The notes under the pieces were generated by a model. That model was given only the letters and a program-made list of their open reading frames with translations. It was not told the DNA's origin and did not search any database. A program made the position numbers and the translations under genes. 64,000 nucleotides of DNA from a phage. Positions within the stretch are counted from its first letter, which is position 1. Every line of letters starts with the position of its first letter. The stretch lies in the sequence record NC_135728.1, one strand, 5' to 3'. This document shows, piece after piece, positions 1 to 64,000 of the stretch.

Positions 1-94
1 TAAAAAGGCAGGCGGTGTTGTCCTTGATTGATCATTGACATAACCACAAGGACGTGGTATTGTTACCTCATAAAATGTTTAGGAGGGCTTAACC

Positions 95-301
95 ATGAAA
101 GATTTTCTGTTGGCAATTTTGTTCATGGCAGCATGTCTGGCCTGTGGTGTCGTGTTTGCAGGTGAAACAGCGTATCTTGTCGATGTATATCGGGACAATG
201 GTAAACGTATTTGCCTTTATGAGACAAGTCAAGGTGAGCTCTACGAGCTTGTGAAACAAGGCGAGGCTGGATCTTGTCCTCGCACCCATTTCTTTGAATG
301 A
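95..301 (+). CDS. small protein with N-terminal signal/TM-like segment
   Basis: 68-aa ORF with RBS-like aggagg upstream; N-terminus LLAILFMAACLACGVVFA is hydrophobic. Confidence 0.4.
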   Translation: MKDFLLAILFMAACLACGVVFAGETAYLVDVYRDNGKRICLYETSQGELYELVKQGEAGSCPRTHFFE

Positions 302-310
302 GGAGAATAC

Positions 311-775
311 GTGGAAGACGGACGTTTAATGAAGTCTGAACGCAGGCTTATTGTGCAACTGATCCCAGAAACAGCTTGGTATAATAACCTCCGAAACGCT
401 GTGAAGAAGAGTGAGTGGGATAAGATCCGTAAGAAGTGCTACAGAGAAGCCAACTACACTTGCGAGGTGTGCGGAGGTAAAGGCAGCAAACATCCAGTGG
501 AGTGTCATGAACTTTACACTTTCGAAGAAGGAGTGATCCGTCTTGTCGGACTGATAGCGTTGTGCCCAGACTGTCACACATCGGTGCATCCTGGGTTAGC
601 AAATATCCGTGGAAAGTATGCTCAGGCAGTTAATCAGTTGGCTAAGGTGAATAAGATCACCAAGGGTATGGCAGAGGCGTATTACCGAGACTGCTTTGCA
701 GAGTGGCGTGAGCTTAGTAAAGTTCCAGAATGGAAGACTGACTTTTCGTGGATAGAGGGTTACCTTGATGGCTAA
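311..775 (+). CDS. HNH/zinc-finger nuclease-like protein
   Basis: GTG start 6 nt after gaggag RBS; CEVCGG...ECHE...LCPDCHTSVH arrangement resembles HNH zinc-binding motif. Confidence 0.45.
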   Translation: MEDGRLMKSERRLIVQLIPETAWYNNLRNAVKKSEWDKIRKKCYREANYTCEVCGGKGSKHPVECHELYTFEEGVIRLVGLIALCPDCHTSVHPGLANIRGKYAQAVNQLAKVNKITKGMAEAYYRDCFAEWRELSKVPEWKTDFSWIEGYLDG

Positions 776-1058
776 GAAACCTGTAAAAGAGAAATTTGAT
801 AAGACAGCTTTTGTATTCGATACACCTTTGGACGATATCATCAGAGGTATGCAAGCCTTGTATCGGAAGTCTGAATCTGAGCAGCTGTCGGAATCAGAGC
901 TTTACTGGTTGGGTTGGTGGGAGCTTAATCTACCTAAAGCTGAAAGCTCTGATCTAAAAACCGTTAAAACGTGTGCCCAAGAAAATGCTGCACTTGGAAT
1001 TTACCACAAAAGAAAAAGATCAACAAAAAGCTCTCCAAGAAAGACTAAAAAGTCTTGA
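765..1058 (+). CDS. hypothetical protein, lysine-rich C-terminus
   Basis: 97-aa ORF overlapping upstream stop (translational coupling). Confidence 0.35.
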   Translation: MMAKKPVKEKFDKTAFVFDTPLDDIIRGMQALYRKSESEQLSESELYWLGWWELNLPKAESSDLKTVKTCAQENAALGIYHKRKRSTKSSPRKTKKS

Positions 1059-1084
1059 CAAATGAGTCTCTGATCTGATATTAT
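1055..1084 (+). promoter_or_regulatory. sigma70-like promoter TTGACA-N18-TATTAT
   Basis: Consensus -35 hexamer and near-consensus -10 read directly, followed by aggag RBS and ATG at 1118. Confidence 0.5.
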
Positions 1085-1117
1085 CAGTTAACTATTTATT
1101 AACTAGGAGAACTAGGT

Positions 1118-1426
1118 ATGCTTAAAATTTTTATTGTTGAAGATAAAGATATCGTCCAGTTGTATGCAAACGAGAATCACAAAGGTATGATTCTGAAGAA
1201 GGCAAAAAACCTTCATGAAAACACAATTCAACCGGGTGATGTAATTAAGATCTGTGGTTATATGATACCAGACTCCTTGATGAAAATAACCCACCACTGG
1301 GGGTCTAATCCGTTCCTTTTTGAAAAGTATTGGGATGTTGAGTCACTTATTGCAGAGAGTGATGATGCATTTCATTACAGCATCCAACCATCTTGCAGAA
1401 TAACTAACAGGAGGGGCTTTGAGTAG
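1118..1426 (+). CDS. hypothetical protein
   Basis: 102-aa ORF with aggag RBS, downstream of promoter. Confidence 0.5.
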   Translation: MLKIFIVEDKDIVQLYANENHKGMILKKAKNLHENTIQPGDVIKICGYMIPDSLMKITHHWGSNPFLFEKYWDVESLIAESDDAFHYSIQPSCRITNRRGFE

Positions 1427-2558
1427 AGAATATCCACTTATTGAATCTGTAGATTGTCTTGCTGATCTTCTCGAACCTGACGCTATAGTTTATTATGACT
1501 TCGACCAGGTTGCATATCAAGCTGCGGCAAGTTGTGAAAAAAGGACAATTGAGGTAACACACAAAGCCTCCGGACGTAAGAAGATGTTTAAAACACGAAC
1601 AGAGTTCTGGGGGCGGCAGAAAAACACCGTTGGTGGTTGGTTAAAAGCTGAGAATACCAACCGTGAAGCCGCATGTAAAAAGGCTGGAAAGGAGTTTATT
1701 CCGTGGACACGCGAAGATTTCGATGTCTTGGATATCCAAACCCCTGATCCTGTAGAGAACTGCTTACACACAATTAAGTGTAAAGCTAATGCAGTTCTTA
1801 ACTATCTTGGTATTCCGGAAGAGCGATGTGTCGGGGTGTTGGGAGGCACAGGTAACTTCAGACTAGATCTTCCAATGCCGGAAAGATACAAAGCCAACCG
1901 TAACAATACTCTTCGACCACTGCTGCTTGGAGATGCAAGACAGTATCTCCAAAAGCAGTATAATGCTCAAGTGATCAACGGTATCGAGGCTGACGACTGG
2001 TTAGCTATCCAGCAATTTGAAGGTTGGAACCACTACCAAAAAACAGGTAAGTTCAACAAGTTTATTATCTCTATTGATAAGGACCAAAGAACACTACCTG
2101 GACTTGTGTTCGATCCCATGCGAAACGATAAGGGAGATTTTGTAAGGGAAACCCCTATGCTGATCGATAACGGCATGGGAAACATCTTCATGAAGCCTAA
2201 TGGAGAGGTTGGTGGTTACGGAATGCTGTTCTTCGGATACCAAATGCTGTGTGGTGACTCTGCTGACAACATCAAGCCGTATCAAGGACTTATCGGTAAG
2301 GGTAAGTTCGGGGATGCCTCAGCATTCTACCTGCTGTCTCAGTGCAGCACTCCAAAGGAGATGTGGGTGGCTATTATTGATCAGTACAAGAAGTGGTTCC
2401 CGAAAGGTGTTGTTAAGTATACTGACTTCAATGGCATTGATCGTAGAATTTCCGTAGGTCAATGGATGAGTATAATTTTTGACTGTTTGTATATGAAGCG
2501 AACATTCAATGATCAAACAAAACTTGTTAACGTTCTTAGAAATGTTGGAGCAATTTGA
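1419..2558 (+). CDS. 5'-3' exonuclease / flap endonuclease (FEN family)
   Basis: Motifs YKANR, GIEADDWLA and H3TH-like GDSADNIKPYQGLIGKGKFG match the 5' nuclease family of Pol I N-domain/phage FEN. Confidence 0.65.
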   Translation: MSREYPLIESVDCLADLLEPDAIVYYDFDQVAYQAAASCEKRTIEVTHKASGRKKMFKTRTEFWGRQKNTVGGWLKAENTNREAACKKAGKEFIPWTREDFDVLDIQTPDPVENCLHTIKCKANAVLNYLGIPEERCVGVLGGTGNFRLDLPMPERYKANRNNTLRPLLLGDARQYLQKQYNAQVINGIEADDWLAIQQFEGWNHYQKTGKFNKFIISIDKDQRTLPGLVFDPMRNDKGDFVRETPMLIDNGMGNIFMKPNGEVGGYGMLFFGYQMLCGDSADNIKPYQGLIGKGKFGDASAFYLLSQCSTPKEMWVAIIDQYKKWFPKGVVKYTDFNGIDRRISVGQWMSIIFDCLYMKRTFNDQTKLVNVLRNVGAI

Positions 2559-2890
2559 TGACTAAAAATGCTGTAGATAATGCAATTATGGAAGCTGTTT
2601 TTGAGGATGATCATACAACAGGGACACTTAAAACAAAAAACACATTTATTGTTGCCACAGGTATGTGGCGGTTGTACGAAGATGACACTATTGCATACAT
2701 CTTGTATACTGATGATTACGCAGATGACCGTGTATGGTCTGCTGTTTTAAAAGAGGATTGTGAGCTGATTGAGGGCGAGCGGTTATGCATGTTCACCAGT
2801 GTGGAAACAGATGTTAAGCTTTGCTCTCTCGTCTTGTTCAAAGATAAGGCTTATGCTCCTGATGAAGGAGAGGAGGATGAGAGAGCATGA
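2555..2890 (+). CDS. hypothetical acidic protein
   Basis: 111-aa ORF, start overlaps upstream stop. Confidence 0.45.
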   Translation: MMTKNAVDNAIMEAVFEDDHTTGTLKTKNTFIVATGMWRLYEDDTIAYILYTDDYADDRVWSAVLKEDCELIEGERLCMFTSVETDVKLCSLVLFKDKAYAPDEGEEDERA

Positions 2891-3516
2891 GAGAGCGTCT
2901 ATTATCCATAGACCAGTCGTTGACACACACAGCTTGCGTTGTATGGGACGATGGAAAGCCTGTTCATAAGGTTGTGTTACGAACTCAAAGCTCATCTGCA
3001 AAAGAGAAGAAACCAGGGACGGTTTCTTTTGCAACAGCTGCTGAGCGCATTGACTGGATCTGCAAACAGGTCAGATATTATATCCACACGCACGGAGTTG
3101 ACACCGTGGTTATGGAAGGGCTTTCCTTTGGATCACGCGGTGATGCCACACGTGAGCTGGCTGGGCTGTTTTACGGTCTTGAAATTATGCTTTGGGATGC
3201 CTTAGCTGATTGTGAAAATGACGGCCTGTTTAAGGTCCACACAGTGACACCAACAACTGCCAAAAAGTTTGCTCGTAGTCATCTTCCTGAAGAACTTGCT
3301 TTTGAGGAGAAGAAAAAGCTTGACAAAAAGACAGGTAAAGAGCATACTGTGAAGAAACCTGTTACAATGGATAAAAAGTTGATGGTTAAGGCCTGCGAAG
3401 TATCTGAACCTGGGTTCCTAGATGGGATCAATTTGGTACAAGGTAAGGCCGATCTCGCAGATGCTTATTGGATAGGCAGGGCTCATCTGGAGGGATTATC
3501 GCAAAGCGTAAAATAA
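2887..3516 (+). CDS. hypothetical protein (possible RNase H-fold nuclease)
   Basis: 209-aa ORF; SIDQS...VVMEGLSFGSRGD loosely resembles RuvC-like acidic motif spacing; weak. Confidence 0.4.
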   Translation: MRERLLSIDQSLTHTACVVWDDGKPVHKVVLRTQSSSAKEKKPGTVSFATAAERIDWICKQVRYYIHTHGVDTVVMEGLSFGSRGDATRELAGLFYGLEIMLWDALADCENDGLFKVHTVTPTTAKKFARSHLPEELAFEEKKKLDKKTGKEHTVKKPVTMDKKLMVKACEVSEPGFLDGINLVQGKADLADAYWIGRAHLEGLSQSVK

Positions 3517-4073
3517 GAAAGAAAGCTGTCAAAGCCCCAGTTCATAACGGGTGGTTAAAAGATTCTAAGGACATAGCCAACTTTCGAAAAGAATTGTCAG
3601 AGGAGCAGGATGGTCTTGATCCGATCTTGTGCGAGCCACTTCGTAAGCCTTGTTTAGATCATGATCATCTGACTGGTCGTTGCAGGGGTGTTTTGTCTCA
3701 ATGCACTAATACCTTTGAGGGATATGTGCTTAAATACTGGATGAAATACTGTAACGAGTATACAGATTGCAGTTTATCAGAGGCGTTGCGCCGGATGGCT
3801 GACTATTTGGAGAAAGACTACAGCGACTTCCCGCTCCACAAAAACTACAGAGATGATATGACAAAGTTCTTGAGGAGATGCTCTAAAGCTACGATTATTG
3901 CACGAGCAGAATCAGATCTAAATCTTGTCATTAATCCGGAGTGCACCAAGCATGAGGCTATTGAGTTCTACATGCAGGAGTTTATAAAGAAAACTGAGGA
4001 GAGAGATTTCTATGGGGATGAAAAAGGTATTCAATCCTTGCGACTCAGTCCTGATCAGGATGAAATACCGTAA
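3468..4073 (+). CDS. endonuclease VII-like (HNH family) junction-resolving nuclease
   Basis: CLDHDHLTGRCRGVLSQCTNTFEG matches the T4 endonuclease VII signature (LDHDH..G..RG.LC..CN..EG); start uncertain, ORF overlaps upstream gene. Confidence 0.6.
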   Translation: MDRQGSSGGIIAKRKIRKKAVKAPVHNGWLKDSKDIANFRKELSEEQDGLDPILCEPLRKPCLDHDHLTGRCRGVLSQCTNTFEGYVLKYWMKYCNEYTDCSLSEALRRMADYLEKDYSDFPLHKNYRDDMTKFLRRCSKATIIARAESDLNLVINPECTKHEAIEFYMQEFIKKTEERDFYGDEKGIQSLRLSPDQDEIP

Positions 4074-4233
4074 CTGGAAAGGTGTTGTTGCAGATCGCTG
4101 CGTTACTGAGCCTAATTTATGGTTTGGATCTACAGAGTATCATAAAGAAGAGCAGTGGTTGATGCGTGCCTTCGATGTAGACAAGGGCGAATATCGTGAC
4201 TTCGCTTTAAAAGACATTCTTCAGTTTTACTAA
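4060..4233 (+). CDS. hypothetical small protein
   Basis: ORF track 4012..4233; an internal ATG overlapping the upstream stop is the likelier start. Confidence 0.3.
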   Translation: MKYRNWKGVVADRCVTEPNLWFGSTEYHKEEQWLMRAFDVDKGEYRDFALKDILQFY

Positions 4234-4245
4234 GGAATCTTAACG

Positions 4246-5229
4246 ATGATGACAAAGTTAACTCTTGAGCAAATTTTAACACTAAAGCAACAGGGATACA
4301 CTAATAGACAAATTGCTCGTGAATTTTTAGGCCGTGAGTCACGTGAGAGCTGGATCCGACTACAGCTTAAACGTGCACAAGAGAATATGTCAGAGATTGT
4401 AGGAGAAGCAACGGAGCGCTTCCTTGAAGAACACAAAGGTGCTAAAGTTTGGGTGTATGATACAGAGACATCCCCAACAAACGGCTGGTTCTTTGGGCAC
4501 TATAAGACCAACATTCAAACCTGTGGTATTGAAGTTATGCCCTATATGCTAACTTTCGCAGGTAAGTGGTTAGACAGCCCTAGTGTGGTTGACTGCGCTC
4601 TTCCAGATTACAAAATGTGGGATGAAGATATTCACAATGATCTCGAATTGATTCAGGATTTGTGGTATTATCTGGATAAATGCGATGTCGCAGTAGCCCA
4701 CAATTCAGGTTTTGACTGCGGGTGGGCCAACCAACGATTTGCATTTCACGGGTTGCCTCCAACAAGCCCCTACAAAGAGGTTGACACCCTTAAAATGATC
4801 AAGAAGGCATTCCGTTTGAATGCAAACACTTTGGAGTATGCATGCAAATACTTCCAACTGGCCAGACAGAAACTGATTGATCACACATTTGAAATGTGGA
4901 TCAAGTGTGTCCATGGCGATCTTGAGGCATTTAAACAGATGCGGGAGTATAATGTTGGTGATATCCTGTCTCTGGAAGGACTGTATTTGCTGGCTCGCCC
5001 GTTTGCTAAGCAGCACCCAAACATGTCATTGTACTACCAGGACGAGGAGCCAAAGGTTCGTTGCCCACGCTGTGGTGGAGAACACTTTCACGAGGAAGAA
5101 GCTTTGGCATATACTCAGCTGAGTGCATTTAAAACATACCGCTGCGAAGGTTGTGGATCTGTTGTTCGTGACCGTAACAACATCCGTACCAGAGAAGAAA
5201 TGAAAAACACCCTGATTCAGATAATCTAA
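4246..5229 (+). CDS. DEDD-family 3'-5' exonuclease with C-terminal zinc ribbon
   Basis: VYDTETS (Exo I), VAHNSGFD (Exo II), VGDILSLEGLY (Exo III-like), then CPRCGG...CEGCG. Confidence 0.5.
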   Translation: MMTKLTLEQILTLKQQGYTNRQIAREFLGRESRESWIRLQLKRAQENMSEIVGEATERFLEEHKGAKVWVYDTETSPTNGWFFGHYKTNIQTCGIEVMPYMLTFAGKWLDSPSVVDCALPDYKMWDEDIHNDLELIQDLWYYLDKCDVAVAHNSGFDCGWANQRFAFHGLPPTSPYKEVDTLKMIKKAFRLNANTLEYACKYFQLARQKLIDHTFEMWIKCVHGDLEAFKQMREYNVGDILSLEGLYLLARPFAKQHPNMSLYYQDEEPKVRCPRCGGEHFHEEEALAYTQLSAFKTYRCEGCGSVVRDRNNIRTREEMKNTLIQII

Positions 5230-5237
5230 CAATTATA

Positions 5238-5265
5238 GGGAGGCTTGCGCCTCCCTTTTCCTTTT
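5238..5265 (+). terminator. rho-independent terminator-like hairpin
   Basis: GGGAGGC-TTGC-GCCTCCC stem-loop followed by TTTTCCTTTT just after stop of 4246..5229. Confidence 0.5.
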
Positions 5266-5274
5266 GGAGGCACT

Positions 5275-6093
5275 TTGAGCAAGAAAGAGTCCAACGACAA
5301 ATATTACACAAACCCTGAGTATGCAGAATATCTTGTTGGTAAAGTAAAAGACAAGTATGGGAATTGTGCATACGTTGAGCCTTCTGCTGGAAGGGGTTCT
5401 TTTTCAAAACTATTTTCAAAGATACTGTCGTACGATCTAGTACCAGATCCTGAATTTGAAGGACCAACACAGTGCATTCAGGCAAACTTCTTGGAGGTGC
5501 ATCCTAAGGCAGATGTCTTCATAGGTAACCCACCATTTGGCAAGAATTCATCTTTAGCTTGCAAATTCTTTAACCATTGTGCATCATTGCTAGAGCTTGG
5601 CGGGGCTATAGCCTTCATCTTGCCACGGACATTTGAAAAAATATTTTTTGCAAACAAACTGGACATGTCTATGCACCTTGTCTACAGCGAAAGGTGCCCT
5701 AAGAACTCGTTTTTACTTAATGGCAAACCTTACGACGTGCCATGTGTTTTCCAAATTTGGGAGAAAAAGGCGTGCAATAGGGATCCTGTAGAGATTGGAG
5801 AGAATAAGTTATTTTCTTTTAGCACTCCGGATGACTACGACTTCTGTGTAAGACGTGTTGGGTATAATGCTGGAAAAGTATTGGGGGATGATGACCCAAA
5901 ATCTGAAGAATCGACATATTTCATAAAATCTTTAGTTGACGGTGTTGACAGAGTGTTTGCCGAATGCTATTCTTCTTTTCAAGAAGAAGCAGGTAAGACT
6001 GCTGGAATGAAGAGTATAGGCAAGAAAGAACTACAATACATTTTGGAGACCCGGTATGATCAAAAGCATAGACTTGACCAAAGAACTTACTGA
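5275..6093 (+). CDS. N6-adenine DNA methyltransferase (NPPF motif)
   Basis: SAM-binding-like EPSAGRGSF and catalytic GNPPFG; likely TTG start at 5275 after ggagg RBS (ORF track starts 5245 inside the terminator hairpin). Confidence 0.55.
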   Translation: MSKKESNDKYYTNPEYAEYLVGKVKDKYGNCAYVEPSAGRGSFSKLFSKILSYDLVPDPEFEGPTQCIQANFLEVHPKADVFIGNPPFGKNSSLACKFFNHCASLLELGGAIAFILPRTFEKIFFANKLDMSMHLVYSERCPKNSFLLNGKPYDVPCVFQIWEKKACNRDPVEIGENKLFSFSTPDDYDFCVRRVGYNAGKVLGDDDPKSEESTYFIKSLVDGVDRVFAECYSSFQEEAGKTAGMKSIGKKELQYILETRYDQKHRLDQRTY

Positions 6094-6514
6094 TGCAAAA
6101 GCTTTTGGTGAGACAGCGGTACAAAGAGGCCAGGCGATGGGACTGGCACTACCTTTCGTCTTAAAAGAGCACTTTACAGATTTTCAACTTATCAAAGGTG
6201 ATAAGGGAATGCTTATCCTGGAGCATAAGTTGAGTAAGAAACGCTACAAAGTTGTTTTTAATTCTAAAGCCCCAACAAAACTTGGATTCAGAACTTACAA
6301 TCTCAACCCATCCTATACTAAGGGTGTTGGAAGGGTAGAACAACAGCATTTCAGTGCTAGAGCTTCTTTAGCCCCTTTGATGCTAAATTTCTCAGGAGTG
6401 GCTTTAGGATACCTTGATAAGAAAAGAGTTCTTCATGTCCGTTTCACAGACTTTGTAACGCTTTTAGCTAACAACGAAGTTGATGAAAAGGGACGTGTAA
6501 AAACAAACTTCTAA
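6056..6514 (+). CDS. hypothetical protein
   Basis: 152-aa ORF; start uncertain, overlaps upstream gene. Confidence 0.4.
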   Translation: MIKSIDLTKELTDAKAFGETAVQRGQAMGLALPFVLKEHFTDFQLIKGDKGMLILEHKLSKKRYKVVFNSKAPTKLGFRTYNLNPSYTKGVGRVEQQHFSARASLAPLMLNFSGVALGYLDKKRVLHVRFTDFVTLLANNEVDEKGRVKTNF

Positions 6515-6529
6515 TAACGCATAGTATGA

Positions 6530-6733
6530 TTGGAGACCGCAATGACACTAAAGTTAACAATTCCAGACAGCTTTTCAGAAAACTTTATCCCAGAAATGAT
6601 GGGTAAGATGCGATCATTGCTTGATCAGATTGAGGAAGCTGTTTGGGAAGACGATGCTGTAGTGGCTAACGAGCTAGTAGATAAGTGTAAAAGTATTATT
6701 GATGCAGTTGAAGAATACTACGGAGGTTTTTGA
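6530..6733 (+). CDS. hypothetical small acidic protein
   Basis: 67-aa ORF with RBS ggagacc; stop overlaps next start. Confidence 0.4.
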   Translation: METAMTLKLTIPDSFSENFIPEMMGKMRSLLDQIEEAVWEDDAVVANELVDKCKSIIDAVEEYYGGF

Positions 6734-7347
6734 TGGATATTATTGTTCTTAACGCCCCACCCAGCAGCGGTAAGGATCACATTGCAGATCTCTTGTTGGA
6801 AGCTATTCCTAACTCACACCATCGTGAGGTTAAGGAGATGCTCTTCAGCGTGGCAATTAAGGCAGCTGGTGTAACTCCTCAACTCTGGAATGCACTTTAT
6901 GACCGCCACTACAAAGAAGAGCCTTGCCCTTTCTTAATGATAGACGGCAAGCATGTTTCTCCGCGAGAGTGGATGATCCATTGTAGTGAAAATCTGATTA
7001 AACCTATCTTTGGTGAAGATGCTTTCGGTAAGGCCGCAGTCACATCCTTGAAGAAAGATTTCCCTAAAGGTAAAGGGGTTGTTGTTTACTCCGATGGTGG
7101 ATTTAAAGAGGAGCTGGCGTGCCTTAGTGAGTACGCATACAGCACAGGTGGAGATCTGTTGTTGTTCCGTATTCACCGTGTCGGATATGACTGGGGAAAT
7201 GATTCCAGAACCTATCTAAGTCTGGAAAAGAACGGAATAAAAGGGATTGAGTTCGATGTTGTAAATCCTGAAGGTGCACCTTGGGAATGTGCATCGGAGA
7301 TTGTGTGCAAGTATATTGATGCTAAAGAGGCCCAAGAAGAATGTTAA
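6730..7347 (+). CDS. deoxynucleoside monophosphate kinase-like
   Basis: N-terminal IIVLNAPPSSGKDHIADLL resembles the P-loop of T4 gp1 dNMP kinase (LSGVKRSGKDTTADFI). Confidence 0.5.
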   Translation: MMDIIVLNAPPSSGKDHIADLLLEAIPNSHHREVKEMLFSVAIKAAGVTPQLWNALYDRHYKEEPCPFLMIDGKHVSPREWMIHCSENLIKPIFGEDAFGKAAVTSLKKDFPKGKGVVVYSDGGFKEELACLSEYAYSTGGDLLLFRIHRVGYDWGNDSRTYLSLEKNGIKGIEFDVVNPEGAPWECASEIVCKYIDAKEAQEEC

Positions 7348-7934
7348 TCGGAATTGATGTAGATTTGACACTGGTAGATTCAGGAACAGCATGGTGGGAG
7401 TGGTTGGAGCGTTTGTATGGTCCAGCCAGTAAGACAGTCGTTAAACCTTCTAATGGGCTGATGTATTACGATCTGTCAAAGTATTGGCCTGATCGCCCCA
7501 AAGAAAACATCATAGGACCTTTTGATTTCTGGAGTGATCCGTTCCTCTACGACTTCCTTAAGCCTGAAGAGGGGGCTATTGAGGTTATGAAAGATTTGGT
7601 GGCTCGCGGTCACAAGCTCGCATTTATCTCGGTATGCAAGAAAGGTCACCTTGCATCTAAATCAAGGTTCTTAAAGCGTTGGACCAGTGATTTTATGGAT
7701 CTGGATGATCACACCCAGGGTCACGGCTTCTACGCCACACATTTCAAAGGTAATGTGGCTGTAGATGTTATAATTGACGACAGGCATGAATACCTGAACC
7801 AATTCGCTTCACGACCTGAAGTTATTAAAATCCTAAAAGACACACCTTATGAGCAATTCGAGGAGTTAAAGGTCAGTGTTGACTATACCACTAATAGCTG
7901 GTATAAAATAGGAAAGTTTTTAGAAGGTATTTGA
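7341..7934 (+). CDS. HAD-superfamily phosphatase (5'-deoxynucleotidase-like)
   Basis: N-terminal GIDVDLTLVD matches HAD motif I (DxDxT/V). Confidence 0.5.
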   Translation: MLIGIDVDLTLVDSGTAWWEWLERLYGPASKTVVKPSNGLMYYDLSKYWPDRPKENIIGPFDFWSDPFLYDFLKPEEGAIEVMKDLVARGHKLAFISVCKKGHLASKSRFLKRWTSDFMDLDDHTQGHGFYATHFKGNVAVDVIIDDRHEYLNQFASRPEVIKILKDTPYEQFEELKVSVDYTTNSWYKIGKFLEGI

Positions 7935-7935
7935 A

Positions 7936-8136
7936 ATGGGCAGATGTTCTAAAGGTGGCGATCCTGTAGTCAGATACGGTGACTGGCTGGAGGTATATGA
8001 TCTGGGGGGCAAGCTAGTGTATGCCTCCAGGATCACCCAAGACATGTGCTCTGATATGTTTAACAGATACCTTGCATTTAAGGCTAACATAAGCCCAGAC
8101 GAAATTTCCAAAATTAAAACAAGGAGAGCTAAATAA
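7936..8136 (+). CDS. hypothetical protein
   Basis: 66-aa ORF abutting neighbours. Confidence 0.35.
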   Translation: MGRCSKGGDPVVRYGDWLEVYDLGGKLVYASRITQDMCSDMFNRYLAFKANISPDEISKIKTRRAK

Positions 8137-9119
8137 TGCTAAAACTGTGCACTGCAAAGATTATTGCTGACAGCATTTCCGAGAAAGGTAAGCGTATCAC
8201 CACTTTTGAGCTAGAGTATCCTCGAATTATTCACTCAGAGCTTATGACGCACCGAGTGTTCAGCCGAAACGCCATGTCTTCCCGTGCAGTACCTGTCGGC
8301 AAGATGCTGCAACAGATTGTGGAGAACCCTGCAATGCCAGTACGCTTCGGTGTAAATAAGCGGGGGATGGAAGATGGTGGAGAACACGATCAAAAGATCC
8401 GTGTAGAGTACACTGACATGGAGTTAACTCCTGAAGAGTTTTGGAAAGAAGCTGCAAAAAACGCAGCTTGGCATGCAGAGAAGTTCGCCCTTGCTGGTTA
8501 CCATAAGCAAGTATGTAACCGCTTAGTGGAGCCGTTTCAGCGCATGAAAACAGTTGTAACAAGCACAGAGTGGAATAATTTCTTCCATCTCCGTTGCTGG
8601 CACGATGCGGACCCTACTATTCAGATGTTGGCTAATTGCATGTGGGAGGCTCTTATGAATAGCACTCCTGAAATCCTTAAACCTGGTCAATGGCACACAC
8701 CATATGTAGAGCACGTTTATTTGGACGGCGAGTTTAACTATGCTGTACGTGACACAGAAGGAAAGCTTTGCATTCTCGATACTGGAGAAGCTCTGTCTAT
8801 TAGTGCTAGTTGCTGTGCACAAGTATCTTATCGAAATATTGACAGCACGTTTGAAAAGGCAGACAGTGTGGCTAAAAAATTGATTGGTGGGGATCGTATT
8901 CATGCAAGCCCTTACGAGCACCAAGCAACACCTATGGATCACGATAACGCAATGGAACGTTTAAACTACTATCTATCTTCATGTGAAATCACACAAGACA
9001 GCTGTGTTTGGCAGGAAGGTGTAACCCATCAAGACCGTGATGGTAAATTCTGGTCTGCCAACTTTTGTGGGTGGGTTCAGCACAGACAACTGCTTAATAA
9101 CCACTTCGTGAAAGGTTAA
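8136..9119 (+). CDS. thyX: flavin-dependent thymidylate synthase ThyX-like
   Basis: THRVFSRNAMSSRAV aligns with the ThyX RHR-x7-S signature; sits in nucleotide-metabolism module; 327 aa is longer than typical ThyX. Confidence 0.5.
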   Translation: MLKLCTAKIIADSISEKGKRITTFELEYPRIIHSELMTHRVFSRNAMSSRAVPVGKMLQQIVENPAMPVRFGVNKRGMEDGGEHDQKIRVEYTDMELTPEEFWKEAAKNAAWHAEKFALAGYHKQVCNRLVEPFQRMKTVVTSTEWNNFFHLRCWHDADPTIQMLANCMWEALMNSTPEILKPGQWHTPYVEHVYLDGEFNYAVRDTEGKLCILDTGEALSISASCCAQVSYRNIDSTFEKADSVAKKLIGGDRIHASPYEHQATPMDHDNAMERLNYYLSSCEITQDSCVWQEGVTHQDRDGKFWSANFCGWVQHRQLLNNHFVKG

Positions 9120-9148
9120 TCCTATCACAGCGATAGGTAACTTTTGTG

Positions 9149-9177
9149 TTGACTAATATTATCAGATAATCTATAAT
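9149..9177 (+). promoter_or_regulatory. sigma70-like promoter TTGACT-N17-TATAAT
   Basis: Hexamers read directly upstream of ORF 9179..9679. Confidence 0.5.
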
Positions 9178-9217
9178 AATGGCTCACTTTGTTGGTGAGC
9201 CAGAAATGGAGACAGAT

Positions 9218-9679
9218 ATGAGTAATGTTATGATTCCTAAAAAGACATTTATTTCAGTTACTTTAGATTTCCTATCTACCGTACCTGGGTTTAACGTTCG
9301 CACACGAAACGGTCTCCGAGCTGCACTCTTCGCCGTAGGCTTTGATTTAAAAAATATTGATGTTCTCCGTGGAAAAAACGTTCGATGCAAAAATAAGCCA
9401 ACCCATTATCGAAAGGCAGATGTGTTTGCTGGTGTCATGCGTGCAGACTTTAGATACCCACAAATGTATAACGGTGTAGATATTTTAGATGTAGATAAAG
9501 CACCTGGTGAGGCAATGCTTGTTCAAGATCTTCCGTATGATATCCCAGTAGAAGATCGTGTTAATGTAAGAAAGTATACAAAACAATCTGAAAAGGCTGA
9601 AGATATTCATATTGTTGATGAACCTTTCAATTTTGAAGATCTGCATCGCCTAGAAAAATTATTCGGTATTGAAAGCTAA
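9218..9679 (+). CDS. hypothetical protein
   Basis: ORF track 9179..9679; ATG at 9218 preceded by ggaga RBS is the likelier start. Confidence 0.45.
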   Translation: MSNVMIPKKTFISVTLDFLSTVPGFNVRTRNGLRAALFAVGFDLKNIDVLRGKNVRCKNKPTHYRKADVFAGVMRADFRYPQMYNGVDILDVDKAPGEAMLVQDLPYDIPVEDRVNVRKYTKQSEKAEDIHIVDEPFNFEDLHRLEKLFGIES

Positions 9680-9920
9680 GGTGGTGAAGATGAGTCATAG
9701 CTCCAAGTGGAAGGATCTTGGTTTTGCAAGTCGGGCAGAGTATGTTGGTTGGCTTTGGTTCAACGGTCTGACAAACGATATTAAAATGTATGATGATGTT
9801 TATTATGACGAGTATACAGGTAAAATTATAAATATCTCTGTAGAAGAGGATACCTTTATCCAGCAAGATACTGATACCTGCCTTGATAAATACGTTAATG
9901 AAGTGGAGGAAGCAAATTGA
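9669..9920 (+). CDS. hypothetical protein
   Basis: 83-aa ORF coupled to neighbours. Confidence 0.4.
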   Translation: MKAKVVKMSHSSKWKDLGFASRAEYVGWLWFNGLTNDIKMYDDVYYDEYTGKIINISVEEDTFIQQDTDTCLDKYVNEVEEAN

Positions 9921-12232
9921 TCACCAAGGTAATTAAAAGCAACGGATGTGAAGTGGCATTCGATCCAGAACGTTTAAATAAGGCAGCTATTTTCGGTGAC
10001 GACGGTAACGGCAATTGGTCACACATTGCACTGGATGCATACAAACGACTGTATGATGGATGTACGACCAAAGAAGTTAACCAAGCTATCATAGACTCCT
10101 GTGTTAGCCGTAAAGACGAAGCACATTCCCGTATGGCTGGTCGTGTTCTTATTGGTCAGATTTATAAAGAGGCTTTTGGAGGGTTTACAAAGATCCCTTC
10201 ATTACCATCATTTTACAATACCATGGTTGAGAAAGGGTATTGGGAGGATATGGGTTATAGCTTTACCGAGCTAAATACTTTAGGCGCTGTTATTGACCAC
10301 AGTAAAGATCTCGGTTACGGCTATGCAGTCCTTAAACAGTTTCGCGACAAATACGGGATCAAGGATACTCTTAAAGACACCCTGTTTGAATCTCCCCAGA
10401 TGATGTTTATGGGGATAGCAATGGCTGTCATGAAGAATATGCCGAAAGAACGTCGTATCAACGATGTTGTAAAATTATACACTTATCTGTCCGACTTAAA
10501 GATCAATGCCCCGACACCGTACTTAAACGGGCTGCGCACAGGTAAGACAGGGTATGCATCTTGTTGTGTAATAAAAGCTGACGATACAGCAAAATCTATT
10601 GGTGTGGCACGTGAAGTTGCGTACACTATGACGGTTAACCAAGCAGGTATCGGCTACTATTTATCATCAAGATCTGCAGGCGATGGTGTTCGTGGTAACA
10701 CTATTAAACACATGGGTAAGATTCCATATTATCGAGGTATTGATGCTGGGGTTAAGGAGAACAGACAACAATCACGTGGCGGTTCTGCAACAGTATCATT
10801 CCTTGCACTGGATCCGCAGATTGATGAGCTAATCCGTTTGAGAAACCCTATGACTGTTGCTTCAAAAAGAATCAACACCATGGACTACTCTATAGGTATT
10901 AACAGGTCGTTTATCAACCGTGTGGCTAAGAATTTAGATTGGATGCTTGTTTCTTATAAGCACGCGCCTCAACTGCATGAGGGTATCTTCACCATGTCTA
11001 TGGAGGAGTTTGATGCAGAGGTTGATCGTATCGCTAAAGATGACAGTATTCCTAAAACATGGATCCGAGCTAGAGATCTTGCTGTTGAGCTGATCACGCA
11101 GCGTACTGAGGTGGGAAGACTGTACGTATACTGGACAGATGAGATGAATAGACATACACCTTTTAAAGATGTGATCTATTCAAGTAACCTGTGTGCAGAA
11201 ATAGCCCTCCCGACAAAAGGCTATTCAGATATGCGTAATATCTTCAAGTACGATGCTGATGATGGCGAGGTTGCATTGTGCTTCCTGTCATCTCTTGTAG
11301 CTGGAAGGGTTACCCCAGAGGAGTATGAGGATGTTGCATATTACACGGTGCTTATGATTGACAATGTTATGGAAATCATGACATATCCGTATGAAAATAT
11401 GGAGAGCACTGTTAAAAAACGCAGATCCATCGGGGTTGGCCTTACCAACGTTGCACATTTTATTGCCAGCCATAAGGTTACTTACGGATCTCCTGAAAGT
11501 AAACAGCTTGTTCACGATCTTGCAGAACTTCACAGCTACAGCTTGCATAAGGCAAGTTTACGGTTGGCAAAAGAGCGTGGTGTCTGCGAGTGGATGCATA
11601 AAACAAAATATCCAGAAGGTTGGTTACCAATCGACACCTATAACAAAGAGGTCGATAGCGTGGTGAAAGATCCTTCTCTTAAACAGGATTGGGAAGGGTT
11701 ACGTAAAGAAATCATTGAAAATGGTGGGCTACGTAATAGCGTTCTTGAAGCATATATGCCTAATGAAAGCTCTTCGCTGGCAACAAACACCACTAACGGG
11801 GTTTATCCTGTCCGTGAGCACATTATCTTTAAAAAATCGCCACAAGGGCAGGTGCTGTTTATCGTTCCTGAATACGATGAGCTGAAAGAGTATTACACTT
11901 CGGCTTGGGACGTTGATACTAACGACATGATCGATATGTATGCTGTGATTCAAAAATTCACAGGCCAGGCAATCAGCGCGGATTTATACATAGACTACAC
12001 CAAGTTGAAAGATGGTAAAATTTCAATGAAGGAGCAGCTAGGGTACCTTATCCGTGCCACTAAATTCGGGATGAAGACATGGTATTATTTAAACTCCAGG
12101 GTTGGTGCTGGTGACTCCTTGGCAGAGGAACTTCATGCCAAGAAACAAGCTGAAGATGAAACCAGAAAGAACTATCCTTTGATTGCAGATAGTTCAGTTG
12201 AAGATCCGTATTGCGAAAGCTGTGCATTGTAA
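9917..12232 (+). CDS. nrdA: ribonucleotide reductase class Ia large subunit
   Basis: 771 aa; N-terminal ATP-cone (VIKSNGCEVAFDPERLNKA); catalytic NLCAEIALPT; TTG start after ggagg RBS; followed by nrdB. Confidence 0.9.
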   Translation: MITKVIKSNGCEVAFDPERLNKAAIFGDDGNGNWSHIALDAYKRLYDGCTTKEVNQAIIDSCVSRKDEAHSRMAGRVLIGQIYKEAFGGFTKIPSLPSFYNTMVEKGYWEDMGYSFTELNTLGAVIDHSKDLGYGYAVLKQFRDKYGIKDTLKDTLFESPQMMFMGIAMAVMKNMPKERRINDVVKLYTYLSDLKINAPTPYLNGLRTGKTGYASCCVIKADDTAKSIGVAREVAYTMTVNQAGIGYYLSSRSAGDGVRGNTIKHMGKIPYYRGIDAGVKENRQQSRGGSATVSFLALDPQIDELIRLRNPMTVASKRINTMDYSIGINRSFINRVAKNLDWMLVSYKHAPQLHEGIFTMSMEEFDAEVDRIAKDDSIPKTWIRARDLAVELITQRTEVGRLYVYWTDEMNRHTPFKDVIYSSNLCAEIALPTKGYSDMRNIFKYDADDGEVALCFLSSLVAGRVTPEEYEDVAYYTVLMIDNVMEIMTYPYENMESTVKKRRSIGVGLTNVAHFIASHKVTYGSPESKQLVHDLAELHSYSLHKASLRLAKERGVCEWMHKTKYPEGWLPIDTYNKEVDSVVKDPSLKQDWEGLRKEIIENGGLRNSVLEAYMPNESSSLATNTTNGVYPVREHIIFKKSPQGQVLFIVPEYDELKEYYTSAWDVDTNDMIDMYAVIQKFTGQAISADLYIDYTKLKDGKISMKEQLGYLIRATKFGMKTWYYLNSRVGAGDSLAEELHAKKQAEDETRKNYPLIADSSVEDPYCESCAL

Positions 12233-12238
12233 TTTTAA

Positions 12239-12254
12239 AGGGGCTTCGGCCCCT
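12239..12254 (+). other. intercistronic stem-loop between nrdA and nrdB
   Basis: GGGGC-TTCG-GCCCC tetraloop hairpin between nrdA stop and nrdB RBS; no strong U-tract. Confidence 0.4.
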
Positions 12255-12271
12255 GTCTTAGAGGTAGAATA

Positions 12272-13360
12272 ATGGCTGTATTTAATGCTGAGAACACTGC
12301 TCATAAAACTGGTGACTATCCGCTGTTTTTAGGACAGCAAATGGGTATGTACGACTCTATTAACAAAAAATATCCACAACTGTTCGAACTGTACAAAAAA
12401 CAAAAAGAACAAGACTGGGCAGAGGATGAAGTGGATTTGTCGCAATCTATTTCAGATTTTGTAACATGCTCCAAGTCAACTTATGACGTGATGGTGCAGA
12501 CCTTGATGTGGCAATGGGAGGCTGATAGCGTTGCGGCAAGATCGATCATCTGCCTCTTTTCACCATTCATCACTAATAGTGAGCTTTTCACTCTATTGAT
12601 GAAACAGTCAGAGATTGAAGTTCTTCACGCACTAACCTACTCAGAGATTGTTAGACAATGCCTTCCTAATGCTCGGGAGATTATAGAAGAGATTCAGGAA
12701 AACCAGAACGTACTGAGCAGATCTGGAGTTATTGTCAAATACATGCAAGAGCTTGAGGTTATTGGTGCAAAATATCGACTGGATCCTTTTAGTGTTGAAG
12801 AAGATACTGTGCGGAAATGCATTCTTAGAGCGCTTTTTGCACTTTTAGCTCTAGAAAGTATTGAGTTTATTGCAAGTTTTGCATGCACTTTCGCAGTAGC
12901 TGAACAGGGTATTTTTGTTCAGGTGGCACAGCTTGTTCAAAAAATCATGCTTGACGAAATGCTACATTCGAAAGGTGATTTTGCCATCATTGATATCCTG
13001 CTTAATGATCCAGCATGGGAGAAAAGCTTCCTTGAGATAAAGGGAGAGTTAAAAGAGATTCTTGATGAAGTACGGACCAAGGAGTACGGTTGGAGTGACT
13101 ATATTTTCAGCGAAGGAAGAGCGATTATAGGTCTTAACTCACCGTTGCTTAAAGAATGGGTTGACTATAACTGCTCACCGATTTATGATTACTACGACAT
13201 CGACAAAGACTTTGTGCCGCCAACAAAGGACCCGCTACCGTTTATGCAGGTGTGGATGAAACCTTCATTGCAACAGACGGCTAACCAGGAAATGTCGAAC
13301 ACCGACTACCGAGTCAACACAACTGTTAACGACGCTGAAGAAGAAATTTGGGAGTTTTAA
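12272..13360 (+). CDS. nrdB: ribonucleotide reductase class Ia small subunit
   Basis: 362 aa directly downstream of nrdA; ferritin-like length and motif spacing (ESIEFIASFACTF..., DEMLH). Confidence 0.8.
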   Translation: MAVFNAENTAHKTGDYPLFLGQQMGMYDSINKKYPQLFELYKKQKEQDWAEDEVDLSQSISDFVTCSKSTYDVMVQTLMWQWEADSVAARSIICLFSPFITNSELFTLLMKQSEIEVLHALTYSEIVRQCLPNAREIIEEIQENQNVLSRSGVIVKYMQELEVIGAKYRLDPFSVEEDTVRKCILRALFALLALESIEFIASFACTFAVAEQGIFVQVAQLVQKIMLDEMLHSKGDFAIIDILLNDPAWEKSFLEIKGELKEILDEVRTKEYGWSDYIFSEGRAIIGLNSPLLKEWVDYNCSPIYDYYDIDKDFVPPTKDPLPFMQVWMKPSLQQTANQEMSNTDYRVNTTVNDAEEEIWEF

Positions 13361-13363
13361 TAT

Positions 13364-13642
13364 ATGAGCTGTGAAAAATCTTTTTTCTTTATTATTTACG
13401 GTAAAGATAACTGCCCACATTGTGTAAGAGCAAAAGAATTTGCAGTCAGTAAAGGTCTGCCTTTTGTATATAAGACACTTGGAGAGGGATACACAAAAGA
13501 AGAGCTTATTGAGAAGTGTAGTCCAATCGTCCCAAGAACGTTACCGCAGATCTTCTTAGAAAGCGATCTTGATAGTGTCCATGTAGGTGGTGCCGACGAT
13601 TTCATCTCTTTTGTTAAGAATGATTTTGGAGAGAAAAAGTGA
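13364..13642 (+). CDS. glutaredoxin/NrdH-like redoxin
   Basis: 92 aa with CPHC active site in thioredoxin-fold context (IIYGKDNCPHCVRAKEF) between RNR genes. Confidence 0.65.
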   Translation: MSCEKSFFFIIYGKDNCPHCVRAKEFAVSKGLPFVYKTLGEGYTKEELIEKCSPIVPRTLPQIFLESDLDSVHVGGADDFISFVKNDFGEKK

Positions 13643-15762
13643 AAGTTGTAAAACGGGACGGTAGAGAAGAGGTCTATAACGGAATTAAGGTGATCAAGGC
13701 GGCAGAGTCCGCCTTACTTGAGTCTGGACATACTGAAGAAGAAGCTTACCGGATCGCCTGCGCGGTTAATGAAGTTGTTGCTAACAATCTACCAACCGAC
13801 CAGTGCACGATCTCTGTAAAAAATATCCATATCCTTGTTGAAGACGCTCTTATGGATATGGGTTTAAAATGTGCAGCCAGAGAATACATCCAGTATAGGC
13901 AGACAAGAGATAATAACAGAGAGGCAGGTGGAAAACTGCTTGCAGATATTAGTGGCTTCTTGGATCGCACTTGTGATGAATTTACAAAAGAAAACGCAAA
14001 TAAGCCTACCAACCATGTACACACTCATCGTGACCTGCTTGCAGGCATCCTTAGCAAACACCTTGCATCAACACAGATCCTGCCAGACCGTGTCTCCGAA
14101 GAGCACAATAAAGGCTTCATCCATGTGCATGATCTTGATTATTTGATCAGTCCGTTAACAAACTGTTGTTTGGTAAATTATCCAGATATGCTGGAAAACG
14201 GATTCAACATTGGTAACGCCCATGTCAGTAAGCCGAAGTCAATAGGGGTTGCAACAACAATCCTTAGCCAAATCTCTAGTGCGGTAGCTAGTGCTCAATA
14301 TGGCGGTCAGACTATGAGCCATATTGATCATTATCTGGCACAGTATGCTGAAGCAACCTATGAGAAGAACCTTAAATTTTGCCAGGAACATTGGTTGCCA
14401 GATGCTGAGACTGTTGCAATGCAAATGACAGATAAAGACGTATTTGACAGCATGCAGACTTTGCTCTATCAAATCAATACGTTAACTTCTGTCAACGGGC
14501 AAACTCCATTCATTACATTAAGTTTGGGTCTGGACACCTCAGTATTTGGTAGAATGATTACCAAAAACTACTTGAAAGTCCACAAAATGGGTCTTGGTGA
14601 AGAACGTATCACACCTGTGTTCCCTAAAGTGCTGTTCTTCCTAGAAGAGGGTGTCAACATGAACCCTGGAGATCCTAACTATGATTTGAAACGATTAGCT
14701 CTGGAATGCTCTGCAGAGCGGATTTATCCTGACTTTGTTTCTGTTCCACTAAATCGTAAAGTGACAGGCTCGACAGATGGCAAAGTAACGAGCATGGGTT
14801 GCCGGAGTTTTCTTAGCAAATACAATGACTTGGAAACAGGTGAGGAGAAATACCTCGGCAGATTCAATTTGGGTGTTGTTAGTCTTAACCTACCAATGAT
14901 TGCGGCAAAAGCTAAGACGGAAGGTGTTGATTTCTTTGCCGTTCTTGACGAATACCTGGATCTTGCATACGAGGCTCACCTTGTAAGGGTTAACCGTCTA
15001 AAAGGAACAAAGGCAGGGCAGAACCCTATCATGTGGTGTGAAGGTGCTCTTGCTCGCCTGGATCCTGAAGAGAGTATTGATAAACTCTTCTATGACGGGT
15101 ACGCTTCCATCAGTATTGGGTATATTGGTGTGTATGAAACCTGTCAGATTTTGGGCAGGGAGGGTGACAAGGCTTTAGCTCTTGGAATACTTCAGCACAT
15201 GAGAGATGCTTGCGAGCGATACAAGAAGGAAAGTAGACTAGCGTTTAGCTTGTACGGCACCCCTTCTGAGAGTCTATGCTATAAAGCTGCAACCTGTCTG
15301 GATCGTGAATATCCTGAAGTGTTGAAGCACGAGCATGAATATCTCACCAACAGTTTCCATCAGCCAGTGTGGATCAATAGCTCTCCTTTTGATAAGTGGG
15401 AATATGAGGAAGGTTTTGCTATGATCTCCTCTGGTGGCAACATCGGGTACGTAGAGACACCAAATCTGAAAAACAACTTAGATGCTTTAGAGGCTCTTGT
15501 TGACTTCGGGTATAAACACATTATGTATTTTGGTATTAACCAACCTGTGGATAAATGTCTCAAGTGTGGTTTCTCTGGTGAGTTCAGTGCAACAGCTAAA
15601 GGCTTTGTATGCCCAGAGTGTGGAAACCATGAAGAGGGAACGATCAGTGTGATCAGACGTGTATCCGGGTACCTGTCTAGTCCAAACTCCCGTCCTTACA
15701 ATAAAGGTAAGCAAGCGGAAGTTATCGAGCGGGTTAAGCACTATGGAAGTTGTAGTTGCTGA
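13639..15762 (+). CDS. nrdD: anaerobic ribonucleotide reductase class III
   Basis: 707 aa; ATP-cone N-terminus; C-terminal zinc ribbon CLKCG...CPECG and glycyl-radical motif RRVSGYL; GTG start. Confidence 0.9.
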   Translation: MKVVKRDGREEVYNGIKVIKAAESALLESGHTEEEAYRIACAVNEVVANNLPTDQCTISVKNIHILVEDALMDMGLKCAAREYIQYRQTRDNNREAGGKLLADISGFLDRTCDEFTKENANKPTNHVHTHRDLLAGILSKHLASTQILPDRVSEEHNKGFIHVHDLDYLISPLTNCCLVNYPDMLENGFNIGNAHVSKPKSIGVATTILSQISSAVASAQYGGQTMSHIDHYLAQYAEATYEKNLKFCQEHWLPDAETVAMQMTDKDVFDSMQTLLYQINTLTSVNGQTPFITLSLGLDTSVFGRMITKNYLKVHKMGLGEERITPVFPKVLFFLEEGVNMNPGDPNYDLKRLALECSAERIYPDFVSVPLNRKVTGSTDGKVTSMGCRSFLSKYNDLETGEEKYLGRFNLGVVSLNLPMIAAKAKTEGVDFFAVLDEYLDLAYEAHLVRVNRLKGTKAGQNPIMWCEGALARLDPEESIDKLFYDGYASISIGYIGVYETCQILGREGDKALALGILQHMRDACERYKKESRLAFSLYGTPSESLCYKAATCLDREYPEVLKHEHEYLTNSFHQPVWINSSPFDKWEYEEGFAMISSGGNIGYVETPNLKNNLDALEALVDFGYKHIMYFGINQPVDKCLKCGFSGEFSATAKGFVCPECGNHEEGTISVIRRVSGYLSSPNSRPYNKGKQAEVIERVKHYGSCSC

Positions 15763-15765
15763 TAC

Positions 15766-15795
15766 TTGACAAAAGCCACAAGGATGTGGCATATT
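15766..15795 (+). promoter_or_regulatory. promoter with palindromic operator in spacer
   Basis: TTGACA then spacer containing palindrome GCCACAAGGATGTGGC then CATATT; precedes small ORF at 15826. Confidence 0.4.
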
Positions 15796-15825
15796 ATTGA
15801 CACACAGTGAGCTAGGAGGTACAGT

Positions 15826-15942
15826 ATGTCTAAAGGTATTTATAAAATTTGCAAGTGTGGTTGTCGTTGCAATCTTCGTTGGTGCAAGGCACTTGATGAT
15901 TTTATTTGGCATTGCCCTGAATGCGATGCGGAGTACTTATAA
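15826..15942 (+). CDS. small zinc-ribbon protein (38 aa)
   Basis: Below ORF-track cutoff; ATG after aggagg RBS; translation MSKGIYKICKCGCRCNLRWCKALDDFIWHCPECDAEYL carries paired Cys motifs. Confidence 0.35.
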   Translation: MSKGIYKICKCGCRCNLRWCKALDDFIWHCPECDAEYL

Positions 15943-16093
15943 GCATAAGGGGTCGAAATGCGGAAATCTATCAAGAAAATCAAGATAAGATTGTTGGTAC
16001 TGAAGCGTAAGTATAAAAAGTTATACGGCTTCATTAAATGGACTTTTATAGGTTTATCTTGAATAGAAGCACACCACAGAAGAGAGGTTCCTT

Positions 16094-16330
16094 ATGATAG
16101 GTGTCTGTGTAAAAGCTAACAGATGGTTTACATTCGGTAAGGATTACGAAATTATCTTTCATTCGGACAGAGCCACAACAGTAGAAAGCGATGATGGGTG
16201 CTACTGGTTCGTTAGTTACCATGGTGATGGGTATTATAGATCTACTGATTCCAGAGGGGAAGAAGCTGTTTTCTTAGATAGAGCTTATTGTGGGCCTGAA
16301 TATCCCTACCTCAAAGAGGATAAGGAATGA
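16094..16330 (+). CDS. hypothetical protein
   Basis: 78-aa ORF, stop overlaps nrdG start. Confidence 0.4.
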   Translation: MIGVCVKANRWFTFGKDYEIIFHSDRATTVESDDGCYWFVSYHGDGYYRSTDSRGEEAVFLDRAYCGPEYPYLKEDKE

Positions 16331-16800
16331 ATGTTGTTAATATTATAGAGTGTAGCATGGTTGACGGCCCAGGCATTAGGACAACGGTGTTCTGTTCTGG
16401 TTGCCCACATCACTGTGTCGGTTGCCAAAACAAAAGTGTTTGGTCACCAGCTAAAGGTGAACCGTTAACAAATGACACTATTGAGAGTATACTTCACTCT
16501 ATAGAGCCGAAACATATTACTGGCGTTACATTATGCGGTGGCGAACCTTTAGCGCCTTACAATATCGATGGTATGTACTCGATCATTCGCGCTATCCGTG
16601 AACGCTTCGGCAACACAAAAACTATCTGGGTGTACACAGGGTATTTGTTTGAAGAGGTTCCCGATCACATTAAAGATAGTGTCGATTACATTATGGATGG
16701 TAAGTACGAAAAAGATAACCCTACCAAAAAAACCTTCAGAGGTAGTGATAACCAAAGAATGTTTAAAAAGGTAGCAGGCGGTTGGGTTCAGGTTGACTAA
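16327..16800 (+). CDS. nrdG: anaerobic RNR activating enzyme (radical SAM)
   Basis: 157 aa; Cys cluster CSGCPHHCVGC near N-terminus; follows nrdD. Confidence 0.8.
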   Translation: MNVVNIIECSMVDGPGIRTTVFCSGCPHHCVGCQNKSVWSPAKGEPLTNDTIESILHSIEPKHITGVTLCGGEPLAPYNIDGMYSIIRAIRERFGNTKTIWVYTGYLFEEVPDHIKDSVDYIMDGKYEKDNPTKKTFRGSDNQRMFKKVAGGWVQVD

Positions 16801-16803
16801 TTG

Positions 16804-16833
16804 TTGACAAAGCTTTGTTAAGTTGGTTATAAT
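16804..16833 (+). promoter_or_regulatory. sigma70-like promoter TTGACA-N18-TATAAT
   Basis: Perfect -35 and -10 hexamers read directly; followed by aggagg RBS. Confidence 0.55.
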
Positions 16834-16856
16834 TAGGAAAGCAGAGGAGGTGCCAA

Positions 16857-16970
16857 ATGGCTAAAAAAGCCTTGAAGAAGGCGTACAAAAAAGAAATTGC
16901 GCTTGAGCTTAAGAAAAAACACAAGCGTGAAAAGAAACATCATGAGGATGAAGAGGGGGTGCAACAGTGA
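16857..16970 (+). CDS. small highly basic protein (37 aa)
   Basis: Below ORF-track cutoff; ATG after gaggagg RBS and consensus promoter; translation MAKKALKKAYKKEIALELKKKHKREKKHHEDEEGVQQ. Confidence 0.3.
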   Translation: MAKKALKKAYKKEIALELKKKHKREKKHHEDEEGVQQ

Positions 16971-17317
16971 CACAAGAACGTATCGATTTGGCTAATAAGT
17001 TTGTAGATCTCATTTTGCCACGGTTAGTTACTCAACATGCAGACGCTATTTCTACTAATCTTGATGGCTTACGCCTAATGCTGAATCGCACAGATGACCC
17101 TCGTATTCGGGCTGATTTAGAAGCCTCTGCCAACAAACTGGAAAAGTTCTTGCAAGTAGACACGCAAGAAGCCTTACACAAGATTATGGTGGAAGGTTTC
17201 TCTAAAGAATTTACCATTAAAGAGCTTAAGGAGCTGATCCACCAAGAAGAGATGAATATCCGAGTTCAGGCTGTTGCAAGCAGCATGGAAGCGGCTATTG
17301 AAAAACTGTTGCAGTAA
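16967..17317 (+). CDS. hypothetical protein
   Basis: 116-aa ORF, GTG start overlapping upstream stop. Confidence 0.4.
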   Translation: MTQERIDLANKFVDLILPRLVTQHADAISTNLDGLRLMLNRTDDPRIRADLEASANKLEKFLQVDTQEALHKIMVEGFSKEFTIKELKELIHQEEMNIRVQAVASSMEAAIEKLLQ

Positions 17318-17355
17318 AAGTACTTGACACATCTCAATCTGAAAGGAGTCCCAAC

Positions 17356-18144
17356 ATGGGTCGAGCTAAAGAAACAAAACGCATGCGTGATGAAGCTAGA
17401 GAGGCTCGCAAATCTGATCGCCTGCGTAAGGCTGCTGAGAAATTTGCTGACGAACGAGAGCACACAGCTCCAGCTCTCCGACCAATGAATAAAAAGCAGC
17501 AAAAGTATCTTGATTATCTAGGGTCACGTAAGATTATTATTGTAAACGGTGTGTTTGGATCCGGTAAGACATTCATGGCATCTGCATATGCAGGTGATCT
17601 TCTGCGTAAGAACGAGATTGATAAGATCATTGTTGCACGTCCTTACGTTCAGACAGGAAAGACTTCAGGATTTAAACCTGGAAATGCAATGCAGAAACTG
17701 TGGCCCTATCTTAGAAGCATGATGGACACGATTTGTCGTCGTGTTGGCAAAGGTGCTTTTGCCGCAATGCTGGGAGACGGTCAGAACAGCCGTATCGAGA
17801 TTTGTGAGGTTGAAAGCATTCGTGGTCGTAGTTTCGATGAGCGATGCTTTGTCCTGATTGACGAGGCACAGCAAACTAACCCTGAAGAAATGTTGTCAAT
17901 TATCACAAGGATCTCTGATCAGGCCACTCTTGTAATTATGGGAGATAATAGTCAACGTGACATCCCTGGTAAATCTGGCCTTGCATGGGTGACAGATTTC
18001 TTTACTCGTCATCCAGATCCTGAGGTTGGAATGATCAGCTTTGATAGTCCAGACGATGTCGTTCGTTCCGGGTTGGGTCGTCAGATTGCACTCAATCTTA
18101 TTGAGGATCGTGCAAATCATATTTGGACCCCTGTTTCCGAGTAA
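17356..18144 (+). CDS. phoH: PhoH-like ATPase
   Basis: Walker A GVFGSGKTF, Walker B-like VLIDEAQ, overall PhoH-like layout. Confidence 0.75.
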   Translation: MGRAKETKRMRDEAREARKSDRLRKAAEKFADEREHTAPALRPMNKKQQKYLDYLGSRKIIIVNGVFGSGKTFMASAYAGDLLRKNEIDKIIVARPYVQTGKTSGFKPGNAMQKLWPYLRSMMDTICRRVGKGAFAAMLGDGQNSRIEICEVESIRGRSFDERCFVLIDEAQQTNPEEMLSIITRISDQATLVIMGDNSQRDIPGKSGLAWVTDFFTRHPDPEVGMISFDSPDDVVRSGLGRQIALNLIEDRANHIWTPVSE

Positions 18145-18151
18145 CACAGAA

Positions 18152-18175
18152 GGGTGGTTATTCCACCCTTAGATA
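18152..18175 (+). terminator. rho-independent terminator-like hairpin
   Basis: GGGTGG-TTATT-CCACCC stem-loop then T-rich tail after phoH stop. Confidence 0.45.
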
Positions 18176-18187
18176 TCTAAAACAGTT

Positions 18188-18216
18188 GTTGACAAATAGG
18201 TAAGCTTTAGATATTA
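18188..18216 (+). promoter_or_regulatory. sigma70-like promoter TTGACA-N17-TATTAT
   Basis: Hexamers read directly; followed by RBS and ATG at 18243. Confidence 0.5.
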
Positions 18217-18242
18217 TTATCGGACAAGGAGAAGGAGATAGT

Positions 18243-18554
18243 ATGGCTACAGTACAAGAGAAACTGAATAAAATATACTGCCTGTTTGTCTATAACGGCG
18301 AGACAATTCTGGCATATAAAGGATCCAAGAATGTATGGATCAAGGACAGTGGTGGTAATATAATCAACTTAGCGTTGCTACGTGAGCGCCGACACAGATT
18401 CTTTATCGAGTCTCGGATTATTGAAAGCAGCACCTGCTACAGAACAGGCGATAAAGTAATTGTTGACAATGATACGTGGTATGTGGTAGACTGGCAATCA
18501 TTGAGCTGTGATGCTTCTGACAATCGTAAGTATTCTATAGTGATTGCTAAATAA
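18243..18554 (+). CDS. hypothetical protein
   Basis: 103-aa ORF downstream of promoter with aggaga RBS. Confidence 0.5.
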   Translation: MATVQEKLNKIYCLFVYNGETILAYKGSKNVWIKDSGGNIINLALLRERRHRFFIESRIIESSTCYRTGDKVIVDNDTWYVVDWQSLSCDASDNRKYSIVIAK

Positions 18555-18613
18555 AGGTAAATGTGAATCAGGTTTAATAAATAGCTTTCAACTTCCAATA
18601 TTAAGGATTTCTC

Positions 18614-19663
18614 ATGAATTTAACACCTCGCAGCACCATGGTACACGGCATGAAAGAAAAACAGAACGGTTTCGAACCTATGAGTAATAAAATGTTTGGT
18701 ATGCCAGGTGGTATTATGGAAACATACAGCTACCCAACACCAGTTGTTGACCACGTTCTTTATATCGACGATTTGGAAGACTTACAAGATCATATGTCTC
18801 GTCTACAGACGATCCGTATGGCTCAGCCGGAAGAAAGCATTCGGGTGATCATCAATAGCCCTGGGGGTTGCGTGCACATTGCAATGGCTTATCTGCAGGC
18901 ATTCCGTGAGTCTCAGGCAAGCGTTGTTGCACATGCTGAAGGGATGTGCTGCTCTGCGGGAACAATCTTATGGCTGGGTTGCAAAGAGCGCACTGTTGCT
19001 CCGGACACAGAGTTTATGTTCCACTACTACCAAGGTGGCACCTATGGTAACGGTGTGAACATGAATACCCAGATCAACTACTGGAAGAAACGTTTTGAAC
19101 GCCTGATCGAAAAATACTACGGTGGGGTGTTAACAGAAGATGAGATCGCATCCATCACAGCTGGCGGTGAAGTGTGGTTAGATGGAGAAGAGCTGGCATC
19201 TAGAACTGGTGCTATCATTCTGGACGATGAAAACATTCAGCGCATTCAGAATGGACAGAAACCGAAAAAGCTTTTGGCAAAAAGTGATGAAGAAGGTGTG
19301 CTAGGCGAAGCAGGCCTGCCAGAGATTCACCAATGCACATCTCTGGACGAGCTGGTTCATGCTGTTGAGTCTGCAAAAGCAAATGGTATGAAAGATGATG
19401 TTCACACTGTGTTCCTGAATCTGCAGATGGAAAGTGGCGAGACAGTCAGGATCGCCCTGGGTGAAATTACTTCAGAAGATCTGCAGCGATTCTCTGTCGT
19501 CGAACTTCAGGATATTCTGTCTCAATTGAAGACTACTCTGAACGGCGGTGAAGAGGTTAAGGTGAAAGACAAGACCCGCAAGCGTCTGATGGACAATATC
19601 ATTAAAACAGCAAAAGAGCTCAATGAAAAAATCCTGGGTTCAGGAATTGTCGAAGAAGCTTAA
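18614..19663 (+). CDS. ClpP-like serine protease-fold protein
   Basis: IINSPGGCVH, GMCCSAGT and MFHYYQGG resemble ClpP motifs (INSPGG, GxAAS, HQP) with substitutions; long acidic C-terminal extension. Confidence 0.45.
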   Translation: MNLTPRSTMVHGMKEKQNGFEPMSNKMFGMPGGIMETYSYPTPVVDHVLYIDDLEDLQDHMSRLQTIRMAQPEESIRVIINSPGGCVHIAMAYLQAFRESQASVVAHAEGMCCSAGTILWLGCKERTVAPDTEFMFHYYQGGTYGNGVNMNTQINYWKKRFERLIEKYYGGVLTEDEIASITAGGEVWLDGEELASRTGAIILDDENIQRIQNGQKPKKLLAKSDEEGVLGEAGLPEIHQCTSLDELVHAVESAKANGMKDDVHTVFLNLQMESGETVRIALGEITSEDLQRFSVVELQDILSQLKTTLNGGEEVKVKDKTRKRLMDNIIKTAKELNEKILGSGIVEEA

Positions 19664-19676
19664 ACATTAATTCTAA

Positions 19677-19700
19677 AGCCCTCTTCGGAGGGCTTTTATG
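19677..19700 (+). terminator. rho-independent terminator
   Basis: GCCCTC-TTCG-GAGGGC hairpin followed by TTTTAT. Confidence 0.55.
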
Positions 19701-19714
19701 ATCTGGAGATTTGC

Positions 19715-20248
19715 ATGACTTGTGCTAGAAAACCTGATGAACAACGTAACGCATACGATGAGTATGTGACACCGGAGTGGTGTGCAGAAGGGCTGTATGA
19801 CCTTATTCCGTTCCCAGAGGACTGGACCTACTTAGAGCCTTGCAGGAATAGTGCCTCAGGTGTGTTCTACTCCCGTATGCCGTTAGGATCTGCATGGGGA
19901 GAAATCCAAGAAGGTGTTGACTATCTGAATACAGAATACAACCATGTTGACTGTATTATCACCAACCCACCATACAGTCTGGCCCGTGAGTTTGTAGACA
20001 AGGCGTTGAAAGATGCTGACGTAGTTATTATGCTTTTGCGTCTTAATTTTCTGGAAAGCAAAGCCAGATTTGAATGGTGGCTTGATAATGCACCTACCAC
20101 TGTGATCACAATATCTAAGCGTCCATCATTTCAATCAAATGGTAGAACTGACGGGCAAGCATATGCATATTTTGTGTGGGATAAGAAAAACCGTTTAGAC
20201 TTGCCGCCATTTATGTGGTTGGCACCCCCAGAGGTAGACCTGAAATGA
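19715..20248 (+). CDS. DNA methyltransferase-like (NPPY motif)
   Basis: 177 aa with catalytic-type motif IITNPPYS; short for a complete methyltransferase. Confidence 0.45.
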   Translation: MTCARKPDEQRNAYDEYVTPEWCAEGLYDLIPFPEDWTYLEPCRNSASGVFYSRMPLGSAWGEIQEGVDYLNTEYNHVDCIITNPPYSLAREFVDKALKDADVVIMLLRLNFLESKARFEWWLDNAPTTVITISKRPSFQSNGRTDGQAYAYFVWDKKNRLDLPPFMWLAPPEVDLK

Positions 20249-20529
20249 AAATGAGTGCTAAGGACAAATTACACCAACTGGCGCTAAAACGTCCTGTAAC
20301 GCTTCCTGACGAGCTTAACTCTATTTATGATGCGATTGTAGGGGAGATACAAAATAAAGCGTTAGCAGGCTTTCTGGGATGCGGATTTTCGATAAATCTA
20401 CCCTCGCATCTCTCAGATTACTTCCCGCATATTGTTGGGGATTTGAGGGCAGGAGGTCTGCAGGTAGATGTTGTTGGCATCTCTCCAGAGAAAAATAACA
20501 CGGTTGCCTACTTGACAGTAACTTGGTAG
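20215..20529 (+). CDS. hypothetical protein
   Basis: 104-aa ORF overlapping upstream gene end. Confidence 0.35.
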   Translation: MVGTPRGRPEMKMSAKDKLHQLALKRPVTLPDELNSIYDAIVGEIQNKALAGFLGCGFSINLPSHLSDYFPHIVGDLRAGGLQVDVVGISPEKNNTVAYLTVTW

Positions 20530-20536
20530 TTGTGTA

Positions 20537-20803
20537 TTGTTGTTATCAACAAGGGGGTCATTTATGTACAAGTCATTTTCAATTTACTCAAGACAGGCGA
20601 AACATTACACAGAGATTCTAATCACTCAGAAAAAATCTGTAGAAGGTGAGTGGGAATATCATCATAAAATGTTGCGTCCAGACTGGGTTTTTGATAGGCT
20701 TATTGCTATGATCCCTCTTGGAGAAGTATACCCTCTGACAGGTCATAGGGATGCTTGGGATTTAATTGATTACATAGATTCATTTAAGGAGCCTAGTGTA
20801 TGA
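20537..20803 (+). CDS. hypothetical protein
   Basis: 88-aa ORF, stop overlaps next start. Confidence 0.4.
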   Translation: MLLSTRGSFMYKSFSIYSRQAKHYTEILITQKKSVEGEWEYHHKMLRPDWVFDRLIAMIPLGEVYPLTGHRDAWDLIDYIDSFKEPSV

Positions 20804-21198
20804 AGATTGAGATCACTAAAGAAGGTAAGAAAGTGTCTGGCGATTATGCAACAGTAATTCGGGATGTAATGTTCGAAGTAACCCAGACTGGTACGTCTAA
20901 GGTTGGTCAAACGGTAAGTGTGCAAGGTAATATTGCCGCAGGTGAAAAGATAATCATCGTGATCAAAGGACAAGACCCTGTGGAAGGAACAGTGGGCCGA
21001 GGAGGCTACCTGTGTATTTCTGAAGAACCTCGTATGCTGGTTGCTGATAACTCCACAGGTAAAAAGCGGGTATGTAACACGGACGAGGTGATGATTATCT
21101 ATCCAGTCAACCCAGATGATCCGGCAACATGGATTGTGGGAAATGAAATCTTCTCTTTAGAAGAGTTATCCTTCCCAGCTCCGCGCTCTGTTCAGTAA
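20800..21198 (+). CDS. hypothetical protein (start of small-gene array)
   Basis: 132-aa ORF with ggag RBS, MKIEIT N-terminus. Confidence 0.45.
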   Translation: MKIEITKEGKKVSGDYATVIRDVMFEVTQTGTSKVGQTVSVQGNIAAGEKIIIVIKGQDPVEGTVGRGGYLCISEEPRMLVADNSTGKKRVCNTDEVMIIYPVNPDDPATWIVGNEIFSLEELSFPAPRSVQ

Positions 21199-21237
21199 TA
21201 ATTTATCTTACCAGGGACGGTAGAAGTAGGAGGTAGC

Positions 21238-21471
21238 ATGAAAGTTAAATTTCTTACAGATTTAGGGTACCCTTCCTTGGTTGACTGTGTTGGTAAAATT
21301 GTGGAAGCAAAACGGCTATCTGCAAACGAGAATGTTGTCATGGTTAAGGGAAAAGATTTATTAGCTGCAGGTGCAGAGTCTGGCAGGGTCTCTCCTGACT
21401 ATACGTATTACCTGTCTTTAAGTAATCTACCAGAACGAGGCGGCAAAGGCCTTGAAGTTGTGGAGGAGTGA
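21238..21471 (+). CDS. small acidic protein, paralog family A
   Basis: MKVKFL N-terminus, GK...VKGKDLLAAGA core, LEVVEE C-terminus; paralogous to 24892 and 25109. Confidence 0.5.
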   Translation: MKVKFLTDLGYPSLVDCVGKIVEAKRLSANENVVMVKGKDLLAAGAESGRVSPDYTYYLSLSNLPERGGKGLEVVEE

Positions 21472-22001
21472 CAGGTATGCTTCTGATTAACTGGGAAGAC
21501 CTCTATGGGGACAAAGACCCTGTTGCGTTTGTTGATCGTAGATGGAGATATACTGAAGAACAACTGGCTGCAAAAAATTTAACTGCAAAACGCAGAAAGA
21601 TCATCCAGTGCAAGTATAAATACGCACAGTTTGCTGCAAAAGTGTCTCCCCAAATCGAGAGCTTTGTGCTTAAATTGTATGACGAGTACCTCAAATTCAA
21701 ACTGGATTTTGTACAGGTATACCGTGCACAGATACGCCCAGATACCAGCATTTGTAGATGGAAGGTTGTTTGTGACGGTAAAGATTTGCCACTCAGCTTG
21801 ACAATTGAGCAGCGTTGGGGGTATCATGAGTGCGGTCTGTATGAGACTTGGGATGTCATTGTAGATCCTGCTAAGTACCTGAACACAGAGGAGCTGGAAT
21901 ATATCAATAAGGTTATTCTCGATATGTTTTTCAGATACACCTGTGAAAACTCTGAGAAAGAACGGGATAATTTTCTTGACACCATCAGCAACCATCTGTA
22001 G
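21468..22001 (+). CDS. hypothetical protein
   Basis: 177-aa ORF coupled to upstream stop. Confidence 0.45.
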   Translation: MTGMLLINWEDLYGDKDPVAFVDRRWRYTEEQLAAKNLTAKRRKIIQCKYKYAQFAAKVSPQIESFVLKLYDEYLKFKLDFVQVYRAQIRPDTSICRWKVVCDGKDLPLSLTIEQRWGYHECGLYETWDVIVDPAKYLNTEELEYINKVILDMFFRYTCENSEKERDNFLDTISNHL

Positions 22002-22031
22002 TATACAATTTAACCTACAAAGGGAGGGCTA

Positions 22032-22268
22032 ATGAGTATAAATGTTGTGCTAATAGGTTACCTGGTAATAGCAGTTATAACAGCGGTATTCTTGACAGGT
22101 ATATGCATCGTGTCTAGACGAAGGGTGAAGTTTGATGATTTTATCACCATCATCACTGCTGCACCTTTTTGGCCTATTGTTATCTTCATCGTAATAATGT
22201 GCCTAGTTGATTACTACAAGAATATCCGTAAGGAGAAAAAGGAGAGTAGGGATGGAGACCGCGCCTAA
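22032..22268 (+). CDS. small membrane protein
   Basis: 78 aa with two hydrophobic segments. Confidence 0.4.
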   Translation: MSINVVLIGYLVIAVITAVFLTGICIVSRRRVKFDDFITIITAAPFWPIVIFIVIMCLVDYYKNIRKEKKESRDGDRA

Positions 22269-22469
22269 AACTGTTTATACTGTTCTTAAAGAGATTGCGT
22301 TCTACGCAGATCTTAGCCAGGCACCTTTATGGGAAAAGAGCATGTATTTAAAATGGTGCGTTAATTTATGGAGACCTTCCAGTGTTTCAAGCCATGTTTA
22401 TTGAGATGCTATCTGGGGTATTGTTACTGGTAGCCATCTTAGGTGGTGCAGTTCTGATGTATAACTATC

Positions 22470-22673
22470 TTGAAAAAGGAGACAGCAATGGCAAAAAATA
22501 AATCTTTAGAGCAGGCTGAAAACCTTCTCCACGAGCTAGTAAAGGAGTGGAAAGTTGAATACTCAGATTTTAATGCACGAGAGGGTGAAGATTATTGGCC
22601 TACGGAGCGCTCAGAGGGCGAATGGTATCAAGATTTTATAGAGTGGTTATATCAGACGTGTGATGAGGGGTGA
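22470..22673 (+). CDS. hypothetical small acidic protein
   Basis: 67-aa ORF with aggaga RBS. Confidence 0.4.
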   Translation: MKKETAMAKNKSLEQAENLLHELVKEWKVEYSDFNAREGEDYWPTERSEGEWYQDFIEWLYQTCDEG

Positions 22674-23131
22674 CGATGTTTGTTAAATATGTAAAAACGT
22701 GCCTCAACAGTCTTGGCAGAGAGCATTGGTACACCTTACTTGAAAAAGGAGAAATTTTAACAAAATCTGGAAAGATAACTTTGATACCCTTGGACGATAA
22801 AGACCCGTCACTCCTTGTCATAGATGATTACGTTACAGGTGTGTCGTACGAGGTCTCTGTGGAGAGGTTAATACGCAGATCTGGAGGTCCTTATGACCGA
22901 AGAGAGTATGTTTTCGATTCTGTTACAGAGAAGGAAGATCCGTCTCTAATGTTCAGGATGGTAATCAGAGATATGAGGTCATCTATAGACAGGATCGTAA
23001 AGGACATTAAGGAGCCTTTTAGGGTAAAAGTTAAGAAGTTTTTTGATTCTAAGATTAACATACTTGCCGTTGTGCTAGGCGTAATTCAACTTCTGTTAAT
23101 TTTGCACTATCTTGAACTGTTGTTTAAGTAG
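22670..23131 (+). CDS. hypothetical protein with C-terminal TM segment
   Basis: 153-aa ORF coupled to upstream gene; hydrophobic C-terminus. Confidence 0.45.
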   Translation: MTMFVKYVKTCLNSLGREHWYTLLEKGEILTKSGKITLIPLDDKDPSLLVIDDYVTGVSYEVSVERLIRRSGGPYDRREYVFDSVTEKEDPSLMFRMVIRDMRSSIDRIVKDIKEPFRVKVKKFFDSKINILAVVLGVIQLLLILHYLELLFK

Positions 23132-23191
23132 TGTGCAATAAGGCACAAAGGATGTGCCATAACTAAATAAACTAAGAAAGAGGTAGAGAGA

Positions 23192-23539
23192 ATGCCAAAG
23201 ATTAAATCGATATTAATGTGGGTAGCTGTTGTGGCTTTTGTAGGATACTGGACTTGGGAAACTGAATTAAAAGATATCGGATATACCAGTCTTGAGAACA
23301 AGGCGTGCATTGGCATAACCGATGCATTCAGGCAAAATGCTATGGATCACGAATGTGTCGATGCAGACATAGATGAGAAACTGTCTAAGGACAAAGACTT
23401 CTACCACGGGTATGCTTTGCTTGATAGTGGAGACACTGTAGAGTTCTGGTCGTGGTTCCGTAAAGATGGAACAATAAAAACAGCAGTAAAGATCTCTAAC
23501 AAAGAGTTAATGCTGTTGCAGCAGAAGGAGGCTCAATGA
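23192..23539 (+). CDS. hypothetical protein with N-terminal TM segment
   Basis: 115 aa; RBS agaggtagag; preceded by palindrome GGCACAAAGGATGTGCC. Confidence 0.45.
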   Translation: MPKIKSILMWVAVVAFVGYWTWETELKDIGYTSLENKACIGITDAFRQNAMDHECVDADIDEKLSKDKDFYHGYALLDSGDTVEFWSWFRKDGTIKTAVKISNKELMLLQQKEAQ

Positions 23540-23823
23540 TCTGGATATCCTATGCTGATGGCACCATGCTGTATACTGCAGGTACCAGATATGAGGTTCA
23601 GGAGAACGATAAAAAATTTATCGTAAGAACATTTGACAAGGACGACAACCTTTTGCTAGAATTAACTTACAAGGTTGGGGATGTATCTAGCATCCAGTTG
23701 GATTGCGGTCATAAAGATAACCCACTCAAGAAACCTGGGGTAGGTAAAGCTTCAGAAAAACGCCTGTCTCGTATTGCAGAAAGCGTTTCTGCACAAAAAT
23801 CTAAGAAGGGGACTAGAAAATGA
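23536..23823 (+). CDS. hypothetical protein
   Basis: 95-aa ORF, coupled. Confidence 0.4.
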   Translation: MIWISYADGTMLYTAGTRYEVQENDKKFIVRTFDKDDNLLLELTYKVGDVSSIQLDCGHKDNPLKKPGVGKASEKRLSRIAESVSAQKSKKGTRK

Positions 23824-24014
23824 AAAACTTACGTTTTAACACTTATTACTACAACACATTGAATGATTTGTATTATATTGTTCGAAGTAAAAGTCCTGAA
23901 ACAGTCCTATTCTGCCGCGAACCTTTCAAAGGGGAGGAAGTAGAGTCTGAGATGAATGTTAGCCATATTACCTCTTTGTTGCTCTCAGGTGCAATGGAAG
24001 AAGCAATATTCTAA
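23820..24014 (+). CDS. hypothetical protein
   Basis: 64-aa ORF, coupled. Confidence 0.35.
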   Translation: MKNLRFNTYYYNTLNDLYYIVRSKSPETVLFCREPFKGEEVESEMNVSHITSLLLSGAMEEAIF

Positions 24015-24033
24015 ACCAGGCGGGAGGGTTTTT

Positions 24034-24219
24034 ATGAAGCACTATTGTCTGTCTGGTAGAATGGGTGCAGATTGTGATTGGGTTTTCTTAAAACTTGTCA
24101 GTATTCGAGAGTTCATCCCAGAGGAAGAGCAAGAAAGTGAGCTGATGTCATGGATCAACCATTACGGTAACACTTTTCGGCATGTTAAGGTGGAAGAGTT
24201 GCCAAGCGAGGCTGATTGA
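24034..24219 (+). CDS. hypothetical protein
   Basis: ORF track 23956..24219; internal ATG at 24034 with RBS gggaggg is the likelier start. Confidence 0.35.
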   Translation: MKHYCLSGRMGADCDWVFLKLVSIREFIPEEEQESELMSWINHYGNTFRHVKVEELPSEAD

Positions 24220-24314
24220 CTATGATTGCATCAATATTAACGTTTATGGGCGGCGTGGCATTCGGATTCATTGTTTGCCTGTTTATAGTGATTATGTCTA
24301 TGCGAGGCTGAATT

Positions 24315-24611
24315 ATGAAACTTTTTGAGTGGTTTAAAAAGTTTAAATATAAAGCTGTAGCCATCGTGCCATGGTCCATTCAATGGGTGGACGATGAGGG
24401 ATTACCAATTCCAGGTGATAAAGACACGGGATACTGGATCATGCTTGAAAACGGGTTTGGAAAGCGAAAATATACGTGCACAAACTCTACTCGATCTGCA
24501 CTTAATAGAGTGCCTGGTTACAAACTTATGGTTGTGTGGAAAATGTCAGGGGTGCCTCCAGCTAATGCTCAATTTCTTACTGACAATCCAACCACGGTGG
24601 AGGGAGATTGA
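24315..24611 (+). CDS. hypothetical protein
   Basis: 98-aa ORF. Confidence 0.4.
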   Translation: MKLFEWFKKFKYKAVAIVPWSIQWVDDEGLPIPGDKDTGYWIMLENGFGKRKYTCTNSTRSALNRVPGYKLMVVWKMSGVPPANAQFLTDNPTTVEGD

Positions 24612-24895
24612 TAATGAAAAAGATTAACAGTGGTGAAGTTGAGTTTAAACTTGTCGGGAAAGGCACTTACTGGGAAGTTCGTCAAAAGGTATATTTGTTC
24701 GGTCTTATTCCCTATTGGTCTAAATTCTACTGGGGAGCTAACGAGTTGGGAAGATACGCCACCAAATCAATGGCACTTATTGGTATAGCAGAGTACATTG
24801 CAGCCAGAGATAGGGTTGGAGACACTTATTACTATACTGCGGACGATATTCGTAACAGTGTTTACGTCCCACAACCACCTGATGGGGACCGTTGA
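24608..24895 (+). CDS. hypothetical protein
   Basis: 95-aa ORF, coupled. Confidence 0.4.
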   Translation: MIMKKINSGEVEFKLVGKGTYWEVRQKVYLFGLIPYWSKFYWGANELGRYATKSMALIGIAEYIAARDRVGDTYYYTADDIRNSVYVPQPPDGDR

Positions 24896-25119
24896 TGAAA
24901 GTTAAAGTTTTAGATTCAAGCTTCTATATTGGTCAGGAGCCTTTAGTAGGGAAAGTGTTTACTGCTGTCCCTAACGAAGATTATCCTGACCTTTTAAAAA
25001 TAAAAGGTGCAGATCTTATTGCCGCTGGTGCATCTCAGGACTGCTTTGACAGTCAGTGGACCTACAACTTTGCCCTAGGTGAGGATGTAGAGGTAGTGGA
25101 GGACGATCATGAAGGTTAA
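24892..25119 (+). CDS. small acidic protein, paralog family A
   Basis: MKVKVL...GK...IKGADLIAAGA...VEVVED; paralog of 21238 and 25109. Confidence 0.5.
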   Translation: MMKVKVLDSSFYIGQEPLVGKVFTAVPNEDYPDLLKIKGADLIAAGASQDCFDSQWTYNFALGEDVEVVEDDHEG

Positions 25120-25363
25120 AATTCTTGATTCTAACGTCTACTTGGGACAATCCTTCCTGAAGGGAAAGGTCGTTCCTGCGGTATACTTTGAAGGGTTGCC
25201 GTGGGATGATCCTGTGCGGCAACATCACAGTTATGTAGGCCACAACGTGGTGTTTATCTTGGGATCAGACCTGATCACCGCTGGTGCACCTGAATATTAT
25301 TTCGGGGAAGAGTCCTATTATGCCTTTGGGGTAGGGTCAGATGCGGATATTGTAGAGCTGTGA
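25109..25363 (+). CDS. small acidic protein, paralog family A
   Basis: MKVKIL...GK...SDLITAGA...IVEL; paralog of 21238 and 24892. Confidence 0.5.
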   Translation: MKVKILDSNVYLGQSFLKGKVVPAVYFEGLPWDDPVRQHHSYVGHNVVFILGSDLITAGAPEYYFGEESYYAFGVGSDADIVEL

Positions 25364-25375
25364 TGGGTAACCGTT

Positions 25376-25774
25376 GTGAAAAATAAACTGTTTAAAGTTA
25401 CAATGAAAATTCGCGGAGCTTGGAGCGTAAAGCAAGGGCGTATTCCGGAATTTGAGAAAGACTTCTACGTAGTCTCCACCTCGGAGGAGGCTGCATGCTG
25501 GCAGGCTGGCTATGCCTATGCAAGAACCTGGTACGAAGGATACCAGACCGGGGGATATGACGGAGAAATTATCAGCAGAGGTGTGGAAGAAATTAATGTG
25601 TTGACAAGTGAAAAAGTTTTTGTTATAGTGCATCCAGATTCCAGAGTGAAGCATTACTGGAACGCCAGAACAAAAACTTGGACACCGTTTGCAGATTCTG
25701 CTACGCCACTTTTAAACCAGAAAGCTCTTGACTCTGCCCCAAGTTATGGGATTGTTGAAGAAAAGCTAAACTGA
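25376..25774 (+). CDS. hypothetical protein, paralog family B
   Basis: C-terminal HPDS...YW...WTP motif shared with 27581..27976. Confidence 0.45.
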   Translation: MKNKLFKVTMKIRGAWSVKQGRIPEFEKDFYVVSTSEEAACWQAGYAYARTWYEGYQTGGYDGEIISRGVEEINVLTSEKVFVIVHPDSRVKHYWNARTKTWTPFADSATPLLNQKALDSAPSYGIVEEKLN

Positions 25775-25791
25775 AACAGTGAGGTACTAAC

Positions 25792-26082
25792 ATGATGGAT
25801 TTAGTTCTGGACACGGATAACACCGGAGAGTTTAAAAAGGATGGTGTAACAAGCGTTGACCAATCCTTCCCTGCCAAGATTGACTCAAAATGGACCTACA
25901 AGTTCGATGGAGAGATCTTCGCAAATGATGAGAAGGTTGTAGATGCTGCAGCCATTTTGAACGCTCTAGGGTACGACCCTGTGAATTCTTTGATCAAGGA
26001 TCCTGTTGAGTTTGCAGAGTATGTTCGAAAAATGGCAGATCTTGCTGTGGATATTTTAAAAACTATCGACGACAAGCTGTAA
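25792..26082 (+). CDS. hypothetical acidic protein
   Basis: 96-aa ORF with gaggtac RBS. Confidence 0.45.
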   Translation: MMDLVLDTDNTGEFKKDGVTSVDQSFPAKIDSKWTYKFDGEIFANDEKVVDAAAILNALGYDPVNSLIKDPVEFAEYVRKMADLAVDILKTIDDKL

Positions 26083-26126
26083 AAACTGTTGACACAACGC
26101 TTCAGATTTAGTATCATTGTTTTCAA

Positions 26127-26152
26127 AGAGGGTTTGGTTCCCTCTTCTTTAA
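26127..26152 (+). terminator. rho-independent terminator-like hairpin
   Basis: GAGGG-TTTGGTT-CCCTC then TTCTTTAAAA. Confidence 0.45.
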
Positions 26153-26164
26153 AAGGAACACGTT

Positions 26165-26482
26165 ATGCAAATTGAAATCACTGGCAACGTAGAAATCACT
26201 GAAGGTATGGTGTCTTTCATTTCCCACAAAATGTCTAAGCTGGAGCGTTTGCACCCATCTGCCAACTATGCACGTGTGAGTGTAAAAGTTGAAAATGATC
26301 ACCAGGAAGTTATGGCGTTCATTTTTGACAATTCTGGAAAAGAAGTTATTGCCAAGGCTAAAGGCAGTGATGCTTACGAGGCAACTGACCGTATGGTAGA
26401 TGTTGCAGCACGTCAGCTGGCTAAATGCGGTGGAAAGAAAGGTAAGGGGAAAGGCAAAGTAAAGATTGACTTTGGAGAATGA
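26165..26482 (+). CDS. hypothetical protein
   Basis: 105-aa ORF; glycine/lysine-rich basic C-terminus. Confidence 0.45.
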   Translation: MQIEITGNVEITEGMVSFISHKMSKLERLHPSANYARVSVKVENDHQEVMAFIFDNSGKEVIAKAKGSDAYEATDRMVDVAARQLAKCGGKKGKGKGKVKIDFGE

Positions 26483-26619
26483 GGTGCTACAATGGGTGTG
26501 ATTAAGAAATTAGTCCCAAATGTAGAGATTGCATGCTTTGAAATTATGTTTGCAATCGCAGTTGTAGTTAATGTGTTAGGTTACGGCTATTAATATCAAA
26601 TAATTGAGGAGACCTCTAA

Positions 26620-26889
26620 ATGAAAATTAAATTATTCAAAACCGAGCTGGCAGACAAAAACTGTGGACTGGTTGAAGGCATGATTGTCGAAGCACAACCA
26701 GTTGACTATATGAAGGTGGTTCGTGATGCCCTGGGTGAAGGTTTTGATCTGATGGAGCCAGCTCTGCGAGAAGATGTTATCGAGATGGCTAAAAAGCACA
26801 CACCTGAAGGCATGGTGGTGTTTGTTGCACCGGGTAACGGAGAAGAGTTGATTGTAACTCCTGATGTGTATGAGATTGTAGAGGAATAA
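26620..26889 (+). CDS. small acidic protein, paralog family (VEE tail)
   Basis: MKIKLF N-terminus, YEIVEE C-terminus; RBS gaggag. Confidence 0.45.
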   Translation: MKIKLFKTELADKNCGLVEGMIVEAQPVDYMKVVRDALGEGFDLMEPALREDVIEMAKKHTPEGMVVFVAPGNGEELIVTPDVYEIVEE

Positions 26890-26980
26890 TCCTGCTTGGA
26901 TTAGCAGGCTTCCTCGATAAGGAAGGTTTGTAATTATTTGTGGGAAAGGAATCCCAATCTCTTACCAGAGGTGATACTAT

Positions 26981-27244
26981 ATGATTGTTTATTTTAAAAC
27001 TTCAGGTGGATACCCTGATTCTCAAAGCTTGATCGGAAAAACGTGCACAGCATACTCACCTCTTGATGAGGAGGTAGGCGATATTCTACGAAATATGTAT
27101 CGGATTGATCCTCAAGAAGCTTTTGATCAAAATCTTGTATTTGTCAAGGGCTCAGACATGAAGTCTTTGGGAGCATTCCCTGAAGCAGATGATGATGCCG
27201 TTTATTCGTTCATGACTCCTTTTGAAGCTATGGTTATTGGGTGA
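26981..27244 (+). CDS. small acidic protein, related to family A
   Basis: GK...VFVKGSDMKSLGA core resembles family A. Confidence 0.4.
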   Translation: MIVYFKTSGGYPDSQSLIGKTCTAYSPLDEEVGDILRNMYRIDPQEAFDQNLVFVKGSDMKSLGAFPEADDDAVYSFMTPFEAMVIG

Positions 27245-27248
27245 TAAT

Positions 27249-27581
27249 ATGAAAGTACGCTTTATTGGTGAAACAATTCCTGTGCATCTCCGGTCGCCTG
27301 AGGATTCTGCAGATCTTGCATCTCAAAAGGCGAGAGGCTATGATAAGAAAGTAATCTCAACCGATGTAGTGCTTGAGGCTACTAGTCTACCTGACCCCGC
27401 TGCATTCTTTAATCATTATGGATACTATTTCAGCAATCTGATGAATATCGGTGAGCTTGTGTTTATTAGTGGTGGAGAAATTGTTAGCAAGCTTGGCGGC
27501 GATCCGGATGTCTTTCATGAAACCTGTCCTTTTGCATTTGTGGTGGGTTCAGATGTGGAAGTTATTGAGGAGGTGCGGTAA
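27249..27581 (+). CDS. small acidic protein (VEVIEE tail)
   Basis: ORF track 27222..27581; MKVRFIG start at 27249 more consistent with family N-termini. Confidence 0.45.
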   Translation: MKVRFIGETIPVHLRSPEDSADLASQKARGYDKKVISTDVVLEATSLPDPAAFFNHYGYYFSNLMNIGELVFISGGEIVSKLGGDPDVFHETCPFAFVVGSDVEVIEEVR

Positions 27582-27976
27582 TGGTAAGCCTATACCGTGT
27601 TGAGTATAGCTCAGATACTGTATACAACGTAAGAAGCAAAGATCGCAGCGACAGAGTGCAAGAAATGTATGTTCTTGCCGACAGTCCGTTATCTGCAGCG
27701 TTCAAGGCAGGGGCTCTTGCATCTCGTTGGAAATTTGAAGGCGGATCTTTCTATGAAGAAACCCTTGAAGATTCTGTTGTTATTTCTTCTGTAGAGGTTT
27801 CAGATGACTACGAAGGGAAAAAGTTCGTAATGCGGCACCCACACAGTAACATTGCGTACTACTGGGATGTTCTGAACAACGAGTGGACCCCAGATCTTCA
27901 GAAGGCTACTGTGCTAACACCGTTTTTGGCAGATAAGTTCCCACCAGAAGGTAATTTATCCGCACTGTTTCAGTAA
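27581..27976 (+). CDS. hypothetical protein, paralog family B
   Basis: RHPHS...YYW...WTP motif shared with 25376..25774. Confidence 0.45.
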   Translation: MVSLYRVEYSSDTVYNVRSKDRSDRVQEMYVLADSPLSAAFKAGALASRWKFEGGSFYEETLEDSVVISSVEVSDDYEGKKFVMRHPHSNIAYYWDVLNNEWTPDLQKATVLTPFLADKFPPEGNLSALFQ

Positions 27977-28052
27977 TTTTCTTGCACACAGGTGTTGACA
28001 ACACCAACCCTGTGTGAAATAATACCTTCATCTTAACAAGACAGGAGACTGA

Positions 28053-28313
28053 TTGATGAAGATTAAATTGAAAAACCTTGAAACGGCAGAGATTCAGGAC
28101 GGTGTAGATTTCCGTTCTAAAGATGGTGACATCTTAGAGGTAAATCTTCCAACCTACGAGCTGATTAAAGGTTTTGGCAACGTTCAGGAAGAGGATATTC
28201 CAGAAATTCTTATGATGTTGATTCTTGACGGAACTGTGTTTGTAGGTGAAGGTGAGAACGCTATTGCAATCCCAGGCCATTTTTATGAAGTAGTTGACGA
28301 AGAGGTGCTGTAA
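28053..28313 (+). CDS. small acidic protein (family with MKIKL N-terminus)
   Basis: 86 aa, aggag RBS, C-terminal EVVDEEVL. Confidence 0.45.
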   Translation: MMKIKLKNLETAEIQDGVDFRSKDGDILEVNLPTYELIKGFGNVQEEDIPEILMMLILDGTVFVGEGENAIAIPGHFYEVVDEEVL

Positions 28314-28664
28314 ATGAAAGTAGAAATTACTGGTTTTGATGTTAGTGTGGTTCCGGAAGATATTTTAGCTAACTTACCGGAAGGTTTTGGTAACGGTGTT
28401 GTGGTGGATGCTGTTCCTCCTACCAAAGACATTCTGCTGCAGTATGGTGTAGCAGAGGAAGATGTCGATAAAGTTCTTACAATGATGGCAATCGATCGTG
28501 TTGTCGTTGTTAAAGGTCTCGATAATTTTGAGAGTGATCCTCTGATTATTCGCGGAGATGACTACAAAATCATCGATAATGAAGGCCAAGAGTTCTATGA
28601 GCCTTGTGCAGAAGATATTCTTAACTTATTACTGGAAGCAGGCACCGAAGAGGAGGACGAATAA
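28314..28664 (+). CDS. small acidic protein
   Basis: 116 aa, MKVEITG N-terminus, acidic tail. Confidence 0.45.
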   Translation: MKVEITGFDVSVVPEDILANLPEGFGNGVVVDAVPPTKDILLQYGVAEEDVDKVLTMMAIDRVVVVKGLDNFESDPLIIRGDDYKIIDNEGQEFYEPCAEDILNLLLEAGTEEEDE

Positions 28665-28993
28665 TGAAGATTGACCCGTTACTGAAGGCTCGTGCAGAAA
28701 AAGCGTACACCATTAAGTTGACCAACTTGGTTCCTACTTGTCATCCGGATGTAGGTTGGCCAGAAGGTTTGGTGGAGGGAACTGTAACAGCTGCATACCT
28801 TCCTAACATCAAATACCTCATGGAAATCTTGGAGCTGGATGAGGAAACGGCAGAAGAGTTCCAGTTGGACATGAAACAAAGTGGGACTCTGGTTATTCAC
28901 GGGTGGTACAATACTAAAGATGCAGAAGATCCTCTGGTAACTTCTAATCTGGCATATGAAATCTTAGGACCTTTGAACCTGGAGGAAGACTAA
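28664..28993 (+). CDS. small acidic protein
   Basis: 109 aa, coupled (ATG overlaps upstream stop). Confidence 0.45.
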   Translation: MKIDPLLKARAEKAYTIKLTNLVPTCHPDVGWPEGLVEGTVTAAYLPNIKYLMEILELDEETAEEFQLDMKQSGTLVIHGWYNTKDAEDPLVTSNLAYEILGPLNLEED

Positions 28994-29280
28994 TGAAAGA
29001 TCTGGTTAAGATTAAGATTAAAGATACCAATGGAGAACTCAGCCATTTTGGAATTAATGATGGTGACGAGCTGATCGCACACCTGCCTACCAAGGAGGTT
29101 GTAAGCAAAGCAGTTGCCGGAGAAGAAGCTGCAATGCAGGCTGCAGGTGTGGATGAAAACTATGTAGCTATGTGCATGTGCCGAGATCAGGTTGTTCTGT
29201 ATAAAGCGTATCGACCAAACGGAGCCACGGAGTGGCTTGTATTCCGACCCGAAGGATATGAAATCTTAGAGGCACTGTGA
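28993..29280 (+). CDS. small acidic protein
   Basis: 95 aa, coupled. Confidence 0.45.
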   Translation: MKDLVKIKIKDTNGELSHFGINDGDELIAHLPTKEVVSKAVAGEEAAMQAAGVDENYVAMCMCRDQVVLYKAYRPNGATEWLVFRPEGYEILEAL

Positions 29281-29369
29281 TAAATCTTGCCAAGGTTGCA
29301 ACGGCACTGTTAATTATTTGCTGGTCAGTAACCTTAACACTGTGTCTTGTATTTCAGTGAGGTGCTTGT

Positions 29370-29633
29370 ATGAACATCCTGATGTGGGTTATAGCAGTGG
29401 CGTTTGTTGCATGTTTTTGCTGCTGGGTTGCGGTGAGGATTTCTGTAGCTACCCTTCGGAAGTTGGGGTTCTCAGAATGGGATATTAATATCCTTTCTTT
29501 TCGCAATGAAACAATCTCAGCCGCCCTGCTTTGTAAGAAATTCAAGTGGGAACCTTGTGAGGTCATGAACTATCTAAGAACAGGTGATATTCCTGAAAGA
29601 TTTAAAAAAGTTCTTGACGGCAAGGATAAATGA
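29370..29633 (+). CDS. small membrane protein
   Basis: 87 aa, N-terminal TM (ILMWVIAVAFVACFCCWVAV). Confidence 0.4.
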   Translation: MNILMWVIAVAFVACFCCWVAVRISVATLRKLGFSEWDINILSFRNETISAALLCKKFKWEPCEVMNYLRTGDIPERFKKVLDGKDK

Positions 29634-29788
29634 CAGTATAGTGACTAACAAGAGGTGAGGAGTGACTGATTTTACTGAAGCTTTAATGATGGCCTTGTCT
29701 GTTTTAGCGCTATCGGTGTGTTTTGGGGCGTTATTCACATCTCTGGTTAAAGTTTTACATACAGTATTATTACCCAAGGAGCGCAGTA

Positions 29789-30040
29789 ATGACGAAGATT
29801 GACTTGAATGCTGGCGACCATGTTGTTGTCAAATGCATCGGAGATTATCTTGGATTCACAATCGGCAATACTTATGAGGCGGTAGTGGCGAAGGTTTATC
29901 ATGATAAAGTCCTCAGTCTTGTATTTGACTGCGATGATGATGGGGATGACCGATACGTCTGTGAGGTGCTGGCACGAGACGATAGTGAAGACCAGAAATT
30001 CCTGGTTATTGAACTGAACGGTATTTTTGTAGAACGTTAA
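29789..30040 (+). CDS. hypothetical acidic protein
   Basis: ORF track 29723..30040; ATG at 29789 after aggagcg RBS is the likelier start. Confidence 0.4.
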   Translation: MTKIDLNAGDHVVVKCIGDYLGFTIGNTYEAVVAKVYHDKVLSLVFDCDDDGDDRYVCEVLARDDSEDQKFLVIELNGIFVER

Positions 30041-30068
30041 TTTAAAACAACATAAGGAGACTCTTACT

Positions 30069-30374
30069 ATGGCTAAATCTAAAGTTGAACTGTTCACCTC
30101 TCTTCCTTCTGACACTGCAGAACGTGATCGCCTTCGCAAAACAATCGAAGAACTGGTGGAACTCCAGCTTCAGATTAAAGATCTGAAAGATGCCATCAAG
30201 GATATCATTCTTGTTGAGAAGCAGGATCATCTGTATTCTCCTAAATTCATCAAATCTTTGGTGGCTACAGAGTTTGATATCCGCTACGAAGCTGAAAAAC
30301 GTCGCGCTAAGATTGAAGAAGAGGTTGAGCACATGTCTGAGGCAGACATTCTGTTCAAACGCTCTGTAGAATAA
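30069..30374 (+). CDS. hypothetical coiled-coil protein
   Basis: 101 aa, aggaga RBS. Confidence 0.45.
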   Translation: MAKSKVELFTSLPSDTAERDRLRKTIEELVELQLQIKDLKDAIKDIILVEKQDHLYSPKFIKSLVATEFDIRYEAEKRRAKIEEEVEHMSEADILFKRSVE

Positions 30375-30381
30375 TATGGCA

Positions 30382-30410
30382 GAGGGGCTACGGCCCCTCT
30401 TTCACTATTT
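30382..30410 (+). terminator. rho-independent terminator
   Basis: GAGGGGC-TACG-GCCCCTC hairpin then TTTCACTATTT after stop of 30069..30374. Confidence 0.5.
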
Positions 30411-30426
30411 GCAAAAGGAACCAGCT

Positions 30427-30753
30427 ATGAGAATGCCAATCACTGTGAAAGAGCTAAATGAACGTGATGCAGGTGGTCTATGGCCTGCACGAAAAATCCG
30501 CTGCGTCTATATGAAAGAGAATCTTGAACATCTTGATCAACAGATCAAGGTCGGTGATATTTTCGAGGTCTTCTACTCCAATCGTCGCAACTGGGAAACC
30601 ATTCAGCCTTCTGGTTTTGTTCTTGCCAAACTTGACACTGGAGAAGTGATTATCCCTGGGTTGGATATTGTCTTCGAAATTATCCAGGAGTGGGATCCAG
30701 ATAAGATTAGATACGAAGAATTATTCGGTAAAGGTATTATCAAACCTGTGTGA
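30427..30753 (+). CDS. hypothetical protein
   Basis: ORF track 30376..30753 starts inside terminator hairpin; ATG at 30427 after aaggaa RBS is the likelier start. Confidence 0.45.
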   Translation: MRMPITVKELNERDAGGLWPARKIRCVYMKENLEHLDQQIKVGDIFEVFYSNRRNWETIQPSGFVLAKLDTGEVIIPGLDIVFEIIQEWDPDKIRYEELFGKGIIKPV

Positions 30754-31061
30754 GGTGGATTATGTCTACAAAGGCGGCTAAATACTCCTATATGCCATCA
30801 ACCTCTGCAGAGGTAGACTTTAGTTTCGATGTATTTCCACTGTTTGAGGTGGTTCTGGCATACCCTACAATACTATCTACTCCTGAATCACTTGTGCCTG
30901 TTAAGTTGCAGAACGCTATGCATTCCATGCACTACAACAATAAATGTAGGCACAGATGGTGTCAGGACGAGGAAAAAGATTTGGATAGTTTGAGGGATTT
31001 TGACAGTCACCTTTTGACACCTTTCAGCTACTCCAACCTTGATAAGCCCTCATGGGTATAG
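30750..31061 (+). CDS. hypothetical protein
   Basis: 103-aa ORF, coupled. Confidence 0.4.
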   Translation: MRWIMSTKAAKYSYMPSTSAEVDFSFDVFPLFEVVLAYPTILSTPESLVPVKLQNAMHSMHYNNKCRHRWCQDEEKDLDSLRDFDSHLLTPFSYSNLDKPSWV

Positions 31062-31085
31062 CAAAATATCAAATTTAAGACACCT

Positions 31086-31112
31086 AGGACGCTCTGTGGC
31101 GTCCTTTTCTTT
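31086..31112 (+). terminator. rho-independent terminator
   Basis: GGACGC-TCTGT-GGCGTCC hairpin followed by TTTTCTTT. Confidence 0.6.
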
Positions 31113-31275
31113 ATCTGGTGCACGATTGCATACCTTGGGTAGTTAATCTCATTACAGAGCGTTTAAGAGCTTCCTACAAACAACTCCATATTTCGAGCGT
31201 AGCGAGAACGCACGTCCGTTTTGACCCAAATCACCATACGCTCGGATTTTAACCAAACCCTCGCGGCGTTTCTGT

Positions 31276-31305
31276 TGACACATTGCCGCTCCAGTGATAG
31301 TATCC
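31276..31305 (+). promoter_or_regulatory. sigma70-like promoter TTGACA-N17-TAGTAT
   Basis: Hexamers read directly upstream of small ORFs at about 31324. Confidence 0.45.
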
Positions 31306-31323
31306 ACACATAGTCTGGAGAAT

Positions 31324-31425
31324 ATGGAGTGCACAATGAAAACATTGTCCGAAGTTTTGGTGGTGATCCTGATGATCATTACGTCCATAGCGGCTGTTGC
31401 CGGAATACTCACGGGTGGAACATGA
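31324..31425 (+). CDS. small hydrophobic peptide (about 33 aa)
   Basis: Below ORF-track cutoff; ATG after ggag RBS; translation MECTMKTLSEVLVVILMIITSIAAVAGILTGGT; stop overlaps next ATG. Confidence 0.3.
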   Translation: MECTMKTLSEVLVVILMIITSIAAVAGILTGGT

Positions 31426-31634
31426 TAAACACACATGCATCTGAAGAGACATCCAAAGGAGTGACTATATGTCCCTTGACTGAGCCAGTGCAAGAGGAAA
31501 ACTTCGATTCTGAAGATTCTCCATCTTTGCTCCAGGTAGATCCTGAGGCTGATGACCTAACGTGGGAAGACATCGTAGATATCTGGTTCTCTATTATGCC
31601 TGAGCACGAAGAGTTCAGGGGTGGTAGACTATGA
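31422..31634 (+). CDS. hypothetical acidic protein
   Basis: Internal ATG of ORF 31329..31634 overlapping upstream stop (ATGA); acidic C-terminus. Confidence 0.35.
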   Translation: MINTHASEETSKGVTICPLTEPVQEENFDSEDSPSLLQVDPEADDLTWEDIVDIWFSIMPEHEEFRGGRL

Positions 31635-31755
31635 AGCACCGAGCCCACACAGGTTCCTCATGCTAAAGCATGGCCTGAAGAGGCAAACGTGTATAATTCC
31701 AGCGTATTGGGACGTATAAAACCCAGTTCACACTCTCATTTCCAGAGGAGATTTC

Positions 31756-31971
31756 ATGAAGATAGAAATATTTGGTGGGGCTGACAACACTCGTGGCCTG
31801 ATTTACCTTGAATTCGATGAATCATACCTGCCAGAGGTGTTAAATATGGACTCTGTTGCTGAGGCTTTGGGAGTAAGTCCTAAAGATCTCCACTCTGGTG
31901 CTGAGATTGATGGTTGGGAGGAGACCATGAACATCGATTTCAGTGAAGTAGGGGATGAACCACTGGACTGA
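31756..31971 (+). CDS. small acidic protein (MKIEIF N-terminus)
   Basis: 71 aa, RBS gaggag; last plus-strand gene before the non-coding region. Confidence 0.45.
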   Translation: MKIEIFGGADNTRGLIYLEFDESYLPEVLNMDSVAEALGVSPKDLHSGAEIDGWEETMNIDFSEVGDEPLD

Positions 31972-32199
31972 CACACAATTAGTTGCCCGGCTAAAGTGCT
32001 GGGAGCACCCATAACACATCTTTCAACTAAATTTCCTACCACCACAATCACTTACCTCCCACACATGACTGTTTGCTTGTTTAGTGAGCAGTCATGCCTT
32101 GACATTCTTGCCTATCCTGATAAAATTAAGTTCTTCTCTTTTCTTTTACCGAGTAATTCGGGTTTTCTGTTCTCTTCGGTTTGAAGGGGTATGGAGATA

Positions 32200-32840
32200 C
32201 ACCTGAGTGAACAGGGTGAACAACCGAACCATTGGCTATGGCATTAGCATGGCGAAGCGGACGGGTGACGAAAGAGGGGCCGGAGGACACCAGTCACTGC
32301 CATATGATATATGGGTGATAACCTGAAGAGTCTGAATAAGTGTTTAAGTACCAGTCAGAGGAAAAGGTGAATGGTAGCCGAAGGGGGAGGGGGGTTACCT
32401 GCTTCTGTAAACATGCATCTGAAATACTACTTTAGATAACCTGAACCTGCCTTTCTGACAAATATTCCCTATTAAACTTGAATTATTTATAGAAAATACC
32501 ACAACACCACTTAAGTCTTTGATTTTACACACAAATCTTACAGATATTAAACCTCTCTATTTAACATACCTGTAACATATACTATACTCCACCTGTCTGA
32601 TCAATTTCCCCAACTACATCCCCATATTTTCCCTGTCTGTACTACCCCTGCCCCGCCGGGAGTCCCGTCATATCTGGCTTTCCAGCAAATATCACACCCA
32701 CAAATATCATCACCTGAAGAGGGTTTCATCCCATAATACATGCCTTACCTGAAGAGCGCTTCATATACCCCGTAAATTTTTTAATTGACCCCCTCCCCGC
32801 CGCCGGAGGGGTTGGCTTTTCCCACACAAACCTGAAGAGT
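32200..32840. repeat. dispersed ACCTGAAGAG repeats in non-coding region
   Basis: ACCTGAAGAG read at about 32322, 32712, 32750 and 32830, with ACCTGA half-sites at about 32205 and 32440. Confidence 0.5.
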
Positions 32841-33394
32841 CAGCCAGAAATATCTGAACAGCCAGTTATACCACGATTTTGTGCTTGTCCTACAGGAGTG
32901 CTTCCCTGTCAGGAGCCGGTAGCGACTGGAGTGCTGCCAGGCGGACGAAATGGGAATACTTCTCATTCTTATAACAATTCTCAAATATCGAGGCAGTGAG
33001 GCAAATTAATAGGTGAGGCCGTTCACACAGTGGCACAACATTTGCAACCTATCTTGTGGGATTGAATGAGAATACCTATCATTGTGAGAACTGTTATCAT
33101 TACGGGCAATTTAACATAATACCCATTATGCGCACCACTGGCGATACATACAGGGATTTATAACATGAGTTACTGTTTACGTATATAACAATTATATTTC
33201 TTACTATTTGTGTGGGATATAGTTAGCAGCCGATAGATTAGATATTGACCTGCAGACTTCCAACCGTCTAGACGTCTAAACGCCCACACAACAAGGTTTA
33301 TACATACATTACTGAATGTAAACAGGGCCGCAAAAATGCTACCATACAAGATTGTAAATTTTTCATGCAGCACTTGACAAAGAGGAGAAAAACT

Positions 33395-33476
33395 TGTCTG
33401 ACACTTTAGACACAATAGTGACATAATATGACACCTTTGACACACTGGACACATTAAACATAATTGACATGCCTGA
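33395..33476. repeat. array of (T/A/G)GACA(C/T) hexamers at about 10-bp spacing
   Basis: tgacac, agacac, tgacat, tgacac, tgacac, ggacac, tgacat read in series in AT-rich context. Confidence 0.5.
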
Positions 33477-33509
33477 CTGTTTACATAGCTAACTATTTAC
33501 TAAAAAATG

Positions 33510-33850
33510 ATAAGCCATGCCATTCGTTTGCATGATAAAGATTAGCAAGTTAATAATCTTTCGCTGGCTATGCCAGGTGACCTTTGGTCACCCCTTCGGG
33601 TGTTTCTATGACATAATATAAAAGCAGGGCAACTATTAGCAGATCATAGTTGCCTTGCTTGTTAACACCCTTGAGACGAAGGCTTTGCCTGAGTTTATGT
33701 CATGATTAACTAAATACAAGGCAACTATGATCTGATTAATAGTTTGCAGACAAACTATCACGGGGGTGATGGTTACTGCTTTTATATTATGTCGCGACTC
33801 CGTCGCGCCATGCCATTCGTTTGCATAGTTGCCTTATTGTTACGAATAAA
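33510..33850. repeat. inverted and direct repeat complex
   Basis: 18-bp perfect inverted repeat GACATAATATAAAAGCAG / CTGCTTTTATATTATGTC (about 33611 and 33777); direct repeat GCCATGCCATTCGTTTGCAT (about 33515 and 33808); palindromes GGTGACCTTTGGTCACC and GGCAACTAT...ATAGTTGCC. Confidence 0.55.
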
Positions 33851-34452
33851 ACAATTGCATTGTTAATGATTTCTTATCTTTCTCTTAGTCATCTAATGAT
33901 TCCAGTCAGTCTAGTAATGTACAGTAAACATTAGACGACTAAAGATTTCCCTGTTTATGATAACTCACCGTGATAATTTCAGGCTGTTTACTAAAAATGT
34001 TGACACCTAAGCTGATTTATGTTATGCAGTTTACACGAATAATTATTTTATGCAGGTATTGACTATTCCGTTATTCTATGGTTGGAATAAATACTTAGCA
34101 GACTATAGAATGGTGAGCGTACGTAAATTCTGAGATCTGGCGGCTATAGTTATACTCGATTTTTCACGTAGAACACGCTTTTGTGAGTGTGTAAGTGTAT
34201 GACTTATAAAGATTTTTAGTTGTTGACAAGATATTGAAGATGTGCATCAGGTTAAATTTTGTGCAATAGCGGCATTACGTGCAATTCTGAGAGAGAAAAC
34301 GGGTAAAAATGGCCCTGCTACCACAAGATGAAAGATTATGCAATAGTTATTTTTATATGTATATTTGTACAGTAGGGTTAATTGCTGGCTTGTTGATTAT
34401 TCCACTTGCCAGGTGGGGCCGTTTGTGGTAGGAGAAATACAGACAAAAAGAA

Positions 34453-34480
34453 AGGGGCCTTTTAAAGCCCCTGATAGTTT
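34453..34480 (-). terminator. rho-independent terminator (minus strand)
   Basis: Minus-strand hairpin AGGGGC-TTTAAAA-GGCCCCT followed by TTCTTTTTGTCT after stop of 34491..34910. Confidence 0.5.
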
Positions 34481-34490
34481 AGTTAAGAAA

Positions 34491-34910
34491 TTATAATGAT
34501 TCGTATATTTCAAAAATCCGATTTGCCAGGTCGTTACGGTAGCGGAATTTTTCCTCACGTTTGATCATCAGATCTTTAAAGCCATATTCTTTAAGCACTT
34601 CATTAACTTTATGGCGGCATACCTTCATATTATCTTGTGCGTCACCAATAAACTTGTTGCTATGGTGCATGGCTTTAATTTCTTCTTCCAGGACCAGGGC
34701 AACTATGCGGACCGGATCAAGCTGATAGGCGGTAACATCAATGCGGCATTGTAAACGGCTTTTTACGTCTGCCACCGGATATACTGCAACCTCTTCCCCG
34801 TCAACATTGACAATAATTAGTTTACCATCGATTTCGAATCCTTTCGCCGCCGGACCGTGACAAAAAGCGTTATCAAAGCTATATGCCGGATTATTAGATT
34901 TAATGTTCAT
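34491..34910 (-). CDS. hypothetical protein
   Basis: 139-aa ORF with agagg RBS and upstream promoter. Confidence 0.5.
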   Translation of the reverse strand: MNIKSNNPAYSFDNAFCHGPAAKGFEIDGKLIIVNVDGEEVAVYPVADVKSRLQCRIDVTAYQLDPVRIVALVLEEEIKAMHHSNKFIGDAQDNMKVCRHKVNEVLKEYGFKDLMIKREEKFRYRNDLANRIFEIYESL

Positions 34911-34959
34911 GGTGTTTTTACCTCTTAGTTAATTTTCTTACAACTTCCCTTCAAAAAAG

Positions 34960-34988
34960 AATATAGCAAAACTGCCGATCCTTGTCAA
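34960..34988 (-). promoter_or_regulatory. sigma70-like promoter TTGACA-N17-TATATT with palindrome over -35
   Basis: Minus-strand hexamers read directly; ATCCTTGGTTGACAAGGAT palindrome spans the -35. Confidence 0.5.
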
Positions 34989-35055
34989 CCAAGGATAGCA
35001 TAATTTTTATGTGATCAAGGGGCTTTATTGCCCCCTGATCGTGCAACTTGTTGTA

Positions 35056-35319
35056 TTATTTGTTACTCATCCAGTTTTCCCAGGCTGCCTGATAATCTGC
35101 CTCACTGCGGCGGATCTCTTCTTGCTCTTCAAGTCGGATCTCTTCTTCCAGGTACCCCAAGATATCGGCTTTCTTGGTCTGGCGTAACATCCAATCATCT
35201 TTTTTACGGGTAAAGATCTTATATGCTTTCTCGCAAACCTCTTTTTTGCTACCTTTTTGGACTTCAAGAACTTTGTAGGCCATGTACTGAACTAGTTTAA
35301 GCTGATCAAGACGTTTCAT
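35056..35319 (-). CDS. hypothetical protein
   Basis: 87-aa ORF with agagg RBS. Confidence 0.45.
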   Translation of the reverse strand: MKRLDQLKLVQYMAYKVLEVQKGSKKEVCEKAYKIFTRKKDDWMLRQTKKADILGYLEEEIRLEEQEEIRRSEADYQAAWENWMSNK

Positions 35320-35379
35320 GATGTTTACCTCTTTGTGTGGTTCTGATTAGTGGGCCTCCCGGCCCGTGTCATTATCTTA

Positions 35380-35652
35380 TTACTTACGGCGGCAGAATTC
35401 AAGCGTTTTTAATTGATAATCTTCCTCAGCCTGGAGTACAACCGCCTCGATCATTTCGTTGGCATTGTTGAAGCCATACCCTTTAGCGAACTCGTCCGCA
35501 CCACCTTCGTGATCATGTTCTGCGTTCATCGCTTCCACAAAATGGAATTCCAAATTGTTGAGGTAGGGGCTTGATGTGCCGTCTTCTTTTTCGATGAGAT
35601 CCCAAATAGCATTAAAACGTGATTCGACTTCTTGATTAATCCAGCTTGACAT
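35380..35652 (-). CDS. hypothetical acidic protein
   Basis: 90-aa ORF; upstream promoter and UTR hairpin. Confidence 0.45.
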   Translation of the reverse strand: MSSWINQEVESRFNAIWDLIEKEDGTSSPYLNNLEFHFVEAMNAEHDHEGGADEFAKGYGFNNANEMIEAVVLQAEEDYQLKTLEFCRRK

Positions 35653-35694
35653 AGTGTTTTCCTCTCTTCTGGTTGTTGTGTGGGCACCTTTGCC

Positions 35695-35730
35695 CCTTCA
35701 AGATAAATGTTACCCCACCCCCTGGCAGAT
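35695..35730 (-). promoter_or_regulatory. promoter TTGACA-N17-TAACAT plus 5' UTR hairpin
   Basis: Minus-strand TTGACATCTGCCAGGGGGTGGGGTAACAT followed by GGGCA-AAGG-TGCCC hairpin and RBS. Confidence 0.4.
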
Positions 35731-35870
35731 GTCAACGGTTTTTATAGTTCTTATATGACAGGCAGGCCTGGTGATTGTCTCCCCCTGTTCCCAAGTGCCG
35801 CCCGTTTAATAAGAATAGCAAAAGGGGCCGAACAAGTCAACCCCAAAATCAGTACCAAAACACTTTTTAT

Positions 35871-36182
35871 TTATACGGTCCGGTCATTGGCCTTTGTCCA
35901 GGACCTGGCGATCCGTTTCCCAGTCACCTGGAACGGAGACTGCATTGTGTGTAGTGAATCCAGCGTAAGGGAGGACCGTTTACGGCGTATCTTCAGGATC
36001 GCCAATGTATTGTCCATCTCACGGCCAGGTCCTGGGCGGTATGGTGTGCCTCCAGCGTTAAGGTTGATGATCTCATGTATTGAGATCCGGCGTTGTTTTG
36101 CTTCCGCATCTTTGAAGATAGCCAGTGGAGGCGCTATGCGTTGCCGATACCAATCTAAAACGGTTGGCGTAATAGCGATCAT
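35871..36182 (-). CDS. hypothetical protein
   Basis: 103-aa ORF whose start overlaps the stop of 36179..36370 (ATGA), consistent with the minus-strand cluster. Confidence 0.4.
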   Translation of the reverse strand: MIAITPTVLDWYRQRIAPPLAIFKDAEAKQRRISIHEIINLNAGGTPYRPGPGREMDNTLAILKIRRKRSSLTLDSLHTMQSPFQVTGKRIARSWTKANDRTV

Positions 36183-36370
36183 ATTTTACCCCCTATGTAG
36201 TCCGGTCGGTTTTTCTCTGTCATGCGTTTAAGCAATTCTTGCATATGGCCTATAGCTTGTAGCGTGTCTTCTTCCAGGCTTGAATCTACATAATCAGGAT
36301 CGTCTATCACCTTTTTATGATTATGATAACGCAGTACCGCCAATACCTTTCTAACTTGTTCAGTATTCAT
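36179..36370 (-). CDS. hypothetical protein
   Basis: 63-aa ORF. Confidence 0.4.
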   Translation of the reverse strand: MNTEQVRKVLAVLRYHNHKKVIDDPDYVDSSLEEDTLQAIGHMQELLKRMTEKNRPDYIGGKI

Positions 36371-36386
36371 TTTACATCGCCCTTAC

Positions 36387-36677
36387 TTATTGTTGGCGGT
36401 TTACGTAAGCTTTACCGTTTACCGTCATCGGCAAATCTTCCAGGCCTGGATCTTCCTTAAGGTCGCGAGCAAGTTCACCGCACCGGATACCCTCGAATCC
36501 GTAGTACTCTGTTGTACCGTCATTAAAAGTTTTAGTGGCAAGGCATAAGCGATAAGTAACCCCGATTCGATTGACGGCATGAATATCCGTTAGATTAACC
36601 TCTTTTGCCAGCTCATTAGCCATTGCAGGCGCACTAAGTCCAACAACCAGGGCAACCACTGCGATCATCTTTTTCAT
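36387..36677 (-). CDS. secreted protein with signal peptide
   Basis: N-terminus MKKMIAVVALVVGLSAPAMA is a classical signal peptide. Confidence 0.5.
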   Translation of the reverse strand: MKKMIAVVALVVGLSAPAMANELAKEVNLTDIHAVNRIGVTYRLCLATKTFNDGTTEYYGFEGIRCGELARDLKEDPGLEDLPMTVNGKAYVNRQQ

Positions 36678-36768
36678 TGTGTCTATCCTCTTTCTGCTAC
36701 GTTTAAGGCGGCGGTAACCGCCTGTTTATGATTTGTTGGTTAATTTTCGGGTATCGGTATAAATTAAA

Positions 36769-36984
36769 CTATGCTGTACGCTCAACTATAACAACGGTTT
36801 GGGGGATCTCCCCTTCCACCACTAGTAAGGCCTTTTTCTGCGTGATAGATATCTTTACCCGTTGCAGCGTGGCGGTGAAGTCTTTCATTTCGTCACGCGG
36901 TGTTTTAGTGCAGTACCAGATCTCAGGCTTGCCGATCTGTAAGTTGCGTAAAAATTCTGTTTTGCCCGTTTTGTTAGTGATCAT
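36769..36984 (-). CDS. hypothetical protein
   Basis: 71-aa ORF. Confidence 0.4.
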   Translation of the reverse strand: MITNKTGKTEFLRNLQIGKPEIWYCTKTPRDEMKDFTATLQRVKISITQKKALLVVEGEIPQTVVIVERTA

Positions 36985-36996
36985 TTGCCAACCTCA

Positions 36997-37098
36997 CCCG
37001 ATACCGTTGGAAGACAAGATCATATTAGACATGGTTGCAATCAGGCCAATACCCAGGGCAATAATCAAGATCACTGCATCGATTAATTTCTGTTTCAT
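36997..37098 (-). CDS. small hydrophobic peptide (about 33 aa)
   Basis: Below ORF-track cutoff; translation MKQKLIDAVILIIALGIGLIATMSNMILSSNGIG; coordinates approximate. Confidence 0.3.
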
Positions 37099-37175
37099 GG
37101 TGTTTATTCTCTTCTGTTAGTAACCTTATTCATGGGGCCGCTACCACAGCCCCAGGGTAAGGCGGCTATGTGCTT

Positions 37176-37421
37176 TTAGTGTTTCATTCCAACCATCGCG
37201 GCACGGATCGCCGTAGTGCTGTACTTGAAGCCGTCCGGGGTCTTATCTTGTCCGGTTAGCTCCAGAAAAAGCATCATATCCCGCGCCGCATCATTACGAT
37301 TAGCATTAGCGTTAATAAAGCCTTGGGCCAACCGGTACAATGACTCATCGTTATTAATCCAAAGGCTTACATTCCAATGAGTTTTGTTTTTGTAACCGTT
37401 ATAACCTTTATTGCTTTTCAT
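37176..37421 (-). CDS. hypothetical protein
   Basis: 81-aa ORF with agaggtaaaca RBS. Confidence 0.45.
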   Translation of the reverse strand: MKSNKGYNGYKNKTHWNVSLWINNDESLYRLAQGFINANANRNDAARDMMLFLELTGQDKTPDGFKYSTTAIRAAMVGMKH

Positions 37422-37513
37422 GGTGTTTACCTCTTCTTTGTTCCGGGGTGGCGGATCATTCTACCACCTTATGTATTATGCTTTGTTAGATGGTTGTTTG
37501 TTGTCAAACTATT

Positions 37514-37693
37514 TTAACGATAATCATCGTACGCTTTATTAACCTGGCGAATATAACATTCAAAAGCTAGATCAATAGATTCATATTCACGGATATACTC
37601 ACCATAGGAAACCACATACATTTCTATAGCTTCCTCATATGCGAGGAGAATAGAATCTAAGCCTACGATCTCGGTCTTTGCAATAATAGCCAT
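37514..37693 (-). CDS. hypothetical protein (59 aa)
   Basis: Just below ORF-track cutoff; ATG after agagga RBS; translation begins MAIIAKTEIVGLDSILLAYEE; coordinates approximate. Confidence 0.4.
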   Translation of the reverse strand: MAIIAKTEIVGLDSILLAYEEAIEMYVVSYGEYIREYESIDLAFECYIRQVNKAYDDYR

Positions 37694-37768
37694 GATTTTT
37701 ATCCTCTTTGTGGTTGGTGGGGCTTGTTGCTCCCTTTGATTTATATATTACAGTTTTATATGGTCATG

Positions 37769-38002
37769 TCAACTATTTTCAAAAAATTTTTCTGCTGTGA
37801 TATTCTTCCCGGTAGGGTTCGCTACTTTCAAAATTCTATCATGCACCGGACGCCCGAAAGAATAAGATCCGTATACAGTAAACCAATAATCACCGTCAGG
37901 CTGTACTATTACCGCCGCATATGGTACGCCTTTTTCGTTTTTGCTGACAAAATAGATCACATTGCCATTAATAGCCTCAGCGCGTTTAATTTGTTCCATC
38001 AT
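37769..38002 (-). CDS. hypothetical protein
   Basis: 77-aa ORF with agagg RBS. Confidence 0.45.
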   Translation of the reverse strand: MMEQIKRAEAINGNVIYFVSKNEKGVPYAAVIVQPDGDYWFTVYGSYSFGRPVHDRILKVANPTGKNITAEKFFENS

Positions 38003-38056
38003 GATGATTTACCTCTCTTTATTTTCATAATTGGGGCCTTTTCGGCCCCGCCAGGT

Positions 38057-38341
38057 TTATTTATTGATAGCGTGCAGCGGGAAAGCTACGCCAGGTTGAT
38101 AAATAACCTTTACAACCTCATCAGGACAAAAGAAGTTGCAGAACTCACCGCAGTAGGCCTCATCCTCTTTCAACTCTTCATTAACATACTCAAAAAAGTA
38201 GTCGATGCTTGGATAATCCTGGCCGGGATTATAGTCAACCATCGTTAATAATAACTCTTGATCATTCCGTAGGATATGCATACCCGCTTTTAAGTATTTT
38301 GCTTCCATTTCTACTACATCGCCAGCGGTAACAATAGCCAT
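38057..38341 (-). CDS. hypothetical protein
   Basis: 94-aa ORF; MAIVTAGDV N-terminus resembles 37514..37693. Confidence 0.45.
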   Translation of the reverse strand: MAIVTAGDVVEMEAKYLKAGMHILRNDQELLLTMVDYNPGQDYPSIDYFFEYVNEELKEDEAYCGEFCNFFCPDEVVKVIYQPGVAFPLHAINK

Positions 38342-38543
38342 GATTTTAACTCCTATCTATCTGGTCAATGATTGGGGGCCTCCCCCCTCGACAACTCTTA
38401 TTATCCATATTGTCGGGAATGATGCAAGTACTTCTTTAAAAATTTTTTAAGCGCCTTAGGGCCGTTGTAACGTCAAAACAATAAAGGCTATGCGATTGCA
38501 TAGCCTGCTAGTGTTTAGGTCGCTGTAGGCCCTGCCTGGGGCC

Positions 38544-38894
38544 TTATTTTGCATTCTTGCCTGTATTGCCGCCACGGTACCAGCGTTTGCGGTGAAAATG
38601 GTAATAATCCCCCTCGGCATTAAACATCAGATGATTTTCAATAACCAGCTTACGAAGGTGGGCCGGATCTTGTTCCATTCTTGCCAGATTCCGGCGGCTG
38701 TTACGTAAACGGATAAATTCCATATTCAGGCCGTTGATTGCAGCATGGATGTTAAAGTAACCACCTTTGAGACGTTCACGCATGGCGTTAAGCTCAACAC
38801 AATATACAGATTTCTCACAAATCAAGGTATTAGCTAGGGCGCGGACCTGGGCAAGGGGGTTAAGCTCATTAAGGTAATATAATTTAACTTTCAT
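38544..38894 (-). CDS. hypothetical protein
   Basis: 116-aa ORF. Confidence 0.45.
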   Translation of the reverse strand: MKVKLYYLNELNPLAQVRALANTLICEKSVYCVELNAMRERLKGGYFNIHAAINGLNMEFIRLRNSRRNLARMEQDPAHLRKLVIENHLMFNAEGDYYHFHRKRWYRGGNTGKNAK

Positions 38895-38911
38895 AAAATC
38901 ACCTGTTGAAA

Positions 38912-39220
38912 TTAGTTTGAGAAAACATCGTTCACAATAGCGATCACAATGCCGCTCACCTTGTCACGGTCAACAATGCACAAATCACCATAGATCATGT
39001 GGTAGTCTGGATGATCTTTCACAGAATAGTCAATAAGTGTTTTCTTGTCATCCAGCTTCGTAACTTCCATTCTCATAACGATATGAGAATCATCAAAGGC
39101 ATTATTCCGAAAAGTCATAGCCTGACCGCCAGGGCACCCAGTGATCTCCACTTCCACACCATCTACGATCTGACCATCAAAGAAATAAAGATTATTAGCC
39201 TGGATAAACATGTCTATCAC
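38912..39220 (-). CDS. hypothetical protein
   Basis: 102-aa ORF downstream of copy 1 of the repeated promoter element. Confidence 0.45.
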   Translation of the reverse strand: MIDMFIQANNLYFFDGQIVDGVEVEITGCPGGQAMTFRNNAFDDSHIVMRMEVTKLDDKKTLIDYSVKDHPDYHMIYGDLCIVDRDKVSGIVIAIVNDVFSN

Positions 39221-39257
39221 TCCTTGTTAACTGCGTGGTATTTTAACAGGGTTTAAA

Positions 39258-39303
39258 TTTACTTTATTGATGGCCCTGGAGTCAAGGCCATCTAAAAATA
39301 AAT
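39258..39303 (-). promoter_or_regulatory. repeated palindromic promoter element, copy 1
   Basis: Minus strand AGATGGCCTTGACTCCAGGGCCATCAATAAAGTAAAT: TTGACT-N18-TAAATT with GATGGCC...GGCCATC palindrome. Confidence 0.45.
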
Positions 39304-39304
39304 T

Positions 39305-39505
39305 TTACAGGCCTACAATCTCTTTGATTCGTTTAACCGCTGCCTCAGCGCCTTGGGGGTAAAAATTATGGTAACCAATCACGCGAGTGATACTAATCGC
39401 CGTTTGATGATCTTCATAGTCGCCCTTGAAGATTTCTTGACCGTCAATCAGCACGGCAATTTTTTCTTCTTTTTTGAAGTTAATAACGCGGATATTGTTG
39501 CTCAT
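39305..39505 (-). CDS. hypothetical protein
   Basis: 66-aa ORF with aggaga RBS. Confidence 0.45.
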   Translation of the reverse strand: MSNNIRVINFKKEEKIAVLIDGQEIFKGDYEDHQTAISITRVIGYHNFYPQGAEAAVKRIKEIVGL

Positions 39506-39654
39506 TTTGTTTCTCCTTTCTGGTTTTTGTGGTGGTGGGGATTAGCTCCCCCCGTTGATTGTTATTATCCACATTCCGGACCGGATTGCAACACCCCGGA
39601 AGAAAATTTTTTTTTTTTTTTAAAGATAGGCCCCCATGATCGGGGGCCGTTATC

Positions 39655-39771
39655 AGTTACTTACAGCGATAAAATACATCCCTACGCCTAACAATATTTC
39701 AAGGGCGATGATCTCAAGCCATACCATAGCACGGCGCGCCTTATCGGTGCGGGGCTTATCCTTGGTTGTCA
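39655..39771 (-). CDS. small hydrophobic peptide (about 38 aa)
   Basis: Below ORF-track cutoff; strong RBS ggagggaagggggag; translation MTTKDKPRTDKARRAMVWLEIIALEILLGVGMYFIAVSN; coordinates approximate. Confidence 0.3.
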
Positions 39772-39792
39772 TCGTCTCCCCCTTCCCTCCTG

Positions 39793-40014
39793 TTAGCAGT
39801 TACGTGGTTTGCAATGGCCCCCAGGAGTATTATCACCACGCACATTGCAAGAAAAATTATCTCTGTCGTTGTTCGATCCATTGTTATAAAATTCCTCAAG
39901 ATCAGGCCTGAAAATAAAGCGTTCGTTATTGAATCCGTCACGCCAGGCGGCTGGCTTCAAATCTTCACTAAAGGGATTAATTAACGTGGCATTATTTAAA
40001 CGGTTGGCCCACAT
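39793..40014 (-). CDS. hypothetical protein
   Basis: ORF track 39793..40032; ATG at 40014 after gagaggaa RBS is the likelier start. Confidence 0.4.
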   Translation of the reverse strand: MWANRLNNATLINPFSEDLKPAAWRDGFNNERFIFRPDLEEFYNNGSNNDRDNFSCNVRGDNTPGGHCKPRNC

Positions 40015-40396
40015 ATTTTCTATTCCTCTCAAATAGGCGATCCGCCTCAGTTAAACATATCTCATGGGCTTGATCTCTGGTTTTAGCCTCATCAAAAACC
40101 TGTTGTGCCAGGCTGCAGCGTAGGGAGACTGGAAGATCGCTATAATAGGCGTTGACAAACGTTTGAGCGTCGTACAGGTCTGAAAATACTTTACCCTTTC
40201 TATTATTCCCCTTGTCAACAATTGCAAGGATAACCAATACAATAGTTGCGACTACCCCCAGGAAAATAGATATAATAAACCATAAAAAGGCGGATCTTCC
40301 CATCTTGCCAGCGATCCAGGCGTTAAACAAGGCAACCAATACAGCCAAAATAATAAATTCCATTCTATGTACCTCTTTTACAGTTCTGATTAACAA
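39992..40396 (-). CDS. membrane protein
   Basis: 134 aa with two TM-like segments (FIILAVLVALFNAWIAG, FLWFIISIFLGVVATIVLVILAIV). Confidence 0.5.
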   Translation of the reverse strand: MLIRTVKEVHRMEFIILAVLVALFNAWIAGKMGRSAFLWFIISIFLGVVATIVLVILAIVDKGNNRKGKVFSDLYDAQTFVNAYYSDLPVSLRCSLAQQVFDEAKTRDQAHEICLTEADRLFERNRKYVGQPFK

Positions 40397-40427
40397 TAAG
40401 GCGGCAAATATGCCGCCTGTTACCTGA

Positions 40428-40808
40428 TTAAAAATTATCGCCGTAAATCTTTCCGCTTTCTACCCATACCACCACGCGAGGCATACTATCCCACACGTCT
40501 TGTTTTAGATTGAGCGCGTGCAATTCTTCGGTGGTGCTCATACCGGGCACGGGCTGATTGTATACTGCAAAACGACCGCCTGCATAATCATAGGCCAGGG
40601 TTAAATCACACTGGATCATCTTTTTGATCATGGCATTAAGCATGGCGTTAGCCGCATATTGATCACGTTTTAAAGGCAACTCTTTGATTAGTTTGCGATA
40701 GTTTTCGATATGGTCGCACACTGTTTCACGTGGAAGATCTTTCATATCCTCGCGAAAGGTAACCAGGTTAAACATAACGGTGTCAATGGCTTTAGTGGTG
40801 CTTTTCAT
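40428..40808 (-). CDS. hypothetical protein
   Basis: 126-aa ORF with agagga RBS. Confidence 0.5.
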   Translation of the reverse strand: MKSTTKAIDTVMFNLVTFREDMKDLPRETVCDHIENYRKLIKELPLKRDQYAANAMLNAMIKKMIQCDLTLAYDYAGGRFAVYNQPVPGMSTTEELHALNLKQDVWDSMPRVVVWVESGKIYGDNF

Positions 40809-40896
40809 GATGTTTTCCTCTTTGTTTTGTGTGGGGCAAACGTCTTGCCCCTTGAGTTTTAATATAGCAGGTTTTTAGGTTATTGCAACACTTTAT

Positions 40897-41520
40897 TTAT
40901 GAAAAAGTCATCTCGCCATATTCATCCACATCAAACCGCCAATCATTGGCCTCGATAAGGCCGATCAGGTTTTCGGTAGTAAATTGTTCAAGATAAGCTT
41001 GCTCCAGGTCTACGTAAACCTTGCGGGATAGCTCCCGTACCGTCTCGGTGATCAGCTCTTCCAGCTCTTCAACTTTGTCCTCTTGCTTGGTGGTCAGGTC
41101 TAGCCAATTAGTATCGATGCACCCTCCTATTGTGTTTTCGTGGTGATAATGGCTAAACGGGATACGTTCAACACTGGCTGATAGTTCGCCATCGTGCATT
41201 GTGCCGAACAAGTGACGAATTGATCGGAACTTGGTCAGGGCCTTTACTTTACGCAAGAATTTTTCTAAATCCACGTTTTCCGCACTGATTGACGCGCCGT
41301 CACCCTGGCACCAAAAGCCTGACCAATGTACTTCGGTATCTTCAAGGCCATACTCTGGAAAAACATATTCTTTATAGTATTCAATTACACTTTCTGCAAA
41401 AAAGTTATCCCCGCTGTGTTCTTCTCTTTCGCGTACCATTTCAATGGCTTTTTCTTTTTGTTCGTCGGTCAGCACGTCGAAAGATAAATTGTAACCTGTG
41501 GTAATGTTAACGGTGGTCAT
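40897..41520 (-). CDS. hypothetical acidic protein
   Basis: 207-aa ORF with aggag RBS, downstream of promoter and UTR hairpin. Confidence 0.5.
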   Translation of the reverse strand: MTTVNITTGYNLSFDVLTDEQKEKAIEMVREREEHSGDNFFAESVIEYYKEYVFPEYGLEDTEVHWSGFWCQGDGASISAENVDLEKFLRKVKALTKFRSIRHLFGTMHDGELSASVERIPFSHYHHENTIGGCIDTNWLDLTTKQEDKVEELEELITETVRELSRKVYVDLEQAYLEQFTTENLIGLIEANDWRFDVDEYGEMTFS

Positions 41521-41578
41521 GATATTTTCTCCTGTTTTCTTTGTTAGTGGCGGGAAGTTTTCCCGCCTATGTTTTTTA

Positions 41579-41606
41579 ATTATACTTATTGAGATTTACT
41601 TGTCAA
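41579..41606 (-). promoter_or_regulatory. sigma70-like promoter TTGACA-N16-TATAAT
   Basis: Minus-strand consensus hexamers; transcript leader contains GGCGGGAAAACTTCCCGCC hairpin (plus coords about 41548-41566). Confidence 0.55.
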
Positions 41607-41856
41607 CACTATTTTTTAAATTATTGTGGCGCAAAATGTTTAAAATCTTCTCAACGTCATCAACACGGCGGCAATTTTTAAACGCTACCAATTGCCCCAT
41701 GATTTTAATCACTGGGCGGCCTTGCCAGTGCCCCTGAAGAAAGCGCGCCTTGACTTTATCGGTGGAACTATCACGCCACCAAATAGCCTTGTTGTTGCAG
41801 TAGTAAAAATTATTCAGGATAACATCAACTTTATCAAAATTTTTTAATTTACGCAT
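41596..41856 (-). CDS. hypothetical protein
   Basis: 86-aa ORF. Confidence 0.45.
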   Translation of the reverse strand: MRKLKNFDKVDVILNNFYYCNNKAIWWRDSSTDKVKARFLQGHWQGRPVIKIMGQLVAFKNCRRVDDVEKILNILRHNNLKNSVDK

Positions 41857-41894
41857 GGCGTTTACTCCTTTCTCTCTTTGATGTGGTTAGTATA

Positions 41895-41925
41895 GCTAAC
41901 CTGTTGACGATGTCAATGATATTTT
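41895..41925 (-). promoter_or_regulatory. sigma70-like promoter TTGACA-N16-TATACT
   Basis: Minus-strand hexamers read directly upstream of 41596..41856. Confidence 0.45.
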
Positions 41926-42035
41926 TAACGCCACAAAACGGCCCTGGGCGATGTTTTCAGGTTAAAGGGGGCGATTGCATAGGTGGGGGGCCTTTTTGGC
42001 ACTTATAGGGCCAACCAGGGGCGCTATTCGTAGGG

Positions 42036-42068
42036 TAGAAATAAAAAGCCCCGCACGATGGCGGGGCG
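42036..42068 (-). terminator. rho-independent terminator (minus strand)
   Basis: Minus-strand GCCCCGCC-ATCGT-GCGGGGC hairpin then TTTTTATTTCT after stop of 42076..42297. Confidence 0.6.
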
Positions 42069-42075
42069 TTGGTTG

Positions 42076-42297
42076 TTAGTTGCCTTTGTGGCGGTATCGT
42101 TCCGCCTGCCGTTCACGTTCCAAAAGGAGGCCCGGCAATTTACGATCATAATGATTTCGCCAGATCTTCCCAAATCTTTTTGGCTTATTCAGTTTATTGT
42201 TACGCTGGCGGCGTTCCGGCAGCTCTTCGGAATCATGAGATCGCTTTACAATTTTCTCAAAATTAATCTTCATATATTCCCCCCTTGCTAACTTCAA
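42076..42297 (-). CDS. hypothetical basic protein
   Basis: 73-aa ORF. Confidence 0.4.
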   Translation of the reverse strand: MKLARGEYMKINFEKIVKRSHDSEELPERRQRNNKLNKPKRFGKIWRNHYDRKLPGLLLERERQAERYRHKGN

Positions 42298-42616
42298 TAT
42301 TGGCCTGAATAGCCCGGATACGGCGCTTTATAACTTCCTGATCTGTGTGATCGTATCCCCAAAAGTCCACAATTTTTGCGCCCCCTGCCTCCAAGCGGTA
42401 TAGTGTTTCCTGCATCTTGTAAGCCGGGATCGGTCGCGGTGTTACTTGGTCACCTTCTTTATTTTTATACTTTATAATATAATCTTCGTTATCGTTGAAT
42501 GTCCAAAATGGATATTCTGCAAGGGCGGTACTTCCTCTTTCCTTTTTATCCTGGATCTTGTTTACAATTAAAGCCGTAGCAATAGCGCCAATAATAAAAC
42601 TAGCCCCGCTGATCAT
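42263..42616 (-). CDS. membrane-anchored protein
   Basis: 117 aa with N-terminal TM (ISGASFIIGAIATALIV). Confidence 0.45.
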   Translation of the reverse strand: MISGASFIIGAIATALIVNKIQDKKERGSTALAEYPFWTFNDNEDYIIKYKNKEGDQVTPRPIPAYKMQETLYRLEAGGAKIVDFWGYDHTDQEVIKRRIRAIQANIEVSKGGIYED

Positions 42617-42690
42617 GTACTTTCTCCTTTCAAGGTGTTAATAAATTATCTTTATAGATGGCCCTGCAGCCAGGACCACCGAAAAAATAA

Positions 42691-42936
42691 CTATTTCACA
42701 ATGCCTACAAAACAGATCCCGCCTTCACCTATATAAGCAATATCGGTCACTTTGTAGTTGGTCAAGATCTGTTTATTTAGATCATTAATAAAATCGGTCA
42801 TTGCGTTGGTGTAGTTGTCTTCCGTATCTAAGGCATAATCCCAGGTGTAAACCTTTTTACGTCCGAAGCCTTTTACCATGATACGGGCGCTTTTGGTGTT
42901 GGTAGGGGCATAATATTTGGTGATTAGTGCTGCCAT
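42691..42936 (-). CDS. hypothetical protein
   Basis: 81-aa ORF downstream of copy 2 of the repeated promoter element. Confidence 0.45.
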   Translation of the reverse strand: MAALITKYYAPTNTKSARIMVKGFGRKKVYTWDYALDTEDNYTNAMTDFINDLNKQILTNYKVTDIAYIGEGGICFVGIVK

Positions 42937-42979
42937 GGTTTTAACTCCTATGCATTAGTTCAGTGTTAACAGTATAAAG

Positions 42980-43026
42980 TTTACTTTATTGATGGCCCTG
43001 GTGTCAAGGCCATCTAAAAATAAACT
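42980..43026 (-). promoter_or_regulatory. repeated palindromic promoter element, copy 2
   Basis: Minus strand AGATGGCCTTGACACCAGGGCCATCAATAAAGTAAACT: TTGACA-N18-TAAACT; identical to copy 3. Confidence 0.45.
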
Positions 43027-43367
43027 TACTCGTTTTCTTCCAGCTCCGCAAGCTCTTCTTTTGCTTCTTCCAACTCTGTCTGCAATTCCTGATATTCTTC
43101 ATCGTCCTCAATATCCAGGCTGTCGATGTAGTCGCTAAATCCGCAGCGGTAAGCGATAGGATCTAGCTCCTTGAGGATACGCGACGGAAGAAAAGAAATG
43201 TTTCCGATCATAATTTCGCCGTAGATCTCGTCCAACCATTCATCATAGTTTTCGTCGTACTTGTCCTCGTCGATTTCAAAGTTATCGATCTTATTCTCAA
43301 GGTCTGCGATCTGTTTTTTCAGGGCAGCGATCTGAATAGCTTTTTCTGCGGCGGTCATAGTAGTCAT
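43026..43367 (-). CDS. hypothetical acidic coiled-coil protein
   Basis: 113-aa ORF with aggaga RBS, downstream of promoter and UTR hairpin. Confidence 0.5.
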   Translation of the reverse strand: MTTMTAAEKAIQIAALKKQIADLENKIDNFEIDEDKYDENYDEWLDEIYGEIMIGNISFLPSRILKELDPIAYRCGFSDYIDSLDIEDDEEYQELQTELEEAKEELAELEENE

Positions 43368-43418
43368 GGTGTTTTTCTCCTTTTGTGTGTTCTGGGAAGT
43401 TTTCCCGTTTATGTGTTT

Positions 43419-43446
43419 AGTATACTGATCTAAGTTAGCTTGTCAA
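43419..43446 (-). promoter_or_regulatory. sigma70-like promoter TTGACA-N16-TATACT
   Basis: Minus-strand hexamers; leader contains CGGGAAAACTTCCCAG hairpin. Confidence 0.5.
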
Positions 43447-43566
43447 TTAAAAGTTTAAGAAAAATTTTGCGACACTGTTGGCGCTACCCATCAACATTTG
43501 CGCCAGGATGTAACCAATGATGCAAACGATAATAGTTACCTTTGTGTGCTGGCGTGTAGTACTCAT
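43447..43566 (-). CDS. small hydrophobic peptide (about 39 aa)
   Basis: Below ORF-track cutoff; RBS aaggggg; translation MSTTRQHTKVTIIVCIIGYILAQMLMGSANSVAKFFLNF; coordinates approximate. Confidence 0.3.
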   Translation of the reverse strand: MSTTRQHTKVTIIVCIIGYILAQMLMGSANSVAKFFLNF

Positions 43567-43600
43567 CTTCAAGCCCCCTTTTTAGCTTAACTGGGATTAG

Positions 43601-43647
43601 TTTACTTTATTGATGGCCCTGGTGTCAAGGCCATCTAAAAATAAACT
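43601..43647 (-). promoter_or_regulatory. repeated palindromic promoter element, copy 3
   Basis: Same 47-bp sequence as copy 2. Confidence 0.45.
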
Positions 43648-44042
43648 TAGTAAGTTTTCAGTACTTTCCCGTCCAGTCTGTCAAGCTGGATCTCGATAGC
43701 TGCAGAAAACCTATTATAAACCACATCGCCCATGGAGTCCAGCCAATCTATGACGTTATACACCTGCTCTTTATTCTTGCAAGTCCGGATCCGTTTCATT
43801 ACGTAAGACGGATCAATATTAGTGCTCTCGTTGTTGTGGTCATGCGCCTGGCCTGCTGCATTAGTTATAGATTTTACAACCACCTGAAAGGGCTTTAAGG
43901 TGCCTTTTGCGTTCATCTCACGCGCTTTTGCGGCGCGGTTGTTATATGTTACACAACGGCGGCAAATGTTGACCAAATGCATATCAATAATTTTTTCATC
44001 GTTTGCCAGTTCGTTCATGATGCGGCGTACGTTCTTATTCAT
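43647..44042 (-). CDS. hypothetical protein
   Basis: 131-aa ORF with aggaaa RBS. Confidence 0.5.
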   Translation of the reverse strand: MNKNVRRIMNELANDEKIIDMHLVNICRRCVTYNNRAAKAREMNAKGTLKPFQVVVKSITNAAGQAHDHNNESTNIDPSYVMKRIRTCKNKEQVYNVIDWLDSMGDVVYNRFSAAIEIQLDRLDGKVLKTY

Positions 44043-44090
44043 GATCTTTTTCCTTTGTGTTGGCGGGAAACATTCCCGCCTTTTGTGCCT

Positions 44091-44118
44091 AGTTTACTTG
44101 AATTTTGCAGCGTGTCAA
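44091..44118 (-). promoter_or_regulatory. sigma70-like promoter TTGACA-N16-TAAACT
   Basis: Minus-strand hexamers; leader contains GGCGGGAATGTTTCCCGCC hairpin (about 44062-44080). Confidence 0.5.
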
Positions 44119-44124
44119 TGATTT

Positions 44125-44523
44125 TTATTCGTGGGCGCATGTTACAATGTGCTTTTTATAGCCTAGATGATCAGCAAGTGCCGACAAAAACTCTTCTTCA
44201 TAGATCCAGCCGTTGGCAGTGATCCCCATAGCATTTAATGCGCTCTCAAGTGCTGCGTTAGCTTTATCATAACCGTATCCGCTGGCCTTGCCGCCAGTAT
44301 AACCGTACTTATTGTTCTTGCTGTCGTGCATCCAAAAGACGCAATAATGAGTATTACCGCTGGAGGCGGCATAATACCGGATCTCAGCTACTTCGTGCAA
44401 ATTATTGTCATCGTCCAGGCCCACCAGATTATAAGCCTTATAAAATCCACGATCACGGCGGCAGTTCTTGACATCAGAAAAAGAAAAGTCCGCATTATCA
44501 AAATTAAAGGTGGTGGTTTTCAT
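44125..44523 (-). CDS. hypothetical protein
   Basis: 132-aa ORF with agagga RBS. Confidence 0.5.
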   Translation of the reverse strand: MKTTTFNFDNADFSFSDVKNCRRDRGFYKAYNLVGLDDDNNLHEVAEIRYYAASSGNTHYCVFWMHDSKNNKYGYTGGKASGYGYDKANAALESALNAMGITANGWIYEEEFLSALADHLGYKKHIVTCAHE

Positions 44524-44587
44524 GATTTTATCCTCTTAGTGTCTTTTGTGCTTTTAGTGTATTTGGTGTCGTACTATATGTCAATAC

Positions 44588-44785
44588 TTATTTTTTATTA
44601 AACCAGTGGTTGATCTGGCCTTTTGTCAGGGCGCAACGATTAAGCTGTTGCCGGGTATAGCTCTGACCACGACGGAATTTATAAAGGCCTTGCCCGTTGT
44701 TGATGGTTACATCCACCCGGCAAATCACTTGATCCGTGACCACCTGGCGAGTGTTGCGACGTACTTTGATTCCGTAGGCGTTCAT
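44588..44785 (-). CDS. hypothetical basic protein
   Basis: 65-aa ORF with agagga RBS. Confidence 0.45.
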   Translation of the reverse strand: MNAYGIKVRRNTRQVVTDQVICRVDVTINNGQGLYKFRRGQSYTRQQLNRCALTKGQINHWFNKK

Positions 44786-44849
44786 GATTTTTTATCCTCT
44801 TTGTTAATTAGTGCGGTGTTGTTCACCTTGCGATAATAAGAATAACAAG

Positions 44850-44885
44850 AACTGCCCGAGCTGTCAACCATTATGTAAAATTATT
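44850..44885 (-). promoter_or_regulatory. sigma70-like promoter TTGACA-N17-TATTCT
   Basis: Minus-strand hexamers upstream of 44588..44785 with AT-rich upstream tract. Confidence 0.4.
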
Positions 44886-45014
44886 TTTTGGGTAGAATTC
44901 TCCAGCCGCCACCCCTGCCAGGTTTGCAAGCTTTCACTCTCCCACCTGGTCAGTTAGGTCCTGCTAGGGCTGGCCCCGCCAGGTTGCAGCAGTTGACGCA
45001 CTATGTTAGAAAAA

Positions 45015-45145
45015 TTTTTTGAAAAGTGTTGACAACGGCCCCACCAGGTGGCACAATATACATATCGAAAGGACGGCAGGCACCGGTGACGGGGGAGACA
45101 ACCACCGGGGATGGGCGCTGCATAAAATGAGAACGGTTATCATTA
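45015..45145 (+). ncRNA. candidate small RNA 1 (promoter plus structured region)
   Basis: AT-rich UP-like tract then TTGACA-N17-CACAAT; downstream GC-rich palindromic segment CACCGGTGACGGGGGAGACAACCACCGGGG and 3' motif GAGAACGGTTATCATT; no ORF. Confidence 0.3.
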
Positions 45146-45174
45146 TCATTTAAAAATTTATGCAAAAAGTCCTT

Positions 45175-45285
45175 GCTTTCTTTGTCCTGTGTGATACTAT
45201 AATAACAAGCCGGGGCAGCAGGGGCCGGGAGACAATCACCGGGCCTGCCCGTTATTCTGCAAACGAGAATGATTATCATTCAAAA
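45175..45285 (+). ncRNA. candidate small RNA 2 (promoter plus structured region)
   Basis: TTGCTT-N16-TACTAT with TG extension; downstream GC-rich segment GGGGCAGCAGGGGCCGGGAGACAATCACCGGGCCTGCCCG and 3' motif GAGAATGATTATCATT parallel to candidate 1. Confidence 0.3.
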
Positions 45286-45394
45286 TTCTAAATGAGAACT
45301 CCTCGCATTTAATAAATTTAATTAGCATGCTAATTACCATCCGTAACAATTTCCTATAAAACAGTATCCACTAAAATATTCCCATATAGAAATT

Positions 45395-45800
45395 TTAAAA
45401 ATCCATTTCTGAAAACGAAAAATCGATTTCGTCCCCAAAAATTTCAGGTCGAGAGCCGGAACGATTTCCAGAAAATCCGATTCAGAAAACGAAAAACAGA
45501 TCGAGTACTGAGAAATTTATCGAGAAAAATTTTCAGAAAATTCAATCTTTGAAATGAAAAACAGATCGAGTACCTGGAAAGCTGCACCGCAACTTCAAGA
45601 TAGTGGTTAGATTGTTACCATAGAAGGTCAAGGGTAAGTGGAGGGAGTTATAGTAGAAGGATGTGAGTATGTGCAGGAAATCTGTAATGGTGGTCTGGAA
45701 TATGGTGCAAACGATAGGATGGGTGATTCAGCTTGTCGCGCCCACTCTGAAAAAATCCATTTTAGTTTTCGATCCATTTTCTGATTTTCTAAGGATTTTA
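45395..45800. repeat. degenerate TTC(A/T)GAAAA repeat array
   Basis: At least 7 copies of TTCAGAAAA/TTCTGAAAA/TCCAGAAAA plus longer repeats GAAAACGAAAAA(T/C)(C/A)GAT and AAATCCATTTTAG x2. Confidence 0.5.
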
Positions 45801-45886
45801 AAATATCCAGCCCGGTGAAATATCAAAAGGAGGAAATCCATTTTAGAAATCCTCCTTACACTTGATATGCCAGGAATTTTCAAGTA

Positions 45887-46216
45887 TCAGCTGTCTTTGT
45901 TTTTAGGTTTGTACATGCGCAGAGGTATGGTCTTTGTAACATTCCATTTCCTCAACCCTTCCCAGCTCCAGTTGTGGGCGTGATACCCGGTTATGCATGC
46001 ACTGCTGGCGTGATCATAGGCATAAGAGAACGCTATGCGTAACAGGTGGGGCCAGTCTCTCCACGGCTGTGGTCCGTAAGCCTTTCTCCAACACCGACAT
46101 AAACTAAATGTCTCAAGAATAGGCAGGATAACAAATCCATACACCACCACCAAGATGATCAGCGCAATGATTGTCAGGAATACATACCCTGCAGTTGAAA
46201 TGATGATCTCTGTCAT
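45887..46216 (-). CDS. membrane protein
   Basis: 109 aa with N-terminal TM segments. Confidence 0.5.
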   Translation of the reverse strand: MTEIIISTAGYVFLTIIALIILVVVYGFVILPILETFSLCRCWRKAYGPQPWRDWPHLLRIAFSYAYDHASSACITGYHAHNWSWEGLRKWNVTKTIPLRMYKPKNKDS

Positions 46217-46413
46217 TTGTCATCCCCTTTACGAATATAGATGTGTGAGCCTGCCTGTATATAAATTTCTCGACCATCTTCTGCAAAGATGTGGAATACA
46301 CGGTCACCTTCGTATTCAACACGAGATATCTTCATAACGGTCTTCCCACCAGGAATGCGGATCTCATCCCCCACAGCAATGTTCCATGCAGATTTAAGCT
46401 TAAACATCGACAC
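46213..46413 (-). CDS. hypothetical protein
   Basis: 66-aa ORF, coupled. Confidence 0.4.
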   Translation of the reverse strand: MSMFKLKSAWNIAVGDEIRIPGGKTVMKISRVEYEGDRVFHIFAEDGREIYIQAGSHIYIRKGDDK

Positions 46414-46645
46414 CCTCCTTTGGGAACTTGAACTCTGGCATAGCCATATACGCTACAACAGGGTTGTGATCAAAGTAGAACTGACCATTAATTATCCCAG
46501 TTTTTTGCACATAGTCACCAGATCCTGCAAGAACAACCTCGCAAGCTCCGAAATCTACATTGCCATCCTCATCAGCCATGGCTACGATATACTTTCCAAG
46601 AGGCATGTTTTTAACGCCGTCTACAAATGTCCACTCTGTGTTCAT
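46400..46645 (-). CDS. hypothetical protein
   Basis: 81-aa ORF, coupled. Confidence 0.4.
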   Translation of the reverse strand: MNTEWTFVDGVKNMPLGKYIVAMADEDGNVDFGACEVVLAGSGDYVQKTGIINGQFYFDHNPVVAYMAMPEFKFPKEGVDV

Positions 46646-46654
46646 ACTTTACCC

Positions 46655-46987
46655 TTAAGGTAGCCAGTAAACAATCTCGCCTTTCAGCTTCATGTCGTTT
46701 CCAACATAAATTTGCCAGCCATCCATTTTAGCAACTGTAGGCCCAAAGTCATCCGCACCCCTTACCTCTTTCCAGGCTCCGTAGTCAGGTTGCCAGATAT
46801 AGAATCCACCTTCTTTGTCCCATGCTCCGTACACTACGTTCAACAGGTTTCCCATTGCAACAATGGTGGGCCGTGGGAATAATACATCTACAGATGCGCC
46901 ACAATTTCGAGTATCTTTTAAGTTGCAATCCCAAAAGATGTCTGCCAGTGTGGCGGCGATAGCTTTACGTCTTTCTAGTGTTACCAT
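46655..46987 (-). CDS. hypothetical protein
   Basis: 110-aa ORF. Confidence 0.45.
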   Translation of the reverse strand: MVTLERRKAIAATLADIFWDCNLKDTRNCGASVDVLFPRPTIVAMGNLLNVVYGAWDKEGGFYIWQPDYGAWKEVRGADDFGPTVAKMDGWQIYVGNDMKLKGEIVYWLP

Positions 46988-46996
46988 ATATCATAC

Positions 46997-47188
46997 TCAC
47001 TTGTTGTTAATAAGTTCTAAAACTTTCTGTCTTACTTTGTCAAGGTCTGTTGATTCAAAAACTGTGCGATATCCCCAACTTTGCCCATAGGAGTGACTGC
47101 AATCACCGTAGCACCATTGCTCAATTTGATAGTATTCAAGGAACGGGTGCTGTCTAACTATGATACCATCCCGGTTAAAAATTACCAT
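46997..47188 (-). CDS. hypothetical protein
   Basis: 63-aa ORF. Confidence 0.4.
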   Translation of the reverse strand: MVIFNRDGIIVRQHPFLEYYQIEQWCYGDCSHSYGQSWGYRTVFESTDLDKVRQKVLELINNK

Positions 47189-47251
47189 AATACATCGCTC
47201 TCTTTTAGTTTATGCGTATACTATACACTGCAGTTTTCAGATGTCAACCTC

Positions 47252-47446
47252 TTATAGATTGCTCCAGTACAATCGGCATTTACATTTTGGGCAATGAGGT
47301 TCTTTTATGTAATAACCATCAGTCTTTGGAACACTTTTTGGTGCAGTTTTAAGATTGTACCGAGTAAAACACCGGAAGCAGGTTACCTCTCCGACTTGTT
47401 GATCGTTGATCCACTCACCAGAGTAAAGCTCTTTCTTGTTTCTCAT
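47252..47446 (-). CDS. small zinc-ribbon protein
   Basis: ORF track 47252..47503; ATG at 47446 after gggagag RBS; CFRC...CPKCKC paired Cys motifs. Confidence 0.4.
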   Translation of the reverse strand: MRNKKELYSGEWINDQQVGEVTCFRCFTRYNLKTAPKSVPKTDGYYIKEPHCPKCKCRLYWSNL

Positions 47447-47643
47447 AATTCTCTCCCTAATCCTCTGCAATCTTCTACCAGAATCTCCAGCCAGAAAGCA
47501 CAAGGGAACACTTTAAGGATTGAATCTTTACTCGGTTCGGAAGTTCTTTTTCCGTAGGGCAGGTAGAAATACCCTCCTGCAGATTCGAACACGGCCCCTT
47601 CGGTCGTATCTATCACAGCCAGAATTAAGATTTTAGTCTCCAT
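47443..47643 (-). CDS. hypothetical protein
   Basis: 66-aa ORF, stop overlaps next start. Confidence 0.4.
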   Translation of the reverse strand: METKILILAVIDTTEGAVFESAGGYFYLPYGKRTSEPSKDSILKVFPCAFWLEILVEDCRGLGREL

Positions 47644-47696
47644 AGTGCTCCCTCTCTCAATCGTTGTGGTGACTATACCATCTCAAAAGTCAGCTG

Positions 47697-48254
47697 TCAA
47701 CACTCTTTGTATTCCACCACGATAATATCTATATCAAAAGTGGCAAGGTTAATAACGTCCTCTACATGCTCCCACTTCAAACCGCCTATGCCGCACCCGA
47801 TTTTGGGGATGTAGAATGGTAAAGTCGATCCACTGAATACCTCATTGACCAGCTCAAAGCCTTTCAGGATTGAGAAATATTCAGCATTAGGCCCTGGGTA
47901 GAACTGAGTATACAGATTGATTCCGTAGACAATACCTCTCGGAGATGAGTGCTCCCATCGGGAGAACGCACCCAGTTTACTTAGGCAACCGTGTCTGGTC
48001 TCTTTGTCGGCTGACAATGCTTGAGGAAACTCACGGGCAATCTGTTTTGCTATGCCCTTACCCATCGTGTGGAAGCAGTTACAACCGTGGATCAGGTGAC
48101 CAGCACCGCTCTTAAAAAGGGAGATTAAATCTCCCTCTACAGTATCAATAATCACGGTATGCCAGCTCCTCTTCCGCAATTTCAAAAAACTCATCCCAAC
48201 CTTGTGGCATATTTGAGTTGCCGAAGTGGCTTTCATAGTAAAGGTTCTCACCAC
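47697..48254 (-). CDS. macro domain (ADP-ribose binding/hydrolase-like) protein
   Basis: VIIDTVEGDLISLFKSGAGHLIHGCNCFHTMGKGIAKQI matches the macro-domain N-terminal signature; true start probably internal because ORF overlaps upstream gene. Confidence 0.55.
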   Translation of the reverse strand: MVRTFTMKATSATQICHKVGMSFLKLRKRSWHTVIIDTVEGDLISLFKSGAGHLIHGCNCFHTMGKGIAKQIAREFPQALSADKETRHGCLSKLGAFSRWEHSSPRGIVYGINLYTQFYPGPNAEYFSILKGFELVNEVFSGSTLPFYIPKIGCGIGGLKWEHVEDVINLATFDIDIIVVEYKEC

Positions 48255-48570
48255 TTGGAAGATAGAAATCTGTTACCTCGTAGAATCCACAATCGTCGCA
48301 CTCGCCTTCTTCAAACTTGGCCTCAACCTTAATACCGAGGAAGGTGAAAAGTTTATGTATATCTTCAGTTTCGAACTCCCAGTGAATGTTGTTTTCCGCA
48401 TCGGTGTAGAACTGGATCAGCAGACCATTGTCCAGTTTACCAAAATACTCTGTGAAGTAACTCCCTTCCCAGAAATCTTTATGACAAATAATATCCATGC
48501 GCTTACCCATAATAATGGTGTGAGCGTTTTGGGCATCGTCATGAATCAGTTTTGGCATTTCATAGATCAT
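48145..48570 (-). CDS. hypothetical acidic protein
   Basis: 141-aa ORF. Confidence 0.45.
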   Translation of the reverse strand: MIYEMPKLIHDDAQNAHTIIMGKRMDIICHKDFWEGSYFTEYFGKLDNGLLIQFYTDAENNIHWEFETEDIHKLFTFLGIKVEAKFEEGECDDCGFYEVTDFYLPSGENLYYESHFGNSNMPQGWDEFFEIAEEELAYRDY

Positions 48571-48638
48571 CTTAGTTCTCCGGGTTCAACAGGTGGTGGT
48601 GCTACAGGAAGATCATAAAACATAGCTATCACAGTCTC

Positions 48639-48836
48639 TTACACAGGAATTGCTTCAAACAGGCCGTTATCTATACCGTCCTTCAGATAGAGATTATATT
48701 CTATGTCGGTATCTGTATAAAAGGCAGCATCCAGCATTCTATCTGTGAGTCCATCCATTGGGTGGAGAAACCACCACCCACGCCAGTCAAAGTAACAGCC
48801 TGGTGCATCTTCTCTTACACGGATTCGATAAATCAT
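48639..48836 (-). CDS. hypothetical protein
   Basis: 65-aa ORF. Confidence 0.4.
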   Translation of the reverse strand: MIYRIRVREDAPGCYFDWRGWWFLHPMDGLTDRMLDAAFYTDTDIEYNLYLKDGIDNGLFEAIPV

Positions 48837-48931
48837 GGGCAGTGGCCTCCTGTTAGTTATACATCCCAGTTTTCTTCGTTCATCACGTCCTCCAGTCTAT
48901 GAAGTTATAATTGCACACCTTTCAACCTGTG

Positions 48932-49348
48932 TCAACAGAAAACTTCAACAAACTCTTCCACAGTTTTAATGTCGTGGGAAAAAGGTTTACGGCTATAACG
49001 GGCAATAGCACTATCAACCACCGCCCGGTACTCCAAATCTTCAGAATATTTCATGAAGCATTGCAGTGTTTCTGGACAGATAGCTAGATAGCTCCACCAC
49101 CCTTCATCAGATTGATAGTCAAAGCCCATGCTCTCCAACCATGAAGCATATACTCCAGCACCCTCAAGCCAGTGGGTATTTTCATCCAGAAACTTGTTAA
49201 CAGACATGTGAGCTTCTAAGCACTTGTCCAGCTCTTTTCCGTTAACCAGCCACGCACTGACTGTGGCACATCCAAGGTCTACAGATTGAGTTGACAGGTT
49301 GTATTGGTCATAGTTCTCAGGTTTAACAATGATATCTTCTAATGTCAT
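48932..49348 (-). CDS. hypothetical acidic protein
   Basis: 138-aa ORF. Confidence 0.45.
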   Translation of the reverse strand: MTLEDIIVKPENYDQYNLSTQSVDLGCATVSAWLVNGKELDKCLEAHMSVNKFLDENTHWLEGAGVYASWLESMGFDYQSDEGWWSYLAICPETLQCFMKYSEDLEYRAVVDSAIARYSRKPFSHDIKTVEEFVEVFC

Positions 49349-49410
49349 TTTTCAGATCTCCTTATACAAAAATGCCCCACCCTTTCGGGCAGGGCTATGT
49401 TAACTAGATG

Positions 49411-50637
49411 TTAGAAGGGGATGTCATCATCAAAGGCGTACTGTGCTGGATTCTGATCCATCGGGTCGTCTTCCCCATCATTTACAGGAGGAGCGTCTAC
49501 AGTGTTTTGCTGTGGAGCTGCTTCCTGTTTGGCAGCCTGAGGTTCTTGATGGTCAGTTGACCCAGCACCGTTCTTGATCCAATCGTACAACGGCTCAGCC
49601 AGATTAGTCAACACATCTTTTGCTTCTGCAGTAATTGCCGCTGCAAAATCATCAACTTTCGTTTTCTTGTCAATACGGCGACAAGCGTTCAACACCGCAT
49701 TACCGACACTGGCACCTACTTCATCTTCAGTTCGGTTGGTGGCTTGAGCATACTCTTTCTTAAGCTCAATGGTGACTACGTGCAGTGCTTTAGCCACACC
49801 TAGTGGGTCGTCTACCTTAAACCCGCGATCCAGGATGATTTGCAACGCATTGATGCTATGCCCAGTCTCCACACCAATAGGGTCGTAAGAGGATTTACGC
49901 TTGCCACCAGAGCCTTGAGTGCCGTTCTCTGCCTTAGGTGGGTAGGCTTTGAAACCACTGATAATGTTTCCGGTGTCTTTGTCAACAATGGCTGCAACAC
50001 GACCACCTACCACCAGGTCTTTAAGCTGCTCATCAGTGACAACCATAGCACCTTCGCCAATCTTGTGGTCATTAACAGTAACCACGTTGCCAACAATCTG
50101 AGCCACATCGCCATAGATGCGTAAAACGTCCTGATTGGCATTCTGCTGAGGTTTCTGCTTCTGACCTTGTGATTGTGCACCTTGTTGCTGTTTTTGCTGC
50201 TGAGTCGCTGCTGGAGCCTCTCCTGCACCCAGCTTAACCATCTTAGCCAGTGAGCCTTTGTAGTAGGTCTTACCGTTATGCTCGTTTGCCTTCAAAGGAA
50301 TATTTACGATCCATCCTGTCGTTACGGTTTCCCACTTGTCATCAATCTTAACAGAGACAGAGTCTTGATGACCCGGTTTAAGCAGCTTATCACCCATGCT
50401 GATCCAGACTTCTTCACCACCTTGAAGCAGGTTATCAGAGGAATCCAGTTCAGAAATCAGTAAAGAGATGGTGTGGCTGGACTCAATTTTCTTACCTTGC
50501 CACACGGTGGTTTTAATACCTGTTGCAGGATCAGCCCCTTTAATAGGTTTGATGCTAACACGTTTGATCATACCGTGAGCCAGTAAAACAGTTTCACGCG
50601 GATTCATCGGGTTAGCAAATTGTTGAATAACGCTCAT
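49411..50637 (-). CDS. ssb: single-stranded DNA-binding protein-like (DDDIPF tail)
   Basis: C-terminus ends AQYAFDDDIPF, the acidic SSB tail; preceded by Q/P-rich low-complexity linker; 408 aa. Confidence 0.6.
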   Translation of the reverse strand: MSVIQQFANPMNPRETVLLAHGMIKRVSIKPIKGADPATGIKTTVWQGKKIESSHTISLLISELDSSDNLLQGGEEVWISMGDKLLKPGHQDSVSVKIDDKWETVTTGWIVNIPLKANEHNGKTYYKGSLAKMVKLGAGEAPAATQQQKQQQGAQSQGQKQKPQQNANQDVLRIYGDVAQIVGNVVTVNDHKIGEGAMVVTDEQLKDLVVGGRVAAIVDKDTGNIISGFKAYPPKAENGTQGSGGKRKSSYDPIGVETGHSINALQIILDRGFKVDDPLGVAKALHVVTIELKKEYAQATNRTEDEVGASVGNAVLNACRRIDKKTKVDDFAAAITAEAKDVLTNLAEPLYDWIKNGAGSTDHQEPQAAKQEAAPQQNTVDAPPVNDGEDDPMDQNPAQYAFDDDIPF

Positions 50638-51002
50638 TATTTATCTCCTTGTTCTTCGTTAGTGTTTGCCGTGTGTGCAAACCCTGCTTGAATTAATTTG
50701 TCCTGAACTTGAGCCAATAGGCCCATTGCAAAACTTGTGGTCCCAGAGAGGGCCATTAGCATATCTCGTTGTTGAGCTACCCAACCTAAGGCATAGTCCA
50801 AACGACGATATTTTTCTTCTTCGCGCAGAGCCTGAAATAATTGTTCAGCCTCCGGTTGTTGTGTGAGCTCCTGAAGTCTTCCCATGAAAGAAGAAAGCAC
50901 TAGCAAAAGAGACACTTGATCTTTACTTAACCCTAAGAAAAATTCTTGAGGTTGTTCTTGCTCGTTCATCGCAACCGACTCTTGATCGTTCATTTGTTCC
51001 AT
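50637..51002 (-). CDS. hypothetical protein
   Basis: 121-aa ORF, coupled to ssb-like gene. Confidence 0.45.
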   Translation of the reverse strand: MEQMNDQESVAMNEQEQPQEFFLGLSKDQVSLLLVLSSFMGRLQELTQQPEAEQLFQALREEEKYRRLDYALGWVAQQRDMLMALSGTTSFAMGLLAQVQDKLIQAGFAHTANTNEEQGDK

Positions 51003-51085
51003 TATGGAATCTCCGATTTTATTTGAACAACATAGAAGGAGACACTATTTTAGCATCCCCTTCTGTAAATTACAATATGTATTTG

Positions 51086-51331
51086 TTAGCCAATCACTTC
51101 AAAAGTTCCCCAATTCCCGTCCAGCAGGCAGGTGATCGGATCCCCATCGTCGTCAAAGATTTCAAAGTTCTCAGCATCCAGGATGTGGCCCTCGAACACA
51201 ATACTTTCGTCGCCACCACCAGAAATAACAGCGTATTCCTTACCTTGAGTCAAGTTTTGACATCCTTTGCCACCAAAACCTACTTCAACACAACGTACTT
51301 TCTGTCCTGCGCGAGCAACTGCTTCAGTCAT
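51086..51331 (-). CDS. small acidic protein
   Basis: 81-aa ORF. Confidence 0.4.
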   Translation of the reverse strand: MTEAVARAGQKVRCVEVGFGGKGCQNLTQGKEYAVISGGGDESIVFEGHILDAENFEIFDDDGDPITCLLDGNWGTFEVIG

Positions 51332-51348
51332 CTTAAGGTCTCCTGATA

Positions 51349-51669
51349 TTAATCGTCAAGTTCAAAATAGATTTTAACAGCTTCATCAAAGATTGGAATC
51401 TCGATGTTGTTGATAAGCTGCCAAACTACCATATCTTTACCTGGGTCTGGGAGAATGTCAACCTTTCTCCATGCGCTGTATACCCAGTTCGGACCGCCTT
51501 CTGCACTAACTGGCAGATTTTCACCAGCTTCTTGTAGATACTTATACAGCAAAAGATATTCTGGATACTCTAGAACACTGTCCTCTGTGGTATATAGCAG
51601 TTCACGGTATACTTTTAAGAACCCTGCTGGGGTGATGTTTTCAGTCTTCATTTGCTGCTTCTCCTGCAT
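51349..51669 (-). CDS. hypothetical protein
   Basis: 106-aa ORF. Confidence 0.4.
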   Translation of the reverse strand: MQEKQQMKTENITPAGFLKVYRELLYTTEDSVLEYPEYLLLYKYLQEAGENLPVSAEGGPNWVYSAWRKVDILPDPGKDMVVWQLINNIEIPIFDEAVKIYFELDD

Positions 51670-52033
51670 TCATCAGATCTGCCATAGCGTCGCCCACGAA
51701 GAGAACAACCCCATCGTTCACCGCGTCAGCATCATCTTTGTTGACGTTGCTGAATTTAGGACACACAGCAATAATCATATAGACACCGTTACCCATCTGA
51801 ACTGTCCGTGTGGTGCACATCATGGCTGTATTTGTACCTTCTTTGAAGGCGAAGCCTTGAAGACGCTCCTCTAGAGTGTTACCGGTAGATTTCAGAAGCG
51901 CCAGCTCGTCCAAGGCATAGATGATATCTCCGGAAGTTAGTGTTGCCTTGCCATCAGATACCATAATCACTCCATCAGCACCATCAAGCTTAGAGGCTTC
52001 AAAGATATTGATATCCCAAATATTTTTCATCAC
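51641..52033 (-). CDS. hypothetical protein
   Basis: 130-aa ORF. Confidence 0.45.
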   Translation of the reverse strand: MMKNIWDINIFEASKLDGADGVIMVSDGKATLTSGDIIYALDELALLKSTGNTLEERLQGFAFKEGTNTAMMCTTRTVQMGNGVYMIIAVCPKFSNVNKDDADAVNDGVVLFVGDAMADLMNAGEAANED

Positions 52034-52362
52034 GCTTCCTCATCATCTAAGTAATCATCAAGAGAGGTGAAGATTTCACCGAAGTATTCTAAGATTTCTA
52101 GCTCACGTGTGGTGCAGCAAACATAATCGCCTTGGTCGTCCTTAATAGTGGCCTCTTTACCCAGAATATCTACTTCAAGTTCATCGTTCAACAGGACGGC
52201 CCCTGTGTAAACTTTGTCGGCTGTGCAGTCCCGAAAAGCAGAGTCTTTCTCCAGATAGTCTGGCTTAACCTTGGCTTTAATTCGTTGATATTGTTTGGTC
52301 ATTGCTGTGGTCCCCTTTCGTTTTGATAGGGCCATTATATTAGGCCCTATCACTGTTGTCAA
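52030..52362 (-). CDS. small acidic protein, paralog family C
   Basis: KPDYLEKDSAFRDCTADKVY parallels KPECVANDRAFKDCTIGAIY of 52366..52620. Confidence 0.45.
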   Translation of the reverse strand: MTTVIGPNIMALSKRKGTTAMTKQYQRIKAKVKPDYLEKDSAFRDCTADKVYTGAVLLNDELEVDILGKEATIKDDQGDYVCCTTRELEILEYFGEIFTSLDDYLDDEEA

Positions 52363-52365
52363 GTA

Positions 52366-52620
52366 TTAATGTTCAGGTTTTACAAAAACTACCTCATTAA
52401 CAGTGCACCAGACAGAGTCTCCTTCATCATCTTTAAAGGTAAGGCACTGTGCTGAGTTTTCCAGCTCATCAATCTCTTCTTGTGATAAAGGGGCCCCTTC
52501 TTCCAGAAGGGCTTTTACCAGAGGGTTCTCACAAAACTCTGCTTCATAGATTGCACCGATTGTGCAATCTTTAAAAGCTCGGTCATTTGCAACGCATTCT
52601 GGCTTCAAAGTAATTTTCAT
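52366..52620 (-). CDS. small acidic protein, paralog family C
   Basis: 84 aa; paralog of 52030..52362. Confidence 0.45.
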   Translation of the reverse strand: MKITLKPECVANDRAFKDCTIGAIYEAEFCENPLVKALLEEGAPLSQEEIDELENSAQCLTFKDDEGDSVWCTVNEVVFVKPEH

Positions 52621-52696
52621 CTTGGCAGTCTCCTTAGTTATTTAAAAATCAACGCTTTGTTTGTGTGAAGCATCTTATATCTAATCTTACTTCTTG

Positions 52697-53095
52697 TCAA
52701 TGGCTATTTTCAATCAGCCACACAGGGTCTAGGTAAATTTGTTGGCGTGTTGCCCAATGACAAACTTCATTGTACATCTGAATCTCTTTGTCCGTCAGTT
52801 CACGAATAGGCTCATCTATGCCCTCATTTTTGTGGTAATCCCAGTCGGCATCGATTTCCCACAACCATGACTTGTTGTCACCACGCTTACGCACACAAAA
52901 GTCACCTGGACGGCCTGCCAATGCATTTAAGAACTCGTTCTCCGCTCGCTCCTGAAGAATACTAAGGAGCAAAACGTTGGAGCATGACCGTAAAATATGC
53001 TTCAGCTCACAATCATCAATCTCAACTTCAATACGTTGTTTGACTGTGTGGGTACCTTTTACTAACATCCTACCTCCTCTAAACGAACTCTGCAA
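52697..53095 (-). CDS. hypothetical protein
   Basis: 132-aa ORF. Confidence 0.45.
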   Translation of the reverse strand: MQSSFRGGRMLVKGTHTVKQRIEVEIDDCELKHILRSCSNVLLLSILQERAENEFLNALAGRPGDFCVRKRGDNKSWLWEIDADWDYHKNEGIDEPIRELTDKEIQMYNEVCHWATRQQIYLDPVWLIENSH

Positions 53096-53273
53096 GAGTT
53101 GTGTTGTTCACTGCACCGCAGTAAATGGAGTATCCCAGCCCATTAGAGTGCAGAAACCACGGCGTGCCGAAATTATCTTTCACGTAGACATCGCCGTTGT
53201 TTGTAAAGGGCCAATATTCTTCACCAAGGGTAAAATACCTATTCATACCTTCAGCAAGATACTTTACTTTCAT
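53079..53273 (-). CDS. small protein (MKVKYL N-terminus)
   Basis: 64-aa ORF. Confidence 0.4.
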   Translation of the reverse strand: MKVKYLAEGMNRYFTLGEEYWPFTNNGDVYVKDNFGTPWFLHSNGLGYSIYCGAVNNTTLAEFV

Positions 53274-53497
53274 AGGTCCTCTTCAACAACTACAAACTTG
53301 GCAAGCAAAGTGGTTCCGTAGATATGATACTCACCGTTTGCGAGGTGAGAGATATACCAGGCAACCCCTTCCTCGTCTTTAATCATTTTGTTTGCACGAG
53401 CTTTATCGTAATAAACCTCGTAGGTCTTTCCTTCTTTAAAGAATGACAGGTCTGTCATCTTTTCTTCTACAAAGGTAGCTTTAACCAAAGTCGTCAT
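53270..53497 (-). CDS. small acidic protein (VVVEEDL tail)
   Basis: 75-aa ORF. Confidence 0.4.
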   Translation of the reverse strand: MTTLVKATFVEEKMTDLSFFKEGKTYEVYYDKARANKMIKDEEGVAWYISHLANGEYHIYGTTLLAKFVVVEEDL

Positions 53498-53868
53498 TGA
53501 TCGGTCTCCTTCTTGTTAAGTCTGAATACTGCAATAATAGTATTCCCAAGGTGCAGTGTCAAGTCATTTCCAAGGTACCACAGCATCCCACGGTCATCTT
53601 TAATGAAAGGGTAACAATCTGGTGCCTTCCAGACATTGTACACTTTCCCAACCTGAAAGAAATCAGGCCCTGTTGGTATTTTGGTGCCAGGCCACACTTG
53701 AGATACCTGAACACACTCCACCTGCATAATAACAGGAATGGTCATGGATGTAAATGTTTTTGTTGGCTCTACTACCATAAAAGTCTCCTCTTTGCTCAAC
53801 AGCACCTCCCTGTGCTGATAGTTTACATTAGTGACAATCCCCCCAGTTACGACCACACAAGTATTCAC
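53494..53868 (-). CDS. hypothetical protein
   Basis: 124-aa ORF; its 5' end overlaps polymerase exon 2 so the true start may be internal. Confidence 0.35.
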   Translation of the reverse strand: MNTCVVVTGGIVTNVNYQHREVLLSKEETFMVVEPTKTFTSMTIPVIMQVECVQVSQVWPGTKIPTGPDFFQVGKVYNVWKAPDCYPFIKDDRGMLWYLGNDLTLHLGNTIIAVFRLNKKETDQ

Positions 53869-54181
53869 CTGTGATCTGGAACGGGACTCCCATCATTTTA
53901 GAAGCTTGCCAGAAGCAATGCACCACCATTTCACCCACAGGGCTCCAGATAAGTTCAAGCTTTCCGTCATCGTTCAGGATAGGATCGTACACCGTGTTTC
54001 CGTCTCTGTCAACCACTTCGTTTCCGTCCTCATCCTTGCGTGCCTTTTTGTACTTATGACCGTCGAACACATGAAGTTTGGCTTCCTGCTCTGCCTTAAA
54101 TGCCTCCAGTTGCTCAATTGTGTCGAAGGTGTACACAGTCTTATACTTAGGCGTGTCAGGCACTTGAAGTTGGTACTCATC
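53828..54181 (-). CDS. DNA polymerase (family A), exon 2
   Basis: Begins DEYQLQV, completing motif C (YHDE) when joined to exon 1; C-terminus VPFQITGEYLCGRNWGDCH parallels Pol I C-terminus VPLLVEVGSGENWDQAH. Confidence 0.7.
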   Translation of the reverse strand, partial: DEYQLQVPDTPKYKTVYTFDTIEQLEAFKAEQEAKLHVFDGHKYKKARKDEDGNEVVDRDGNTVYDPILNDDGKLELIWSPVGEMVVHCFWQASKMMGVPFQITGEYLCGRNWGDCH

Positions 54182-54457
54182 CAATAGTTCAGGTAGGTCG
54201 TTAAGCTACCCCGCACCATTACGTGCATAGCCATACGTTTTCACGTAGGATCGGACCATCTCATATTCCTATGATAAGCAACCACAGGAATCCTCCCATT
54301 TCGACCGCACTTGCTGGTCTACTTCCTTTCGGAATGGCCTCTGAGCGTTCGCTCTTTTGAGCGCTTCGTTGCGGATTACCTTGCCATAAGGTTTAGGCTT
54401 CCCGCAGTTAAAGAGGTTATTCGACATAGATTACTCTATGAAGCCACAATGTTATTT
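54182..54457 (-). other. group I self-splicing intron in DNA polymerase gene
   Basis: 5' exon ends in U with U-G pair to guide sequence GUGG; intron ends in G; P10 pairing CAUU with exon-2 GAUG; core elements P AACUGCGGGAAG, Q AAUCCGCAAC, R CUCAGAGGCC, S GAGAUGGUCC in canonical order. Confidence 0.75.
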
Positions 54458-56881
54458 ATGGTAATAAATAATACGACGAACACCTTCATCGTACCACCCA
54501 CGCTTCACCATTTGGTGGTGCATGAGTATCCCAACTAAGTCACACAGCGATGCACCACCATTTTGTTGGTATGCATTAAGTAAAGAGTGTTTAGATCTGG
54601 TCCAGATAGCATGACCATCGAAAGAGTAGATAAACTTCTTACCTGTTGCTTCCCAGAATTTCTCCAGATCCTCTTTGCGCCCCTTAAGACCGGGGTTGGC
54701 ATCCCAAAGTGCATCTATTACCCTTTGCCCCAACTCTGGAGAGATGTCCAACATATCTGCAACTTTATCTTTTTGTGCCCCGTACATAACACCATACGTG
54801 ATAGGTTTACCGTCGTTACGGGACACCTCTCTGCCTGCTACTTTTGTATATGCCTCGGCATTGTTTTGGTGTGCGTCTCCGTTACTTACAACATCATAAT
54901 ACAGGCCGTTGTCGAACTCAAAGGCACCCCAAGCCCCGATAAGCTGCTCTAAGTTGGACCCGTCAATACCGATCTGAAAGTATCCGGGAGGAACACCCCA
55001 TAGACTACGCATCTCTTTACCCATAACCACTTTAGGAGATGGTTTAGGCATGTTTGCACAAATACTGTGTTTCTGTCTGGAAGTGTTTGTTAGCCCAGAA
55101 CTTTTAGCAGGAAGCTTATGGTCAATCTTCAAACGTGGGTGATTAAGAAGACCAGTATCAACCTTATCCTCCTTGATTGGGTCAAGGACCGATCTGCGGT
55201 TTCGCAATGATAACCACAAGACGATATCTTTAGCCATCTCTCCGTTCAATTTTTCAAGATTCGGACACAGGTGTCCAAACGTATCTTTCAGTTGCGGAGA
55301 AGTAATAAGTGCCCTGGCTTTTCTACGTATTTTCCCGAACACTTCCTTTTTAATCCTTTCGGAGTTAGGAAAGCTTCGGAACTTGTGCACGGTTGTCTGG
55401 AACTTAGCATCAGTTTTGTTCCAGAAGTTGATAATTAGGTCACAATACTCTGACTCTAAAAGCTCGTCCATATAAGCATATACTCGTGCATCAACATCTG
55501 CATCAGGTAGAGCTTTCTTCTTGCTGTCTTTAGTTACATCCTTAGTTCTCCACATTGTCGGGAGCCAGCCAGCGCTGATCAGATACCGCTTAATGTCGTC
55601 CTGATTGCTGATTTTCATAGGTATCTTGCAGTCCGGCATTCGCTTCTGCTGTAGATCACTTATTGCCTGATCCATCAGCTCTTTAGGCAAAGGGTGTGGT
55701 GTGGAAGTTCCCTTAATATAGCCTCTCAAGAAATCAGCCATCTTATCGGGGTCTTTGCAGCCCATCTCTTCACACCATTTTATCCCCATCTTGCTGACAT
55801 CCCCTGTAGAGGTAAATGCTCTCTTAGGCGGGGCTTTGAACTCTAAAGCGCTCATGTCTACAGGATAGCCAAGCTTATCTTTTAACCATTTCCAACCATT
55901 ATTAGAGATTGTCCCGTCTTGGTTAAACGGCTTTTCAGGGAACTTGGGCCGCTGAGACATTGACAGCTCTTTTAAAGGCAGTTGTGGTTCAACACGATCA
56001 GCTATTTCTTTCATCCACGCATCGCAACGGTCACGTAAAGCAATAGCTCCATCTATGTCGAAGTATACACCCTGACGGGCCTGCAGCTCCATCAGGAAGT
56101 GCTGCAGCATGCCTCGACGTAATGCGTTCTTCCAGGTGATCTTCTTGAACCCTTTCGGCTTCTCTTTGGCAGGATCGTACATAAAGTTCTGCATGTCAGA
56201 TTTGCCGTAGAATACACCTTTTGATTCCGCTACCAGCTCTTTCCAGAGCAGCTCCTGGATGATAACGTCCTCGAATACACGATCCACATACTTCCACAAC
56301 GGGAGATCGCGCCAGTCATCAATTTGAACTTTCTGGTTACCAAGGGCGTAGCCCCATGCCATAAGACCGTGAGGTCCAACAGGCTGCATTTTCTTAGTAA
56401 CCGGGTTAAATACTGAGTCTGGACAACCTTTTGGCAAAGGTCGGTCAGGCCACAAAATTCGGCTCATAGCCAATGTATCAAACAGATTAACCTGGTGGTC
56501 GTTGATAGTCCCCATACACTTAGGATCACGGAACATATCAAAATGAATACCGGACAATCTCTCCATCAGCATAAAGTCGTAGCTGTAGCAGTTGTGGCAG
56601 TTCAAAGCTGTGGGTGACCAGTCAGAATTGCCTGTAAGCCAACCTTCCAACTCTGAAAAATCTGCTATGCGAACTTCAAAATCTTTATAAAGAGTTTTCT
56701 TTGCCAGAATAAAGTTCTTAGCCTTCTCTATATCCTCTTCAGAGTAGTGTGTGCGGTCATTTAGAGGAAGGAACAGCATAAAACGGTTCTTATTCAGCTC
56801 TTTAAACAAGCCGCAGTGATAATAAAGATCTAGGTCTTCTAGTAAACCAGAGGCCTCCAGGTCGAAAGACCACATACTCAT
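54458..56881 (-). CDS. DNA polymerase (family A), exon 1
   Basis: 3'-5' exo motif FDLEASGL; polymerase motif A-like QIGIDGSNLEQ; motif B KPITYGVMYGA; ORF stops one codon after YYH, just before the expected HDE. Confidence 0.8.
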
Positions 56882-56939
56882 ATACAGTTCTCCTTAAAGG
56901 GGAGGCGGTTGTACTACCCCTCCCACTCTTGGTTAAACA

Positions 56940-59018
56940 TTAAAAAGGTGTTTCATCGTCTTCAAAACCGGGAACAGGGTCAGAGGACGGATCATCATAC
57001 GGAAGGTCTTCTTGTGTGTCAACAGGGTTAACAGTAGGAGTTACAACCTTATCAGCCACAACCCTACCTACAGGTGTTTCTACAACTGCGTGCTCTTGAT
57101 CCTCAAACATAGCTTGAGGTCTCCAAACAACCTCCCCACCTTCTCCGTCTGTGAACATCTGCATTTCTTTGTCCCAGTACCAGTTGCTGGCATCATGGAA
57201 CTTACCTGTGTGGGGATCCATAACTAAGGTATCCGCAATGCCTAACGTTTTTGCTGGGCGGTTTTTAAGACCTACCAGTCGGACACGTCCACGGGAACGA
57301 TCCACCATCTCTTCTGCCTCCACCCCAACAACTACCCAGCTAAGTTGCTCCAATCCGGCACTACCCCGAAGGTTCTCTTTTCGTACAGGATACCAGAAAG
57401 GTAACGGATTCCCATCCTTGTCCTTTGGAGGCACAATCTCTGTGCGTTTCAGGTGAGCGATCACCAAGATAAATACATTAAACTGCTTACAGAACGCGGC
57501 TAGTTGGGTCATAGCCATGTCCAGCTCTTTTCGCTCATCCTTAACATTAAGCCCTGAAATTACCATGGACAGGTGATCCAGCACAATATAACGGCAGTGA
57601 TACAGACACACCATTTGTTTAAGCTTAGTGATCAACTCATCTACAGGAATAGACCCAAAATGCTTGAACACTTTGATTTTTCCCGCCTTGGCCCAAGATT
57701 GGTGAATCTCAGCATGCTCCTGATCAGTCAGGAACTGACTAGGGTCTTCAACAAACTCTTTAACATCAAACCCCAACTGGTTGGCGTATAGAGAGTTAAT
57801 TGCTTCCTCAGGGTCCTCTTCAAGGTGAATCAGACACAGGCGATCATCCTCTTCATAATCATCGGCTTTAGGGCATGTAGGATCCATCAAGTATTTTGCA
57901 ATGCAGTGTTCTAGTTTCTTGGCTACAGTTGTTTTACCACCGCCAGATGGGCCTGTCAGCATCATCAAGGTGCCTTTGTGAAGTCCTTTCAGCATCTTCT
58001 GCAATTTAGGGAACTCCGCGCTGATATCTACGCCATTAGAAGTCTTCTTACGAAGAGATTCAATGGAGAAGTCTTCTAAATCAGATACAGCATCAGGCAC
58101 ATATTTGACTGGGTGACGGAACATGTTGACAATATCTTCCAGCTTTTTAGCCTTCAGCATGTCACGGATATCTTTTACACCGTCAGGGTCGTTTACCTCA
58201 CTGGGGTATTCCACGTGGTAAACGTTATCAGCCATCAAAAATGCCGCGATATTATGTGTGGCTTCAACACCTTTGATAACGTGTTTTTGCTTCTCTACCT
58301 CGTTAGCTGCATCGTTGTCCATTGCAAGGACCACTGTTCCGTAGCTACGGATAAATTTCTCATTGTTTGCAAAAGTATCTACTGCGTTTGCACATCCACA
58401 GTTAATTCCAACAAAAGGCAGGCAGGGTTTTCCTGCCAGATCACCCCCGTTGATAACTGCATCGATCCCGTCCTGGACCTCTTTAGCCCACTGTTTCACC
58501 TTTGCCGGGGCTTTAGCGTTGGTGAGAATCCCTTTTACTTGTATCTGATATGCAGCCTGCCATGCTGCAATAACATCGCCTTCCCCCTCACAAACGTTAA
58601 TCTGCTTACGGTTGTTAGAAGATGCACACAGCTTTTGCCCAAACATTTGGGAGTTAGCCTTTACGATCCCAACCGTCGTAAAGTGCCCACGTTGCTCTTT
58701 GGGGATCGTCCAGTCACGCTTTTTGAAACCGGACAGATTCCCGTAGCGGTCGTAATATGGAAAATATGTTGCAGTAACTGTCACACCGTCTTCTTGGGAC
58801 AATGCTGATCGCACACCAAAATATTGTGCAGCCATCAGACCGATATTTTGTTGTGGGACAGGGACGATTTTAGTATTTTCTAAAACAGTCTCTACAGTTT
58901 CAACCTCTTTTTCATCACGATAGTCTCGTTTCACACTTCCCCCACTTTTATACTTAGTTGCTTTCGGGTTTGGCTCACCGAAACGGTTATATGCAGATGC
59001 CATAAATTTACTTCCCAT
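56940..59018 (-). CDS. primase-helicase (TOPRIM primase plus DnaB-like helicase)
   Basis: TOPRIM-like CEGEGDVIAAW in N-terminal half; Walker A MLTGPSGGGKTT and Walker B-like LIHLEED in C-terminal half. Confidence 0.75.
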   Translation of the reverse strand: MGSKFMASAYNRFGEPNPKATKYKSGGSVKRDYRDEKEVETVETVLENTKIVPVPQQNIGLMAAQYFGVRSALSQEDGVTVTATYFPYYDRYGNLSGFKKRDWTIPKEQRGHFTTVGIVKANSQMFGQKLCASSNNRKQINVCEGEGDVIAAWQAAYQIQVKGILTNAKAPAKVKQWAKEVQDGIDAVINGGDLAGKPCLPFVGINCGCANAVDTFANNEKFIRSYGTVVLAMDNDAANEVEKQKHVIKGVEATHNIAAFLMADNVYHVEYPSEVNDPDGVKDIRDMLKAKKLEDIVNMFRHPVKYVPDAVSDLEDFSIESLRKKTSNGVDISAEFPKLQKMLKGLHKGTLMMLTGPSGGGKTTVAKKLEHCIAKYLMDPTCPKADDYEEDDRLCLIHLEEDPEEAINSLYANQLGFDVKEFVEDPSQFLTDQEHAEIHQSWAKAGKIKVFKHFGSIPVDELITKLKQMVCLYHCRYIVLDHLSMVISGLNVKDERKELDMAMTQLAAFCKQFNVFILVIAHLKRTEIVPPKDKDGNPLPFWYPVRKENLRGSAGLEQLSWVVVGVEAEEMVDRSRGRVRLVGLKNRPAKTLGIADTLVMDPHTGKFHDASNWYWDKEMQMFTDGEGGEVVWRPQAMFEDQEHAVVETPVGRVVADKVVTPTVNPVDTQEDLPYDDPSSDPVPGFEDDETPF

Positions 59019-59802
59019 TAATTCTGCTCCTTACCACAGGCTCGTTTGCTAAGAATACGGCTTTTGCCCAGCCACGGGGCGTGAGGCTTCGAATCATCTT
59101 CGTCCTTGCACTTTTTCCACCTAGCTTAGCGTGTTGCATGGAATACCCGCTAACCGCGTCAACTATTTGCGGGACAGGTTTTGTGGCCGGGATTATAAAT
59201 CCATTACCTATCCAGCCGCAAGTTATTTTTGGATAGGCATCGCGTGGAGCTATAAATTCAGGAAACCAAGGGTTTACATCATCCTCCGGTAAATACCCGC
59301 CATAGTCAGAAGGATGAAAACGGTAATCAGGTTTGCGCCACAGTGTGGACATAACACCTACAGGATTCTCTACATGCCACGGGCAATCGTAAATCTCTCC
59401 CAGCTCTTCCGCAACCCGAGCATCCTTTACAGCATTAATTTGGATCATAGGGTCCTTAGCCAGCTTTTTCTTAAAATGTGCAGCACCTGATACCGCTAAA
59501 TGCGTGCACGGAGGAAATGCAAGAATAAAGTCTGGAGCTGGGTACATGCAAAAAGTTTCCTGAGGGAACCATGGGTCAATCCAATAATCCACATAGTGAA
59601 TGTTGGGATGATCGGTTATCACCTCTGCATAACTGCCGTGATCAGCACCTTCTGCATTAAAGCACAGGCACAGGTACCCAGCTTTTGCCCAGTCAATGAC
59701 TGCACCACCAGACCCGTCAAATAGACTCCACACAACACCTTTGTGGTAGTGTTCTTTGTAGATAAATTTCAATTTGCTGTCTCCTAATGCAAAAAGCCCC
59801 AC
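59008..59802 (-). CDS. C5-cytosine methyltransferase-like protein (PCT variant)
   Basis: Motif I SLFDGSGGAV, motif IV AFPPCTHLAVSGA with Thr replacing the usual Gln, motif VI HVENPVG; 264 aa with no obvious target-recognition domain. Confidence 0.5.
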   Translation of the reverse strand: MGLFALGDSKLKFIYKEHYHKGVVWSLFDGSGGAVIDWAKAGYLCLCFNAEGADHGSYAEVITDHPNIHYVDYWIDPWFPQETFCMYPAPDFILAFPPCTHLAVSGAAHFKKKLAKDPMIQINAVKDARVAEELGEIYDCPWHVENPVGVMSTLWRKPDYRFHPSDYGGYLPEDDVNPWFPEFIAPRDAYPKITCGWIGNGFIIPATKPVPQIVDAVSGYSMQHAKLGGKSARTKMIRSLTPRGWAKAVFLANEPVVRSRINGK

Positions 59803-59823
59803 CCTTTCGGGCAGGGCCTAGTG

Positions 59824-60306
59824 TTAAACCCGGATACCTATTGTATACTCGGTGGATACCAATGTCAAATCTAAATTTAAAATTTCTTGCATCTCATAGT
59901 ATGCGTCCAGGGTGAGATACATTTCCCCATCCTTTTCTACATACTTGTCCAAGTGCTTGAGGCATTTCGGATAACTATCGAGTGCAGCTTTCAGACACTC
60001 AAACTCTGTGCTGTTGATGAGTCCTTCCATCTTGGCTACCCGTTCTGGGGTAACGATAGCACTGTAGTGAGATTTAGCTTCCTGAATGCAATGGGTCCAA
60101 GCATCAACTTTCTCTTCGAAAAGTCCGAAGAATTTCTTTTTGGTGAGCTTCAGATTCTTTAAGTGCTTAAGCACTCGGTTGCCGATCACAGCCACATCAC
60201 GAAACTTAAGGATCACTTTGTCGATATCTTCGCGACCTATTTTCACAAAACAGGCCTTACACATTTCAGGGGAGGAATAACCAACTTTCCACATAAAATC
60301 TGACAT
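59824..60306 (-). CDS. hypothetical protein
   Basis: 160-aa ORF with aggaga RBS. Confidence 0.5.
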   Translation of the reverse strand: MSDFMWKVGYSSPEMCKACFVKIGREDIDKVILKFRDVAVIGNRVLKHLKNLKLTKKKFFGLFEEKVDAWTHCIQEAKSHYSAIVTPERVAKMEGLINSTEFECLKAALDSYPKCLKHLDKYVEKDGEMYLTLDAYYEMQEILNLDLTLVSTEYTIGIRV

Positions 60307-60318
60307 ACCACCTTCTCC

Positions 60319-60714
60319 TTATTCCTGAAAAGCAACGATATCATATGAACTTGCAGACGATCCTAGTGAAGAATGACTCCAGTCTAGGTTATCAGAGTAG
60401 TCAGCGTACTGTGCACCACTACGTAGTTTATATTTTACCCACTTACCTGGTGCAGGGTTTTCACCACCTTCCCATACTTCCCAGTCTTCTGACAGGCCGT
60501 CCTGAGGGTAGTCATCCACCTCACTAATAATCTTAGGGTTTGGCACCAAGACCCATGCAGGCTCTTCCTTCCGGGTAAGTGTCCACACAGCGTAGGTATC
60601 TGAGCAGGCGCATGATAGCAAAGTATATCCACTATTCAGAACTTCTGCAAGCTCTTTTTCAGCATCTTCCAATTTGGTTAAGTGGTATTGGATAATCTTT
60701 ACACCTGTAATCAT
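60319..60714 (-). CDS. hypothetical protein
   Basis: 131-aa ORF. Confidence 0.45.
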   Translation of the reverse strand: MITGVKIIQYHLTKLEDAEKELAEVLNSGYTLLSCACSDTYAVWTLTRKEEPAWVLVPNPKIISEVDDYPQDGLSEDWEVWEGGENPAPGKWVKYKLRSGAQYADYSDNLDWSHSSLGSSASSYDIVAFQE

Positions 60715-61016
60715 CAGAAACCTCCAACTTCTTCAGCAAATGCAGCTGCTGTCGTCGCTGCATCCAGATAGGACTCTAGTTCACGGGCTGCACGTTTGTA
60801 AATTGAGTGGCGCATATCGTTTGGTAGTTGGTGGAAGTCCACCTCTTCACCGTTGTGGTAAACACGCACATCGGTAATTTGTCTAAATCCGTAATAGTCA
60901 ACATCAGAGTCACGGCACTCCGAGTCTGGCAACTGGACAACTGCTTGAGCTTCCACAGTAAACATATCGTCAAGTTCGAAATCGATTTCAAAAGTGTATG
61001 GTTTATAACGTTTCAT
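60714..61016 (-). CDS. hypothetical protein
   Basis: 100-aa ORF, coupled. Confidence 0.45.
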   Translation of the reverse strand: MKRYKPYTFEIDFELDDMFTVEAQAVVQLPDSECRDSDVDYYGFRQITDVRVYHNGEEVDFHQLPNDMRHSIYKRAARELESYLDAATTAAAFAEEVGGF

Positions 61017-61076
61017 CGTTTAGTGCTTCCTTAGTTTTTGTGGGGAGGAGTGCCTCCCCTTTAGACTAACATCTTA

Positions 61077-61418
61077 CTACTGAAGGTCTTCAGAGTCAAG
61101 CTCAAAAAGAATCAAACTGTGCATTCCTGCAGAGAGATCAACGCACCCTGCAATAATAAGGGTCTGATAGTAAGGTTCAGCACCCTCAATGTCTTCGTTA
61201 AAATCTACAACAAGATAGTCACCTTTGTTAAAGGTGTATTTGTCCGATGTAAACGCAAAACCTGCCCAGTCCCCGACTGCAGGATCTTTATCAACCACCT
61301 TTGTTAGCAGCAGGTCTTTTTCACGAGATCTTTTAGTAAAATCGTGAATCACAACATCCTTCTCTTCAGGAGTTGGATTGCCACACACGTAGTTAACTAT
61401 ATTTCTCCACAAACTCAT
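61077..61418 (-). CDS. hypothetical protein
   Basis: 113-aa ORF, start overlaps helicase stop. Confidence 0.45.
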   Translation of the reverse strand: MSLWRNIVNYVCGNPTPEEKDVVIHDFTKRSREKDLLLTKVVDKDPAVGDWAGFAFTSDKYTFNKGDYLVVDFNEDIEGAEPYYQTLIIAGCVDLSAGMHSLILFELDSEDLQ

Positions 61419-62785
61419 ACGTCCCCCTCTTCTGCTCTGGTTTCAAAATCTTTCCTGACAATTTTGTCTAAGTCAGGGAATGTTGTATTGTAAAACTCTA
61501 CGACTCGCGGGTCAACAATAATGTCAACTTCTCTTAGTGGACGCAACAAGTTTATTCCTTGTATTGTCTTAACTCTACTCAAAGCAACATACGTCATCCC
61601 AGGAGAGAAAGCTCCGTTCTTTCCAAGGTCCAGGTTGTAACAATCTAGCGTAAGTCCTTGACTTTTATGAGATGTTACGGCGTACCCAGATTTCAGAGGA
61701 AGTTGCCTGTATGATCCAATCACTACCCTCTCTATAAACTTCTCCATCTTCCTTTCTGCAATGTTGTATCTTTGAGATGGCTTATACTCGTTATTCTCCC
61801 ACAACCTTTGCTCTATGTCAACCTGTGTTCCATCTTCAAGCTCCACCACCACCGCCTTGTTCTTAAATTTAACAATCGTGGCACGTGTTCCGTTAACATA
61901 ATAAGGTACTTTGTGCGTCGGGTCAACATCGTTGGCGGTTATCATAACCTTCATGCCAATTTTCAACTTCATCTCCTGCTCAACTGGCAGGGTGGAGGGA
62001 AACTTACCCTTCATTTCACCAGTGTATACCTTTTCTGGGGCGTTGATGGCATCATAGAACCTTCTGTTCACTTCCTCCGCTTGTTTGTTGGTGGCGCAAA
62101 TTGTGAGAGCGTCTGTTGGTACACCGCCTTTGTAACAACGAGCATTAAGTTCTGCTACAACCTCTTTTATGCGACGACCCTCACGAACACAGTTGAGCAT
62201 TGTGGCAAATCGAATAGACTCCTGTCGGAACTGATCTACTAGGGCTATGTTGTGGAGGTCAAGCTCTTTCCAAGATTCGGTATAGCAACACAGGTCCGTA
62301 TGGTAGAAGTTGAAGTAGGCTTCCTTCTCCATAGAAGAGACAACAGGAGGTGCTTGGTAAAAATCACCAAACAATATGACCTGTATGCCTCCGAAAGGTT
62401 TGTCATTTTTTCGAAGGAAGCGGAGTTTCCTATCCATCTCTATAAACTTATCAGCACGGATCATAGAGATTTCATCGATAATTAGGATGGTAAATGCCTT
62501 GCTTTTCAAAGGCTTTGCTGTTTTTGCCCTTATTGCAGTCCAGTCCGACTCCATGCTCACACCTGCTGCAAGATCGAATGTTCGGTGTGCTGTTGCTCCA
62601 TTAACGTTTAATGCGGCTACCCCTGTCGGGGCAACCGTTATGCAAGAGTCTCCATACATGGACTGGATCATGTTGATGAGATACGTCTTCCCACAACCTG
62701 CGGGTCCTGAAACGAAGACATTCTCACCGCTCATGATTGCAATGAGGGCAGCATCTGTGCCTACGTCATACTGCCCTTTTTCCAT
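61415..62785 (-). CDS. Pif1/RecD-like (Dda-type) SF1 helicase
   Basis: Walker A VSGPAGCGKTYL, Walker B ILIIDEISM, C-terminal GMTYVALSRVKT motif typical of RecD/Pif1 family. Confidence 0.75.
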   Translation of the reverse strand: MEKGQYDVGTDAALIAIMSGENVFVSGPAGCGKTYLINMIQSMYGDSCITVAPTGVAALNVNGATAHRTFDLAAGVSMESDWTAIRAKTAKPLKSKAFTILIIDEISMIRADKFIEMDRKLRFLRKNDKPFGGIQVILFGDFYQAPPVVSSMEKEAYFNFYHTDLCCYTESWKELDLHNIALVDQFRQESIRFATMLNCVREGRRIKEVVAELNARCYKGGVPTDALTICATNKQAEEVNRRFYDAINAPEKVYTGEMKGKFPSTLPVEQEMKLKIGMKVMITANDVDPTHKVPYYVNGTRATIVKFKNKAVVVELEDGTQVDIEQRLWENNEYKPSQRYNIAERKMEKFIERVVIGSYRQLPLKSGYAVTSHKSQGLTLDCYNLDLGKNGAFSPGMTYVALSRVKTIQGINLLRPLREVDIIVDPRVVEFYNTTFPDLDKIVRKDFETRAEEGDV

Positions 62786-63990
62786 TACGCCTCCTCGTAG
62801 ATAATGTCGATGATGTTACCATCACGGTCAACTACGTATTCAATCGGATCGCCATCTTTGCGCGATTCCGGTGCTGCTACGATTTCGTAGCGGCATGCAC
62901 GGCACTTAGCACTGTTGTGTTGGTATGGCACACTAACCACATCCGCAGGGTCAACCATAACCATCATTACGGTGCCATAGCCAGCTGCATACTCTTTGCT
63001 GGCGCAGTGCAGGCCATAAGAACACGCAGCTTCCGGATCATCTTCTACAAAGTTACGAGGCATGGATACAAAAGCACCCTGGTATTGTGGAACTTTACCG
63101 CTGTGCCAATCCACCCACTTGCCTCCGTTAAACTGAACCCCTTTATAGCAAATGATTCGACCATCTTCTGCAACCTGGATGTCATTAGCCTGCATGAAAT
63201 CGTAGAGCATGTTCACAGATTTTGCAGACGGGTTGCGTAGCAGACGGACAAGGAATTTAACATATCGGTCGTCCAGTGTTCCATCTACATAATCTTCCTC
63301 AATTTTCTTTGCAATGGTAGATTGCATCTCTACACCGTAGTAATAGAGCTTACCATCTTTCATAATCAGGTTGTCTGCAAGTGTAGTGAACTCATTCTTG
63401 CGTTCCAACCAGACAAGGATTTCACCAATTGCCTCGTCATATTTCTGAACAGAGATATGGTCGAAGACTTTCTGGTAAACTTCTTCACTTTCACTGCGGC
63501 GAATTTCAAAAATACCTTCGTTGCAGGTGATTTGGAGAAGTTCTCCACAAATAACTACTAAAGGCTCTATGCTTCGAGTCTGTTGTTGAGAAACACTGCT
63601 TACCACCTCCAGCACCGGATCTTTGACTTCTACTGAAGGTTCTTCTGACTTGATTGCTACTCCAGTGAACCCCACACCGTGAACAACGCACAGTGGGTAT
63701 ACCACACTCCAACGTTTAACGGAACCTTCTCCTGAATCTAAGATCATGGCGTACTTACCGTTGTCTTCCAGTCCGTAGCGGAATAAACGGGCCTCTTCGC
63801 GGGTTTCAAAATCCTCACGGGTATAGCAGACACTGTCTCGGTCAGGATCAAACAGCTCTGGGGCACCTACTGCCAGTGTCCATGTTGTAGTACCTTTCTC
63901 AATAGCACATGTGAAACCCTTCTTCTCAAGTTCTGCACGGCGGTCGCGTGCTTCTTTACGAGTTTTGAAATGTTCGTAGATGAAAATCAT
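62785..63990 (-). CDS. hypothetical protein with tandem N-terminal repeat
   Basis: 401 aa; N-terminus carries two copies of an approximately 25-aa motif (FKTRKEARDRRAELEKKGF / FETREEARLFRYGLEDNGK). Confidence 0.5.
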   Translation of the reverse strand: MIFIYEHFKTRKEARDRRAELEKKGFTCAIEKGTTTWTLAVGAPELFDPDRDSVCYTREDFETREEARLFRYGLEDNGKYAMILDSGEGSVKRWSVVYPLCVVHGVGFTGVAIKSEEPSVEVKDPVLEVVSSVSQQQTRSIEPLVVICGELLQITCNEGIFEIRRSESEEVYQKVFDHISVQKYDEAIGEILVWLERKNEFTTLADNLIMKDGKLYYYGVEMQSTIAKKIEEDYVDGTLDDRYVKFLVRLLRNPSAKSVNMLYDFMQANDIQVAEDGRIICYKGVQFNGGKWVDWHSGKVPQYQGAFVSMPRNFVEDDPEAACSYGLHCASKEYAAGYGTVMMVMVDPADVVSVPYQHNSAKCRACRYEIVAAPESRKDGDPIEYVVDRDGNIIDIIYEEA

Positions 63991-64000
63991 AGCTGTCTCC

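Follow-up and report, generated by a model that had tools for sequence, protein, structure and literature searches.

How does this phage make its DNA polymerase? In the stretch of phage DNA that we analyzed (the window, 64 kb), the polymerase is spread over two open reading frames on the minus strand. The first (54452..56881) encodes 809 amino acids and ends with IIYYHK and a stop codon; the second (53828..54184) has a TTG start and reads (L)DEYQLQV. The gap between them is 276 nt (54457..54182, minus strand), with more in-frame stops downstream of the first one. If the exons are joined, they encode exactly 925 amino acids, containing ..IIYYHDEYQLQV.., and the predicted junction peptide is IIYYH-DEYQLQVPDTPK. 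We think that the insert is very probably a group I intron inside motif C of the polymerase gene, and that it is spliced out to give the 925-aa enzyme. Its features are listed in Table 1.

Table 1. Features of the polymerase locus, with positions in the window
Feature	Position	Strand	Details	Evidence
DNA polymerase exon 1	54458..56881	-	808 codons, Met1..His808; 3' end ...UUACCAU	ORF list; blastn break at 54458
Group I intron, IA2-like, 276 nt, without endonuclease ORF	54182..54457	-		RF00028; exact indel versus intron-less alleles; covariation
In-frame UAA stop	54452..54454	-	Intron positions 4-6	Sequence
Internal guide sequence CAUUGUGG	54444..54451	-	Intron positions 7-14	Helix map
Catalytic core P3-P9	54231..54416	-	Intron positions 42-227; P3, P4, P5, P6/P6a, P7, P7.1, P7.2, P8, P9	Helix map
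P6a hairpin CGCUC-AAAA-GAGCG	54350..54363	-	Intron positions 95-108; place of the HNH ORF in relatives	
P7.1 (UUCC-GAAA-GGAA), GUA linker, P7.2	54303..54334	-	Intron positions 124-155	Helix map
Peripheral helices P9.1 and P9.2	54191..54227	-	Intron positions 231-267; 3' of the Rfam match	
DNA polymerase exon 2	53828..54181	-	Asp809..His925 and stop codon	ORF list; tblastn

The ends of the insert can be read from phages that lack it. In V18, EdH4, DrSchubert, naswa, PMBT16, and ECP32, whose intron-less polymerases are ~99% identical at the amino acid level, a single HSP reads through the junction. When the DNA is aligned to that of DrSchubert (using blastn), the alignment splits exactly at 54458/54181, with zero ambiguity in the boundaries. 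We also used tblastn to map residues 1-808 as exon 1 in relatives. The original prediction, which was made from the raw sequence, had the 809-aa reading frame stopping one codon past IIYYH and expected a spliced product of about 925 amino acids with HDE restored, and both statements are true; its placement of the 276 nt (54182-54457) is correct to the base, as the intron-less alleles give the same boundaries.

Comparing the joined exons to family A polymerases had been suggested as a check. Residues 633-813 of the joined protein align with residues 468-658 of T7 DNA polymerase (gp5; E = 1.3e-16). This alignment crosses the junction: iiyyHDEyql faces AWVHDEIQV of T7, with HDE opposite T7 residues 653-655. 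The intron enters motif C after the His codon and before the Asp codon (H653/D654 in T7), and the intron-less alleles agree. In the predicted joined polymerase, motif C (H-D-E, including the catalytic Asp) would be contiguous. Joining the exons also extends the match to Pfam's DNA_pol_A from position 261 of the profile to 348 (of 381), although the score of the joined protein, 32.6 bits, is slightly below the curated cut-off of 34.3.

The other suggested check was to search with Rfam's covariance model for group I introns (RF00028). The match has 64.7 bits (E = 4e-14), which is above the gathering score of 50 and much better than chance would give, and it runs from 54467 to 54232 and covers model positions 1-253 of 253. 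When we scanned the whole 64 kb with Rfam at a permissive threshold (E ≤ 0.1), there was no match besides RF00028 and there were no further introns. The sequences at the splice sites have the pairing potential of a group I intron: GUGG (intron positions 11-14) can pair with CCAU at the end of exon 1, with U.G at the splice site (P1); CAUU (intron positions 7-10) can pair with GAUG of exon 2 (P10); and the intron's last base is a G (G276 or omega-G), which is followed by the GAUG. In the helix map, P7 forms a pseudoknot with P3, and all of the core helices, along with the bulge in P7, are intact in the 276 nt. Folding by minimum free energy (MFE), which cannot depict this pseudoknot, yields P2, P4, P6a, P7.1, P8, and P9 without any constraints, and the MFE z-score of the intron is -2.83. 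The U.G splice site, P10, and terminal G that were originally described are all present, and the core elements P, Q, R, and S are in the canonical order that was claimed (P4, containing P/Q, and then P7, containing R/S). Overall, the RF00028 score, the intron-less alleles, the T7 alignment, and the covariation (see below) agree with the claim of a group I intron.

The fold is conserved. We examined nine homologous introns that have the same insertion site, and across these homologues, 99.1% of the paired cells are retained as pairs. Both sides changed in 25 of the 62 pairs, as compared to 0-5 in slid controls, and none of 500 shuffles reached the observed covariation score, with the P3/P7 pseudoknot included. 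Compensatory changes occur in P3, P4, P7, P7.2 (GACCAGC..GCGGUC), P8, and P9, with two such pairs each in P3, P7, and P7.2. The peripheral helices P9.1 and P9.2 are 100% paired, and one and four of their pairs, respectively, are altered on both sides. P1 is identical in all nine homologues and P10 is 91.7% paired; covariation is uninformative for P1 and for most of P10, which are invariant. (The count excludes P5, P6a, P7.1, and the inner half of P8 because their lengths differ between relatives, which puts the MAFFT alignment out of register.)

The mark of subgroup IA2 is a pair of additional helices, P7.1 and P7.2, which lie between P7 and the 3' strand of P3 and are linked by G-U-A (PMC3428280). 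As the intron has a P7.1 and a P7.2 joined by GUA, it is IA2-like. GUAG is invariant throughout the intron alignment, P7.1 varies in length, and the P7.1 helix is absent from the copies in Vibrio phages. It is possible that P5 (CCUAAA..UAUGG) acts as a tetraloop receptor, and it might dock the GAAA loop of P9.

The original prediction left open whether this intron had been described, and it has been. The window is from Escherichia phage LL12: three of its proteins are exact matches to LL12 proteins, and one of the three is the predicted 925-aa product, which is identical to LL12's AXC42883.1 (genome MH491969). The announcement of the LL12 genome (Piya et al. 2019, PMC6658697) describes the gene for the polymerase (gp212) as "disrupted by predicted intron sequences". 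So, the intron was already known and is the same object as LL12's annotated polymerase intron. The announcement does not give the class of the intron, its structure, an analysis of the insertion site, or a comparison to other phages; our analysis supplies these, including the IA2-like fold, the covariation, and the H/DE site. A different isolate, RudolfGeigy/Bas52 (MZ501102; Maffei et al. 2021, PMC8594841), has a 276-nt intron that is 100% identical, while its exons are ~96.6% identical. The annotation of its polymerase CDS joins two pieces, and the protein (QXV84155.1) equals the splice prediction for that phage.

The identical 276-nt intron is present in 22 phage records, all deposited phage genomes. 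Another 12 records have homologous introns at the same H/DE site, including Vibrio phages whose polymerases are distantly related. At this site, 13 of 13 intron-bearing alleles have the codons CAU/GAU; 4 of 5 intron-less alleles have CAC or GAC. We also checked the protein sequences of the exon flanks for signs of co-conversion. Although phiTE and CR9 share the flank WYDEGVRRIIYYH, these residues are also found in CR3, which has no intron, and this indicates ordinary conservation.

Of these relatives, phiTE (a Certrevirus) has an intron with 72.6% identity to the LL12 copy over positions 114-276 and 70% over positions 1-98. The intron of Pectobacterium phage CB7 is 93.8% identical to phiTE's intron at the motif C site, and RT-PCR found that CB7's polymerase intron splices (Buttimer et al. 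2020, PMC7344957). The CB7 and phiTE introns are 687 nt and carry an HNH_3 ORF in the region of P6, while LL12's is 276 nt and lacks an ORF. In the C-terminal region, the polymerases of these phages are only ~57% identical to ours, and their motif B holds a second intron.

How would splicing proceed? The chemistry is suggested by membership in the group I family. In the pre-mRNA, the guide's GUGG would pair with CCAU of exon 1 to form P1, which would place a U.G wobble at the 5' splice site. An external guanosine bound by P7 would attack this site. The guide's CAUU would then position the start of exon 2 (GAUG) by forming P10. Finally, the U of exon 1, through its freed 3'-OH, would attack after G276, which would ligate the exons. 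Translation of the spliced mRNA would give the 925-aa polymerase. Unspliced RNA would give the 809-aa product, which would end at the UAA stop one codon into the intron and would lack the catalytic Asp and Glu. We infer that splicing occurs in vivo because the phage is viable and because of the RT-PCR on the homologue.

We considered other ways that the phage might cope with the interruption. If the insert is never removed, then the 809-aa and ~117-aa polypeptides would need to assemble into an active enzyme, as is reported for the split NrdA of Aeromonas phage Aeh1. Many GenBank records, including RefSeq's rV5, do annotate two separate "DNA polymerase" CDSs; there is an in-frame TTG 3 nt upstream of exon 2; and split genes that do not splice are found in phages (PMC7344957). 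But nothing that resembles a Shine-Dalgarno sequence precedes this TTG (the upstream sequence reads ..GACCUACCUGAACUAUUG), and the break separates the His from the Asp-Glu of one catalytic motif. Also, it would be pointless to keep a complete ribozyme by compensatory substitutions if it were never excised, and the same-site homologue from CB7 does splice. We consider assembly from two polypeptides to be very unlikely.

We give just as little credence to the idea that the intron is a decayed relic that no longer splices, so that the polymerase is a pseudogene, or that the break is an artefact of assembly. The LL12 copy is compact, it lacks the endonuclease ORF, its P5 and P7.1 are shorter than in close relatives, its P6 has A.C in place of the relatives' G.U, and it looks like a mosaic: the 5' 65 nt are 92% identical to the FFH2-type intron, while the 3' 168 nt (with P7, P7.1, and P9) are 76% identical to the SSE121-type. 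These features might indicate decay. However, LL12 has been isolated and grown in the laboratory (PMC6658697), even though the catalytic residues of its polymerase are encoded downstream of the break. All of the core helices and the bulge in P7 are intact, as are the terminal G and the U.G at the splice site, and 22 phage records share the identical 276 nt. Furthermore, the P7 and P9 of SSE121's intron are identical to those of the LL12 copy, and its P7.1 is comparably compact. Finally, an intein or ribosomal bypassing can be dismissed almost entirely: in the relative 241Ecol014PP, another part of this gene holds an in-frame insert of ~324 aa that weakly matches a Hint domain, so inteins may target this gene too, but the UAA one codon in and the later stops rule out an intein here, 276 nt far exceeds the 50 nt that are bypassed in T4 gene 60, and the ribozyme fully explains the element.

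We take motif C of E. coli Pol I to be H881-D882-E883. By this numbering and the T7 alignment, the H/DE insertion position would be the "site 881" of PMC3428280. According to that account, the T7-like phages PhiI and W31 (AY769989, AY769990) have introns of subgroup IA2 at site 881 of Pol I, reported in 2004, in genes that likewise encode family A polymerases of enterobacterial phages; we matched these introns to ours by the descriptions of their site and subgroup. As described there, the HNH gene, where present, is in P6a, which is its place in the long-form relatives of LL12's intron. The introns of PhiI and W31 are described as having the HNH endonuclease I-TslI, with self-splicing shown, while the LL12 copy has no ORF and its splicing is predicted. 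SPO1, SP82, Bastille, and Pf-WMP3 also have IA2 introns in conserved functional regions of phage family A polymerase genes, but these introns lie elsewhere, in the fingers subdomain (Pol I site 674), and encode the nicking HNH endonucleases I-HmuI, I-HmuII, I-BasI, and I-PfoP3I (PMC3428280).

The original prediction also stated that the intron has no internal homing endonuclease, which holds up: the only ORFs that overlap the intron are one of 52 aa within the ribozyme and one of 86 aa that spans the 3' junction, and neither has a match in Pfam. (In the relatives, the HNH_3 ORF is inside the P6 loop.) When we compared nine endonucleases to the whole 64 kb with tblastn, we found no homologue. 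We also looked in the window for a free-standing endonuclease gene adjoining the polymerase and found none; rV5's ORF213 endonuclease is missing. FFH2 and 241Ecol014PP do have free-standing HNH genes adjoining the polymerase gene. As the LL12 copy has no HNH homing endonuclease, it cannot home by itself, and it probably spreads or persists by recombination during mixed infections. More speculatively, and we think this less likely than not, the LL12 copy might have arisen by recombination as a compact, ORF-less intron, and it might now be chiefly an immunity allele that can be mobilized in trans (collaborative homing). By splitting the H/DE target, it may shield the polymerase gene from the HNH endonucleases of the long-form introns in co-infecting Vequintavirinae. 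If so, the strict use of CAU/GAU would reflect both pairing with the guide and the evolution of the endonuclease's target.

As a discovery, this intron has little importance, but a reading of the raw sequence located the ribozyme and its splice sites with single-base precision. The result is useful for annotation: many public records still split the polymerase of rV5-like phages into two genes and add spurious small ORFs in the ribozyme, and the RefSeq type genome is one of these records. For studies of phylogeny or function, the spliced 925-aa product is preferable. More broadly, near-identical phages are polymorphic, with no intron, the compact intron, or an intron that bears an HNH gene. 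This polymorphism is a convenient natural system for studying intron gain, intron loss, and competition driven by endonucleases, in coliphages with uses in therapy and in probiotic products.

The polymerase gene, on the minus strand of the window, is interrupted within motif C, the HDE motif of family A polymerases. The original prediction was that a compact group I intron separates the two ORFs, and all of the elements it listed are present, at the coordinates it gave, in the ORF list and in the sequence. Between the His and Asp codons are 276 nt (54457..54182, minus strand), which begin with AAAUAACAUUGUGGC, have an in-frame UAA at positions 4-6, and end with ..CUAUUG. Conceptual splicing of 54458 to 54181 keeps the frame and restores HDE; the product contains ..RRIIYYHDEYQLQV.. 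and is exactly 925 aa (about 925 aa was expected). This joined protein matches T7 DNA polymerase structures (E = 1.3e-16), and the alignment of its residues 633-813 to T7 residues 468-658 is uninterrupted at the junction, with iiyyHDEyql facing AWVHDEIQV. This puts the insertion point of the intron within motif C, after the His codon and before the codons for the catalytic Asp-Glu. The match to Pfam's DNA_pol_A ends at profile position 348 of 381 for the joined protein vs. 261 for exon 1 alone, and the joined protein scores 32.6 bits, slightly under the curated cut-off (34.3). Mechanical ORF calling also gave a downstream ORF of 124 aa with a GTG start (53494-53868), which overlaps the final 41 nt of exon 2. 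For its rV5 equivalent (ORF 224), the annotated overlap is 29 nt, and the true start of the 124-aa ORF may be further downstream than called.

Exact-sequence look-up identifies the predicted spliced product as AXC42883.1, "DNA polymerase A [Escherichia phage LL12]." The neighboring primase/helicase (AXC42884.1) and a 408-aa protein (CPT_LL12_201, AXC42872.1) also match LL12 exactly, so the window is from Escherichia phage LL12 (MH491969), an rV5-like (Vequintavirus) coliphage. The best DNA match in the phage collection that we searched was 97.3%; MH491969 is outside that collection. Whether the intron was already described had been left open, and the answer is yes: it is known and is annotated in the LL12 genome. 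An identical intron is present in the BASEL phage RudolfGeigy, whose joined CDS product (QXV84155.1) is the same as our splice prediction.

Rfam's group I intron model (RF00028, gathering score 50) matches 54467..54232 (minus strand) over its full length, with 64.7 bits (E = 4e-14); scanning the whole 64 kb at E ≤ 0.1 gave no other Rfam match. P9.1 and P9.2 are outside the model, which is why the match ends 50 nt before the 3' splice site. The fold is more stable than shuffled versions (z = -2.83). To locate intron-less alleles, we used tblastn with 179 aa across the junction as the query. V18, EdH4, DrSchubert, PMBT16, naswa, and ECP32 read through the junction in a single HSP at 97-99% amino acid identity. 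In the DNA alignment with DrSchubert, the break falls exactly at 54458|54181, where DrSchubert positions 1686 and 1687 adjoin, and judging by the flanking bases, these boundaries are unambiguous. Rfam detects the intron in intron-bearing relatives and finds none in DrSchubert's intron-less locus.

The helix map includes the P1, P10, and terminal G that had been predicted. A G-U-A connects P7.1 to P7.2, which is the criterion that places phage polymerase introns in subgroup IA2 (PMC3428280).

Features of the interrupted polymerase gene, its intron (helices in intron numbering, 1-276), and related loci
Feature	Position	Strand	Remarks
Polymerase ORF, exon-1 side, 809 aa	54452..56881	-	ORF list; C-terminus ...IIYYHK*
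Polymerase ORF, exon-2 side, 118 aa	53828..54184	-	TTG start; reads (L)DEYQLQV...
P1	exon CCAU with G11-G14		U.G at splice site
P10	C7-U10 with exon-2 GAUG
P2	18-22 with 29-33
P3	42-47 with 161-166
P4	52-57 with 83-88
P5	60-62 with 73-75
P6	90-91 with 111-112
P6a	95-99 with 104-108
P7	117 and 119-123 with 200-205		A118 bulged
P7.1	124-127 with 132-135		GAAA loop
P7.2	139-145 with 150-155
P8	168-177 with 183-192
P9	209-215 with 220-227		GAAA loop
P9.1	231-235 with 242-246
P9.2	247-252 with 262-267
Intron 3' terminal base	G276
Hypothetical-protein ORFs	rV5 3956-4114 and 4149-4409 (L001)		window 54269-54427 and 53974-54234
LL12-identical proteins (three)	window 53828-59018 and 49411-50637
Motif B inserts	L007 434-1167; L011 367-1037; L012 905-1617; L009 1144-1393		loci of relatives

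Homologous introns occupy the same H|DE site in rV5, RudolfGeigy, 241Ecol014PP, HMD-6, FFH2, TH18, SSE121, phiTE, and CR9, and also in three Vibrio phages (exons ..SYH|DEFTVEC..). We aligned nine distinct introns, with endonuclease inserts removed, and considered 62 pairs of conserved helices, excluding P5, P6a, and P7.1, whose lengths differ among relatives. Standard pairs fill 99.1% of cells, vs. 35-44% with the 3' partners shifted 1-3 columns. Both sides change in 25 of the 62 pairs (0-5 in the shifted controls), and the covariation score is 0.44 (0.03-0.09 in the controls). For four of five measures, 0/500 shuffles match the observed value. Compensatory changes occur in P2, P3, P4, P7, P7.2, P8, P9, P9.1, and P9.2, including the P3/P7 pseudoknot; P1 is invariant, so covariation is uninformative about it. 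Thus the covariance model, the intron-less alleles, the T7 alignment, and the covariation support the group I reading. In the large-terminase gene of phage Av-05, 120740-120872 is 73% identical to intron positions 8-148, which suggests that the polymerase intron and the introns reported in the terminase genes of rV5-like phages are members of one ribozyme family; LL12's terminase is outside the window.

Could the exons be translated separately, as a two-polypeptide polymerase? This is unlikely: exon 2 has no ribosome-binding site upstream, the break cuts one catalytic motif in two, and selection acts on the ribozyme's structure. An intact core and the presence of an identical 276-nt intron in 22 phage records make a dead relic unlikely as well. 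The in-frame stop codons within the insert exclude an intein or translational bypass. Membership in the group I family implies standard two-step transesterification, in which an external guanosine would attack after U-1 of exon 1; the 3'-OH freed in this step would attack after G276, with exon 2 aligned by P10. In unspliced RNA, ribosomes would halt at the UAA. We infer that the LL12 intron splices in vivo because the catalytic Asp and Glu are encoded downstream of the break; because of the 22 records, and because LL12 is itself an isolate that was grown in the laboratory (PMC6658697); and because the CB7 intron, which is 93.8% identical to phiTE's motif C intron, splices by RT-PCR and sequencing (PMC7344957).

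As predicted, the intron has no internal homing-endonuclease ORF: a Pfam search of the 52-aa ORF inside it and the 86-aa ORF across its 3' end matched no family. RefSeq rV5 (NC_011041; ORF 227 and ORF 226) and several other records list these as hypothetical proteins; lying inside or across the ribozyme, they are almost certainly spurious gene calls. The P6 loop of FFH2, SSE121, and CR9, between ..CAGCGAAG and AACGUUCAGAG.., holds an inserted ORF of about 500 nt, and phiTE has an ORF in the same region. These ORFs match HNH_3 in Pfam (SSE121, 39.6 bits; phiTE, 32.9; FFH2, a weak 17.7). In the LL12 intron, the small P6a hairpin takes the ORF's place. Over its first 65 nt, this intron is 92% identical to the FFH2 type; over the last 168 nt, it is 76% identical to the SSE121 type, with which it shares P7 (GGCCA/UGGUC), P9, and a similarly compact P7.1, so it looks like a mosaic. 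Homologs of nine tested endonucleases were sought in the 64-kb window, and none were found. We also compared rV5's "endonuclease" ORF 213 (121386-122009; similar to phiYeO3-12 gp13.5) with window 49348-49411. Its counterpart is absent at ~48.8-49.4 kb, where the polymerase offset would place it, and tblastn gave no significant match window-wide. As judged by sequence comparison, this presence/absence polymorphism is typical of a free-standing homing endonuclease.

The junction reads CAU|GAU in 13/13 intron-bearing alleles (54178-54181 and 54458-54461 in the window; relatives' loci L001-L018), and CAC or GAC occurs in 4 of 5 intron-less alleles, a small sample. P1 (U.G) and P10 need CAU|GAU. 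Across the first four exon-2 codons, LL12 differs from an intron-less sister at every wobble base (GAU GAG UAC CAA vs. GAC GAA UAU CAG). Constraint from the guide sequence, a short co-conversion tract, or a diverged endonuclease target may lie behind the pattern.

A second intervening sequence, in motif B (..ITYG|VMYGAQ..), is present in TH18, SSE121, phiTE, and Vibrio phage 424E50-1; LL12 lacks it. Those of SSE121 and phiTE contain an endonuclease ORF, and Rfam matched three of the four (52-93 bits), with TH18's unmatched. In Escherichia phage 241Ecol014PP, exon 1 has a 972-nt in-frame insert at ..GDAH|Q|NN.. (L003 3499-4470). The ORF stays open (1132 aa annotated), and the insert's N-terminus has a weak match to Hint_2 (23.7 bits, under the cut-off); it is probably an intein. 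The polymerase gene has three distinct insertion sites for selfish elements: the two intron sites and this insert.

That phage family A polymerase genes can carry IA2 introns has been known since SPO1. PhiI and W31 have introns at Pol I "site 881" (PMC3428280). In Pol I numbering, motif C is H881-D882-E883, which makes this the same H|DE position as in LL12. In the 2013 rV5 paper, terminase introns are the only ones mentioned and the polymerase is given as 775 aa, so many records in the group are still misannotated. RefSeq rV5 and several other records have the polymerase as two separate CDSs. Sixteen records named "Campylobacter phage" (MG0656xx; host C. jejuni) match the polymerase region. 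Those listed (hits H4-H7, H10, H14-H16, H19-H20, and others) show 95-97% identity to rV5-like coliphages in this region, and several of the records have the same intron unchanged; this looks like a wrong host label or coliphage contamination of the samples. Our additions, which leave the existing picture unchanged, are the subgroup assignment, a structure supported by covariation, the finding that the site is equivalent in distant phages, and how the compact form relates to the HNH-bearing ones.

Follow-up and report, generated by a model that had tools for sequence, protein, structure and literature searches.

The analysed window comprised 64,000 nt of sequence record NC_135728.1 and derived from a Vequintavirus, an rV5-like coliphage. 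On its minus strand, the mechanical ORF listing contained a reading frame at 59008..59802 encoding 264 amino acids from a GTG at 59802. The listing, the start context and the relation to phrog_757, protein cluster P0001 and rV5 gp226, of which the gene is the orthologue, all show the ORF to be genuine. The true start is most likely the TTG at 59772-59770, which gives a coding sequence of 59008-59772 (minus strand) and a protein of 254 amino acids. This start was preferred because the GTG falls within a terminator-like hairpin, an AGGAG Shine–Dalgarno sequence could be read directly 8 nt 5′ of the TTG (59781..59785, minus strand), rV5 gp226 is annotated with a length of 765 bp, and cluster P0001, 99% identical to the window protein, has 254 amino acids. 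Residues are numbered from the TTG below unless stated otherwise; numbers counted from the GTG (264-aa numbering) are higher by 10.

A sigma70-like promoter (TTGACA, 17 nt spacer, TACAAT; 11 of 12 matches) was located upstream of the gene at 59840..59868 on the minus strand and corresponded to P231, a promoter annotated in rV5. Sequence and folding revealed a GC-rich hairpin with a T-run behind it, situated between this promoter and the start of the methyltransferase gene (59794..59819, minus strand). The minimum free energy of the 71-nt stretch containing it was −23.1 kcal/mol, which was unexceptional compared with shuffled sequences (z = −1.8). Downstream, the ORF list showed a primase/helicase gene (56940..59018, minus strand) whose ATG at 59018 created an 11-nt overlap with the end of the methyltransferase gene; the two genes are therefore probably co-transcribed and translationally coupled. 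The gene lies in the replication module. An earlier note on this DNA had placed it between primase-helicase and helicase; it adjoins the primase/helicase, and four small ORFs intervene between it and the RecD-like helicase at 61415-62785.

The ORF product matched phrog_757, ‘DNA methyltransferase’, over residues 10–261 in 264-aa numbering (E = 3.4e-87). Homologues were abundant: 3,549 were retrieved at E ≤ 1e-3, 1,503 phage records carried one, and 1,024 representatives of 50%-identity clusters matched, nearly all of them 210–260 aa long. Family members ranged from 208 to 285 aa in length (median 240), and the conserved blocks FPPCT, ENP, Y-x-K-x-T-x-x-W and R-S-x-T-P-x-G were all present in the window protein. 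Judging from its sequence, the window protein is a member of a compact phage Dcm-like C5-methyltransferase family, PHROG 757. Some near-identical phage records annotate the orthologue (99.6% identical) as a DNA cytosine methyltransferase, and publications on Vequintavirinae made the same call with HHpred (PMC7344957; PMC11370258). The gene is thus not the oddity as which it had been presented, but an already annotated member of a very common phage family found in rV5-like, T1-like and many other enterobacterial phages. It is ordinary, a routine accessory methyltransferase that carries little weight as a discovery.

The three motifs reported in the earlier note were confirmed by their coordinates and conservation. 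Motif I (FDGSGG; 59704..59721, minus strand, residues 28–33 in 264-aa numbering) forms the predicted AdoMet-binding loop after strand beta1, following strand E13-17, and its alignment with FAGIGG (E. coli Dcm) and FAGLGG (M.HhaI) was in register. The family consensus at this position was LFD-[YRH]-[TS]-G, the canonical-looking G-x-G-G being specific to the lineage of the window protein. Motif IV (PPCT; 59503..59514, minus strand, residues 97–100 in 264-aa numbering) contained the putative catalytic cysteine C89 (C99 in 264-aa numbering), which was invariant, followed by a threonine conserved to at least 90%. Among 108 aligned family representatives, 104 had the cysteine and 96 the threonine. 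The replacement of PCQ by PCT, noted earlier as peculiar, is therefore real, but PCT is the family consensus. Motif VI (ENP; 59362..59370, minus strand, residues 145–147 in 264-aa numbering) had an invariant glutamate and proline and was paired with ENV in the alignments to Dcm, HhaI and DNMT3A. Across 83 diverse homologues, C89, G96, E135, P137, P154, Y180, W187 and P195 were invariant.

A motif VIII-like strand, DAYPKITCGW, followed at 59212..59241 (minus strand), in which Y180, K182, T184 and W187 were conserved to at least 90%. K182 may be the counterpart of the motif VIII arginine; this assignment is of low confidence, as is an alignment of KITCGWIGN of the window protein to RARYFWGN of DNMT3A. 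Neither RxR of motif VIII (QxRxR) nor GN of motif X (GN[SA]V) was recognisable in the window protein. Downstream of motif VI, at the canonical position of the target-recognition domain (TRD), entropy marked a hypervariable segment of 21 aa (59125..59187, minus strand; 3.1 bits compared with 1.6–2.0 in the flanking blocks). Its length varied from 8 to 57 aa in the family, with a median of 18. The conserved C-terminal block I-R-S-x-T-P-R-G-[FW]-A-x-A-V-F-x-A-N (59044..59094, minus strand) preceded the long terminal helix (residues 233–253 in the model) and is a possible merged equivalent of motifs IX and X. Its R-S-x-T-P part aligned with HhaI motif IX (RKLHPRECARV) in one run and with the DNMT3A TRD loop in another, both with low confidence.

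The earlier description of a compact protein with no obvious target-recognition domain was likewise supported. A separate TRD between motifs VIII and IX was absent, and the model showed loops and two short helices around the variable segment there. The distance from motif VI to the C-terminal block was 86 residues (family median) versus about 150 in M.HhaI.

Direct profile searches with the window protein did not connect it to canonical enzymes. Pfam returned no match even at E ≤ 10, the gathering threshold of PF00145 was not reached, and an NCBIfam scan yielded nothing useful. Members of the family did match PF00145 (13 of 83), and three of ten individually scanned relatives scored 24.7–28.5 bits against a cut-off of 22 bits, over profile positions 4–94 (motifs I–IV) only. 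Searches of PDB sequences with phmmer and the family HMM gave insignificant matches only, the top one being to a short-chain dehydrogenase/reductase (SDR; E = 0.025), with M.HaeIII at E = 0.5. When the family profile was aligned to E. coli Dcm, M.HhaI and DNMT3A with hhalign, motifs I, IV, VI and VIII were colinear at E-values of 0.015–0.13, which are not significant. The targets were single sequences or a shallow profile (the M.HhaI sequence matched 10mh_A at 100%; DNMT3A 701–912 was verified), and a database search seeded with M.HhaI recovered only relatives with >70% identity, so no deep canonical profile was obtained. In these alignments F18-x-G20-x-G22, P88-C89 and E135-N136 were in register with Dcm and HhaI and in the canonical order, with the variants PCT and ENP.

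The AF2 model of the window protein (pLDDT 94.6, pTM 0.92) had a class I methyltransferase fold that most resembled solved C5-methyltransferases. The 50 top Foldseek matches (E about 1e-6) were almost all DNMT3A/B/C, the exception being the prophage C5-methyltransferase 3g7u. C5-methyltransferases aligned over about 190 residues with a higher Z, whereas SDR matches spanned only about 150 residues of the generic Rossmann core. Since the sequence-profile matches were not significant, it is the predicted structure, the motifs and the bridging family members that tie the window protein to canonical enzymes. On the strength of model and alignments together, the window protein is an unusually small enzyme of the C5-cytosine-methyltransferase fold, as proposed previously. 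The motifs are not due to chance, given the invariance of C89, E135 and P137 and the predicted fold.

With the canonical PF00145 enzymes (M.HhaI, M.HaeIII, E. coli Dcm) the window protein shared the fold, the order of motifs I, IV and VI and the catalytic cysteine and glutamate. It differed from them in having PCT instead of PCQ, ENP instead of ENV and, putatively, lysine instead of the motif VIII arginine, and it had neither their TRD domain nor a recognisable GN motif X. The closest solved structures to the model were the catalytic domains of DNMT3A and DNMT3B (6u8p, 5yx2, 6f57), at only 13–15% identity. In contrast to the window protein, DNMT3 is a eukaryotic enzyme that acts as a tetramer assisted by DNMT3L, its motifs IX and X are distinct, and its target is CpG; the likeness implies no evolutionary or functional equivalence.

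The closest system with functional data was the Dcm of the T1-like phages K42 and KarlJaspers (Drexlerviridae, Hanrivervirus), the reported trigger of retron Ec86/Eco1 defence. K42 Dcm raised 5-methylcytosine (5mC) on the msDNA of retron Ec86, as measured by LC-MS, and a quadruple mutant (C82, E128, K175, K176) did not; its CCWGG specificity was assumed from E. coli Dcm rather than measured (bioRxiv 10.1101/2023.08.16.553469). The damhaus protein gp42 (236 aa) and the window protein shared 54% identity across their full length (E = 1e-85). This gp42 had C82, E128, K175 and K176 exactly as in K42 Dcm, and the ‘Dcm-like’ gene of KarlJaspers, 711 bp long, was 93% identical to its gene. C89, E135 and K182 of the window protein aligned with C82, E128 and K175. 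The fourth mutated position, K176, corresponded to Ile183 and was variable in the family (lysine in 47 of 108). The K42/KarlJaspers enzyme and the window protein had in common the single-domain size, PPCT, ENP, a GSG motif I and an asparagine at motif II (residue 39), where the family has aspartate and canonical enzymes have glutamate. They differed in that the window protein came from a Vequintavirus myovirus, had 10–18 extra N-terminal residues and was encoded directly upstream of the primase/helicase gene.

We therefore read the gene as a probable orphan single-domain AdoMet-dependent DNA cytosine-C5 methyltransferase of the compact phage Dcm-like family (probability roughly 0.85), based on conserved motifs and the predicted fold. 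Production of 5mC in vivo is shown only for the 54%-identical homologue and would be expected here by analogy. Specificity for CCWGG, likewise drawn from the homologue, has somewhat less than an even chance of being correct. The window contained 124 CCWGG sites, an observed/expected ratio of 0.83 that speaks neither for nor against a Dcm-like specificity.

In canonical C5-methyltransferases, the motif VI glutamate protonates N3 of cytosine. From this canonical mechanism and the conserved residues, Cys89 of the PPCT loop would attack C6 of a flipped-out cytosine, Glu135 of ENP would protonate N3, and Lys182 would take the role of the motif VIII arginine. Transfer of the AdoMet methyl group to C5 and beta-elimination would then leave DNA with 5mC. 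Sites would be chosen by the catalytic loop, the loop at 153–183 and the variable stretch at 196–216, about 20 aa long; recognition by so few loops is suggested because there is no separate TRD. The gene would be transcribed from the sigma70-type promoter early or midway through infection, along with the genes for primase/helicase and DNA polymerase. The enzyme could pre-emptively methylate replicating phage DNA independently of the dcm status of the host and thereby blunt restriction, with the side effect of being sensed by defences such as retron Ec86/Eco1. The BASEL study counts against an anti-restriction role, having seen no simple relation in Drexlerviridae between the presence of methyltransferase genes and resistance to restriction.

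The earlier note had suggested a broad specificity. In such a scheme an enzyme of the same class would not mimic CCWGG methylation but act on a short motif or a DNA structure, coupled to the replisome, and modify many cytosines, for example in nascent or single-stranded DNA. The reduction of the recognition region to a variable segment of about 20 aa in place of a TRD is compatible with this. So is the resemblance of the family motif PC[T]DLA to PCNDLS of DNMT3A (aligned to SPCNDLS), the closest structures, DNMT3A/B, reading just CpG. In several phage families the gene also sat beside helicase genes or a short distance upstream of them, and in uncultured phages the domain was fused to helicase-type proteins of >1,000 aa. 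E. coli K-12 MG1655, on which many carriers were grown, possesses McrBC and so cleaves R-5mC DNA; methylating densely and without specificity should then come at a cost. K42 Dcm triggered retron Ec86 in dcm+ MG1655, which host Dcm evidently did not, and its over-expression was toxic, but defence was lost once the CC in the CCTGG site of the msDNA had been mutated, as would fit a Dcm-like site (bioRxiv 10.1101/2023.08.16.553469). The contrast with host Dcm could, moreover, be an effect of over-expression. We consider a broad specificity unlikely overall. More speculative still is the extension that the whole family is not a Dcm mimic but a TRD-less, DNMT3-like enzyme with a very short or structure-dependent target beside the phage replisome. 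If true, 5mC in Vequintavirus DNA should be densely or unusually distributed or, with lower probability, a different C5 adduct should be present; a pattern of this sort would account for the response of retron Ec86 to the phage enzyme and not to host Dcm.

Pyrimidine hypermodification, also raised by the earlier note, found no support. Genes for TET/5mYOX, CmoA/CmoY, a ligase, a glycosyltransferase or a ThyA-like hydroxymethylase were not found in the scanned window ORFs or in the examined annotation parts of a 99%-identical genome, the thymidylate synthase was of the ThyX type, and the studied homologue gave plain 5mC. A ThyA-type dCMP hydroxymethylase was considered for the 327-aa ‘thymidylate synthase’ and rejected on account of this ThyX type. 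A related proposal is a C5 transferase that draws on carboxy-SAM (Cx-SAM) or some other cofactor in place of AdoMet, its product serving as a handle for hypermodification. SpCmoX of Synechococcus phage S-B43 (PDB 8yf3) is a DNA cytosine C5-carboxymethyltransferase that requires Cx-SAM via R350 (PMC12783734). This enzyme has 333 residues in 8yf3 and a full TRD, which the window protein lacks, and its phage also encodes CmoA and CmoY; enzymes of the CmoX type co-occur with phage CmoA and usually with a CmoY ligase.

E. coli hosts make Cx-SAM with CmoA, and the family shares P-P-C with the S-P-P-C signature of CmoX-type enzymes, the window protein having FPPC. The nearly invariant Arg228 of the C-terminal block could match CmoX R350 and HhaI N304, but its alignments to HhaI and DNMT3A were conflicting and of low confidence. 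Such an arginine is also not diagnostic, as DNMT3A uses AdoMet and has one in GRSW, which we take to correspond to GNSV of HhaI. With 5mC as the product of the homologue and no partner genes in the sequences covered, a Cx-SAM-dependent enzyme is very improbable. An RNA (tRNA) m5C methyltransferase of the DNMT2 kind is slightly less probable again. Least credible is another Rossmann-fold enzyme or a catalytically dead DNA-binding protein, given the shorter SDR matches, the invariant Cys of PC and Glu of EN across the 83 homologues, the family members above the PF00145 cut-off and the loss of homologue activity on combined mutation of its four residues.

For the preferred reading, a 5mC-forming enzyme, the predicted 5mC in virion DNA would matter for how readily the DNA is restricted, for nanopore base-calling and for which cloning host is chosen, and the enzyme may expose Vequintaviruses to detection by retron Ec86/Eco1-type defences. 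The literature searched contained no study of the methylome or nucleosides of virion DNA from rV5-like phages. Among C5 DNA methyltransferases, this family may rank with the smallest and may offer a compact scaffold for studies of minimal target recognition.

Two further methyltransferase genes, placed by the earlier note at 5275 and 19715, were present at 5245-6093 and 19715-20248. Both were Dam-like, as indicated by phrog_799 and weak matches to Pfam Dam and EcoRI_methylase. The window thus encoded several methyltransferases, and several per genome are routine for the Vequintavirus phage group (PMC7344957, PMC11370258).

The methyltransferase is an unremarkable representative of a phage family that is abundant and already annotated, and one member of which has been studied experimentally. 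Pfam and NCBIfam scans of the protein gave no match, and it matched PHROG 757 ('DNA methyltransferase') with E = 3.4e-87. Homologues were found with tblastn in 1,503 phage records, including Vequintavirus, T1-like Drexlerviridae, Dhillonvirus, Klebsiella Webervirus-type phages and phiKO2, as well as Vibrio and Arthrobacter phages. An exhaustive HMMER scan yielded 1,024 clusters at 50% identity, nearly all of 210–260 aa. The methyltransferase region shares 99% identity with Escherichia phages phiWec193/196 and MiataMamis and 97.5% with rV5, values that place the window in Vequintavirus. In near-identical records the gene is labelled 'DNA methyltransferase', 'DNA cytosine methyltransferase' or hypothetical. 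A 'DNA cytosine methylase' was named via HHpred in the Vequintavirinae Certrevirus CB7 and Septuagintavirus, and is missing from some members of the subfamily (PMC7344957, PMC11370258).

The open reading frame (59008–59802, minus strand) encodes 264 aa from a GTG start and contains the three motifs named in the earlier note: FDGSGG (residues 28–33), PPCT (residues 97–100) and ENP (residues 145–147, all in 264-aa numbering). The GTG lies within a GC-rich hairpin that has a T-run on its 3' side (59819–59794, minus strand), and a TTG at 59772, ten codons further 3', has AGGAG 8 nt upstream. Because of these signals, the annotated length of the rV5 orthologue (765 bp) and the length of a database cluster 99% identical to the protein (254 aa), the coding sequence is likely 59008–59772, encoding 254 aa; this numbering is used below. 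The gene had been described as lying between primase-helicase and helicase. Its 3' end, stop codon included, indeed overlaps the start of the primase/helicase gene (56940–59018, ATG at 59018) by 11 nt, but the RecD-like helicase (61415–62785) is separated from it on the upstream side by four small ORFs without a known function.

Just upstream of the gene, a near-consensus sigma70 promoter (TTGACA, 17 nt, TACAAT; 59868–59840, minus strand) coincides with the annotated promoter P231 of rV5, and related phages have similar early promoters near helicase, methylase and polymerase genes (PMC7344957). These promoters and the shared 11 nt with the primase/helicase gene suggest that the methyltransferase is expressed alongside replication proteins at early or middle times. 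The arrangement on the minus strand (59868–59794) is odd, as the promoter is followed within ~20 nt by the terminator-like hairpin and T-run, and then by the Shine–Dalgarno sequence and TTG of the gene. The stability of the hairpin was unexceptional against shuffled sequences (z = −1.8); its role may be that of an attenuator or of a 5' stabiliser, or it may terminate the upstream operon.

Sequence support for a C5 methyltransferase was indirect. PF00145 was matched by 13 of 83 family members, and its gathering threshold was passed, over motifs I–IV, by three of ten scanned individually. A family profile search of PDB sequences gave no significant match, and hhalign scores against E. coli Dcm, M.HhaI and DNMT3A were not significant, although the alignments were colinear across motifs I, IV and VI, and across VIII for DNMT3A. 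The highly confident AlphaFold2 model (pLDDT 94.6, pTM 0.92) matched the methyltransferase domains of DNMT3A/B/C and one prophage C5 methyltransferase in a Foldseek search of the PDB (E ~1e-6, probability 1.00). The predicted structure thereby settles the class and bears out the methyltransferase reading of the earlier note.

In the model, the secondary-structure elements follow the canonical order of the large domain: β1 with motif I (residues 13–22), β2 (ending at residue 39, Asn here and Asp in the family), β3 followed by D66, β4 with PPCT (82–90), helices (94–128), β5 with ENP (132–137), β6 (150–152), a conserved 30-residue loop YGGY...HP...RDAY (153–183) and β7 with K182-x-T-x-x-W187 (184–189). 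The latter aligned with R790-A-R-Y-F-W of DNMT3A, at an hhalign score that was not significant. C89, G96, E135, P137, P154, Y180, W187 and P195 were invariant in an 83-sequence alignment. Among 108 aligned representatives, Cys89 was present in 104 and the next Thr in 96, which marks PCT as the family norm; its presence in place of PCQ, correctly noted before, is no peculiarity of this gene. The first glycine of FxGxG varies (Y, R or H instead), and the canonical-looking GSGG is common only to the window lineage and the T1-like branch.

The description 'no obvious target-recognition domain' (TRD) also held. Where canonical C5 enzymes carry a full TRD, there is only a hypervariable segment after β7 (residues 196–216; family median 18 aa, range 8–57), the sole such internal segment downstream of motif VI, with an entropy of 3.1 bits against 1.6–2.0 in the flanking blocks. 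Motif VI and the C-terminal block are 86 residues apart (family median), compared with ~150 in M.HhaI. This conserved block (R-S-x-T-P-R-G-F-A-x-A-V-F-x-A-N and a long helix) ends the protein; it may correspond to motif IX or X, with low-confidence alignments that place it against motif IX of M.HhaI in one case and against the TRD loop of DNMT3A in the other. The compact fold also occurs as a domain of giant proteins in uncultured Caudovirales (BFVD A0A6J5SE15, 1397 aa; A0A6J5NPY6, 1126 aa), one of which is named 'Helicase/UvrB, N-terminal'. Such a fusion parallels the methyltransferase–helicase gene adjacency in Vequintavirus, Dhillonvirus and Drexlerviridae.

The studied member is the Dcm of K42, which is a strain of KarlJaspers, a phage of the Drexlerviridae. 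A 711-bp 'dcm' gene was disrupted in all K42 escapers isolated from retron Ec86; expression of K42 Dcm, which the authors modelled on DNMT3A, set off the retron and led to higher 5mC on msDNA (LC-MS), and a C82A/E128A/K175A/K176A mutant did neither (bioRxiv 10.1101/2023.08.16.553469). C82, E128, K175 and K176 all occur at exactly those positions in the 236-aa damhaus protein, which shares 54% identity with the window protein. The damhaus gene and the 711-bp KarlJaspers gene labelled 'Dcm-like C5 cytosine methyltransferase' share 93% identity; by these identities, K42 Dcm and the window protein belong to one family. Mutated lysine(s) of K42 Dcm fall in the segment matching K182-x-T-x-x-W187.

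The remaining interest lies in the sequence specificity of this TRD-less family. CCWGG was carried over to K42 Dcm from E. coli Dcm, the sole support being a CC mutation in the msDNA stem, and host Dcm in MG1655 does not set off the retron (bioRxiv 10.1101/2023.08.16.553469). The window contains 124 CCWGG sites (O/E 0.83), which is uninformative on specificity. K-12 MG1655 is the propagation host of many carriers, and its McrBC cuts R-5mC DNA. This speaks against methylation that is both dense and unspecific and is in keeping with a site of the C-5mC type, for instance CCWGG. We tentatively assign CCWGG as the family target a probability of about 40%. A C5 activity selective for a short motif or a DNA structure would accord with the absence of a TRD, the features shared with DNMT3, the fusions to helicases and a retron that responds to K42 Dcm and not to host Dcm, but its dense, unspecific form is disfavoured by McrBC, and we consider such a selective activity rather unlikely. 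An anti-restriction role is plausible; in the BASEL study, the presence of methyltransferase genes did not correlate in any simple way with resistance to restriction. Several GC-rich 6-bp palindromes were strongly depleted in the whole window (observed vs Markov expected: GGCGCC 0 vs 5.7, GGGCCC 1 vs 8.1, CGATCG 1 vs 7.7, GAGCTC 3 vs 13.8, TGGCCA 2 vs 7.4), which may reflect restriction-site avoidance. Neither GATC nor CCWGG was avoided in the window.

The suggestion of pyrimidine hypermodification found no support: the window's thymidylate synthase is ThyX-type, K42 Dcm yields 5mC, and neither the scanned ORFs of the window nor the covered parts of the MiataMamis annotation (1–113 kb; a 99% identical genome) contained a TET/5mYOX, glycosyltransferase, CmoA or amide ligase. 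Other sizeable ORFs matched dNMP kinase, NT5C-like nucleotidase, ribonucleotide reductases, PhoH, Clp protease and a Macro domain, and the remainder gave no match. The 327-aa ThyX-type synthase (8136–9119, plus strand) matched Pfam only over residues 23–179; the NT5C-like deoxy-pyrimidine 5'-nucleotidase lies at 7341–7934 (plus strand), and the Macro-domain match, in ORF 47697–48254 (minus strand), was partial. The family shares P-P-C with CmoX and has a conserved Arg228 that might correspond to an Arg of CmoX, but DNMT3A uses AdoMet despite an Arg at what we take to be the motif X position. Although CmoX sets a precedent for C5-methyltransferase homologues using other cofactors, it is accompanied by CmoA and CmoY (PMC12783734), and with neither CmoA nor amide ligase found among the ORFs and annotation covered and 5mC as the product of K42 Dcm, a cofactor other than AdoMet is very improbable.

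The two further methyltransferases of the earlier note exist on the plus strand and are Dam-like (phrog_799). The 177-aa product of 19715–20248 matched phrog_799 (E = 8e-67) and, weakly, Pfam Dam and EcoRI_methylase. The 282-aa product of 5245–6093 matched phrog_5172 (unknown function) and, more weakly and over its N-terminal 130 residues, phrog_799; its Pfam scan gave no match. An extra insert of ~1.3 kb, present in rV5, ime, isim, JES2013 and 'Campylobacter phage' A1xx records between homologues of ORFs 60714–61016 and 61077–61418, is absent from the window (61016–61077). In rV5 (gp230, L005 5235–6560) it encodes a 441-aa methyltransferase, elsewhere labelled adenine methylase-like or 'BamHI methylase'; methyltransferase content therefore varies within the genus. 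The methyltransferase gene under study is carried by 39 unannotated 'Campylobacter phage' records (MG0656xx; A1xx, C7), 38 with Campylobacter jejuni as host. Sixteen matched the 6.8-kb region by megablast, with ~95% identity to this coliphage-type (Vequintavirus) sequence among the matches listed. The host labels look doubtful and might stem, for example, from contaminating coliphages.

Follow-up and report, generated by a model that had tools for sequence, protein, structure and literature searches.

The open reading frame at positions 62785-63990 encodes, as judged from its sequence, the rIIB protein of an rV5-like Escherichia phage. We are highly confident of this identity taken together with a three-part architecture, in which tandem mini-domains of ~45 aa are predicted to precede a disordered linker of ~40 aa and the conserved rIIB core. 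The N-terminal pair of mini-domains arose by an ancient internal duplication. As a whole, the protein is probably best explained as an rIIB whose paired units may form an exchangeable targeting module, possibly for DNA. The window analysed is the whole stretch of 64,000 nucleotides from the record NC_135728.1, and all positions refer to it.

Few phage genes are as famous as rIIA and rIIB. Recent studies show that rIIB counters RexAB and is also sensed by other defence systems (PMC11879866, PMC10312443). In phage EdH4, knockdown of RIIA/RIIB by CRISPRi-ART reduces plating on hosts with lambda RexAB, and both genes are dispensable on hosts without RexAB (PMC11879866). A CARD/gasdermin defence system of Lysobacter senses rIIB (PMC10312443). 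The rIIB core is combined with interchangeable terminal modules, which offers a handle on rII function: most lineages have one or two helix-turn-helix (HTH) modules, and the Vequintavirinae have the duplicated mini-domain. The overall importance is modest, because the rIIB gene itself is ordinary and was previously annotated; the arrangement of its modules is new to a modest degree.

Identification of the rIIB gene and its locus

The locus contains the following features:

62785..63990, minus strand: rIIB gene (401 aa plus stop), an ORF with an ATG start; second member of the rIIA-rIIB pair in an rV5-like phage (Vequintavirus)
63997..64000, minus strand: Shine-Dalgarno-like GGAG, 6 nt 5' of the rIIB ATG, read from the sequence
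61415..62785, minus strand: Dda-like helicase gene, directly downstream of rIIB (PHROG 325, E=3.4e-111)

In a profile search, the ORF protein matched PHROG 609 ('RIIB lysis inhibitor') over residues 132-375 with E=2.3e-60. BLASTP aligned T4 rIIB (NP_049889) with the core of the window protein at 36% identity across ~200 residues (172-371, E=3e-38). The protein is 100% identical in amino acid sequence to the rIIB of phages MiataMamis and Pr121LW and 97.5% identical to that of EdH4; it carries the rIIB annotation in >100 near-identical phage genomes, and its homologues bear a precomputed PF26926 assignment. A search of NCBIfam with the ORF protein gave no match. Weak Pfam and PDB matches to influenza M1 were dismissed as chance.

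The window reaches only 10 nt beyond the rIIB ATG on its 5' side, and the rIIA stop lies just past this end. In MiataMamis, a phage with 98.9% identity, the ORF upstream of rIIB matches phrog_612 ('RIIA', E=6.9e-124) and ends 10 nt before the rIIB start on the same strand. At the other end of the gene, the rIIB stop and the helicase ATG overlap as TAATG (62783-62787, read from the sequence). In our reading rIIB is co-transcribed after rIIA. The scan of 61000-64000 for promoters and terminators gave counts not above those of shuffled sequence, with none between rIIB and the helicase.

The original prediction had described a replication-module protein that follows the Dda-type helicase and may act as a helicase loader or accessory factor. 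The match to PHROG 609 and the homology to T4 rIIB identify it instead as the second member of the rIIA-rIIB pair, and on the coding strand it lies upstream of the helicase. That rIIB should load or assist the adjacent helicase, with the repeats binding DNA for it, is extremely unlikely. The overlap of the two genes speaks for such a role, as does the order rIIA-rIIB-helicase, which is kept in the Vequintavirinae phages Ro1 and Hena1, lineages that also bear the duplicated units. However, overlap and conserved order point to co-expression and not to a loader function, and the co-occurrence of helicase and units may merely reflect common ancestry. Sequence searches of Pfam, NCBIfam, PHROG and PDB gave no homology to replicative helicase loader families (e.g. 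T4 gp59, DnaC, lambda P), and in other phage families rIIB is not located beside a helicase. Besides, an anti-Rex role is reported for the orthologue in EdH4, and its dispensability on Rex-free hosts suggests normal replication after knockdown (PMC11879866).

Architecture and predicted fold

The protein was divided into these segments:

63859..63987, minus strand: repeat unit 1 (residues 2-44), predicted beta-alpha-beta-beta mini-domain (AF2; unit HMM 59.6 bits)
63835..63858, minus strand: short, low-confidence linker between the units (residues 45-52; pLDDT <50 at residues 44-55)
63682..63834, minus strand: repeat unit 2 (residues 53-103), predicted beta-alpha-beta-beta mini-domain (AF2; unit HMM 54.5 bits)
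63568..63681, minus strand: variable linker (residues 104-141), predicted disordered (pLDDT 26-29)
62866..63567, minus strand: conserved rIIB core (residues 142-375), including the invariant C323-x-x-G-L-H328 (pLDDT mostly 80-95)
62788..62865, minus strand: C-terminal tail (residues 376-401), of Vequintavirinae-type rIIB only; it aligns among close relatives only

The beta-alpha-beta-beta order was predicted twice over in both AF2 runs, with pLDDT values of 70-89 within the units. In unit 1 the strands occupy residues 3-8, 27-32 and 37-42 and the helix residues 11-23 (pLDDT about 73-89), and in unit 2 the strands occupy residues 53-61, 82-85 and 94-103 and the helix residues 64-78. The linker at residues 104-141 differs between homologues in both sequence and length. 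In the core, C323, G326, L327, H328, Y334, P348, K362, R364 and Y368 are invariant in all nine rIIBs compared, which come from nine lineages.

Foldseek searches with the full and N-terminal models against PDB and BFVD returned nothing significant (all E>0.04), so the fold offers no functional lead. Matches to tandem LAGLIDADG and KH structures superposed with rmsd above 10 A and were rejected. HMMER with residues 1-114 against 1.84 billion representative proteins recovered only close relatives (2 matches), which suggests that the module is too short and too divergent for detection from a single sequence. The N-terminal profile searched against PDB sequences gave only spurious weak matches (SK2 channel helix, mRNA capping enzyme).

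The repeated motif

Two copies of the motif are located as follows:

63913..63969, minus strand: motif copy 1, FKTRKEARDRRAELEKKGF (residues 8-26), end of strand 1 plus helix
63754..63810, minus strand: motif copy 2, FETREEARLFRYGLEDNGK (residues 61-79), end of strand 1 plus helix of unit 2

Both segments fit the pattern F.TR.EAR..R..LE..G[FK] exactly and are identical at 10 of 19 residues without gaps. The duplicated N-terminal motif that had been noticed in the sequence is thus real and reproduced on alignment. Its first copy stands where it had been placed, while the second, given as residues 58-77, was about 3 residues off. The repeat is present and longer than the ~25 aa proposed, as the similarity spans whole beta-alpha-beta-beta units, from the F.[ST]R..AR start of the helix to the conserved (R)W.V strand. 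A profile search of the unit and structure prediction had been suggested as checks, and both recover the duplication. Profiles of unit 1 and unit 2, each built from 8 homologues, align in hhalign with 94% probability and E=1e-7 over 36 columns, and AF2 gives a beta-alpha-beta-beta fold for each copy.

The possibility that the two motifs resemble each other by chance, as two charged helices, is practically negligible. Segments rich in R, E and K do inflate the similarity between helices. However, the local BLOSUM62 score of residues 1-50 against 51-110 was 44, a value that was reached in only 2 of 5000 composition-preserving shuffles, and the local score of unit 1 against the whole remainder of rIIB was reached in none of 2000. 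The motif pair is the best ungapped pair of 19-mers in the whole protein, with 10 identities against a maximum of 9 in 200 shuffles of the entire rIIB. The E value of the profile comparison, the identical order of secondary structure predicted in both units and the retention of the pattern across four divergent clades also stand against chance.

Both copies are retained in rIIB homologues with identities as low as 36%. In these homologues R11, A14, R15 and W37 are invariant in unit 1, and F61, R64, R68, F70, R93 and W94 in unit 2. The internal duplication appears from these sequences to be old and not recent, since it has no counterpart at the DNA level and since in most comparisons each unit scores highest against the unit at the same position in other clades. 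The DNA of the two motif segments is only 54% identical, and a direct DNA repeat with 159-nt spacing was searched for and not found. Unit 1 gave its best score mostly against unit 1 of other clades, and unit 2 likewise against unit 2. In a six-frame translation of the 64-kb window, the unit HMM detected no copies beyond the pair in rIIB.

N-terminal modules of other rIIB lineages

The unit HMM, trained with the Hena1 rIIB left out, detects the pair in the Hena1 protein (35 and 30 bits), and two copies likewise in the rIIB of Ro1. It finds no copy in the rIIBs of T4, Felix O1-like, Kuttervirus, Vibrio, N4-like or Streptomyces phages. At the level of detectable sequence similarity, the duplicated module is confined to Vequintavirinae-type rIIB. 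Other rIIB lineages bear one or two HTH modules where the Vequintavirinae have the units. The rIIB of Kuttervirus Se-E matches HTH_38 twice (32.7 bits, cut-off 27), that of T4 matches HTH_7 with 23.6 bits (cut-off 23.8) in a single HTH-like segment at residues 7-50, and the Felix O1-like rIIB has a weak HTH match.

T4 rIIB and the window protein share a homologous core, with the same invariant CxxGLH and with K, R and Y positions near the C-terminal strands, and in both phages the gene directly follows rIIA. T4 rIIB is the partner of rIIA against RexAB exclusion, and an anti-RexAB phenotype is reported for the EdH4 orthologue of the window rIIB. On the other hand, T4 rIIB has its single HTH-like segment in place of the two beta-alpha-beta-beta units and the longer disordered linker, and it lacks the C-terminal tail of 26 aa present in the window protein. 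The downstream neighbour is denB in T4 and the Dda-like helicase here. Genes of DNA metabolism adjoin the rII pairs of Felix O1-like phages (polynucleotide kinase) and N4-like phages (endonuclease) as well. The HTH modules of other rIIBs score mostly under the Pfam cut-offs.

Stand-alone relatives of the unit

The N-terminus of Mydovirus-type rIIB, a sister clade, matches two PHROG families of small proteins, namely phrog_6265 (a profile of 42 positions; E=1.3e-7, in two stretches) and phrog_8127 (E=6.5e-8). The window rIIB matches phrog_6265 weakly, with E=0.12 at residues 61-97, and phrog_4939 with E=0.0011. An HMM built only from rIIB units matches PVP-SE1 gp198 (31.5 bits) and 121Q gp304 (21.5 bits), and an HMM of the rV5-clade units alone matches neither of these two. 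The rV5-clade units match the PHROG profiles only weakly, and their link to these families passes through positional homology with the sister-clade rIIBs.

The proteins of phrog_6265 and phrog_8127 (e.g. PVP-SE1 gp198, 121Q gp304 and the metagenomic P0125) have in common with the rIIB units the signature [FYW]-x-[ST]-R-x-x-A-R ... (K/G)RW-x-V over ~40 residues, and they are encoded by related large enterobacterial myoviruses. They differ in having one unit and no rIIB core; their C-terminal extension is unrelated and ends in a basic tail. The stand-alone unit proteins sit in arrays of small early genes, and the unit connects rIIB with this group of uncharacterised phage proteins.

The [FYW]x[ST]RxxAR...RWxV unit could represent an undescribed family of mobile phage mini-domains that stands in for HTH modules in rIIB, a proposal that we regard as rather unlikely. 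Its members would include early proteins of about 40-130 aa that stand alone, and in duplicate the unit would form the N-terminus of Vequintavirinae rIIB. If true, rIIB would be positioned on DNA or the nucleoid-replication complex and would not act solely at the membrane, which would give a new handle on the mechanism of rII proteins. The search of the N-terminal alignment profile against a set of 5.8 billion proteins returned fragments of the same protein and weak matches to P0124 and P0125 (E about 0.7-1). These two weak matches led to the stand-alone unit proteins.

Possible role of the paired units

In the explanation that we favour, the rIIB core, together with rIIA, would carry the anti-Rex activity, and the two mini-domains, flexibly linked to it, would be an exchangeable module for targeting or tethering that does the work of the HTH modules in other rIIBs. 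We propose the targeting mechanism itself only tentatively. The pair of mini-domains may keep the core where it acts by binding an anionic partner, of which DNA or the nucleoid-replication complex is the most likely. Contact would be made through the conserved Arg-x-x-x-Arg that opens the helix and the Arg/Trp that opens the last strand, and the topology of the predicted fold suggests that these residues should share one pole of each unit.

Some observations weigh against this mechanism. Residues 1-103 are not basic overall (net charge -2, pI 5.5); the net charge is +3 in unit 1 and -2 in unit 2, and the modules, first described as basic, deserve this label in unit 1 only. The conserved Arg residues could have a structural role, through salt bridges to E66 and D85, which are conserved too, and bind no ligand. 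In addition, classical work on the T4 r1589 rIIA-rIIB fusion and on frameshifts in the B1 segment reportedly found that B function on K(lambda) does not require the N-terminus of T4 rIIB. In that case the anti-Rex role may not depend on the N-terminal module at all.

It is possible, if unlikely, that the units bind no nucleic acid and are protein-protein modules for oligomerisation, for docking to rIIA, or for engaging or decoying host defences. Small beta-alpha-beta-beta units are generic interaction scaffolds, and in this phage the module has a near-neutral or acidic charge. Single units of the kind are found in small early proteins among typical host-takeover genes, and rIIB acts on or is sensed by defences (RexAB; Lysobacter CARD/gasdermin, PMC10312443). 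This reading leaves unexplained the HTH-type modules at the same place in other lineages, though HTH modules can also contact proteins. That the units anchor rIIB on the cytoplasmic side of the inner membrane, with the conserved Arg and Trp contacting anionic phospholipid head groups, is improbable. In T4, the rII proteins fractionate with the membrane though they have no transmembrane segments. RexAB works through membrane depolarisation, conserved Arg and Trp are typical of interfacial binding, and a hydrophobic stretch follows unit 2 at residues 95-113 (Kyte-Doolittle 1.67). However, homologues do not conserve this stretch, the units show no evident amphipathic helix, and T4 rIIB is membrane-associated without having these units.

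That the units are genuine SPOR domains, which bind the denuded glycan strands of peptidoglycan, is very unlikely. With unit 1 or the N-terminus alone, Pfam SPOR (PF05036) scored 22.3-22.7 bits, marginally above the cut-off of 21, and it matched 6 of 14 homologue N-termini at E<=1. Foldseek superposed a unit locally, over 43 columns with rmsd 1.9 A, on half of the SPOR domain of CwlC (1x60, its first half), a match that was not significant (E=0.58). The GenBank record of ECML-10 also names its rIIB homologue 'SPOR domain-containing protein'. But the whole rIIB scored 18.2 bits, under the cut-off, the match covered only positions 12-49 of the 76 in the model, and no match was obtained for unit 2 or for either unit of more distant clades. 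A literature search pairing rIIB with 'SPOR domain' found no paper. Hydropathy gives neither a signal peptide nor a transmembrane segment. The N-terminus, MIFIYEHFKTRKEARDRR, has no hydrophobic core, its 19-residue Kyte-Doolittle maximum being -1.1 for windows starting at residues 1-12. Without an export signal the protein should remain cytoplasmic, with peptidoglycan out of reach.

The likeness to SPOR domains (B. subtilis CwlC 1x60, E. coli FtsN) lies in the beta-alpha-beta start, the [ST]-capped amphipathic helix with a conserved Ala and the hairpin strand. SPOR domains themselves contain an internal repeat. Their fold is RNP-like, with about 70 residues and a four-stranded sheet in the order beta-alpha-beta-beta-alpha-beta, whereas AF2 gives beta-alpha-beta-beta units of ~43-50 residues that are separated by a linker and lack the second helix and the fourth strand. 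A single SPOR domain with an insertion, spanning residues 1-103, was also considered and rejected, as the AF2 model has a strand before the second helix and forms beta-alpha-beta-beta twice. The original suggestion of a nucleic acid- or peptidoglycan-binding module holds insofar as the units are small repeated modules of such a general kind; the SPOR match is marginal.

In topology and size the units are like EHEE mini-proteins, both designed and natural, and the ferredoxin-like, ACT and KH half-domains, which have no sequence relationship to them; the resemblance is one of fold only. The best local superpositions, none of them significant (E>0.1), were on the EHEE mini-protein 8shm (single units, rmsd 1.0 A, 39 columns), the N-terminal domain of DAHP synthase, PstA and KH1. 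For annotation, these results correct the labels 'SPOR domain-containing protein' and 'helicase accessory factor'.

Identity and genomic context

By sequence comparison, the 401-aa product of the ORF at 62785–63990 (-) is the rIIB protein. Residues 132–375 match PHROG 609 "RIIB lysis inhibitor" (E=2e-60), and residues 172–371 align with residues 107–304 of T4 rIIB at 36% identity (E=3e-38). It shares 100% identity with the rIIB of Escherichia phages MiataMamis and vB_EcoM-Pr121LW, and more than 100 rV5-like (Vequintavirus) genomes encode an rIIB with 96–98% identity to it. The gene itself is known, and many genomes have it annotated as rIIB.

Features of the rIIB region
62785–63990 (-): rIIB ORF, 401 aa, ATG start, by ORF reading
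63997–64000 (-): GGAG, 6 nt 5′ of the rIIB ATG, read from the sequence
63652–63708 (-): hydrophobic stretch VVYPLCVVHGVGFTGVAIK, residues 95–113, directly after unit 2 (Kyte-Doolittle)
63007–63024 (-): core motif C-x-x-G-L-H (C323 to H328), invariant in nine rIIBs from nine phage lineages
62899–62907 (-): K362 and R364 of the core, invariant in the same nine rIIBs
62783–62787 (-): TAATG, rIIB stop overlapping the helicase ATG, read from the sequence
61415–62785 (-): Dda-like helicase gene (phrog_325, E=3e-111)

The original prediction had the protein following the Dda-type helicase; the helicase is the next minus-strand gene and overlaps the rIIB stop, so on the coding strand the order is the reverse, rIIB and then helicase. 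The TAATG overlap suggests translational coupling of the two genes. A site scan of 61000–64000 revealed no promoter-like or terminator-like site between them, and the counts of such sites in this interval were not above those in shuffled sequence. The window ends just short of rIIA, which in MiataMamis is directly upstream of rIIB, 10 nt apart (phrog_612, E=7e-124). Two opposite-strand ORFs, 62917–63240 (+) of 107 codons and 63322–63561 (+) of 79 codons, lie fully within rIIB; they are most likely spurious, since they carry no annotation in the related genomes inspected.

Besides the residues listed, G326, L327, Y334, P348 and Y368 are invariant in the nine rIIBs. Judged from conservation, the motif C323-x-x-G326-L327-H328 together with Y334, K362, R364 and Y368 resembles an active site of the Cys-His kind, or else a site that holds a metal or ligand. 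C363 and C366 (CxxC) are conserved in some lineages only. A Foldseek search with the core gave no significant PDB match.

A metagenomic protein of 498 aa (P0005) joins a TPR-repeat N-terminal region to an rIIB core, from about residue 183 onward, that is 95% identical to the window protein; as the protein is represented by one sequence, on a contig of 3.3 kb, the join may be a chimeric assembly and not a real fusion. In sixteen GenBank records that bear Campylobacter phage names (e.g. MG065635.1, "Campylobacter phage C12"), the DNA is about 95% identical to this region of an rV5-like E. coli phage, which suggests wrong host labels or coliphages in those preparations. The one such record checked encodes a 98% identical rIIB protein.

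The N-terminal repeat

A tandem motif, F.TR.EAR..R..LE..G(F/K), had been predicted at about residues 8–27 and 58–77. The duplication is confirmed, as residues 8–26 (FKTRKEARDRRAELEKKGF) and 61–79 (FETREEARLFRYGLEDNGK) both fit this pattern, with the range of the second copy corrected by about 3 residues. The copies are identical at 10 of 19 positions without gaps and form the best ungapped 19-mer pair of the whole protein; ten identities per pair were reached in 0 of 200 whole-protein shuffles. The local alignment score of 44, for residues 1–50 against 51–110, was reached in 2 of 5000 composition-preserving shuffles, and in 0 of 2000 when unit 1 (residues 2–44) was set against the entire remainder of the protein. 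Profiles of unit 1 and unit 2 (residues 53–103), with eight homologues each, matched over 36 columns (hhalign probability 94%, E=1e-7). The repeat is thus longer than the 19-residue motif and, by its sequence pattern, extends from [FYW]-x-[ST]-R-x-x-A-R through the conserved (R)W-x-V strand. Among 115 homologues, R11, A14, R15 and W37 are invariant in unit 1, and F61, R64, R68, F70, R93 and W94 in unit 2.

The sequences indicate that the duplication is ancient, because unit 1 is closer to unit 1 of other clades than to unit 2 in most comparisons, the two motif segments share 54% DNA identity, and no direct DNA repeat is detectable for the duplication. The unit HMM found no further copy in the 64-kb window.

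Two AlphaFold2 runs, one using the full-length protein and 115 sequences, the other residues 1–106 and 14 sequences, both predicted a strand-helix-strand-strand arrangement occurring twice.

Predicted secondary structure (AlphaFold2; E, strand; H, helix)
Unit 1: E3–8, H11–23, E27–32, E37–42
Unit 2: E53–61, H64–78, E82–85, E94–103

The pLDDT is about 70–89 inside the units and low in the linker between them; residues 104–141 are predicted to be disordered (26–29), and the C-terminal domain has a confident predicted fold. Foldseek searches against PDB and BFVD gave no significant match. Below significance, good local superpositions were obtained on EHEE mini-proteins (8shm, rmsd 1.0 Å, 39 columns), on the first half of the CwlC SPOR domain 1x60 (rmsd 1.9 Å, 43 columns) and on many uncharacterised phage proteins of 38–87 aa.

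Distribution and relatives of the unit

The unit HMM, whose training set excluded Hena1, found two copies in rIIB of Hena1 and of Ro1, both Vequintavirinae, and no match in rIIBs of T4, Felix O1-like, Kuttervirus, Vibrio, N4-like and Streptomyces phages. Kuttervirus Se-E rIIB has instead two N-terminal HTH_38 stretches (32.7 bits, cut-off 27), T4 rIIB one borderline HTH (HTH_7, 23.6 bits versus 23.8) and Felix O1-like rIIB a weak HTH match. By eye, two HTH-like segments are apparent in the long N-terminal extension of Vibrio phage K476 rIIB and one at the C-terminus in N4-like phage DFL12phi1; Pfam did not confirm these segments. Since HTH modules appear, from these sequences, to vary in number and position among lineages, rIIB appears to combine a conserved core with terminal modules that can be swapped.

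Loci of other phages
L008 (Salmonella phage Se-E), 1442–3094: rIIB-lineage ORF
L007, 1208–2980: rIIB-lineage ORF
L009, 2096–3526: rIIB-lineage ORF
L010, 4001–4333: PVP-SE1 gp198, rIIB-unit HMM, 31.5 bits
L011, 3998–4393: 121Q gp304, rIIB-unit HMM, 21.5 bits

The N-terminus of Mydovirus-type rIIB matches phrog_8127 (E=6.5e-8) and, in two stretches, phrog_6265 (E=1.3e-7), whose profile of 42 positions equals one unit. The N-terminal profile also retrieved P0125, a 98-aa protein with homologues named "hypothetical" in 64 phage genomes, from 121Q-type jumbo phages and the PVP-SE1, GAP31 and 4MG group. The HMM that matches gp198 and gp304 was built from rIIB units only. The genes for the stand-alone proteins are grouped with other small early genes in arrays. 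The phrog_6265 and phrog_8127 profiles are matched only weakly by rV5-clade units, whose putative link to the stand-alone family rests on positional homology in the rIIB alignment. The stand-alone proteins (gp198, gp304, P0124 and P0125) have one N-terminal unit and share a basic tail at the C-terminus with the pattern (H/K)DRKGN.V.VYSKR.QV, with 2–4 matching places per jumbo-phage genome.

Possible role of the N-terminal module

The protein consists of a lineage-specific N-terminal module, a flexible linker and the conserved rIIB core. The module is evolutionarily exchangeable, and it would target or tether the core. We tentatively favour targeting through DNA or another anionic ligand, DNA being the most likely partner, because the equivalent modules of other rIIBs are HTH-type, because DNA-metabolism genes adjoin rII pairs in several lineages, and because the units conserve Arg-x-x-x-Arg where the helix begins and Arg/Trp where the last strand begins, residues that the predicted unit topology should place at one pole. 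DNA targeting is weakened, since the module is not basic overall (net charge -2, pI 5.5), the conserved arginines may be structural, and in classical T4 genetics the r1589 fusion and B1-segment frameshifts reportedly suggested that growth on K(lambda) does not need the T4 rIIB N-terminus. A somewhat less probable alternative is that the units are a protein-interaction module.

Membrane binding is unlikely. The 19-residue mean hydropathy of residues 95–113 (1.67) is borderline for a membrane segment, and the stretch contains Pro, His and Gly and is unconserved in more distant homologues. Pfam SPOR scored 18.2 bits on the whole protein (cut-off 21) and 22.3–22.7 bits on the N-terminus or unit 1 scanned alone, over model positions 12–49 of 76 only; unit 2 and both units of more distant clades gave no match. 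Of the SPOR fold, the second helix and the fourth strand are absent from each unit, and no signal peptide was found (N-terminal hydropathy maximum -1.1). With half the model covered, these elements missing and no export signal, the module was not classed as a SPOR domain; the unit has at most a half-SPOR resemblance, and peptidoglycan binding by a true SPOR domain is very improbable. The helicase accessory role first suggested for the protein is very unlikely. Ro1 and Hena1, both Vequintavirinae, keep the order rIIA-rIIB-helicase, which is absent from the T4, Felix O1-like, Vibrio, N4-like and Streptomyces phages.

The duplicated beta-alpha-beta-beta mini-domain predicted as an rIIB N-terminus, its replacement of the HTH modules of other rIIBs and its kinship with stand-alone small early proteins seem undescribed so far. 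A full-text literature search found no paper joining rIIB with "SPOR domain"; "SPOR domain-containing protein" is already the name in one record. The finding, a variant N-terminal module of a known gene, is of modest interest.

According to the literature, rIIA and rIIB allow T4 growth on lambda lysogens expressing RexAB. In phage EdH4, knockdown of RIIA/RIIB was reported to lower plating on RexAB hosts (PMC11879866); the rIIB of this phage and the window protein share 97.5% identity. A Lysobacter CARD/gasdermin defence system is also triggered by T6 RIIB (PMC10312443).
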